A DNA stretch of 63,254 nt, the filler included, from Sluysia triapertura (Eukaryota), in the NCBI GenBank assembly GCA_046118255.1. It is 5 parts of 5 records of this genome, joined end to end, with 100 filler letters (N's around TTAATTAATTAA, not from the genome) between each part and the next. Parts side by side here need not be neighbours in the genome. Positions count along the whole stretch, not along the records: positions 27,763 to 39,775 come from JBJNIA010147720.1; 4 more parts are not named here. The stretch is one strand, 5' to 3'. The notes below the pieces were generated by a model, which made no database searches, had not been told where the DNA came from, and saw only the letters and a list, made by a program, of their open reading frames with translations. The translations under genes were made by a program, and so were the position numbers. This document shows positions 1 through 63,254 of the stretch, piece after piece. Numbering within the stretch: position 1 is the first letter of the stretch; every line of letters starts with the position of its first letter.

Positions 1-1514
1 TTATTATTATTTCGAATATATTAGATAAATCATCCATATTAAATTAATTTCATTTCAATTAAACAAGTAACTTTTACAATGATTAGTAATCGTGATAGAA
101 TATTCAAACAATATAAAAGTAAATCTAGAAATATATAGATTATAAAATTATACGAAATATTAATTAAATTGTATTGTATCTATAGTGAAATTGTGATTAA
201 ATAAATCGATTTTATTTTAATAAAACCTAGTATTATAATTTAAATATTAGTCAATTAATTTTATAACGATATAACTGTCACTAAAGTTGTCTAAAAAATA
301 CTAAAAATAAAAATCAATTTTTTATATTTCTAACAATGTATTAATAATGATTATAATTATAATTATAATGTTTTAATCTCTAAAATGATTATGATCAATG
401 TTGGACAAAGGCTAAAGCGGGCCTGAGGCAACATTGTAATTTCGGGCCTATTTTTAAGTTATGCATAGTAAAGGCTCGATCGTATTTACACACATCGACA
501 CTCGGGGGGCGTGGATGCATAAGCAAGGGAATGCTCGTCCACACTTGTGGACTTCATCAATCAACGATTCGGCATACTTTGGATACGTTTCAGTAAATAA
601 AAATTAAAAACCTTTTAATTAGTTCTCCCCTGATTATGCTAAGTATAAAATCATTTTAAAAAATGTATGCAGCAAAAATGTGACAAAATCTCCCGTAATT
701 ATAGTTGAATATTTGGAAGACGTTCTTATAAAGGTTTATGATCTTCGAATTTGAAATTATCTTAACAATTTTAAGTTAATGTACGAACTTCATATGCAAA
801 GTTAAGTAGTTTTTATTTGAGTTCTGAAACTACGAAAAATTTGAGGATATTTAATTGGACATGAAATAACTATTATAATTGATAATAATTGTTCAAAAGT
901 CTGACATTGTTTTCAATGTACAGATTAAACAATGAATTAGCTTTAATTTTTGTTTGTTTTAGTAAATATTTAAAACACTGCGTATATTCGAGCAAAAGTT
1001 GAATGCATTTATTTCGTTGTAATAAAAAACAATACAAATTTATTTGAATTTTGATTTAAATTATCGAAGCAATTTTAAGTATGACAAATAAAATATCAAT
1101 AAATATAAAAAGAATCAATTTTGTTAGTTTAATTGTATACTATGTTAGACGAAAATGCAATTAAGGATTATATTTTAATTAAATAGCATCAGTACAACAT
1201 AAGATTACAATTTCAATAATTAGTTTCTAAGCTATCTAAGTAGATTTGAATATCAATAAATTGACATTTGGAAAATGTATCATTTTATTAATTATTTGAA
1301 TATTTTGTAACTTGTATTAATATTTAATAAAAACCTTAGCAAAAGATAAAATGTAAAAAAGGAATATTAATATGTGAAATAAAAAATAATATGGTCTTAT
1401 CTAAAAAATGTTTATGAAGTTCTGAAATTTTATATCCAGTCTAAGTTATATTTTGTATTCAATTTTTTCAGTGATTTTAAATTTTTTTTAGAGATACTGT
1501 AATTACTAATTAAG

Positions 1515-1676
1515 GGCAATATGTCAGCAGTAGCTGTTTGTCCTTTTAATGGTCCTTCTTCAACTACTTCTACCACTGTAATTCTGACGAAGGAATCATC
1601 TCAAAACCAAAAATCGAATTCAGCATCATCTTCATCCACATCATCGTCAACAGACAAGAAAATTTCGAAGAAAATT
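1515..1676 (+). CDS. Candidate Ser/Thr-rich exon of an unidentified gene
   Basis: Open frame GNMSAVAVCPFNGPSSTTSTT...TDKKISKKI between taag| and |gtaat. GC content is higher than the flanks. Confidence 0.45.
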
Positions 1677-2173
1677 GTAATTTAATTTAATAATTGTATT
1701 ATTCGGTATTGTATAAATTATCTTTAAAAACTTAGCGCATATTGGTTACTTTAAATTATTGAAACATTGAGAGAGACTGATTGAAATGAATGATACTCAA
1801 ATCGAAACATCATTTGCAATTTTCCATAGACTAATAGTGTGAATCTTACAAGCTTCTGGTAGCCCAGTATCTAAGTTCTCAAATGCATCTTGATAGTCCG
1901 AGCTATTTTTCAAAATTCGCAATTTTTTGTATTAAAAAAGTATGCAAAAAAGGTAGTAAAGAAATTTTTTCGATGAGTCATATCATTCTTAATTTGGACA
2001 GAAATTAAATTTGTTACAACATTGCACTTGGTCTTTCATATTTGTCAGTAATTTAAAAGACACAAAAATGAAAAGGGAACTCGGGTACATTTATCGAGAG
2101 CCACAAATAACCCACAAATAATCTACCCCTGTTATAGATAATATTAGTTCCTAATAATCAACTCTTGTTTTAG

Positions 2174-2200
2174 ATTATCAAGAAAGTCAAATCGAAATGA
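2174..2200 (+). CDS. Candidate terminal exon (IIKKVKSK*) following exon 1515-1676
   Basis: ttttag| acceptor, phase-0 continuation, then an AT-rich UTR-like tract with AATAAA. Confidence 0.3.
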   Translation: MIKKVKSK

Positions 2201-5200
2201 CAATCTGCAGCCATCTTCTGCTAGTTCTGCCGAATAAGTTTTATTAATGCTATATTAAAGTTTCATTTCATTCGTACAAATAGAAGTATTTATAACGAAA
2301 ACACGTGGTAAAAATGATAATATCTACTTTTAAATAATTAAACAAAAACAGTGCAATCACTAATCATAAATAAAATAAATGACCCCCTCGAAAAAAAATC
2401 AAACATTGATTAAATCCAATATTAACATTGAATATCTGATTTAAATAATATCTTTTGTATAATATTTTTCTTTAAAAAATTCAAATTAAAGTAAAAGATA
2501 AATAAACGAAATTTAAAAATTGCTAACCAAATTATTAATAAAGAATAAACAAATTTTGATGGTAGTTAGGGTGATATAAGACAAAAAATAAACATAAAAT
2601 AAAAGTAGGAATAATTGTTTTTTAAATTGAATAATTAAATAATGATTGTCTTTCTTTTATATCATTTATAATAATAATAATTATTATTATTATTGCTCTA
2701 GTTTAACCTACAAAAATAATAAAATTCAACTTACTAATAATAATAATAATAATAATCTAAGTGCACAGATATTGATGTACAAACCAACAAAAATAAAGCC
2801 TATGCATTTACCAACAAAATATGATTAAATTTAATAAGCATTATTAATTAGCTATATTAATAACATTAAGGTAGAAATGTTAATAATAAACAATGTTAAT
2901 AAAATAATAATGACAAAATTTAATATACCTTAATTGGCCATAGTAAAAATTAAAATAATAATATAAAATTATATGGTCAATTGAAAATAAGATAGAAATG
3001 TTCATAATAAATGAATTGATCATGATATAACAAATAATATAACCAAATCAAATACTATTGGTTACTAGTCGTGTTAAGTACATATTAAACGAATTAGTAT
3101 AATTAGACAGTGAAATAATACCATTATCATTAGTTGGAAAATAATATTGTAATAGTTAATTAATGGTTCATCTATTTGATGATGTCTTTTCATTCTTAAA
3201 AACGTTTATTCATATAATTAATATATGTGCAAATAATACTTCATAAATTACGCATATCTATCACTCTTAATATTTATTAATTATATTAATTTCAAATTTA
3301 TATTACTTTTAAATTAATTGTGTCATAATATTTCCAATTACATCATCAAAATTGGAAATCGATAATATCTTATTACTATCTGCATTAATTGGAAGACAAA
3401 CTGGAGAGAAAACTGGAAATTGATTTGCTTTTATATTTGAAATTGAGTTTGTTTTCATCAAAATAAATAAAATACAATCTTACATTAGTAAAATGTTCCA
3501 TTATTACTATTATCTTTTAGTAAATTCTTATTTGTTATTTTAGTTTTCATTTTGTTATTGATATTAAAATTGAATTATTTGATTAAAGTTGTCATTTTCA
3601 ATTTCAACTTTCACTTTTATCCTTCCAATAGGATACACAGAACCTTGACATTTAGTAAACTTAACATTTTGATTTTGATTATTCGAATATTGAGTATAAA
3701 CCAATTTATTATTATTATTATTTTATATTTTATTTAATTAAGGCAAATTTTATTAACATGGTTATCTTTTATTCCATGCTTTTTTAAATATTCGATTTTT
3801 TATTACTTACTACTATAAATAGATATAATATCTTTTATTTGTAATTGGGCTGCAAATCGTACGTTCTTTCTGAGCATTAAAAATATTACATTTTTCCAAT
3901 ATTGCGTGAATCTTCTAAATATTTTATGTTTTTATTAACAGAACAATATTTATAAAGTAATATATGCCATATTTTATTCTAAAGTATTTGGCTATCTCTA
4001 TACTCAAATAAATCAATTTTGAAATAAATCATATTTTTTCTTAATGTTAGTAAATAATTTAGTTCTCCAAAAAATAAATACTAACATTTGTTGGGCTCCT
4101 ATAGTGAGCAGGAAATATAAAAATAAACATCTACAAGTGATGTTTTACTTAAATTAGTTGGTCTACAATCATAAATGAATGAGGATCGGATTGAGTCCAC
4201 CTGTCATACAAAACTTACAAATGTAATATCTCATTTACAGAATTTCGATAAAAGAATTTTATTTGCAGAAATATTATGGAAACCAATTTATATATGTGCA
4301 ATGTAGCTGTGGTTAGTTAAAATAATGAGTGACAGACATCTTTAAATATTAGATTACACGTAAATCGACTGGGCACGAATCTAGGACTCGTATTCGCGAG
4401 ATTAAATTAAAATGACTCTTGAAATCAAAAATACAAGGCATTTTATGTTAATTTAAAACTGCGTAAATTGTTTATTTCATGGACTTATTTAAAATAATCC
4501 TTCAAGAGACGCTGGTATTTTACAGTCGAGGATGGTACTCAATGATATATGATTATTGCTCTAAAAACTTGAATAACTAGTTGCTATGTTACAGGTATTA
4601 AAATCTTTAATTGGGTTTTATTAGTTTAAGATTTTATCTGCCTTTTTAAAATGACCGTTTGAAAAATTTAATTATAAAATTTTTAGTACTTTGTAAATTG
4701 TACCAAACCAACTAAATAAAACTAACGTAATTCTAAAAAATAAATTATACCGAATGGAATACTGATTTGTTTATTCAGGCCAGCTTGTCCTGACTTATTT
4801 AAAATCTTACAAGTATAGCTTTGTGCCAAAAGATAATTATAACGTTGTACCAAATGTTTTGAAACTGTTTTACCGAATAATTAAAAAGTGACTTACTAAT
4901 ATCTCTTTATTAAAAATAATAATGAGTCTCAATTTTCAACTCTGCGTGCATTTATTTTGTCACTCAGCCACAATAATTAATTATTATGAGTCCGCTTACA
5001 GTATACGACTTACTAATGGCGTACCTATAAAATTGCGTGAAAACAATTATCAAAATTAATCGTACAAAAAATATTCTTTATCTTAACTTAACAATAATGG
5101 GCAAAATCGTCGTTTATGTCAATTAACAACAAATAACTTAAAAACTAATTAAGACCAACGCTATAGATATTTGAATTTAAAATTAAATGAATAATAGTAT

Positions 5201-6786
5201 AAGAACGTACTCTTTCCTATATTTCTAAATTCTAATATAACGACCGTAAAATTTAATGAAATAATATCAAATTCGACGTAACTTTTATTTCTAAAAAATA
5301 TGTATTAATTAAGAATTATTTCGTAAATTAAAAATAGTTATAAACTTAATACAGATTTCACGGTTATATGACAAAAGAATTCAAAATCACTCTAAGATTT
5401 TTCTATTATACAAAATAGGACAAAAATAATGATAATTTAACAAAATAAGTAATGTTAATTATTAATAGCATCAAAAAAACAATAAAATTATAATATAGAT
5501 AATATTTAAATTGTAATAAGGACCTAGTCAAAGACTGATTTTATAATTGACCTTAAGGGACAACTAAAGATTCGAGATTTTATATTTTAGTTTGATTTTG
5601 TGATTGGCCTTAATGATCAACCGTGAAAAATAGTATCTCTATATGAGTTTAACAATTTATATAAACCAAACTTACGAATTTTAATTAATTATTCAAAATT
5701 TTCGAAGATATTATTCAAAAATTGATCTGCCAAATGTAGTTGTTCCTGCTATAGATGTGCTACCCTTCTAATCGAATACCCGGGGATCACACAATAATTA
5801 TAAGAAATTAATAATGGATTTGTTGAAACTGGATGATGCCACGAATTCACTCGTCGATAAAATGGAGCACTGTTTTCCTTGTTGTCTCTTTCTTTATTTG
5901 ATAATAATGGCGTCTAATTTTTAATGATGGCCTCCTTTTCTTTATGTCTGTCTTTATATAGTCATAAAGACATTTTTTTAAAATTTTGTACGTTTAAACA
6001 AACTTCTTTCGAGAAGTTTCTTTTTATGTCTTTTTAAAATTATAAAAACATAAAAAAATATAAAATATAAAATTATATACACCTTTACACCTTTGTGTGA
6101 CTAACTGTATTCATTATTCGGAATTCAATCCCGAAACCAATTGGCTCTTAATCATTATGCTATATATAGAACTTTAGCCAATCAGAAATGTATAAGTGAC
6201 GTACTTCCTTGTACTTATTTTGAAAGTTATACTCTGATAATTACCTTAAAGTTCATTTAAGTTCAAATGAAAAATTTAATTATTAAACCCTCTAGGTCTC
6301 TAAAATTATTATTATTTGGCATTGATATAATTATTTAATATTATTAACATAATTGTATTGTTAATATTAAGATTATTATTATTTTATTTAAATTATTATT
6401 ATAACGTAAATATTATTATTATTATTTCATTAACATTTTTATTATATTTTAAAATCATTATCACAGCATAAATTTCACCATAAACCTTGAACAGACATTT
6501 CAACCTTGACACAAATAACGAGTCAATAATTTTCTGGATTAAGGAAATAATATGATATATGATAATATGAAGCGTATTTTCCATCGAATCTCATCTACCG
6601 TTTATTTCTTGGTACCACTTAGATTATACAGAACTAGTACTAGAACCAGTACTAAATATTTCAATATAGAAATACTATAATATAATATTTTCAATCTTTC
6701 TCTTTAATTATCATATTCATTCTTTTTTCCGAACAATTTCTATTATAAATTTCCATTGTTTAGGGTTCTTGTTTTATTCTATTTTA

Positions 6787-7350
6787 TTCTGTTCTAGAAC
6801 ATTCCATCGATTTTCATTGGCTGATGACTAGCATCAGTTTAATGAAAATCACCATTTTTTATTTGTACAGATCGTATTGGACTGAGATCAAATTTCTCTT
6901 CGAAGGATTTTTATATTCCATGAAAGAGTAACTTATTTTACTGTTGAAGGTGATTTTGATTTTATAAGTCAAGATCCTACAATACACGAAAAATCAATTT
7001 TTCGCTTTAATATAATAAGGACCTCGATATATTGAGGGGAAATTTTCTACTTAAATTTTAAAAGTAATTAGATCGAATATCCTAATAGGATTTAGATCAT
7101 AAAATAATAATTACGTTGCTTTTATTCTGCATTATAACATATTATACGTTTAGTTTAACATAATTCAAAAGTTAATTGAGTTTTTTTAATGTCTATTTAA
7201 AATTAAGACCCTCGTAACAAAATTGTTAGGACGAGTTAGACGTAATACTTTAAGTCACAGAAACTCCAACTACTAGTTACTGTAACTGGACCCTGCTCAA
7301 TTTTTTCTATTTTGCTGTATGTTTAGCATAAAGAAAACCACAGCAAATTA
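6787..7350 (+). mobile_element. Partial copy of the LTR-like repeat family (HSE/CCAAT-bearing)
   Basis: Shares TTCTAGAACATTCCATCGATTTTCATTGGCTGAT, CCTCGATATATTGAGGG and TGTAAC.GGACCCTGCTCA blocks with the copies at 40140 and 51076. Confidence 0.6.
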
Positions 7351-8756
7351 TTGAAGCTTATTTTCCATCGAATAACTAATTTAAAAACTAGTATTAGAAC
7401 CAGTGTTAAATATTTGAATATAGAAACACTGTAATAGAATATTTTCAGTATCTCTCTCTAATTATCACACATATTCTACTTAGTGTAATATTCTTTCATT
7501 TTGTCACTGAAATTTAGGAACAATTTCTATTAATTTTTCTTGTTCATTATAAATTTCCTTCAATGTTGGATGTAACTAACTTAATTATTTATTTTATTAT
7601 TTGACAGTGGTTGTTATTCTGTAGCATTCATTTTTCGATTTTACACAACCTATCTCAAATCTGAGACCAATCAAGATCATGAATTACGCAGTCGATAGGC
7701 GTGTTTAGGATTTTTGTCCAGTATGTATTTCAAACAATGTTAAAGACCATTATGAAACAGATATAATTGAACATGTACAACTGTGTTTCCGAGTGATTTG
7801 GTATCTTATTTTCAAGTCATTGATTATGTACTTTTCGTGAATGAAAGGAGTTATTGTGGAATCATATTAGATATCAAATTTAGACATCTAAAACTTGTTA
7901 ATTCTCGGATTGATAAACATGAGAAGCTTGAGCTGATTGTACTAATAGACATTTAAAAGTGCAATTCTCATGGATTTCTGTTTAAGGATATTTGGAACTG
8001 AATAACACAGACTTCTCACACGGAGAAAATGAAATGTATTATTCAAAGGATAAATTTATCTTCAGTTTTTAATTACTCGATTATTAAGTATCACTAATAT
8101 CGATACTATTCGTTGTTACTCGGCAGTAAATTACGACATTTATTTTAAATAATAAAAATACAAACTATAGATAATAAAAATTATAGACAAAATTTAAAAA
8201 ATAATGTATCGTTAAATTATTTGTAGTAAAAATATTCAAAACATCAAAGAAATGGTATTTTTTAATTATATTTATATTACTTACTTTAGTAAGTACTAGA
8301 GTTAAAATTAAAATAATACAAATTTTAAATAAACCCACAGTCCTAATATCTGAATCTTATTTGTGTGATTTTATTTTGAAAAAAGAGATTTTGGACTTTA
8401 TCTTAAAATAACTACTAAGATTTTTGCTTCCATCGGGACAAGCTCAAAACTAACCTTTACATTAAAGACCGTTTTTATTGATAGAATTTATACAAAATAA
8501 ATTTACACGTTTACAATAAATTTATTTTAAGATTTATATTACGATAACTTGTGTATAATACTATAAAATTAAACTAAAAATACTTTCCGAATAATTTCAG
8601 TATTTAAAATAATAAAATAATATATTAATTCATGAAACATTTCCCAGTATTCATTGAAGCGTAATGTAATATTCGAATTTATTTTTAAAGAAATTTTTTT
8701 AGTATTGTAAATTTTCAGAAATAATCCAATAAAACTAATATTAATTTATTTCTCAG

Positions 8757-8867
8757 ATCATGAACGAACTGTGGGTGGTCATGGAATATTTAGATGGAGG
8801 TTCTTTAACAGACGTCGTCACAGAAGCATGCATGGATGAGTATCAAATGGCTACTATTTCGAGAGAG
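8757..8867 (+). CDS. PAK: p21-activated kinase (group I PAK/STE20), kinase exon
   Basis: ag|[37 protein letters not shown]|gt; 111 nt, phase 0. Confidence 0.92.
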
Positions 8868-10859
8868 GTTATATTTTTGAATTTGTACTTTTTATCAATA
8901 TGAAGGTTCGTTGACACCAATCGTTAAGATTAGCAGGTTGGTCATAATGTCATTGTTTGTGACTATTTCCATGCTTTGTCATCAGGATAGCGGTCAAAGT
9001 AAAGTATGTAAGGTGCCACCTACTTGAATAAGTTTTAATGCAAATAATAAGGCGGAGCATGCTTTGAGTTTAGTTGAAAATTTAATTTATTATTTGTTGA
9101 AGCAACGTTACTAATAAGTAGGACTTAATATTCAACAGCTTTGTTTTGTGCTTAAATTCAATTATGTATGATTCATATTTGATATTACAAAAAAGACGTA
9201 AAATTATACAAATTTCCAAGCAGATTTAATAATTAGTTTATTGAAAAAGACATATCTAACATAATTTATGCTATTGATAATTATAAGTAAATAATTATTT
9301 GTAATTAATATTAAAATTATTGTGCAATGTAGTTTTATTTTTCACTACAAACGTACACAAACGTTTCACATCCATCATAATTTGTAAAATTGTTTTCATA
9401 AATTATTATTTAATTATTTTCGAATTTTTTGTAACGTAAACAAAACTTCTATCACTTTTATATTTTAATGACACAATTAAAATTTCTTTTGAATTTTGAA
9501 GATTTATTTAATATGTGAAATGTGACGAAACTTTTTGAAAGAAGCAATAATAACAATTTTCTTTTTTTGCATCGATATATATTATTTAAGTTTATTAGTT
9601 ATTCATCATTCTTAATGTTTTTTTTAAAGTATATATTTAAAATGCATATTTTAAGAATGAAAGCATTAACTGAGAAGAATTCCTATTGTAAGAAGATATT
9701 AAATAGTCAGGAAGCATGGCCGAAGTGACAGATGATACTAGAATTTGGACACGTAACAGTCTGATTTAGAGACTTCAAATAATGTGATGAATTTTAACAT
9801 TGTTGGATGATTGAATGAATTAAAATGAATTAAAATATAATTTGTATTCTTGGCATACAAAAAACAAATGAAATATTTTTTATTAGGTTGTTTCTATGAA
9901 ATGTGAATTGGCATCTACTGAAACCAATTAACACAGTCACTATATGGTGACTATAATAATGTCATTAATCGCATCATTGATTATAATGATGATGATAATG
10001 GTGATGATTTAATTTTTAATAATGTCAGTAGTACTAGTAGTAGTAGTATTGTAAAGAAGTAATTATGAAATAAAACTAATATGTCTTAGTAATTTTATCA
10101 AAAGAGGATCTTATAGTACTTCTCTTAAAAATACTGCGAATTATGACGTATTGAACAGAAAAATGAGGTTCCTGTAACATTTTATCTTAAAGAAGATAAT
10201 TTCGTATTTTTCACAATAACGTCCAGAAGATATTAAAGTTGTGAATTGTATTATAAACATAAAATACGATATTACAAGTATGAATTGAAGGTTTATTGAT
10301 GAATTATATTTGATAGAAGTATTTTAGGATATGTTGGGGTTGTCAGAAGATAAAGTGACTCTAACGATATTGCAGCTTACAGATAAAGGGATTAATATTT
10401 TCTAAAGCTTTACAAAAAATTATAAGTATATTAATTAATTAATTTAATTAGAATTGTTTGAAAATCATTTTAATCAAAAATGTTCCTTATTATGTTGGCA
10501 TAGGAGCGAGTATTACACATAATAAAACACAATTATGAAAAGTATTTGTGTTATGAACACCGAAACAGTGTGAAACAGGTCAACGTAAATAATTTAAAAT
10601 CATCAGTTTTAATTAATTTTCTTTATTATAAAATTAAATTTCTATGTATTATAATGAGCATACGTAATAAAAGTATATATCAAATTAATGCTCATTATGA
10701 GACCATTCTAAACATATTATTGAAAATACGTTTTATATTTGATTAGATTTATATTTTCATTTAAGTTAATGTATTGTTGCATCAATAAGTATTATTATAA
10801 CTATGATCTTAAATTTTAATTTTATTATTCTGAAAAAATAAGAATTTGTTTGCCACAAA

Positions 10860-11020
10860 ACTCATTATCCTTGGATAATTGCTAAATAATGTAAGACGGA
10901 AATTAATGTTACAATTTGGTTAATAAAATTGGTCGGAATAAAACCGTGTCTAAGAAATAAACATGTCTTATCGACAAGCACAATAATTGAGTCGAATTTC
11001 CGACTTCCTAGCAATTATCC
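10860..11020 (-). repeat. Interspersed repeat, inverted homolog of 51620-51770
   Basis: The reverse complement matches TTGCTAGGAAGTC.GA.TTCGACT..ATTATTGTGCTTG and GACCAATTTTATTA...TTTCCGTCTTA. Confidence 0.55.
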
Positions 11021-11702
11021 AAACACTGTAAAAATAACAGCATTTTCTATCATCATCCATAATAAAAAAAGTATTATAATATTTAATACTTTTGTTGTAA
11101 GAAAACCATTTCAATGCAATAGTGAAAAACACTGATTGAATCTTACAAAATATTTAGACATCTGACTAAAATTTTATCATTAAATCAACCTATTTGTGGT
11201 TAGTTGGGTCTTGAGTTTTTATTATTTATTTATTGTATTTTTGATACTAACATTCATATATGTTGTGTAAAACCTGAGATTGAGTATTATAGTTGAATTT
11301 AATTTTATTGAATAATTGACTTTCGTAAAAGACTGACTTAACTATTATTTGATTTCTTTTGTGATATATTGAAATTTAGACTCAATTAATTGTGTTCTAT
11401 AATTATCGTGTTAATGTAAAGAATATTAAAAAATAAAAACACAACAGATATAATAATCTGATGTTTAAAATGTATCAAAAAATGTAAAGTGAGAAGGTAT
11501 ACCAATATAACATGTAAAAAATGAAGAACTTAATTAGGTAGTAATTTTTATAAGTTTATTTGACATACACTTTTATCGGTATTTTGGAAAAGTAGCCATG
11601 TCCCAAATGGGAAAACTGGTACTGAATGGGTTAAATGTAAAAAGTAAAATGTACCTCAAACTGTTTGATTGTTAAAAATAACAAATTAAATAGCCCAATT
11701 GA

Positions 11703-12044
<342 letters not shown>

Positions 12045-12117
12045 TAAATTAGATTTACTTATATTTAAAAATAGATAAAATTTGAATAAATTATTAAATA
12101 TATTTTGTAAAATTTAG

Positions 12118-12255
12118 GCACTTTATTTAATAGCTACAAATGGTAAACCTGAACTCAAAGAACCCTCTTCAGTATCGGATTTATTTAAACAATTTCTAGA
12201 TTGCTGTCTTGATGTAGATGTCGATAAACGTTATTCAGCTTCAGATTTATTAATG
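12118..12255 (+). CDS. PAK: PAK kinase exon
   Basis: [46 protein letters not shown]; canonical splice sites. Confidence 0.92.
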
Positions 12256-12327
12256 GTTAATTATTGATATTTTTCAAATATTTACCTATTTATATCAATG
12301 AATAACTAATTTTTGTTAAATATTTAG

Positions 12328-12468
12328 CATCAGTTTTTGCTGGACAATGCTCAGCCGGTAAATACTTTAATTCCTCTTATTGCTCTGATTCATGATCGTA
12401 ATAAAGACAATGATGATGTTGAAGATAATCATGGCGAAGATTTACAACGTTTATGTGATGCAAACTAA
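12328..12468 (+). CDS. PAK: PAK terminal exon
   Basis: HQFLLDNAQPVNTLIPLI...LCDAN* after a 72-nt gt-ag intron. Confidence 0.88.
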   Translation, partial: HQFLLDNAQPVNTLIPLIALIHDRNKDNDDVEDNHGEDLQRLCDAN

Positions 12469-13338
12469 AGAATTATTATTATATTATTATTTTATTTTTA
12501 TTATTATTATACCATTCCTATTTTAAAGTATTTCCATCTATTGGTATTACCGTAATCATAAATTTATAAATATTTTCGAATCGATCTCGATAAATTTTAA
12601 CTTATTTTATTCTATTTACTTTTGTCAGTAAACAAAATTTCCTTATTTTTCTAATTTTTCATTTTTTTAATGCAAAATAATTAACTTTTAATATTTTGAT
12701 TGTCTTAGTAATATTAAACCAAATAAAATCCAATTATATAACTATTATTTTTTAATATTAAACAAAATCACCTTCATTTATTTGAGTCATATTCGGTTAT
12801 ATTTGAAAATTATTATCTTACAAGTAGATAAAAACGTATAAGTAAAAATATTAAATGGAAATATATATTTATTTTAAAGCATACATTTATTTTTGAAATT
12901 TATTTTTTACAATGTTTTAAACAAAATTAAAAATTATATTGTATTATTATTATTATTAGTATATTTATTAAATTCCTACAATTAAATAAACCTCGATCAT
13001 CACGAAATAATGTAATTGACAACTACTACAAAATCTGTGATGTATAAAGTCTGTCATTCTAAGTTCTCTCTGAAAAATAATAATTAGTTTTACTTATTTT
13101 CATCAATATTTTTAGAACGTTTTTTTTATTGGTTTCGGAGATTAAATAAATTTTAAGTTTGGCCTAATTTAATTTTGAAGGGTTTGCGAAAGTTAGAGGA
13201 GTTTGTTTTCATTTTTTAAAATTTTATATTATTAGATCGTTTATTATCGATTGATAAATAATCAAAATGATAAAAATAATGTATAATTCATAATATATGA
13301 GTATAAATATTTAATTTCGTCTTAATTAAGTCTAAATT

Positions 13339-13438
13339 NNNNNNNNNNNNNNNNNNNNNNNNNNNNNNNNNNNNNNNNNNNNTTAATTAATTAANNNNNN
13401 NNNNNNNNNNNNNNNNNNNNNNNNNNNNNNNNNNNNNN
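13339..13438. other. Artificial contig linker (six-frame stop)
   Basis: N44 TTAATTAATTAA N44. Confidence 0.97.
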
Positions 13439-14634
13439 GTTTTTCAAGTCCATCTCAAACTTCCTTAAGGTCTCAAACCCTTATATAGGTCTTTGGAACC
13501 TTAAGATATTCTTTAACCGTTAAAATATTCTCTTTCCTAATTCCTATTTCAACAATGTTTATAATACTTCAGCTATTACTTCTCATCAATTCTTCCTTCA
13601 TTTGTCTTCATTCTCTATGTCTTTTACTCGAGTTAGAAAATCCCAACAATTATATGTTTTAAAATAATGGTATTGTTGATGTTAATATGAAAGTTATTAT
13701 AAAATTTATTATATGATAATCATATTATACAACAATAATGACAATAATTATTATATATAATTTAATACGATTGGAATTATAATAACAATAGCTGTAGTTC
13801 ATGAAAATTATGTACAATGGCTATGTTTATGTTTTGAATGAGTTTAGTAGTTTTTTAATGATCTGTGTAAGTAAGTGATGTTTTTATGTGATGAAGTGTG
13901 ATGAATTTTATCTTATTTTCCTACAGGTGGAATTCGTATATACATTACAATTAAATTTCACTTTTATTATCAATTTCCATGTCATGGTAAGTCGATAATT
14001 TTATAAGGTTACTTTAATAACTTTAGCATTAAAATCATACATTTTTAAAGCCAAGCATTCGTCCTGCCTCAATTTATTTAAAATTACAAATCAACTAAGG
14101 AATTTTTTTCTTAATTTTAATTTAATTACATTATTATTTTTGTTTTTAATTACTTATTTTATTTGAAAAAATTTTTATCATTGTTATTTTATTCAAACTG
14201 TTTACTTTGTGGAATAAATTTTTGTGGATTTTGTGTTTATTTGTGTTTAACTGAAATTTAAAGTAAAGAGTTAAATCTGTTTTAGAAAGATAGATTAGCT
14301 ATTAAAACGTTAAAGTTAAAATTATGCGTTTAATTATTAAGAAGGAAAAATAATAAAAGTTAAGGAAAACTTAAGTTAAAATTCATAAGGAATCAATAAG
14401 GAACAATAAAGATAATTTATAGCAATACGTTATTTGAAAGAATTCATTAATAATTTAAGAAGTTTGAAAAATTGTATAAGTAACATTTACTTATAATATA
14501 ATTATACTTTTAAAACTATTCATAGCAGTGATTAGGGATACTTCTCGTAGCTAAACGACTTAAAAAAACATGTAATTATATCTTCCGCAGGGATATAAAT
14601 CACAAATTATAGGCAAACCTACACGATAAGTTTA

Positions 14635-15050
14635 TACAAGAAGCTTTCGATTATCCGGTTTGCGGATTATCCGTGAATAATATTTAGAAAATGCATAATT
14701 GTTTAAATAAATAAGCATTTATTTATTTTAAGTACAATTTTAATTTTATTGATTTACTAGTGATTTACCGGTACGTTTATTTTTCTTTAGGTTTAAAATA
14801 CCTTATGATAATTAAAATTTTAATTAAAATTACATTTATTACAAAAATACGTTATCGCAATGTCATATAATTGTGACAGAGTTTTACTGACTGTGAAGCA
14901 AAAACTTCAGTTAATTTAAATGAGTGAAAAGGGTAAATTCATATCGAAACTTTCGGAAGAATACGGAGCTGGTACTCAAACAGTTCGCAATATAATTAAG
15001 CAAAAAAGAAAGTTGGAGGAGTTTAAAAGAGGTTGTGATTCTAATGCAAA
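14635..15050 (+). mobile_element. pogo/Tigger DNA transposon remnant
   Basis: From 14881 it reads VLLTVKQKLQLI*MSEKGKFISKLSEEYGAGTQTVRNIIKQKRKLEEF, a CENP-B/psq-type HTH. A TIR-like GATTATCCG repeat lies near 14650. Confidence 0.7.
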
Positions 15051-28813: not shown

Positions 28814-29173
28814 ATGATAAATAAGTTTTTAGAAGACAAAATAAAAATTAGTGATCTTGAAGGCGATTTAGTTGAAAATGATTATTTATTGAAAAGAAAT
28901 AATTTAGTTCTAGATATCAAGTCAAATGTTGATCAAGATATGAAATATACAAATGTTGATAATGTTAATTATAATATAAATGAATTTTATCCCAATTCAA
29001 AAATCGATATAGTTGAGTTATGTAATAGAGTCAATCAGTTTTTAAATCTCATTTCCAATGAATCAAAACTTATATCAAATTCTAAGATTAGTATCGATAA
29101 TTTATCTAATTATAAATCTGACGTTCCTATACTTCATATCATGAAAACGCGGCATGTTATCCAAGTAAAGTAG
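28814..29173 (+). CDS. Candidate exon of an unidentified gene
   Basis: 119-codon open frame with protein-like composition and a CAA|gtaaag donor near 29164. A CCAAT cluster lies upstream. No recognisable motif. Confidence 0.3.
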   Translation: MINKFLEDKIKISDLEGDLVENDYLLKRNNLVLDIKSNVDQDMKYTNVDNVNYNINEFYPNSKIDIVELCNRVNQFLNLISNESKLISNSKISIDNLSNYKSDVPILHIMKTRHVIQVK

Positions 29174-31191
29174 ATAGTCAGTATTGTATTGTAAAAAAAC
29201 GAAAGTTAAATTTAGATCGTAAAATTTTTAATTATATTAATAAAATTTACGTAAAAATGCTTTGCTTCTTCGTTGTCTATGATATAAAAGTGAAGTTTTA
29301 AAACTTAAAACCTCTCAATGTTTAATTGTTTTAAAAATAAATAAAATGCTAGATACAATGTTAAATTAAAACTTTCAATTTATAAATACCTATGCATATC
29401 TCAACCAAAAAAGAAAGTACGTTACCTTTATTTTATTTTTACTTCATTTTTATAATATTAATAAACATATAAATGATAATGATAACATTGACAAAAATAA
29501 TATATGAATAATGTTATTACATGATAATAATAATACATAATAATGTATGATAATAATAATAATAATATAATTATAATTATCTTTATATAATCTTTATCAA
29601 TTTCATTGCATATTTTCATATTTGTTTTATTTCGTAAATACACTACTTTAACGACCTAAGTTATATTCGAATTATAAAATTTCATACATCCATTTCTGAC
29701 AAATAAGACGAGTTCAGAATTCACTTGCAAGACTTAGAGACTAATTATAAATTAATTTGTTTAATAAAGTCGATAATATAAAATGAATCAAAATTTATTA
29801 TATCAACTAATATGAAAATAAATGCTAACCTAAATAAAAGTTAATCTACACAATTAAGTGTTAGCAAGGTTTTAAAAATTTGATAATTGTCAAGTTGAGT
29901 TATCAGATAAAGATAATTTATAAAGTCACAAGTTTCTGAAACTTTTATAAATAAAGCAACCTGGATAATAAATTCACAAGTTACTGATTTTATACACAAA
30001 GACTAAATGTCCTTATATGAAGCTCAAAATTGCTTCTTGCTCGGTTATAAGGTACAAAATTAATCAAAAAACTATTTTAATCTAGTTTTATTTTATAGAA
30101 TAACTGTTGAGATTTTAAATCTTTATATTTTATTGCAAAATTACATTATTATCATTTTCGAATAACTATAAAATATACAAGTTCTTACTAAATTGTAAAA
30201 TATTACTTTATAGAAAATTCATTCTAATGAAATTTAATCTTTGAGTCGAAAAGTGTTTCCTGCATTTCAAATAAGAAAATTTAGTCTTTTGAGCAACATT
30301 TTTTTAAAGCGCAAATTGAAAAAATACTGATCAATCATACTTTACAATGTGGTACTAAAAAAATCTTAACAGTAGTAATAATTATAACACATTTTGAATT
30401 AATTTCATTCGTATTTATGCAAATGTGAAAATCATGCACAAAAAAAGAACACACAGATGTCAGAAAACTGTAACGAAATTCCAAACTAATTTATATATTT
30501 TCCAACTCTTTCGAAATTACAAAACATTTAAAAAATTTATTACATATGTAAATATTTAAAGAAATTGAATGATTATATCAATTAGATATTACATCTTGAA
30601 AACTTAATAGTTTTGCGGTATTAACAGTAATGATTGACAGCAATATTTAAAATAACGAAAAATAAAAATTTTAAAAGCTTAATATTTGTGATTTTTTAAT
30701 GTATCATAAAGCCCGAAAAATCAAATTTTACTTTTATTTCTTAAACTTTAATCCCTTAAGAATCATTAGTCAATGAATTTAAAGATTATTTGTTATACAT
30801 ACTAAGAATTTATGACCAGACTGAAGAAAAATTATTTTTCATTGTTAAAGACGTCAACGTTGTGTTTTGAAAGAAAATTAAGTGAATTTTGTGAGATCTA
30901 ACAAATGCTCTGATATTTATGACAACCTGATTGTACTTACATTTTTTGGTTTCTCAAAACAAAAGCTTAAAAGTAGCAATCCAGTTAATTCGATGTCGAC
31001 ATATTTTACGTACAAAAACAATAGACTCAAAAAAATCGGATAAATATTGCTAAATTCACAATTACATTTTACATTTTTATTTAGTTTATCTTTCTAAAGG
31101 TGGACTTAATATGATTAAATTTCCAGTTTCTTAGTTTATTTAACCTTTCCTCATTTAACGTACATAAAACGAATGTAAACGAATATCTTAC

Positions 31192-32006
31192 TTTTCATTC
31201 AATAAACTGACAACATAACGAGGTGCTTTTGGTATTTTTCTTGCAGGATAAAAAGCTGAATTGGAATGATGAATTGTTGTGGTAGCAGAAGCGCGACGAA
31301 TATCATTAAAACTTGGATTCAACTTAGCATTTAAAATAGTGTTACCGATTAAAATTGTTTTATCTTCATCTTCATTATTTTTGTCTATTTCTTTTTTAAC
31401 GTTTGATTCCGAAGGATTTGATTGAGGTATTTCACTTGGCTTTGTTGTTGTTGATGAATTAACTTCATTTGGATCTGAAACTGATATGCTTTGTGAATTA
31501 TTTAAAGTAACTGATACACCTTCAAGTTCCGCAATAATCGTATTATCGATTAATATTGGAGCACTTTGTAATTCATCATTCAACGCTACATTTAAATCCG
31601 TGGAATTTGCTAATAATTCTGCTGGATTAACATGCAATAAAGATATTTCTGGCTGTTCACCACTAGTAGAGGCTGTTAATATGGATAATGGCGGACTGCG
31701 ACTATGCGATACACGTTTTTGTTCATCACATTTACGACGACTACTTTTAAGAGCAGGCAACAACACAGTATTAAAATTGCCATTCAAATCATTTTCATCA
31801 TCAAGACTTCGCTGGTGAAGACATGATTTAGAAGCTCGTGTTATGCCACAACTACTACTTCCACCAGCGATAGGAGTTGAATTATATATCGTAGCACTTT
31901 GACTACGTCCACGATTCGGAATGGGTTGTACACAGCTCTCATTTATTTCATTAAACTCGATTTCTGAATCACTGTCACTAGACATATCATAATTATTTGA
32001 AGCCAT
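31192..32006 (-). CDS. First coding exon of an unidentified gene (disordered, Ser-rich N-terminus)
   Basis: About 270 stop-free codons from MASNNYD, ending AA|gtaaga. Contains RGRSQS and RRAS basophilic kinase-type motifs. Confidence 0.75.
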
Positions 32007-32271
32007 ATTAAACAAAGGACACAGTAATCTTCATAAAATCAATATAAATGAATGATAAATAATTTAACTATAAAAAAAAATAAATTTAGTAACATAAAAC
32101 AATAAATATAAAATAAATGAAATAGTGCTTATTTACACTACAATGTCACCTAGTCATAATGAAAATGATTATTATTTTATTTTTATTTTTCATATCTTTA
32201 AAAAGTTTTTTTTTTGTAATTTTTACATTTAGAAAATAAATATTCGTTACCATATCTACTTTACATAGATT

Positions 32272-32770
32272 ATCGTATCTGTGACACAGTGTATCATTCC
32301 ACCGATCTCATATAAATTTCATACATAAATATCCACGACATCACGTCCAGAATATTGTGCTTGTATTAGTTTATTAGCAATTACATCAGTAGGATCATTA
32401 TAATTAGGTACCAACACTTTTTTATTAGGTACCTTGTAACTAAGTCTAGTATCATTTTGAGATATAACATTAGTTTTGGTTAATGATGCTTCAACATTTT
32501 TGTATGGAACTCCATCGAAATTTTTTGCTGAATATAAAATTTACACATCATTACATGATACTCCTCAATCCCACTTTACTCATTTTACTCATGGCTATCA
32601 AGGCAGTTAAATTAATGAACTTTACAAATTCATTAATATGCATATCCTTAATATCTTTATCGTCAACACCATCCAACCATATGAAATTTTTAATATGGTT
32701 ACCAATGGTTACGTTTAAACCATTATATCGTCTGTGACATACCAGGGTTGCGATTGCTATTTAAAGTAGG
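32272..32770 (-). pseudogene. Decayed agmatine deiminase / Porphyromonas-type peptidyl-arginine deiminase family gene, C-terminal half
   Basis: LNSNRNPGMSQ, NFIWLDG..DIKDMHI, KVLVPNYNDPTD.IAN and V*NLYEIGGMIHCVT (catalytic GGxxHCxT). It carries frameshifts and stops. Confidence 0.8.
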
Positions 32771-33130
32771 ACCACCACATGTTTCAATCAAACCACATTC
32801 TAAAATATTAAATAAATAAATAATTTATTTCTAATATTGAACTACTTTTTATATAATTTTCATTTTTATACCACCAACATATAACATTATTGACATGGTG
32901 ACTTAACATTACCACATTTTAATTTTTCATCATCGACATCACTATCATCATTGTCAGATGATTGTTTATTTTGTTTTTCGTCAGAAAATTTCTCTTTTTC
33001 TACCAAGTTTAATTCATATTTATCGCTTTTATAATGAATTTCACATTGAATCAATTATATTTAACTATCAATACACCAAACTATTTACAAATATCATCGA
33101 ACGCATTAAATTATTTCAATAATGAAAATA

Positions 33131-33162
<32 letters not shown>

Positions 33163-34555
33163 ATACATACATACATACATACATACACTGCAAAATAATA
33201 TGTATGCGTCACTACTGTAGAAATAATAATAATCTGTGCCAATTAGTTACATACATACATATATAATTAGAGAACGGCACTGGATTTATCTTTTTGAATT
33301 TATTAAATTGATAGAACCATATTTTCAATTACATTTTCCGGTAGTTTATCATTGATTCACATTATATCACTAGTAATCTGTCTTTTCATTAAGAAACATT
33401 TATTAATTAATTACAGCGTTGGTTGTAAATAAGACTTCATTATTTTGATAAAATTATTAATAATTTAACTTAAATAAAGATTATATTTATTAAACTTATT
33501 ACTTATCTTTTTAATCAATTAAACATAATACTTCCTGACACAATGTAAAACTTTGTTTCGATTTTCATAAAAAGTAAGCTCTCTATTTTAAATTTTAATA
33601 TCAACATTTTTTCTCCTTGTTGTGTAACTTAAATTTCATAAAATATAATTAAAATTATTTATTAAAATACCAATAAAAAAAACTATTTTATTAAAATTTA
33701 AATGTTGTAAATTTGATATGAGTCACTATTTTAGAAAATGAATCGATACAAATTATACTTAAAATTCCAATAACATCAAAAAATGCTCGTAAATCAATGA
33801 TAACATTTCCATCTTACAAAATAGCGAAAATAATCTATGAATTCAGAAAATTAATTCTCAAGTTTCTAAACGCAATAAATATTTAAAATAATCGAATTAT
33901 TTAATCCAAATATAAAGCAGCATTGTTAAAACTTTTAATCTATTTTGTAAAAAGACTACATTCATATGAAAATAAAACCCCTTTAAAATATGAACACGTA
34001 ACAAAAGTAAACTTGTTTAAAAAAATAAAACAATTTATTATAATGTATTCGAAAAATGCGAACATACATTTTTTGAGGTTTTTCTTTATTAATTTCTAAT
34101 CAAATACAACTTGATCTTTCGTAATTTAAAAATAATTTAAATAAATTATAGGGTATTAAAATTCCTTTTTAATATATCGAAAAATATAAATAAATTATTG
34201 TATTTTATTAAAAATGTTGACTTGTATATAAAATGTTCGATCAAATTGTAGTTTAGTTACAGTAATAAGTAAATATTCTGTGTTATCCCTTGTAGAATCA
34301 GCATTACACGAAAAACACCTTTAAAACATTAAAAATAAGGAATAAAATATTCAGCAAATCTTAAATTATTTTTGGCATATCACATGCATAGATTTTTGAA
34401 CATTAATTTAAATCCTTAGTGAAATCTAGAAGAAAAACCGTTATAAAAATTCAGAAAAGATACATCATAAAACAGTGCATATTCGAAAATATAAGTATTA
34501 TTAAATATAGGATTTATTATTATCTTTAAAAATAATGAAGCATTATTAATTTACG

Positions 34556-34626
34556 GCACTCTATAGACCTGATATAAAGCAATCGCATGGGTTATGCGTG
34601 AATCTGCTTTAAAACGGATCAGGATT

Positions 34627-34661
<35 letters not shown>

Positions 34662-34741
34662 TTGTGCTAATACTCAATAAATGAGTTTAAAAATGCTGCG
34701 TGTATTGCGTAATCATAGTAGGATCAACAGGTCTATAGTGC
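34556..34741. mobile_element. MITE-like element with CACTA(T)-type terminal inverted repeats
   Basis: GCACT(CT)ATAGACCTG ... CAGGTCTATAGTGC, with an internal (AT)n tract. Confidence 0.55.
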
Positions 34742-34899
34742 AATAATAAAATTTTGTTTTATAAAAATAACAAATTTCAACAAAGTTATTTTGATACAAG
34801 TTTCACAATCTACCGAAAAGTTTTATTATTTATAATTTGAAATACAACTGATATATTGCTGATGCTTTTTATGTATTAATTATACAAAAATGCATATTT

Positions 34900-35557
34900 T
34901 TAAAAAGATGAAGTTTCATCACGATAATTATTGATCAATACCACTAAATCATTCCAACGACCGATATTGCATCTGTAGGGATAAGATGAATTTGTGGCCA
35001 ATAAAATGATAGAATTACTATCACTGTGATTGTTTGATTGATTCAGATCATCAACTGAAACAGAATCGGTTGTCGTTGACATTGCTGCCGCAGTGTTAGT
35101 CATCGTCCAATAACAATTAGATTGATTCAATCGACCATATCGAGCAATTAAATCCAAACGTTTTTGAACGGCTTTTGAATCGATTGGAAGTAACAATTCG
35201 TCAAGTTTTGAAGTTATGTATTCGGAATTTTGAGTTTCTAACCAATTATTGATTTGCTCGTAAAACAATTCCTCGTTGTACTTAGATAAAATAAAAAATA
35301 CACTCGATACATTATCCAAAATATCTGAGGCAAGTTGATTACTTCGTATCCACATAAAAATCGACACCAGACATTGTTTGAATGTGTCAGAAAGATCATA
35401 AGGGCAGATTTCATTGTTGCGATTATTGTTAGAGTTTACATAAAAATCGATTAAATTGATACTTTCGTTTGATTTAGGTGGTTGCTTTTTCGAATAATAA
35501 CAGTCTGCCAGAGCAGCAATTCCACGCAAACTGTAGGCTACAATTTGATTGTTAGAA
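34900..35557 (-). CDS. XPO4: Exportin-4-like terminal exon
   Basis: cag| acceptor in phase 2; SNNQIVAYSLRGIAALAD...NVSSVFFILSKYNEELFYEQINNWLETQ parallels the XPO4 C-terminal HEAT repeats. Confidence 0.8.
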
Positions 35558-35689
35558 CTGAAATTATTGAACAATGTTATATGCAAATCAAATTTTTCCT
35601 TATCATATTACATATTGAATTATTTCACATACTAATATATAAAGTGCATCAATTTATATAAGATAGTAATAAGGAACAACATAGAAGTT

Positions 35690-36075
35690 ATGGCCAGAAG
35701 TTAGGCTTAAGTATCTAAAAAGCGATACTTTTAATTAGAAATACTCAAATTGTCCATCATTTACTTCGATAAACTTCAAAACTATGTTCTCCGGAGTAAT
35801 TCTTTCTTTCAATTCTTCCAATGAACACGGTTTAGTACAGTGCACAGCTTCCCAGAGGAAGAAGTCAGGCGGACTAAGGTCGAGCCACACGAGTCCATTT
35901 TTAAGGTAAGAGTTGAATTACATTGTAAATATGCGTGGATATGAACAAGCTAAATTTAATTAAAAAATGCACATATAAGCATGCTAGATATATTATTAAT
36001 CTCAGCGTTTGTTAGATGTATAGGTAAGTGACTGAATAATTTGTCACTGCCCCCTAATTTCTGGCCCGCCATGTT
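35690..36075 (-). mobile_element. Tc1/mariner transposon remnant in an XPO4 intron
   Basis: DLSPPDFFLWE...KPCSLEELKERI...DGQFEY; TIR-like GGCCAGAA.TTAGG at both ends. Confidence 0.75.
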
Positions 36076-36462
36076 TATGTATACATGTAAACTTCCTGAT
36101 ATACCATTCTTTATAAAATACAAAAGCAAGAGAAGTGGTAGAAAATCAGAAGCCTAGATTTTAGATTAAGGAAATACATTGGAATCTAGAATAATATTAA
36201 AAGATAAAAAATAAACTGCTAAGTTGAATAAAACTTTAATAATAACTAAGGTTAGTATAAAATAGCAAGCACGATGGATTACTACCTTCCGAGATTTATT
36301 TTAGGGATGATAATTTATCGAATATTGATTATGATACAAATGTAGCTGAAAATATGTAAAATATTATTAAAGTACTTTAGTTTTTATAGCGATATTCCCT
36401 AATGCTTAAATAATATAATCTTACTTAATATTTTTATTTAGTCATATCATTATAAGACTTAC

Positions 36463-36596
36463 TTGACTAAACTCTTTAGAAACAACTGTACAAGAGAAGT
36501 TGTAAATTCTTGATTCATACGAACCAAGAAACTGCTAGGACTGAATTCTGCAACTAATGTAGCACACTGGAAAAAAACTGTTCCGATTTCAGGAAT
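36463..36596 (-). CDS. XPO4: Exportin-4-like internal exon
   Basis: tag|IPEIGTVFFQCATLVAEFSPSSFLVRMNQEFTTSLVQLFLKSLV|gtaagt; phases match both neighbours. Confidence 0.82.
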
Positions 36597-37480
36597 CTAA
36601 AATTAATGAATTAATCTTGTTTTAAAAAAATGAATACAAAACTAATACAATATTAGACACATTAGTGATTGTAAGTTAAGATCCTAAGACACACATTTGA
36701 TAGGATAACAATAGCAACAAGCACAACTAAGATGTTTGAAATCTAATCATAAAGGATTTCCAGTACAATAAGTTAAAAACCGAAAACTGACATTTAATTA
36801 TATGAAATAAATATGAAATACAAACTACACGAATATCAAAATCTGCGTTATTTAAAACCGAATTATGCAAGGTTACCTGACGTATCCAGACTAAATAATG
36901 ATTCATTTTATAATGGATTCACATTCAAATTCATGAAAATAAACTTGATTTTAGTTGTAAATACACATTAATTTTCGAATAAAATTCACATTTTATGAAT
37001 AATTTGAAAGCAAATAGTTCAATAGTTAATTATTTAGATTTTACAAAAAAAGTGTACACATTTCCCAAAATATCTTCAAGACAAATAAAAGTAAATATTA
37101 CGGATGAAAAATAAATATTTTTCAAAAGGTAAAAACTTTAAATATCGTGCACTTCTTACTTCTAAGAGTATTTATCTATACTTATCTGATTTAAATGTAT
37201 AGATAAGACAAGTATGTGTGAAATTAATGTGTTTATCTACACTTATCAACATTAATTACAAAGTCAGGTCAAATATTAAAAGTGAAGATGAAATTAGTGA
37301 GTTTATCAAATGCAAAACAGACATATTTTGAATTATTTAAAGTGCATCATAAAGTAAAGAAATCTTTTAATTTTTTTGGAACTGCATAAATTTGGTTGAT
37401 TATAAATTTTCAAATTGCATTTTTTTATTATTCTATTCATTTTACAAAGTTATTAAATTAAAATAAGTGTGAAAAATTGC

Positions 37481-38263
37481 CTGTAACATTTCCATATTGA
37501 TATAAGGTGCTAAATATAAAATCAATCGTGATATGACATCATAACCCATCAATCCTTCCAAATCACGATTACCAGTAGAACTGGATAAATTCGAATTAAC
37601 GTTTGTATTATCGATACTAAAATCCAATTCGAATTCATCAAAGACTTGTCTACTTAATAAATCAGATGCTATAGAGAAAATCAATCGAATTTCATTGGTT
37701 GTTTCCTCTTGATTTGAGTAACCAATCAAATTGTTTTGTGATTGATTAGTAGTAATGTTCAATTTCAAAGCGGATTGTATTGGTTGATGTTTGAATTTAT
37801 TTGTGTATAGCTGAAATAATTCGAGACTTAATGAATAGAACCGTACAGTTTGTTCTCGATTCAGTTCTAGTAACATTGTTTTAGCAATTTCCAGGATGCA
37901 TTCCAATAAAGCTTGTATAATACTGGGTTTTAATAACAGTAATGAACGTTGTTTATCATTTGAATAGTCACTTGGTTTCGATTTATCGTCAGATGATGAA
38001 GTCGAACAAGCTGTAACGACACACTTTTGAAGCCATGGATAAAGTGTGTCAAAAAGTCGAATATAACCCATAGCCCAGGGTCGTTGTTGCTGGATACGTG
38101 ACAATCGACTCGGCCAACGTGTGAGAACTAGTCCGTGTAATAAAGAAAGACATTTAACGAATTCAGATTCATAGTCTTTGCTAACTTCTCCAGATCTGAT
38201 GTGAAGATTACTGTATTCTGAAGAGAGAAGTCGAGTGAAACGAAGAGCGACTGGATCCATTAA
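37481..38263 (-). CDS. XPO4: Exportin-4-like internal exon
   Basis: LLECILEIAKTMLLEL...FYSLSLELFQLY...EETTNEIRLIFSIASDLLSR...LAPYINMEMLQ parallels XPO4; 783 nt, phase 0. Confidence 0.82.
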
Positions 38264-39775
38264 CTAAAAATAATTTAATCGAATATAACAATGAACTGTA
38301 ATGTATATAAATTATATTGTAAATGATTTTCCAGATATTTATTTATTCAATTTATTAATAAAAACAATTGAATCCATTGTAATGTTTTAGTTGTTTTATT
38401 AAAACATCACATTATTTATTTATTAATTTTAATTATATACAATATTTTGAAAAATATATAGCTAGTGTCGCACCTTCTAGTTATTCTGATTCTTAATATG
38501 TATGTAGTTCGGGTCTAAAGTATCCACAGTTGGAATGCGTAGAACATATATTTACTCTATTACTTAGCTAAGAATAAATTTTATAATAAAATTTTAGTAA
38601 ACTATACTTTTACATCTTTAAATTGAGAAGCTACATCAAAACTAAATATTCAATGAATAATCAATAAATAAATAAATTAGTGAAGAGAGCTTTAATGAAA
38701 AGCAGTTTTAATGAAATCTACTTTTGAACAATTATTAAAAGAACAAACTGCCTTTGTTAGATTTATTTATTGTTGTTAATTTTAAGAAATCAACACTCAA
38801 TATTTATGTAATCTAGTTTCGTCAGGCTTCAAATATTAAAAAATTTAAATTCATAAAAATAAAATTAAATAAAAACTTAAAATTTTGTCTACCAGTTTTG
38901 CAGCTAGGAGACAGTGCAAGTGATCCTACTTGCAAACATATCTCATAAAGTTAAATATAATAGAAATCTGTGAATCTTTTTAAAAGTTACGAAAGATTGT
39001 TTTTCTTTCTAGTTTCAATCTCTAACTTTTGTCAGGCGATTTCAAACTGTCAAATCGTGGTAAAGAAATTAAATTATAGAACCATGGTAATACATATTTT
39101 ATTACCAATAGAATAAATAAAGTTTCAATTATACTTTCAATCAATCAAACATTTTAAGCTTAATGTTTATAATATTTATTATTTTATGATTCACTTTTTG
39201 GATAAAAAAATACAAATTATAACAATGGCAACAGTTAATGTATCAATATACATAATGTTGATAAATATAATCAAGAATCTTTTCTTTTAAGTTACAGAAA
39301 CTAAACCAAATATAATACAACTCGATAAAATACTTTGACTTAATAAAAAGAATAAGAAAGAATGATTGACTAACTAAATTATAATAAAATGTAAAACACT
39401 ACAATGTAAGTCTTACGTTCTAATTTGTTGTGGTGGCCAATCTATTACTTTTAACAAATTTTATTAAAAAATTTTTTTTTTTTCCGAATTTAACAAAACT
39501 ACATTCACTTTCAAAATCTTCAATGTATATTTAAAACTCACTAGAAACACTTTTATACACAGTTCCATATCAACACAATCAAAATTATATTTTTCAATAT
39601 CGCAATGTACCAAAGTCTAGAATATAATTTATCTTCTTTACATCCATTAAGCCACTATCTTTTCAAAATACACCTATCCCCCGATTTACACGGTACTTGT
39701 TTTACACGGTTTTCCAAATAAGTTTTTTTGTTTTTATCGCATTTGAAAATTTTTAATTTTCGATTTACACGTTTT

Positions 39776-39875
39776 NNNNNNNNNNNNNNNNNNNNNNNNN
39801 NNNNNNNNNNNNNNNNNNNTTAATTAATTAANNNNNNNNNNNNNNNNNNNNNNNNNNNNNNNNNNNNNNNNNNNN
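39776..39875. other. Artificial contig linker
   Basis: N44 TTAATTAATTAA N44. Confidence 0.97.
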
Positions 39876-40139
39876 TTATTAAATTATTTTGATTGTTTTT
39901 ATGTTAAAATATTACATTTTTACATTCAAATACATGTATCTATTAATTATGTAAAATAAAAAAAAACGATTATTTATAACCTTTTTCTTTAATAAAAAAC
40001 GCGCGTTAAGGGGTTAATTTCATAGTGATTTAAAATTAAAAATATCTAGCAAATTGTTTTAAAGGTATTATTTCCAAGTTTCTGAATTTTTGTTTTTACA
40101 TAATTTAACAGAATTATATGTTGTTCATCATGTATATGT

Positions 40140-41520
40140 TGTCATCACGACTCACCAAAATCATATAAAATGCTTTAGGATTATTTATAAACCTCTAAAA
40201 AAACTTTAAAATGTTTAATTCCAAAAGATAAAATGAAATTTCTAAAAAAGAAACATCGCTTCTAAATAGAATAGAATAGAAACTTCTATAATGTTTTAGA
40301 ACATTCCATCGATTTGCATTGGATGATGACTAATATATAAACTGGCATCATTTTAATGAAAGTCGCCATTTTGAAAACAATTCAAAATTATTAGCAGTCA
40401 TCTCGTCAAGTGCTTTATTCAGTCAATTTTTAAAAATTTGGAGTTTTTGGTCAATTAATTCTACAGTTTAGTTTTACAAAGGATTTCTTCTCGTTCCAGT
40501 TTTGTCTGCTTATTCCAGTCTTTTACATGAAATAGTAAATTATTTTATTTTAAGATAATTTTGATTTATTAAAATCAAGATTATAAAATAGACGTAAAAT
40601 CAGAATTTTATCATTTTATTGTAAGGGCCCCGATATACCAAGGGGAAACTTTTAAAAAAGAAGTTGATTAAAGATCCAAACAGGATTTTAATCGTAAAAT
40701 AACCATTTGAATTTTTTGTTTTTTAGTTTTGAGAATAATTTTACTTATTGTGTAAATTTTGTTTTTTGAGCTTTGATTAATTTTAATCGTTGTATTTAAT
40801 CGATATTCTAATATAATTATACTTGGTTAAATTTCATATTGTAGTTATAAATTTTAATTAAGACCCTATTAGAAGACATTAAGTTAGAGACGTATTAAAC
40901 GTGCTTTTTCGAGTAAACATAGTAAGATTATAGAAACGCCAACTACACGTTGTAAGACGTTTAGTGTAACCGGACCCTGCTCATTTTTTATTTTTGCAAA
41001 GGTTTAGTTTTAAGAAAACGGTAGCATATTTTTGGGTAATAATATTGAATATTTCGAAGTTAAATTAGTTAAAGAATCTGATAATAAAGTTTCTGCAATA
41101 ATAATGAAGTTTGGATCTAAAGTTTCAGGATAAAATTTAAGTCTGAATATATTTCTGGTAACTTATAGTTTAAATCTACTAACTCGAACTGACTTAAATT
41201 GATAACTATCCATTCTTTGATTTCTTACTTCATTTTCTCTTCTTGCTTTTTGCAACATTTAAAGTACCTTCAAAAAACGAAAGGTACCGACGGTTGTAGC
41301 ATCACTGTCAATGTGTCGCTTATCCCAGACTTGAATTTCTCATTGATACTGCTGCTGCTTCTGTTATTCCAAACATTTTATTCAAAAAATCAACGCAACC
41401 AACTCCATTCTCAACAGCATCAGACGATTTATCGGTAGCCTATTATGGTTGTCTACAATTGCAATTTCAACTACTACAAGTTAAGAAAAGATTATAGTGC
41501 AATTTCATCGTAGCTGAAAG
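40140..41520 (+). mobile_element. Degenerate Ty3/gypsy-like LTR retrotransposon (LTR-like region plus protease remnant)
   Basis: TG-start repeat shared with 51076 and 6787. Downstream at about 41328, RLEFLIDTAAASVIP (retropepsin FLIDTGA..SVIP) followed by NFIVAE. Confidence 0.6.
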
Positions 41521-43343
41521 AAAGTTGAAATGCTGTGTGCCAAGTTTAATTTTTTGGTAACTGAACGTTTCTAAACTATTCAAGTTATCATCAATTAAAC
41601 GTTTCCAAACACAATATTCAATTACTCGATAAGTTTATGATAGATTTTGTAAGTCTACTTTTAAATTCGGCTAAAAGAGGTTAAATAAATATACTGCCTG
41701 CGTTAATTAAATATATGAAAACTTAATAAACTTAAACTAACATTAAAAATCCGCAAAGTCACAAGATGCGAATATTTGATAAGCTGTTGTCGATACTTCA
41801 ATCTTTTAAATAAAATTCTCTACTATTTTTACACAATAATCTTGTAAAAGATATTACTTGTGTGGCATGTTGTAATTTGTGCTTCTACTTATGATCATTT
41901 TCACTGATGACTTTATAAGGTATTTAAAATAATAATTATTATAATTATTGTTATTTTTATTTTTTTTATTACTATCATTATAATTACAGAAGATTTATTA
42001 TTTGATATTATTATTACTGTTATTATTATCATTATTATAGTACTTTAATGCCTCGACATATGTAATTTTCCATGACAATTATTATTATACTTAAATTCCT
42101 AAAATTAAACGGTAATTCTGATATCCAATCAAGAATTCTAAGAAAAAATTTTATATTTTGCATCTTCGTAATTTTTTTTACAATTCTTTCTAAATAAGAA
42201 GTATTTATCACAGAATATTAATTAAATGTTGGCTTATGTTAGATTACAAAATATCACTTTTATCCATTTTTTTGATATCCGTAATGAATATATTTATATT
42301 ACATTTTCATGAGGCAGTGTAATCATGTTCGTGAGATAAGATTTTCAAGTGGAATTATAAATATATTTCATTTGCGGCGTTATGGAAATGCAAGCATCCA
42401 TTTTTACAAATTCTAGGCCTTTTTAGAACATGTTATTTAATTCATTGATTTCATATCACTAAGGTTCAACTTTAGTAAATAGACTGACCAGGATTAAAAC
42501 AGGGGAACATTTCTCTGTCGAATAGTACTTAGTCTATCAATTGATATTTACTATAGTCAATTTTACAAATTTTTTAAAGGAAACATTGTAGACCAATACT
42601 TGGATAAATAAACATATGGTTGACAGTAGTTTTAATTACAAAGCGCCACGTTACATTTCAATATTGTGTAGATGTAAAGCTGAGCAAGTGTGTAAAATTC
42701 ATTTAATTAAATATATATAGCATTAATCCATTTTATCCCAGAGATACTTAAATAAGAGGAAAAGATTAAACAAAGGATTAAGTGTACGACCACTGCATGT
42801 TAGTAATAAAGTTCTACTTTTTAAAAACAAGTGTATATAATAACAATAATTAAAACAATTTGTTCTATTAGTTATATTCTCTACAAATAACTTGCCCAAA
42901 GTTATTTCTTCGTCAATTATGTCGTTAGTATAATTTAAATGGAAAGGTTTTGTACAATGTTGTTTTATTTATAGTTTCATCGTCAGCCTGGGTTATTATT
43001 TGATTTAATGTGACACACAGATGGTATTTATGACAATTCTGAATAAACGGACTTAATTTATTTACAAACATTGTTTACGTTATTTATAAATTTTGATAAA
43101 CTTTAAAATGTTTTTGTTTAATTGTAATTTGAAATTTGGAGTCGAGATTAAAATTTAGACATTGATGCTCACTACAGGCACATTTTTAGGAATTAAAATT
43201 ACAGTGTGACTGCTTTAGATAACTCTTCATTTAAACAAATCCGTAATTGTTTCATTTGGAAATCATGGAATTCTATTTATTATTTTATTAAACCTTTTCT
43301 TAAATTAAAAATTATATTAGAATTAATTATGAAATTATTTTAG

Positions 43344-43452
43344 ACAAATTTTAAAGTTCAATGGGCTAGAATTGAACACTTATATGCACGAAGAAGATTT
43401 ATTATTGTACTTTTATACTACAAAAACGATGTTAGAAGATTTACAAATAAAG
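43344..43452 (+). CDS. Exon of a coiled-coil protein
   Basis: tag|...QILKFNGLELNTYMHEEDLLLYFYTTKTMLEDLQIK|gtaagt. Confidence 0.6.
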
Positions 43453-44558
43453 GTAAGTTTTCGTTTTGTCTTCCGTCAGTAGTGAGTTATTTTATTACGA
43501 TCGACAAAATTTCACAAGAAAGACTATCAAACTTAACATAATTTGCACAAATAAATTATGTGTAAATTATTAATTATTTATTCATAAGATAAAAATGATG
43601 AAGTACTATGAATAAAAAAGGTTTTACATATTTTAAGACTTCGGTACATTGTGGTGACCGAACTTATTTCTACGACTTCACTAATAATAATAATCATAAT
43701 CATAATCAATAATAATAGTAATCATAAACATATTCACAGTAATGTAATATTACAAAATTAAAAATTACAAATAAATATTGGCTGTCAAGTCAATTACATG
43801 CACATTCTTTTCAGCTGCTCTGATTTGCATGAATATGGCTAAAATAAATACCTAAAACTATAATTTATATATTTTAAAAAATAAAAATTTACATTTTAAA
43901 AAGTTAAGAAAATGAAAAAATCACGGTACTGAATTGAATTTTGTATTTGCTCTAATTATGTTCACACTTTATGAATCTAGAATTATTTTAACATTTGTAA
44001 TTATACTTACTGCGTATTTTACTGCAAAGTTGCTGATTACACAACTTTAACTATTTTTTTTGTTTTACTTCGTTATTTTGCGTTTTAACGAATACGATGA
44101 AGTTTAAAAGTTAGATCATAAGTTGCGAAATTTTAATTTACTTGTAAATATGATTTTGAAATTAATTTATATTGAAATTTATTTTATAATTCATGAAGTT
44201 AATATTTTTGCGAGTCTAAGTTTGTTAGCTACTTCAATTGACACTTTAGTCAATTTAGAGGAAATTTAAATTCAACCAACAAGTTTTATACTTCATCAAG
44301 TAAATTATAACATTAAATTATATTAATTATTCGATAAATTGCATTTATTATTCATAAATGGTTTAAGAGGCCACCTAAAGGTCATATAAATTTATTTAAA
44401 CTCATAGTTTGATTTATCTAAAATCGTGATATTAAGTACAATGTATTTTGCTAGAATTACGGCATTTAATAAATCATTATTTTAAAAAAAGTAAGCTTAA
44501 ATTTTAATTATATCGTTTATGATGAAATTTTTAGTAAAATATTATTAATATTTTTAAG

Positions 44559-44705
44559 TACGTTGAGTTAGAAGAAGAAAATAAACAATTAAATGCAACA
44601 TTATCAAAAATGGAAGACAGAATGGTTAAAATGGAATCTGAAAATAGAACTACAAAAGACAATTTAAGAGATTGCAAATCCAAAATCGAATTACTTGAAT
44701 TTCAT
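44559..44705 (+). CDS. Exon of a coiled-coil protein (weakly JAKMIP-like)
   Basis: ag|YVELEEENKQLNATLSKMEDRMVKMESENRTTKDNLRDCKSKIELLEFH|gtaagt; heptad pattern, phase 0. Confidence 0.65.
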
Positions 44706-44929
44706 GTAAGTTGTTTCATAAATTATTATTATATGTTGTCTTGTAAATTTTGGAATTTAACTTAAACGTTTACTATAAAGTACCTAATAGATATACGCGT
44801 ATTCTTTAACGTTAATTAACTTAAATAGTTATAAATTAATCAAAAATCCCTACGAGTTAATAATAAAAGAATTACCATAATATTTAATCGATCTTTTTAG
44901 ATCTAATTTAAACTTATTAAATTATTTAA

Positions 44930-45310
44930 GTTGGAAGGAGATCTCATGTAACACCTTATCTTAAGTAACTACATTGGTTGCCAATAATTCAAAATCAGGA
45001 CTATAATTTACAAATGCTTACATTACGAACGTCCCGGATATCTTTTAGAAATAATACGAAAACTGGAAACCAGGATGAATATTTCATTTAGGCATGATAA
45101 TCTATACATAATCCATAGTGATAACAAGCTGGGTGATATGTTGTATACCGTTTACGTCTCAAAAATATACAACCAATTACCAGAGAATGTCAAATTATTG
45201 GAAGATTATGAAATATTTAAGAAAAAGGCAAAGTTCTTTCTGTTTCAGAAATATTATTGTGAATTATTAACCTTAAGCGCTTTTGAGTACTTACGCAGTA
45301 GATATTGTTA

Positions 45311-45364
<54 letters not shown>
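44930..45364 (+). mobile_element. L2/CR1-group LINE 3' remnant with (TAT)n tail
   Basis: SHVTPYLK*LHWLPI and KIYNQLPENVK...FKKKAKFFLF. Confidence 0.7.
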
Positions 45365-45365
<1 letters not shown>

Positions 45366-47391
45366 TTAATCTCGCTACAGTTAGTGAAAACCAAATCGAT
45401 TAATGACGATTATCCTTTAACCTGCGGTACTTGCATTTTCTTTAAACGCTGACATCTATGCATCGGCCTTAAGTATGCAAGCCCGATATCATTGAGGATT
45501 CACGTTTATAAACGTATATAAACGCATAAATAAAAAATATATTAACGTTTTGTTTTCCACAAATTCTCACAATATGAAATTAATGAATTAAATAATGTTG
45601 GGAGTTAAACAATTAAATTAGGTGAGATAAACTTATATTAAATTGATATAAGTTTAAAAGTTACCAATTGAAAAACTGTTCAGTTTACTATAAGAGAAAC
45701 AAAATTATATACTTTAGAATATAAATGGTTTTGGAACGTGATTTATGTGTACTGAAAACTAAACTTGAGTTTACTTTTTATTATTATTATTATTGAATGA
45801 CTTTAGCGTGCTGAACTTGAGCTTACAAAATGCTAGTTTTTCATGTCATTCTCGTGTGTCAAGGCTAAAGCTGGTGTTTTATGGTAATTGTTTTCTAACA
45901 CATTGTATAAAATATGGAGGTTGTCGTTCACTCGTCTCTAGTGTAAGAGATAAAGTTTGATAAGATTAAAGTTCGATTTCTCTTCTTTCCTTTTAAAATA
46001 ATACGAACTAGGTTAACTTAATTAGTACTTTATTTATTCAATACAGAACTTGGCAAGTTGATGGAAGTTTATTTATAAAAGTAATTGTAACAAAATTGGG
46101 TTTATAAAAATTTGAATAAAATAATACCATATGTAACTATCAATTTATAAAAATTTGTTTAAAGATATTGTTAATTTAAATATTATTCCAATTAATCAAA
46201 ATAATCAAAATTAAGTTAATAGAATAATTATTAATCAAATTTCTTCTTTTGAAAGATACTTTAATACCTGCATGAAACTTTTTCGATAAACTTGAATAAC
46301 TGTTTTATCATTTTTAAATTGTTTCTTCTATAAAGTTTGATGAGCTTCTTCGTCTTCGATAAACTTCAATAAACTATGATCAAATATTGTAAATATACAT
46401 TCAATAAACTTTGGTGTCTACTTATACTTTTTGCTACAAAAGTGTTTCTATATTATTTTTATTATTATATCCAAAATTTTGTTCTGATTATGTTGTTATT
46501 ACTTTTTGGTATTTAACTTAGTTATTTTATAATAACAATTCTTGTTCTGTTAATTATTTTTTAATAAATTTTATTGATTTTGGCTATTTTATTTATAATA
46601 TTCCACTGTATTATCAGTTAAAATAATAGTAAAATATTTATTATTTTTTAATAAATTTCTATTAATGACTATTTTATTTGTGATTTCCAGAACAGAATAC
46701 TAAAAACTTACAATAGCTCTGCATTATTAACAATTATTTTAATACAATACAATATCTTTACAAATTATTTTCTGATAACATTAATCATTGACGATGACTT
46801 TTACAAAAATATTTTCTATTTTTCTATTAACAGTAACTTTATTTTCCTATTCATAATGACTTTATAAAAATATTTATTAACAAATAATGGGTTTTTATTT
46901 ATTAGCAATAACTTTTTATTTTCAATTTTACAAAAATAACTTTGAATATTGTAGTGAACTTCAGGTCAACTCATAATAATCACAAAGAAACACTAACATA
47001 AATCAATAGATCTTACATAAACAAATTATTAAACAAACTATAATACATTAAACCACTACTCAATAAGTACAAAACACAGTCATTATTTCATAATTATTAA
47101 AAATTTTTATTGTTGTTGCAATGCTTTCATTCTTATTACTATTATTATTGTTATTTCCACCATTACAACTTATATTTGTTTCATTATATTACTCAAATCG
47201 CTTAGAATAAGTCATCATAATGCTTCTGAAACAAAATGAATTTTGACTTTTTTAAAATATTTCATAAATAAGTATTCAAAATCGTTTAAAATAAATCACT
47301 CATTATAATATTTCTGAAACAGAAAGAATTTTATCTTTATTTAAAAAATATTCTACTCAATTACGATACTGATTATTTTTAAAATTTTGTT

Positions 47392-47790
47392 ATGATTTGG
47401 AAGCCATTTTTTCGATTGTTCATTTTCATGGTTTGCATATTTATTTTTACTATTTAACTTATAATATTATGGTTTAGTGAAAATGAACGTGATAATGATC
47501 ATGTAAATGCATTGCTAAAATATTCAGTTGATGATATTAAATGTTACAAAATATTTTAAAATGAAATTATTCGATAAGCAAGGCAAATTCAAATTTCCAG
47601 AGTACATGATATAATATGTAATGACACAAATCCATTTGAATACCATTTTCATATTTCTATATGAAATTAAAACTGACAATAATGATGATTGCACATGGAA
47701 TCATATGTGTTATATATGGCATCGAAAGCCAAATAAAAAATAAATGCCCATATTTAAGATGTCGTTCGACCAACAATATTACATTAGCTT
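47392..47790 (+). pseudogene. Decayed type II membrane glycosyltransferase N-terminus
   Basis: MIWKPFFRLFIFMVCIFIFTI* (TM-like) and IKCYKIF*NE (GT14 stem-like), then CPYLRCRSTNN (GT10 N-terminal-like). Several in-frame stops. Confidence 0.4.
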
Positions 47791-48878
47791 ATTTAGTATT
47801 GATCAATTTTAATTCCGTATCTAATCTTGTGAAACTTAATGTACTTTAATTTTAGAACCACCATCTTTTAATTATTTATATAAGTATGCCGGGTTTTTCT
47901 TTTCTAAATACACTTAACCTATCAGAAATTAATTTTTTTCTTATGTATTTCGTTAACTTCTAATATACGACTTATAAGACTAATATGCGAGGCGTACTTA
48001 CAATATTTTTTTAAAAAAATAATAAATAAGCGTTTTCAATTAATCTCTTCTTAACTTTAATATATTAACAACTAAAGTTACTAATTTAATCTCAGGTTCA
48101 ATATCTATCTAATTCTTAACTGAGTAGTATCATATGTAAAATCGTTCAGTTAAATCAGCAAAATAGAATCTACACGAAAGTTTATTGATGAAAAACGTGT
48201 GTTAAATTAAACACAATTTGTACAAAAATACTAAAAAATTGATAATCAATTATAATGTGTAAATAATAAGGTTATGAATAGAGTTTTTAGGCTCTAATGA
48301 AGTTTATTAAAGTTTAGAATTAATAAAGTTTATCATGTAAGTTATTGCTCATCTTAAGGCCAGTAAAAATGATTGAATTTAGAAATTATCGCTGACTCAA
48401 GGCCAGTGCAAATAGTTTGATGTTAGGTAAGATTTTGTGACTCCTCTTAATGATAAGTCAAAACTTAAATAATAAACATACCAATAACACTAATTTATTT
48501 CTCCTGGTGTAATGATTATCTTTGATAAAATCTTGTTTAATACTAATAATTGTGAATTAGTTACTGCCAAATTGCTTCAATAAAATTATACAACCAACTT
48601 CGGTTTTCTTCGTGACTTTTTTCAATAAAATGGCCTTTGTAAAACCAACTTCTGATTACTTTGTGAAATCACTATTAGAAATACTATTAGAAACCATATT
48701 AATAATTTAATTAATTTAAACAACCTTATCTAGAATGTTCTTATTTCTTTATAAATTTAGTTAATTTAAAATAATTAAATTTTATTTATAATTTTTATAA
48801 TTTTGAAACAAAATACATACAATAAACAATATAATATATATAAATGTTTATGAACATATATACAACCTTAACAATGAT

Positions 48879-49481
48879 ATGGCTCAAGTAATCAATTGGA
48901 CTGCTACTTATCGACATGAATCAACACCTTAAGATTTAACAAAAAGCCATAGTTATCATCGAAATTCAGATCATTTATAATACTCCCAATCAACGCTCTA
49001 AATATGTTAAAGAATTAAATAAATATATTCAAGTTGAAACTATTGGAAAATGTGGTCATGATATTTGTGGTCGAAATAAATTGTGTATGAAGAAAATCAA
49101 TAATTATTATTTTTATTTATCATTTAAAAATTCAAATTTTTGTGATTTTAGCACTGAAAAGTATTTCTTGAATGGGCTTAGTATTAGTAGATCATGGACA
49201 TATGCAGAAGAAGAAAATTTTCCACTAGCATTAGTTATTATGGTATATCGTGATGTTCGATTTCATCGATAATGATGACTATTTTTAAACCAGCAAATAT
49301 TTATTGTATTCATGTTGATATTAAAAGCAAACATTCAGTCAAAAAAGCAGTTGAATTATGGGTTTAAACTTATCCTCATAATGTCGCTACTCCGAAAAGA
49401 AAAATTCAGGTAATGCATAGTACTTTCTCAGTTTTAGAAATTCATTTACTTTGTATGGAGGCTTTATTAAAAAGCCAATGA
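48879..49481 (+). pseudogene. Chimeric alpha-1,3-fucosyltransferase (GT10) / core-2/I-branching GlcNAc-transferase (GT14) pseudogene
   Basis: GT10 motifs INWTATYRHES, RSKYVKELNKYIQVETIGKCG and YYFYLSFKNSNFCDFSTEK run in frame into GT14 EEENFPLA, then IFKPANIYCIHVDIKS and LLCMEALL. Confidence 0.78.
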
Positions 49482-49851
49482 ATATTGCTCTCTTGTGGAA
49501 TGTTAGTGAGATCTTTGTTTATACATTTTGCGGTGTTTATAATACAATGAAACATTTTAGACTTGTATCAACATATTTTATTAGTACTTATTATAATTGT
49601 CTTTACTTAAATTAAAACTTTATGATGAAATAGGTCATGAACTCCATTGCGGTTTAGTTAAATATCTTCTGACACTTAAAGTACTTATTTTAACGACGCT
49701 TTCTGCGAATACTACTTTAAATTCCGGTGTTGTATTATGCGAATCTTATCTTAGTCTATTATGATTCAACTGAAACTATAACACATTATTATTATTATAA
49801 TTATTATTGTTTTTATTATAATTATAATAATTATAATTATAATTATTATAG

Positions 49852-50067
49852 AACAAACAACTAAATATGGATCATAGAATAAGCCAAACTGATTTTCAGT
49901 CACAATTGACGGAGCTCAAGCAAACAGTAGCTTGTGCAGACGCAAGCAACAAAATATCATTAACTCAAAATAAAATTAATTCTGATAATAAATTGGCAAT
50001 TCAAGCTATGCCTTTTACTGCATCTGTTGCGGATTTATTGTTTGATTCATCTATTATTAATGATTGA
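49852..50067 (+). CDS. Candidate terminal exon, probably of the coiled-coil gene
   Basis: tag|NKQLNMDHRISQTDFQSQLTELKQ...SSIIND*; phase 0. Confidence 0.5.
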   Translation, partial: NKQLNMDHRISQTDFQSQLTELKQTVACADASNKISLTQNKINSDNKLAIQAMPFTASVADLLFDSSIIND

Positions 50068-50564
50068 ATAATTTGATAATATTTCTATTTCAAAGATGAC
50101 TTTGATTATTTAATTCTAAAAACTAACGATTTGTTTTAATTGGTTTTTCAAAATAATTTAAATTAATTTCATCTAATAATAAATATTTAATAAAGCCTTA
50201 AGTTATTCATTTTTAATATTTATATTTTCTATTGAAGAATTCATTTAATTTAAGTATATTTATGTGGTTTATTTAAATTAGCATCATTTTGCATCCATTA
50301 ATTCATAAAAATTCATAAAAATAATGTGATTTAAGATGAATTTATATTTAATACTACTTATACTGTAATAAGGATTAATTAAACTGTACTTTAGATAAGA
50401 CAGATAAGACAGACGATTTAAGTAAGAGTAAGACAGCGTCTCATGATATTAATTTAAATGCCAAATTTAAATTATTTTAAATTAATTAAAATTAAACCAA
50501 TAACAAAATTTGCATGCATTCTTTATGCGTTGCTTGCAATCCATTGTTAGACTTCATTAAATGA

Positions 50565-50643
50565 ATTGACTGGGATTTGAACTCGGGCCCTCTTACCCTA
50601 CAGCTGTGCAGTTTGATGCTCTGACGACTAAGCTATCAGCCTG
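50565..50643 (-). mobile_element. tRNA-derived SINE head or decayed tRNA (Cys-like)
   Basis: A-box TAGCTTAGTCG, D-stem GCTT/GAGC, CTGCA loop and B-box GTTCAAATCC. Acceptor and T stems are mismatched. Confidence 0.5.
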
Positions 50644-50714
50644 TCTAACAATTTCAGATTATTACAGTGAAGTATACTATCATTATTCTAAATGGGACTT
50701 TAAGCCTGTACCTC

Positions 50715-50777
<63 letters not shown>
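50715..50777. repeat. (AAT)n microsatellite
   Basis: Direct reading. Confidence 0.95.
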
Positions 50778-50778
<1 letters not shown>

Positions 50779-51075
50779 GTAATGTCATCGAAGCCATTAG
50801 ATCTATTTATTCATGTGACACAGGGTTCATATTTGCATCAAGTTTTAAGTAGGTAATAGCTGCCCGTTGTGGTGGCTTTCCCCATCCGTTGGGCATTATC
50901 ACTAGTTCTTTAAAACTTTTTGACTGCTGTCTGTATTTCCTTTTGAATGTAGAGTCTTTTTATCAGGGTTTCTGTTAAGGAATTAATGATATATACAGAA
51001 AGGTATATTCAGATAGATATATTCCTTGTCGTTGAATATGTGAACTGTACATCTTTTCCTGATAAACTGTTAGGT

Positions 51076-51560
51076 TGTCATAACGACCCTCAAAAATTAT
51101 ATAAAAATGCTTTAAACTTATTTATGAAACTCTAAAAGCTCTTAAAATATGTTTATTTTCCAAAAAAGGAAATAAAATTTCTAAAAAAAGAAAATTCGCT
51201 TCTAAAAACAGAATAGAAGCTTCAAGAATGTTCTAGAACATTCCATCGATTTTCATTGGCTGATAACTAGTACATTAACAGTCAGCGCCATTTTGAAAAA
51301 GATATTAAGTTTACTAGCTGCCATTTTATCCAGCGTTCTATTTGATAAATTTTTACAAGAATTGGAGTTTCTAGTCAAGTGATTCCGCAGTAAAATATTA
51401 TATCAAGGCCCTCCTTAGCCTTCCAGTATTAGCTGCTTATTCCATGAAAGGATAAATTATTGTATTTTAAGTAAATTTTGATTTTTCGTAAATCCGAATT
51501 ATAAAATCAGAAATTGATCATTGTATCGTAAGAACCTCGATATATTGAGGGAAACTTTCG
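51076..51560 (+). mobile_element. LTR-like repeat copy (best preserved)
   Basis: Starts TGTCATAACGACCC and is colinear with 40140-40650. Confidence 0.65.
51215..51244. promoter_or_regulatory. Perfect six-unit heat-shock element
   Basis: aGAAgcTTCaaGAAtgTTCtaGAAcaTTCc: six alternating nGAAn pentamers. Confidence 0.65.
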
Positions 51561-51774
51561 ATTTATTGAAACAACATTTTTACAGAAAAAGTATTAACTT
51601 TTGTAATAATTTTTCCTTATGTAATGATTATTGCTAGGAAGTCAGGATTTCGACTTCATTATTGTGCTTGAAGTTTTATGCAGACCAATTTTATTAGTCA
51701 AATTTCCGTTGAATTTCCGTCTTAATATTATCTAGCAAGTTGTTGCAATAAGAATAACTTTTCATATAAAAAGT

Positions 51775-51874
51775 NNNNNNNNNNNNNNNNNNNNNNNNNN
51801 NNNNNNNNNNNNNNNNNNTTAATTAATTAANNNNNNNNNNNNNNNNNNNNNNNNNNNNNNNNNNNNNNNNNNNN
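51775..51874. other. Artificial contig linker
   Basis: N44 TTAATTAATTAA N44. Confidence 0.97.
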
Positions 51875-54800
51875 TTACATTAACATATATTATATATTAT
51901 TTAAGTTACTAAAAGAAATATTTTATTTTATTTAGATTATTATATGTTGGTATAATATGTGGTGAATGTTTGTGATTGTCTGTGTTAGGAGTTTATATAT
52001 GAGCTGAACACTACAATCTATTCCGATTAAATGTTTATATTTAGGTCTTATTTCACAAGTAATGTTTTTACGAAGTTTTAATATTTACTCTACTCGTAAT
52101 TATAGTTATCTTTATCAAGATATCATATATATGTTTATAGTTAATAACCAGACAAATTATTTACTTAGTACCCTTACATTACTAGATGTGACAACAATTG
52201 CTGAAATTAATTCTCTTCACGTAACTACAACGATTATAAGTAGAAAGTTGATAAAAGAATTCAAAATGTTTATGAAAACGACAGCATAACCCCTCGATAT
52301 TGTCAATATGTGTGTAATATCACATAAGGATAAGTTAAATAAGCAATTAATTCCATGTCTTAATGTTGATGTTTGAGGAAAAGAAAATCTTCAATTTGTT
52401 CGCACCTCTATAGATTTCTGCACAATAAAGAGATTATTTCCTAAAACATTCACGTAAATGTAGTAATTCGAAACAGTTAAATCATGTACAACAATTATAT
52501 AACGTTATAACTTGTATGTTAAGTGGAAAACAATTAATGGAGTGTCACATACCAATCGTTATTTCAACTGCCGACAACTTATGCTTAGAATCGTGGACAC
52601 AAGTCGTGCCAGGCACTTTCTATTGTGATTCTGGTTCAATGTGGCAACGATGGTGACTTTCAGGTAATAATGCTTTTTAATTATTTTCATATAAATATCC
52701 TTTTTATTTCTGATATCTATTTTTTAATTTCCTTGAAATATTTTCAGAAAAAACAAAATCGAAATAGAAAGTTAAATAATAAAATTTTTAATATTGTAAA
52801 TAAATGATATGTTCTGTGTTAATATTTTTAGTAAATATCTTATCAAATTTAACTTATTTAAATGTAAAGGAAAGTTTTTAATATCTAAATGTATTTTATC
52901 AAATAAATTATGAAATATTAAGCTTTTAATTAAAAGAAATTTTTCTGTAATTTTAAGAGTAATTATCTATCAAAACCGTTATTCATTATCACCAAATTAG
53001 AAGAAACATTGTTCATATTTCGCCAAGAAAAATTGTCAATCACTGTTTGTTTATTATTTCCACTGCTAATATTTCCACTGTAGTGGACTTTAAATCACAA
53101 TCATAAACACATTTCATCACAAATCTACACATGTCACATAAACAAATTAATAAACAAATTACAACTCATCTATACTCTATTCAATGCATAAAAACGTTAA
53201 CATGATAATAATAACTTCATATATTGTCGTTGTTACTATTGTTTCCATTTTATTGCTTTCGTTATTTATATCCACGCCTTCGTATCTGTGTATTGTATCT
53301 CTTGTTATCTTTATTAGTATGTTATTTTGTGTGTAATAGCGATTACATTGTCTGATTTATCGAATAATCGTAATTCGAAATATAGGGTTAGAGAAAGTAA
53401 TTTGATTGGATCATATTTTGAATTGGATAAATCACTGACTACAATTATACCATAGACAGATTTCATTGTTATATTTTATGATGTTACTTCTATTATTTTC
53501 GGTTTTTATCATAATATAAAATTCTCAATTTGTTCGCATTAGTATTTTTATTAGCCAAATTAGTTAAATGTTTTAGCGGCCTTAAACCGATGTTTAATTA
53601 TTTAAATAATGTAAAGTTAAACATGTTATAATTTGATTTCAATTTGACATTTTTTAAATAATTTTAAATATAAAAAGAACCCACTAAAACTACGATAACT
53701 AGTCTCTTTTATTTACTCAAGTCAATCGCTGTCTGACGTTTTAATGCAGAAAAATAGCGATAAGTTGATGCAACACACATAGTATAAAAATAACATTAAC
53801 GAATGACTTCGAAAAATATAAAAAACCGAATAAAAGTATTGAAGCGACGAGACTGGTAAATTACGTATCCACAATCATAGTTTAGGACTTCAATAATTTT
53901 AAGTACGGAGTAGACGTAATACAAATAAATCCAAAATATCTTATCATACTGTAGACAACTCAAATACAGCTGCGATTACGTTTTATTTAACTTAAAGTCA
54001 AAAAAGATAATTCAGCTCATATAGATACTCTTATGATACTTGGATTAGATATGAAACATTTAAAATTGTTTATTATTTACACTTTTGACATAGTAATGAA
54101 TATTATTCAGAATATATATATATATATATAGTGTTTTATTTGAATATTTTTATTCTTAGATGTTTTATTAGTGTTTTATCTAAACTAGCTAATTTTAATG
54201 AATATTCTTTGTTTTTATTTGTAATGTAAAGTTTTTTATTTAATTTTTTTAGTTAATTGTTTAATTGGTAAAATATTGATTAATTTTATAATGTTTCGTA
54301 AGAATAAAATAAATCTAAATGAACACTTTTGCATATTTATTCATTTTATTAGTGTACCATCTAAAGATAATAATATAATTTGTATTTCATTTCGTATTTT
54401 GTATTATTTATAAAACACTGCTACACTTTCACAACTCCACGATTCGAGTGATCAATATTAGGATTTAAAGTTTGTATTTTCGAAAGGTAACGTACACTTA
54501 ATAAGACACTTATTTCATTAGAATGTACATAGACCTTTTAGCAGTTAGTTTGATCAATCATTTGAGCTACAAATTCAAATCAGTGAACCGACGAAATACA
54601 CTATTTTCTAATCTTGTAATTGATCAATATTTTAAATACAAATCACTCGAATAAACATTATTAATGTTTACCCAGTTTAGTGACAAAATCGGATTATTTA
54701 ATCACACTTTAAAAGATGATCATTTTTTTAATGTTTCCTTTAGAAAATGATGAAAAACCTATACAAATGAAACTTAATACTTATCATGGAAAAACAAATT

Positions 54801-55478
54801 CTGAAATTCTTGTGTTTAGATATTGATAATCTTCCAACTGATGTATGAGAATCCCATTAATTGATTTGAATCGTTACTAGCTTCGTCCTTTCTAGAAACA
54901 AATCGTGCGAAGTATGAGAGGCAAACTACTTACACAAAAATTTCTTGTTAATGGTCAGTTGAAATATTTTTTTAATTATTATATTACATTTCGGATAAAT
55001 AGTAAAATTATTGTTAAATTGATAATTAAATTCGAAATAAAAGATTATTTATATGAATGCTATTTATACTGATAGATCTAGAATGTGCCAAAAACTAATA
55101 AATTTATCTTGCTAAAACTATTTTTTCAATTATTATTATAATTAATTTCAATTAAAATTAATTTTTATTAAATAAAATAAATTTAACTGAACAAATTTCA
55201 ATAACAAAAAGTAATATATAATAAAAGAAATTATAGAGATAGATATATTATCCATTTTATTTATATTATATGTTATAATAATGGTATATCACGGCATTAT
55301 AAATAATTCTAAAGTATTAAAATATATAAAATATTTTAGCCATTTTTTATTTCTATTTTATTTTATAATAATTGTTTGTCACGGCATTGTAAATAATTCA
55401 AAAGGATTAAAATATATAAAATGCCCATATTATATTAATGTAATTTATTATATAATTTAAACATTTTAAATTAATACT

Positions 55479-56062
55479 ATGTTGATTTTTATAATAAAAA
55501 TAATAATAATTTTATTAGAATTATCGATTACAGAAGCTTGTCCGAGTCCGTATACTTTATTGAATAATGTTTGCTATTTGATAATTAATCAAATAGTTAA
55601 ATATTGTGACGCTGAAAAACTTTGTGCGGAAAAAGTGGTACTTTAATGTGTCCAGATCAATTCAATAAACTTGGACTCAAAAAGGTCTCTTGGAGTGGTG
55701 TGAATGATTTAATTTTTGAAAGATATACTAATATGTCTGGCTGGATGTGCGTGATTGGTTCAATTGTAAATACAGATAATAATTGTTTTTTGGGTTACCC
55801 TAATAATGTCAATAATGAGCAACATTGTGGAATATTCAGCACATATGATATGACTGCTCAATCTTGTGATATATTACTTCTGCCTTTGCGTTACTATGTA
55901 GAATCAGGACCTTACTCTCTGCAGCTAGTTCAAAGTTCTATTACTGATTATTATGGAGGATATTACAACAATTGTTTCGAAGAATTTTGGACTAATTCAT
56001 ATCTTAATTGTGCAATAAAGTTCGATGTTCAACAAACACGTTTATATCTTAATTTTGCATAA
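55479..56062 (+). pseudogene. Secreted C-type lectin domain gene, frameshifted (copy 1)
   Basis: Signal peptide plus CPSPY..CY...AEKLC in frame 0 (stop at 55644); WSGVND..GW..QHC..QSC in the -1 frame. Confidence 0.75.
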
Positions 56063-56890
56063 CATTTTAAAACGTTTTCAAAATTTACTCATTTCTGAGC
56101 ATTTTCAAACATCGAACGTCGAGTTTGACAGAAAATTTATAAAATTCTAAGTACGAAACAAAAATAATTAAATAAATTTAAACATTCAAAAAACTAAAAT
56201 TAATGTTAATTAATTTTTTAAAATACTTTTCTCAATTTTAGTTCTACACAAATTTAAATTTTGTATTTTATACTATTTGATGATCTTGATGGTTACGTTT
56301 TTGCCATAATTATAAATATTATTTAAACTTTAGTTTAACACTTCTCTTTACTTTTATAAAATACTCTCTGCATTTGGTGGAAATATTTATTATATATATA
56401 CGATAAATTATATGTTATATCTCAATGATCAGTAACTTAGGATTATGCTTCAATTTCAAAATTACTATTTGGTCAATTAAATTATATTAAATATGATGTG
56501 TAGATAGATTGTAGCAATGAATTTCATTTTCTCGTAATGCGATTGTGATACACATGTTGTGGAATTTGATGAAGATTAAATTTTAAATTCAATTTGTAGT
56601 TTTTATTAAGTTTGTATATTATATTAATTAGCTTTTAGACTTACTAAACTAATACGTATCAATTAATTCTGTTTAGTGAAAAAGAACCAAAAATTACAGA
56701 AAAATTTATTATTATTTATTAGTTTACATTCAAAAGACTGGATCCTGCATAAGTCTTCTAGGTTTTCATGTTCACCATCTAAAAAAGAAATAAAATGATC
56801 ATATACTTGTTGGTTATTCTTCGTAGAATTGCTGTGGATCGAGTTAGTTATCAGTGCTGCATGGCCTCTGAGTAGTCCGGCTGTTCTCGT

Positions 56891-57586
56891 TTATTGATAA
56901 CCACAACTTGTTTTATTATTTTTGTTAGATTCGTAATTTTCATGTTTGTTACCATTAACTTCGTGATAGTCATTATTCTTACCTTTAACCTTATAATCAT
57001 CATCTTTATAGTCTTTAAACTCATTGTTATCATCCTTATAAACTTCAACTTTATAGTCACCATCTTTATAATAGTTAGATTGATAATCATCATCTATATA
57101 GTGTTTAACATCATTGTCATTATCTTTATGATCTTTCATTCTACAATCATCATATTTATAGTATTTAAACTAATTGTTATCGTCTTTATAATCTTTGACT
57201 TTATGGTCATAATCTTTATAATAGGTAGATTGATAATCATCATCTTTATTGTGTTTAAACTCATTTTCATCAACTTTATAATCTTTAACATCATTATCAT
57301 TATCTTTATGCTTATTGGTAATCAATGGTGTTTTATTTTGATCATTAATTGAAAAACTAAATTTACCAATAGTATTAATATATGAAGTAATAGTGCTATA
57401 CAATGACGAATTGATTTTAACAGGCAAGATCTTATTTCTGTTAAGCCGTGGTAATAAGTAAGAAAGAAAAGAAGTTTTAATTGTCATAGTGCTAGGTTCA
57501 TCGATAGTCCTAGAATTATATCGACCATAATTGAATTTTTTCTTTGGTAATTCATAAATATGTTTTTTGAAAAACTGATTGTTCAC
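56891..57586 (-). pseudogene. Asp/Lys/Tyr-rich 9-aa repeat protein interrupted by one in-frame TAG
   Basis: ORFs 57170-57586 and 56891-57139 share a frame. 27-bp tandem units lie at about 56930-57315. Confidence 0.5.
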
Positions 57587-60059
57587 TCTCAGTTGAAAAT
57601 GTTCCTAGATGATGAGTTAATTGTAAATCTTCTAGTTCTGATAAATTTTCCATTTTACATAATAATGAAATTAATTTTTTAAAAATCAGCAATTCTTGTT
57701 ATTTTTAATCGATTATTGTTTTGATTTATCATTTTTGAGAGCACAATACAAAATCTTTTACAGCAAATGTCAATCTGATTAGCCGTCCAACCAGAGAAAT
57801 ATATAAAATGTGATGATAACAACTCTGGTTGGACAAACAGTAATAATGATGAGAAAACAATTGATCGATTTGCAAACCACTATCAGTGGTGAGATTAACC
57901 GTCAATGTATATCAATGTAGTTACTACTGGTAGTGGTAGTTACAAAATTAATGAATTTAACAATAATTAATCCATGCTTTCTCGACATATTTGAAAGCAA
58001 AAGTTGAAAATAATATGTATTAAAGTGTAAATGGTTAAGACTTAAGTACTTTAGAATAGTATAATGTTAAAATGGTTGATAAGTGCGCATTGATGTTTTG
58101 AAAGAAGGTCATGTTTGGTTGTTAGGATTTAATGATAATTTGGAATGTTTGGATTGCTTTGAAGATGTTTGTTAAGTAATCTTGAATGTGATTGTGATTG
58201 AATTGTTAAGAAATGAAAAATAAAATATTTTAGATGAATTTTTTATTGTAATTTAATGGTTTAGAATATTATAAGATTATGTGTTTAATTGATTTTTACG
58301 GATGAAAATGTTTTTAGTGGATGTAAAAGAGATAAATATGGAAATGTTAAAATGTTTAAGATGATTTGAAGGTGTATGATTATTGGTTTCGAATGTGGTT
58401 GAAATTGAATTGTTTAGAGATGAAAGATAAAATATTTGGGTTGAATTATTAATGTAATTTGATGGTATTGAATGTCACCGTGGTTTATATGTTATAAGGT
58501 TATAGATTTTTGGATAAACGTTATGTTGACAAGAACTTATGAAAAAATGTTTTGATGGATTTTTGAAAATGTAGAATGTAAATGTTTAATACAATTATTA
58601 AGAAAATAGGTTGGCCACCACAACACTAACACTAACGAATTCTATGAAACAACTTAAAAATTCTCTGTTAATTTAATATTATTAAATAAAAAACAAAAAT
58701 AATTTTATAAGTTATTATAAATTATAGAATCAATTCTCTTTTTATTGTCATTAATATTTTTATATTTATATTGCTTTTAGGTAAAAGAGACATACTTAAT
58801 GATTTTCTATGGGTAGGGCATAGATTTGCCCTAAAGAATGTAAGATAACAAAAAGCACATTTATAAATGATACTACAATAATAAATTATCATGCACTTAC
58901 TAAAAGGATAATCATATAATTGTATTGATAATTGAAGTATTTACAAGTCATTGTTGACAGAAATTTTTTGAATTGATTCGAATAATTATTTGTCATTATT
59001 TACTTTTCCGGCCATCTATGCAATCAGTACGACAATTTTGGATACACTGGACTGTATAAGTTTGTGGTGGTTCAACCTAATTATTTAAAATGTTTCTTCA
59101 CATGTATAAACACAACATTACACTCACAACAAAAATATGACATATATAACACCATACATTAAATAATTACACAATCTCATAAATATTTAATCAGCTCAGC
59201 ATATAAAATTTCTAAACCTAAAATTAAACACAGACACAATTAAAAATAACAATGAAATTTCTATAAAATCCAATATATATTTTGCCTTTCTTTATTAAAC
59301 TCCATAATGCCAATCTAAATCCACAATCTGCACATGGTTCTTGTAAAGGTAGATATATACTGAAGATTCATTTCCCATATTTGTTTAATAGTTTGTCAAA
59401 AAGTAATTATACTCATTCACAAAAGCATTAATAAGTAAAACAATTAATCGTTTATTCAGTACATAAAAAACAGATGAATAAAATTATCGATAGAAAACAA
59501 TGTTTTAAAACAAAATATAAAATATAAAAACAGAAAGTACAACCTCAGAAAAATAACCAAATAACTGAAGAAAAAATACTAGTGATGGTGAACACAATGG
59601 AGTCAAAACAATGGTTCAAGTTACATGAAGAAGTCTGAATACTTTATTCAATCAACATCCATCACAAATCCAAACAATCATTATTCAATCAGATCGAATT
59701 TGTTAATCGTATCGATCCAATTCGAACTTATAATAAAGCTGCACATTTCAGACGAGTTATGAAATTCCATATTCTAAACAGATGTATCATCACTATCATT
59801 GGGCAGCACTGACAATACGGAACCATCTAGAATCACCGAGTTGAATAATATTAATAAACAAGATTACTTTCATTAGCACTTTCATACGGAAAAATCGAAT
59901 ACAAGTGCATAGAGTCAGATTCAAATAAAATTATCTTTAAGTACTGTAAAAGAAAATTAGGATGAAGTAAGTAAATCCAATGATGTAAATACACAATCTG
60001 CACAATATATTGATCCAATCACAGAAGATTTAAGGAAGGAAATAACTGTCGAATATCGA

Positions 60060-60220
60060 AAGAATTTGATGATGGAAAAAGAAATTAGCGACCAATGTAA
60101 TTGCTTATGAAAAGGTGTTACAAGATATCTTTTTCCCACTTGTGGAATTAGTCTTGTTGCTTGATTAATTATTAATTGTAATTTTTTCTGCTTTTTATAA
60201 GAAATTGAGTACAATAAAAT
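60060..60220 (-). mobile_element. L2/CR1-group LINE remnant
   Basis: KLQLIINQATRLI...VTPFHKQLHW. Confidence 0.6.
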
Positions 60221-60300
60221 AGTTTAGGTGTTTCTTTAAAATAATACAAATAATAATACAAATTACTTTGCTTAATAATTCTGAGTTACTACTTAATTTA

Positions 60301-60363
60301 TTTGAATCTAGAATTAAATCTAGAATTTGAATCTAGAATTAAATCTAGAATTTGAATCTAGAA
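60301..60363. repeat. 25-bp tandem repeat (about 2.5 copies)
   Basis: TTTGAATCTAGAATTAAATCTAGAA repeated. Confidence 0.85.
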
Positions 60364-60949
60364 GATCTATTCAAATCAAAAGCATTAAACTCAATTATAA
60401 TCAATGAGAAACAAATATTTCAATTACACTAGTAAACTAAACAGATAGAACAAATCTCGCAATTAACAATAAATATTAATAGATAGAATTATCCAAAATT
60501 TCGGAAAAATTAAAGGTCAAATTTCGAAGATATTCGAGGATTGAAATTGTTCAAAAAAAATGAGTAAAAATTTGAAAATGATTTGTAGCATGTTTTGTAA
60601 AATTAAATGAAGATGTAAATACGTGTGTGTTGAACATATGAAGACTCATTTACATTATTAGAATTATAATTATTCTAAATAATTATCGATTATTTAACTC
60701 GATCTATTTGTATTATATGACATATTTTCCTTCAGTAATTATTGTACTTTTTTCAAATATCTTATTATCTTTAAACATGCATTATAATGAAATTAGAATA
60801 CAGTTACAAACACGGATATATATGGCATCATTATGATTTAATTAATTATTTAATTAATATTTTACTTAAATAATATTTATATAGTCTTTCCTATTACTTC
60901 TATCTGTTATTTTTAATATTATTTATAAAATTAGTTAAACAATAAAATC

Positions 60950-61493
60950 AAACTTTATTGCACAATCAACACATGAATTAGTCCTAAATTCTTCGAAACA
61001 GTTGTTATATGATCCTCCATAATAATCAGTAATAGAACTTTGAACTAACAGAGAGAGTAAGATTCCGATCCAACATAGTAACACAAAGGGTAAAATAATA
61101 AATCACAAGATTTATCATAAAAGTAATTTTCACCAGCAATTCCACAATGTTCCGAATTATTACTATTACTAGGATCACTATTAAACCAATAGTTGTCTGT
61201 GTTCAGAAGTGAACCATTTACACACATCCAGGCAGATCTATTAATACGTCTTTCAAACATTAAATCATTTACACCACCCCAATAGTACTTATTGATTCCA
61301 AGTTTATTGTATTCATCTGGATACGCCAAAGAACCATTTTTTCAGCACAAAGTCTTTCAGCGTCACAATATTTAACTTTCTGATTAATTATCAAATAGCA
61401 AACATTACTCAATAATATATACGGACTCGGACAAGCTTCTGTAATCGATAATTCTAATAGAATTATTATTATTTTTATTATAAAAATCAACAT
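60950..61493 (-). pseudogene. Secreted C-type lectin domain gene, frameshifted (copy 2)
   Basis: MLIFIIK...CPSPY..CAEK, then WGGVND..EHCG..DKSC..PLC in the shifted frame. A second frameshift lies near 61050. Confidence 0.75.
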
Positions 61494-63185
61494 AGTATTA
61501 ATTTATATTGTTTAAATTTACATGATAAATTTCCATTAACATCATATGCATATTTTATATATTTTAAAACGTTTGAATTATTTACAATGTCGTGGTATAA
61601 ATGGATAATATATCTATTCCCATAATCTCTTTTAATTATAAATTAATTTTTGTTACTGAACTTTGTACAATTAAATTTATTTTATTTAATAGAAATTAAT
61701 TATAATAATAATTGAAAAATGTACGAAGGGTAGTTTTATCAAGGTAATTCTAGTAGTCGTGGCACTTGCTGGGTATATCAATATAAATAATATTAATATT
61801 TTCCTCCATCATGTTTACTTTCAGGAAATTTTGAAAATAATTTAAAATAATATAAATAAAATAAAACTAATACATTTGTTGCTTTAAAGAAGTTGAAAAT
61901 TTTTCAATGCTTCTTTATATTCAAAGCATCTTATATTCAAAGAAAATGAAGTGTACAGAAAAAATAAAAATTTAAAAATGAATTATAACAAACAATAATA
62001 ATTTGAAATAATAATAAGAAAATTTATTTTTCTTCTCATTAACACATCAGTTGGACAATTATCAATTTGTAAACACAAGAATTCCAGAATTTGTTTTTCC
62101 ATGATAAGTATTAAGTTTCATTTGTATACAGTTTCAAAGAATTTATCTCTCATTGATCCATAAATCATGTCGACTCCAGCTTAAGAGTTTTAGAAGACGG
62201 TGCTGAAAAAAGCACATATGCCTTTTCTTAAGAAGGATAGACTATAGCATACTCCTAAAAATACTTGTAAATAAACTATTAATTTTACATTTTTGATTTA
62301 ATAAACTTAGAAATTTTTGCATTATTACATAATATTTCTTGTTATTTCCCTTTTTTTTGTTTAGTGAACGTAAATATGAATACTCTTCTATTTCTACTGT
62401 CGGACCAAATTCGTACTTTCTATAGAAATTTAGATAAATTTGATACGCTTGATAAACTATCTCTGAATTCTTTATTAACCCTTTGTGTATACCGAATAGG
62501 CTTAAAAGTAAGTTAAACATAAACTTATATACTCATATGTTTAGTCTTACATTCGAAAGATTTCAAATTGTTGTGAACGCTCCTACATCTTTCTACTCTC
62601 CATATGTAGCGGTTGCACGCGGTAATGTCAAAGCCTTATTGATTGTAGGAGTTTTTCCGGTATTTCTTCGCTTTCCACTATGCATTTAACGAAATTGTTT
62701 CAGAATTGTAAGATAATTGTTGAGGCTCAAGGGTTTCCTTGATCTATCGCGATTCTGTTTCCGGTTTCTGACATCCAATCATGTTCTTTTTTATATCTCG
62801 GGAGACGGACCGCAGGAGTGTTCGATACTCATGAGCTTTCATTGCCACTCCACGACGAAAAGAATCTCATTTTCGTCACCTTTTACCATGGGTCATTCAA
62901 ATTGTTTGTGAGCCTTATCCGTAATTACTTGACAGATATGCACGAGTTGATAGAAGAAGACTCATTAAGTTCAAAGAACATAGAAGAACTCCATCAATAT
63001 TTTCTTGGCTTCTTCCACGATAAAAATCTTGTTTCTTTGAACCCCGTTTTATCACAGATACGTTGGCATTCCTTCCAGTAGAGTAAATCTGAATGATTAC
63101 AGACATTTTGGATAGATCACGCCAGACTTTGAAACTTCTTTACCAAGCTTGATTAATTTCATTAATTTCATTAATTTGAATAATA

Positions 63186-63188
<3 letters not shown>

Positions 63189-63254
<66 letters not shown>
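63189..63254. repeat. (ATT)n microsatellite at window end
   Basis: Direct reading. Confidence 0.95.

What the first reader, a model, noticed from the sequence alone, without database searches (positions are those of the whole stretch)
32272..32770. Bacterial-type agmatine/peptidyl-arginine deiminase fossil embedded between spliced animal genes (HGT candidate)
Seen: minus-strand frames give NRNPGMSQ, NFIWLDG, DIKDMHI, VLVPNYNDPTD and NLYEIGGMIHCVT; the ORF track misses it. It sits on one contig about 270 bp from a eukaryotic first exon and about 2 kb from exportin-4, is AT-rich like the host and is broken, which argues against contamination. Known: the PAD_porph family uses a GGxxHCxT catalytic Cys and is typical of bacteria and plants, not animals; from memory the motifs resemble Bacteroidetes members. 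Inference: the lineage acquired the gene horizontally and may keep intact paralogs elsewhere, giving an animal an agmatine-to-carbamoylputrescine or citrullination activity.
Basis: partly seen in the sequence, partly recalled or inferred. Interest (0 to 1): 0.75.

Follow-up and report, generated by a model that had tools for sequence, protein, structure and literature searches.

The report
Dead bacterial-type deiminase gene fragment
A 540-base, badly broken remnant of the back half of a bacterial-type (Bacteroidota-like) agmatine/arginine deiminase gene lies in the spacer between two host genes of a very AT-rich eukaryote; it is a real relic of foreign DNA, but it is dead and gives the host no enzyme.

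Summary
Window 32277-32818, minus strand, holds four collinear pieces of the C-terminal ~180 residues of a PAD_porph (PF04371) protein. A subfamily HMM scores them 6.5, 38.0, 69.7 and 20.0 bits; nothing else in the 12-kb piece exceeds 3.4 bits.

The copy is a truncated pseudogene:
- the N-terminal ~200 residues are absent;
- there are two frameshifts, three in-frame stops and two in-frame deletions;
- the His-x-Asp motif reads His-Ile-Asn;
- 28% of otherwise near-invariant positions are replaced.

Its nearest relatives, out of 1.84 billion representative proteins, are a Bacteroidota-dominated subfamily, many with type-IX secretion tails. Identity is at most about 54%. Trees put it on a long branch in an unresolved backbone, so no donor can be named.

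The flanks look like host DNA: 17-22% GC, microsatellites, no N, open exons with splice-like ends, and no other bacterial remnant.

The best reading is an old, neutrally decaying relic of a bacterium-to-eukaryote DNA transfer. Three points are unconfirmed:
- that the host is an animal;
- that the neighbour is exportin-4;
- that reads span the junctions.

No intact paralog is in evidence. This is a new member of a known kind, of low to moderate interest.

The parts
32277..32818 (-). Whole PAD_porph-derived pseudogene fragment. It corresponds to residues ~200-382 of 387-aa relative P0002 and to Pfam profile positions ~174-321.
32729..32818 (-). Piece 1 (frame of 33100). It carries the EGG-like motif (reads ECG) and the NRNPGM motif, with an ~8-residue deletion relative to the bacterial proteins.
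   Evidence: 6.5 bits, HMM 208-228
32713..32728 (-). Interval holding frameshift 1: one extra base relative to the 19-codon bacterial spacing between NRNPGM and FIWLDG.
   Evidence: HSP bounds; codon count on the sequence
32590..32712 (-). Piece 2 (frame of 33099). It carries the FIWLDG motif and the catalytic-His motif. His is at 32638-32640; the Asp of His-x-Asp is replaced by Asn at 32632-32634.
   Evidence: 38.0 bits, HMM 240-276
32575..32590 (-). Interval holding frameshift 2 (frame of 33099 to frame of 33098).
32565..32567 (-). In-frame TGA stop inside the homologous frame.
   Evidence: the HSP of P0003 runs through it
32541..32543 (-). In-frame TAA stop inside the homologous frame.
32322..32540 (-). 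Piece 3 (frame of 33098). It carries VLVPNYNDP and the following helix, and is the best-preserved part. It has a ~5-7-residue deletion in the GSYxNYY stretch.
   Evidence: 69.7 bits, HMM 292-369
32319..32321 (-). In-frame TGA stop at the position of the conserved Arg of the DVRNLY motif.
32277..32318 (-). Piece 4: the NLYEIGGMIHCVT motif with the catalytic Cys retained (32286-32288). The open frame then ends at 32259 with no secretion tail.
   Evidence: 20.0 bits, HMM 372-385
31188..32015 (-). Downstream host exon (not part of the relic). It starts with ATG at 32006 and has a GTAAGA donor overlapping its stop. Its conserved core has relatives P0137 and P0138.
34900..35586 (-). Upstream host open exon (not part of the relic).

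Best explanation
This is a non-functional relic of foreign DNA. About 540 bp from the 3' half of a bacterial PAD_porph-family gene became integrated into the 2.9-kb spacer between two same-strand host genes of a very AT-rich eukaryote. The source gene belonged to the secreted, Bacteroidota-dominated subfamily annotated 'agmatine deiminase family protein'.

The N-terminal half of the fold is absent, either from the start or through later deletion. Since then the fragment has drifted without constraint. It encodes no enzyme and has no promoter or start codon of its own.

Shown here: homology, truncation, disruptions, relaxed constraint, nearest relatives, and gap-free embedding in host-like DNA. 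Inferred: the direction of transfer and a Bacteroidota-like donor, neutral decay since insertion (roughly 0.14 substitutions per site), and lack of function.
For: - Homology.
- Truncation: no hit to HMM positions 1-207 anywhere in 27763-39775, in any frame.
- Disruptions: two frameshifts, three stops and two deletions.
- Relaxed constraint: at 64 columns that are at least 90% conserved, the fragment keeps 72%, against a median of 98% (minimum 87.5%) for homologs. Identity to homologs is at most 54.5% (median 50%), while homologs share 67% with each other.
- Catalytic core: His-x-Asp reads His-Ile-Asn, and the N-terminal guanidine-binding Asp lies in the missing half (core definition from PMC8826395).
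- Nearest relatives: the exhaustive search of 1.84 billion representatives found only 14 hits, all in one subfamily, several with Por_Secre_tail. Of 397 related loci in prokaryote genomes, 76 of the best 80 are labelled Bacteroidota.
- Host context: no N in the piece and flanks at 17-22% GC with microsatellites. Neighbouring exons have splice-like ends and a conserved relative. None of 793 ORFs from the 80 bacterial loci, neighbour genes included, matches outside 32250-32830, apart from one chance hit.
- The counts of stops and indels are about what roughly 0.14 neutral substitutions per site would give. This is my own rough calculation.
Against: - The donor is not resolved. The fragment sits on a long branch (1.76-1.87) in an unresolved backbone.
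- The AU test does not reject a clade with the diatom copies (p=0.235).
- No read-level check of the junctions was possible.
- The host's identity as an animal is not shown by any tool result.
- Composition does not separate host from donor.
- At variable columns the fragment is more divergent (39%) than uniform decay from a typical member predicts (49%). The source was therefore an outlier lineage, or the history is longer than this simple model allows.
Confidence: 0.72

Rival explanations
1. It is the remnant of a gene that once worked in the host lineage. Under this reading the gene was acquired by transfer, expressed for a time, and then lost its 5' half by deletion and decayed.
For: - It has the same orientation as both neighbours.
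- At variable columns it is more divergent than uniform neutral decay predicts (39% observed, 49% predicted). That would fit extra evolution as a host gene or in an unsampled lineage.
- Diatoms show that eukaryotes can keep working genes of this subfamily.
Against: - No intron lies in the 540 bp. The AG at 32800 falls inside the homologous coding frame.
- No start codon, signal sequence or N-terminal half was found within 7 kb upstream.
- Constrained positions are replaced at about the same rate (28%) as expected with no constraint at all, and every intact homolog keeps at least 87.5% of them.
- No closer relative (above 54% identity) exists among about 15 billion predicted proteins.
Confidence: 0.15
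2. It is an assembly artefact. Under this reading a piece of DNA from a Bacteroidota contaminant or gut bacterium was joined by mistake into a host contig, and the frameshifts are long-read errors.
For: - Junctions could not be checked with reads.
- The fragment's GC (30%) lies within the range of the bacterial homologs.
- The two frameshifts alone could be indel errors.
Against: - Three in-frame stops are substitutions, not indels.
- 18 of 64 near-invariant residues are replaced, and there are two multi-codon deletions.
- Best identity to any known protein is only about 54%. A live contaminant's gene would be intact.
- Both sides are host-like, with no N and no neighbouring bacterial gene remnant. 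A chimera would therefore need two false joins 540 bp apart, in the middle of a gene.
Confidence: 0.04
3. The immediate source was not a bacterium. Under this reading the source was another eukaryote (for example an alga or a prey organism) that already carried this subfamily, or an ancient eukaryotic gene lost almost everywhere.
For: - A diatom (Nitzschia, MMETSP0014) and a second transcript-like contig carry full-length members.
- The AU test does not reject fragment plus diatoms as one clade (p=0.235).
Against: - In both trees the diatom pair sits in a supported group with Lysobacter, Verrucomicrobiota and Planctomycetota sequences. That group excludes the fragment (99 SH-aLRT; 95/92 for the 10-row clade).
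- The fragment's nearest rows by path length are Bacteroidota-type.
- Identity to the diatom proteins (about 40%) is lower than to the Bacteroidota-type ones (48-54%).
Confidence: 0.08

Closest known systems
Bacteroidota 'agmatine deiminase family proteins' with a type-IX secretion tail (PF04371 + Por_Secre_tail; for example P0003, P0004, P0011, P0012, loci L001-L080)
   Same: - Motifs are collinear: EGG, NRNPGM(T/S)Q, FIWLDG, TDMHID, VLVPNYNDP(N/T)D, NLYE.GGM(I/V)HCVT.
- Identity is 48-54% over about 154 residues.
- This is the best-scoring group in an exhaustive search.
   Different: - Only the last ~180 residues are present.
- The copy is broken by two frameshifts and three stops.
- It has no signal peptide and no secretion tail.
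- The Asp of His-x-Asp is lost.
- It sits in eukaryote-like DNA rather than a bacterial operon.
Canonical agmatine deiminase AguA/AIH (TIGR03380; PDB 2jer, 1vkp, 3hvm)
   Same: It has the same Pfam family and fold class and the same GGxxHCxT Cys motif. The largest piece hits the aguA models weakly.
   Different: - Even the intact nearest relatives score 169-189 bits against an equivalog cut-off of 381.8, so the subfamily's substrate is not established.
- The plant enzymes give no hit to the fragment at E of 10 or less.
Porphyromonas gingivalis peptidylarginine deiminase PPAD (PDB 4yt9, 5ak7)
   Same: It belongs to the same Pfam family, and PPAD is also secreted through the type-IX system in Bacteroidota.
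   Different: It is a very distant relative: relative P0002 matches PPAD at E=2.4e-6 but the agmatine-deiminase-like 1xkn at E=1e-56. Nothing here supports citrullination.
Decayed bacterial DNA insertions in invertebrate nuclear genomes (for example Wolbachia-derived inserts); comparison drawn from general knowledge
   Same: It is a short, promoterless, frameshifted fragment of a bacterial gene in intergenic host DNA, decaying neutrally.
   Different: - The source is Bacteroidota-like, not a known endosymbiont.
- It is much more diverged from any sampled donor (54% protein identity at most).
- It is a single 540-bp piece without neighbouring donor genes.

Membership tests
PAD_porph (Pfam PF04371) | Significant sequence match to the family profile | tested here: met
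   The pieces hit collinear profile positions 174-209 (14.7 bits) and 230-302 (24.0 bits). Each is just under the 25-bit whole-protein cut-off because it is a fragment. The subfamily HMM gives 6.5, 38.0, 69.7 and 20.0 bits. tblastn E is about 6e-28.
PAD_porph (Pfam PF04371) | Complete domain (about 320 profile positions), including the N-terminal half with the first guanidine-binding Asp | tested here: not met
   No match to HMM positions 1-207 in any frame of 27763-39775.
PAD_porph (Pfam PF04371) | Catalytic Cys in the C-terminal GGxxHCxT motif | tested here: met
   GGMIHCVT is present, with the Cys codon at 32286-32288.
PAD_porph (Pfam PF04371) | Catalytic His followed by the guanidine-binding Asp (His-x-Asp). 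The core is defined as Cys, His and two Asp/Glu in PMC8826395. | tested here: not met
   His is kept (32638-32640), but the Asp is Asn (32632-32634) and the following Gly is Glu.
PAD_porph (Pfam PF04371) | Uninterrupted reading frame | tested here: not met
   Two frameshifts and three in-frame stops.
Agmatine deiminase AguA (NCBIfam TIGR03380 equivalog) | Score above the equivalog cut-off (381.8 bits) | tested here: not met
   The fragment scores 22.4 bits. Intact nearest relatives score 169-189 bits.
Type-IX-secreted Bacteroidota subfamily | C-terminal Por_Secre_tail sorting domain after the catalytic domain | tested here: not met
   The frame ends 9 codons after HCVT, at 32259. There is no hit to HMM positions 386-493. 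Not all intact members carry the tail.
Bacterium-to-eukaryote gene transfer relic | Nearest relatives are bacterial, with no closer eukaryotic relative | tested here: met
   The only identified eukaryote members (diatom) are more distant (about 40% identity).
Bacterium-to-eukaryote gene transfer relic | Nested with support inside a bacterial clade | tested here: inconclusive
   The fragment is on a long branch in an unresolved backbone and no starred clade holds it. The AU test does not reject a clade with diatoms.
Bacterium-to-eukaryote gene transfer relic | Physical linkage to host genes confirmed by reads | not testable with these tools
Bacterium-to-eukaryote gene transfer relic | Host is an animal, and the relic is absent or present in related animals | not testable with these tools
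   The host was not identified. The neighbours have no Pfam or PDB match, and there is only a language-model lead to eukaryotic helical-repeat proteins.

The most novel reading that the evidence does not exclude
The relic may mark a lineage that once used, or elsewhere in its genome still keeps, an intact Bacteroidota-type secreted PAD_porph enzyme. That would give an animal a guanidino-modifying activity (on agmatine or another substrate) that animals are not known to have. This truncated copy would then be a dead duplicate of a working, domesticated gene.
Probability: 0.08. Interest if true: 0.6.

Novelty: new member of a known kind. Interest (0 to 1): 0.28.

Why it matters
It adds one documented case of bacterial (Bacteroidota-like) DNA fixed in a eukaryotic nuclear genome. 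Here the usual contamination objection is weak, because the piece is broken, truncated and flanked on both sides by host-like DNA. It confers no function, so its value is as a marker. If the same relic is found at the syntenic site in related species, it dates the transfer and can serve as a rare genomic character. It would matter more only if an intact paralog were found. I found no paper reporting a PAD_porph transfer into animals, but that search covers open-access text only.

Tried and rejected
- **Introns instead of frameshifts: rejected.** Spacing between motifs matches the bacterial proteins to within one base at both junctions. The candidate 'introns' would be 11-27 nt. The AG at 32800 lies inside the homologous frame.
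- **Stop-codon reassignment: rejected.** Two different stop codons occur and the frameshifts remain.
- **A second PAD-like piece at 31233-31379 inside the neighbouring exon** (weak tblastn hits, best E=0.033): rejected. The subfamily HMM scores that exon -0.8 bits.
- **N-terminal half elsewhere in the piece:** not found.
- **Other donor genes next to the fragment:** none.
- **Viral vector:** no relative in viral contigs.
- **Composition as evidence of long residence in the host:** not informative.
- **Exportin-4 identity of the neighbour:**
  - Pfam, PDB phmmer and the word search were all blank. The word search cannot see proteins much longer than the exon used as query.
  - The single-sequence AlphaFold model had pLDDT 45.8, so it was not used for a fold search.
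- **Host identification:**
  - No Rfam hit.
  - The neighbouring exon has only two anonymous metagenome relatives.
- **Reads and earlier findings:** Neither was retried by another route.
- **AU test on the 111-row tree:** did not finish, so it was repeated on 42 rows.
- **Read-through used for alignment and trees:** the pseudogene was read through only inside scripts, with X at every break.

Full report
**1. What is in the sequence**

Taken as stop-to-stop pieces:
- 32554-32760 hits Pfam PF04371 (PAD_porph) at profile positions 174-209 (E=0.018).
- 32322-32540 hits the same model at positions 230-302 (E=2.7e-5).
- 32322-32540 also hits the NCBIfam agmatine deiminase models and the solved agmatine deiminases of Helicobacter pylori, Porphyromonas gingivalis and Streptococcus mutans.

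An exhaustive phmmer search with that 73-residue piece against 1.84 billion representative proteins returned only 14 hits at E of 0.001 or less. All have the same motif set, at 39-53% identity.

tblastn of these relatives against the 12-kb piece gives three collinear HSPs: 32806-32729, 32712-32590 and 32573-32277. They correspond to residues ~205-382 of the 387-residue relative P0002, with a joint E of about 6e-28.

I built an HMM from 103 members of the subfamily. It scores the four pieces 6.5, 38.0, 69.7 and 20.0 bits at collinear positions 208-385. Every other six-frame segment of 27763-39775 scores 3.4 bits or less.

**2. State of the copy**

It is a truncated pseudogene.
- **Truncation.** Nothing in the piece matches HMM positions 1-207, in any frame. 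About 200 N-terminal residues are missing, including the first guanidine-binding Asp.
- **Frameshifts.** Between the NRNPGM and FIWLDG motifs there are 58 bases where the bacterial proteins have 19 codons. That is a one-base frameshift, within 32713-32728. A second frameshift lies at about 32575-32590.
- **Stops.** In-frame stops stand at 32565-32567 (TGA), 32541-32543 (TAA) and 32319-32321 (TGA, at the conserved Arg of DVRNLY).
- **Deletions.** Two in-frame deletions of about 8 and 5-7 residues are visible in the alignment.
- **Catalytic core.** The catalytic Cys motif (GGMIHCVT) and the catalytic His survive. The Asp of the His-x-Asp motif is Asn and the EGG motif reads ECG. The family's core is Cys, His and two Asp/Glu (PMC8826395).
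- **Not introns.** The spacings match the bacterial proteins and no plausible splice pair exists.

**3. Relaxed constraint**

Over 154 aligned residues the fragment is at most 54.5% identical to any homolog (median 50%). The homologs share a median of 67% with each other.

At 64 columns that are at least 90% conserved, the fragment keeps 72%. Intact homologs keep a median of 98%, and never less than 87.5%. At variable columns the fragment has 39% identity to the consensus, against 67% for homologs.

So constrained positions have been replaced about as freely as any others. As a rough calculation of my own, 27-28% replacement without constraint corresponds to about 0.14 substitutions per site. 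That is some 70-80 substitutions in 540 bp, and it would be expected to produce a handful of stops and indels, as observed. This fits neutral decay since insertion and does not require a functional period in the host. The extra divergence at variable columns means the source was probably an outlier lineage, so the calculation is approximate.

**4. Relatives**

Several of the 14 representative hits carry C-terminal Por_Secre_tail (type-IX secretion) domains and sit in Bacteroidota-like contexts.

A scan of one genome per prokaryotic species found 397 related loci. Seventy-six of the best 80 are labelled Bacteroidota (Flavobacteriales, Chitinophagales, Sphingobacteriales, Cytophagales, Saprospirales, Bacteroidales), at 43-53% identity to the largest piece. 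The scan's patterns came from the same subfamily, so it is biased towards it. The unbiased evidence is the exhaustive search.

The subfamily also occurs in Lysobacter, Verrucomicrobiota, Planctomycetota and a few Bacillota. Two transcript-like contigs also carry it, one of them labelled Nitzschia (MMETSP0014), a diatom.

Intact members score 169-194 bits on the agmatine deiminase models, against cut-offs of 381.8 and 483. They match the structural-genomics protein 1xkn best (E=1e-56) and the P. gingivalis peptidylarginine deiminase only at E=2.4e-6. They are agmatine-deiminase-like, but their substrate is not established, and nothing points to protein citrullination.

**5. Phylogeny**

I read the fragment through with X at every break, inside scripts only, and aligned it with the ORFs of the 80 loci and 30 database proteins.
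- In a quick 111-row tree and a careful 42-row tree, the fragment has an end branch of 1.76-1.87 changes per column and joins an unresolved backbone. Its nearest rows by path length are Bacteroidota-type.
- The diatom pair sits elsewhere, in a supported group with non-Bacteroidota bacteria.
- An AU test does not reject a tree that joins the fragment to the diatoms (log-likelihood difference 18.8, p=0.235).
- The donor therefore cannot be named more precisely than 'this bacterial, Bacteroidota-dominated subfamily'.
- Rows left out of the small tree: the very long rows P0013 and P0008, the short rows P0001, P0006 and P0012, and most near-duplicate loci.

**6. Context**

The piece has no N. The fragment is 30.4% GC and the DNA on either side is 17% and 21.5% GC, with (AAT)n and (ATAC)n microsatellites 300-370 bp upstream of the fragment.

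The fragment lies in a 2.9-kb spacer between two long open frames on the same strand.
- The downstream frame (31188-32015) starts with ATG at 32006 and has a GTAAGA donor overlapping its stop. Its conserved core has two relatives in a metagenome assembly, at 49% identity over 48% of the query.
- The upstream gene has exon-like frames at 34900-35586 and 37442-38260, the latter preceded by a tttttag acceptor.

I could not confirm that the upstream gene is exportin-4. Pfam and PDB sequence searches were blank. A language-model search pointed only to eukaryotic HEAT/TPR-type proteins. A single-sequence structure model was all-helical but of low confidence (pLDDT 45.8), so I did not search with it.

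None of 793 ORFs taken from the 80 bacterial loci, neighbours of the deiminase gene included, matches the piece outside 32250-32830, apart from one chance hit. The foreign DNA is therefore limited to about 540 bp.

Composition does not help. The bacterial homologs have CDS GC of 31-51% and GC3 down to 0.19, which brackets the fragment's 30% and 0.22. The argument from breakage and embedding is strong.

**7. Explanations**

- **Best (0.72).** An old, neutrally decaying relic of a bacterium-to-eukaryote DNA transfer, with no function.
- **Rival: remnant of a once-functional host gene (0.15).** This is disfavoured by the missing 5' half, the lack of introns and the unconstrained replacement at conserved sites.
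- **Rival: a non-bacterial immediate source (0.08).** The AU test does not exclude it, but identities and both trees disfavour it.
- **Rival: an assembly chimera (0.04).** It would need two false joins inside a gene that is itself decayed far beyond sequencing error.

**8. What could not be done**

- Only this 12-kb piece of the genome is available, so intact paralogs elsewhere cannot be excluded. No protein closer than 54% identity exists in the public collections searched.
- I found no paper describing a PAD_porph transfer into animals.

**9. Verdict**

This is a genuine, well-delimited bacterial-type gene fossil. It is a new member of a known kind and is non-functional, so interest is low to moderate.

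Noticed in passing
window 35738-35917 (-): An open segment containing '...DLSPPDFFLW...SLEELKERI...' looks, from memory, like the C-terminal end of a Tc1/mariner-type transposase. It lies inside an apparent intron of the upstream helical-repeat gene. Pfam gave no hit for this 60-residue piece.
   Followed up: partly
P0014 / L083 and P0018 (Nitzschia, MMETSP0014): Diatom transcript-like contigs encode full-length, apparently intact members of the same bacterial subfamily, with a Ser/Thr/Ala-rich N-terminal extension. Their nearest bacterial relatives are Lysobacter-type, at about 54% identity. This is a separate candidate for transfer into a eukaryote.
   Followed up: partly
L084:1-679 (P0008, Logan SRR28148152): A 1.6-kb, 46% GC contig of unknown origin carries another broken member of the subfamily. 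It has an in-frame stop after the NRN motif and a frameshift before FIWLDG, which is the same inter-motif stretch where the window's first frameshift lies. About 900 bp follow with only one short 76-residue ORF call.
   Followed up: partly
P0013 (385 aa, Logan, 12-kb contig): A full-length subfamily member from an AT-rich source lacks the GGxxHCxT Cys motif and the His-x-Asp motif, so it is probably a catalytically dead homolog. It groups with Tepidibacter on a very long branch.
   Followed up: no
P0001 (84 aa, Logan SRR28520270, 4.1-kb contigs): The best-scoring hit to the window's piece is itself only an 84-residue fragment ending just before the Cys motif. It sits next to a 43-residue gene call on contigs of a very large sample, and no DNA could be fetched. 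In the quick tree it groups with a Bacillota (Cellulosilyticaceae) sequence.
   Followed up: partly
window 31188-32015 (-): The downstream host exon has a conserved core (…NRGRSQ…LLPALKSSRRK…SHSRSPPLSIL…) shared with two anonymous metagenome proteins, P0137 and P0138, of much higher GC. It matches no Pfam family, so it is an uncharacterised conserved eukaryote-like protein.
   Followed up: partly
window 33118-33187: Adjacent (AAT)14 and (ATAC)7 microsatellites lie 300-370 bp upstream of the point where the deiminase homology stops. They may mark the region where the 5' half was lost.
   Followed up: no
L074 and L007/L008: A contig binned as 'uncultured Bifidobacterium' (L074) carries a typical Bacteroidota-type copy and is probably mis-binned. 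A Flavobacterium MAG (L007) and Myroides marinus (L008) are identical over the compared region.
   Followed up: no
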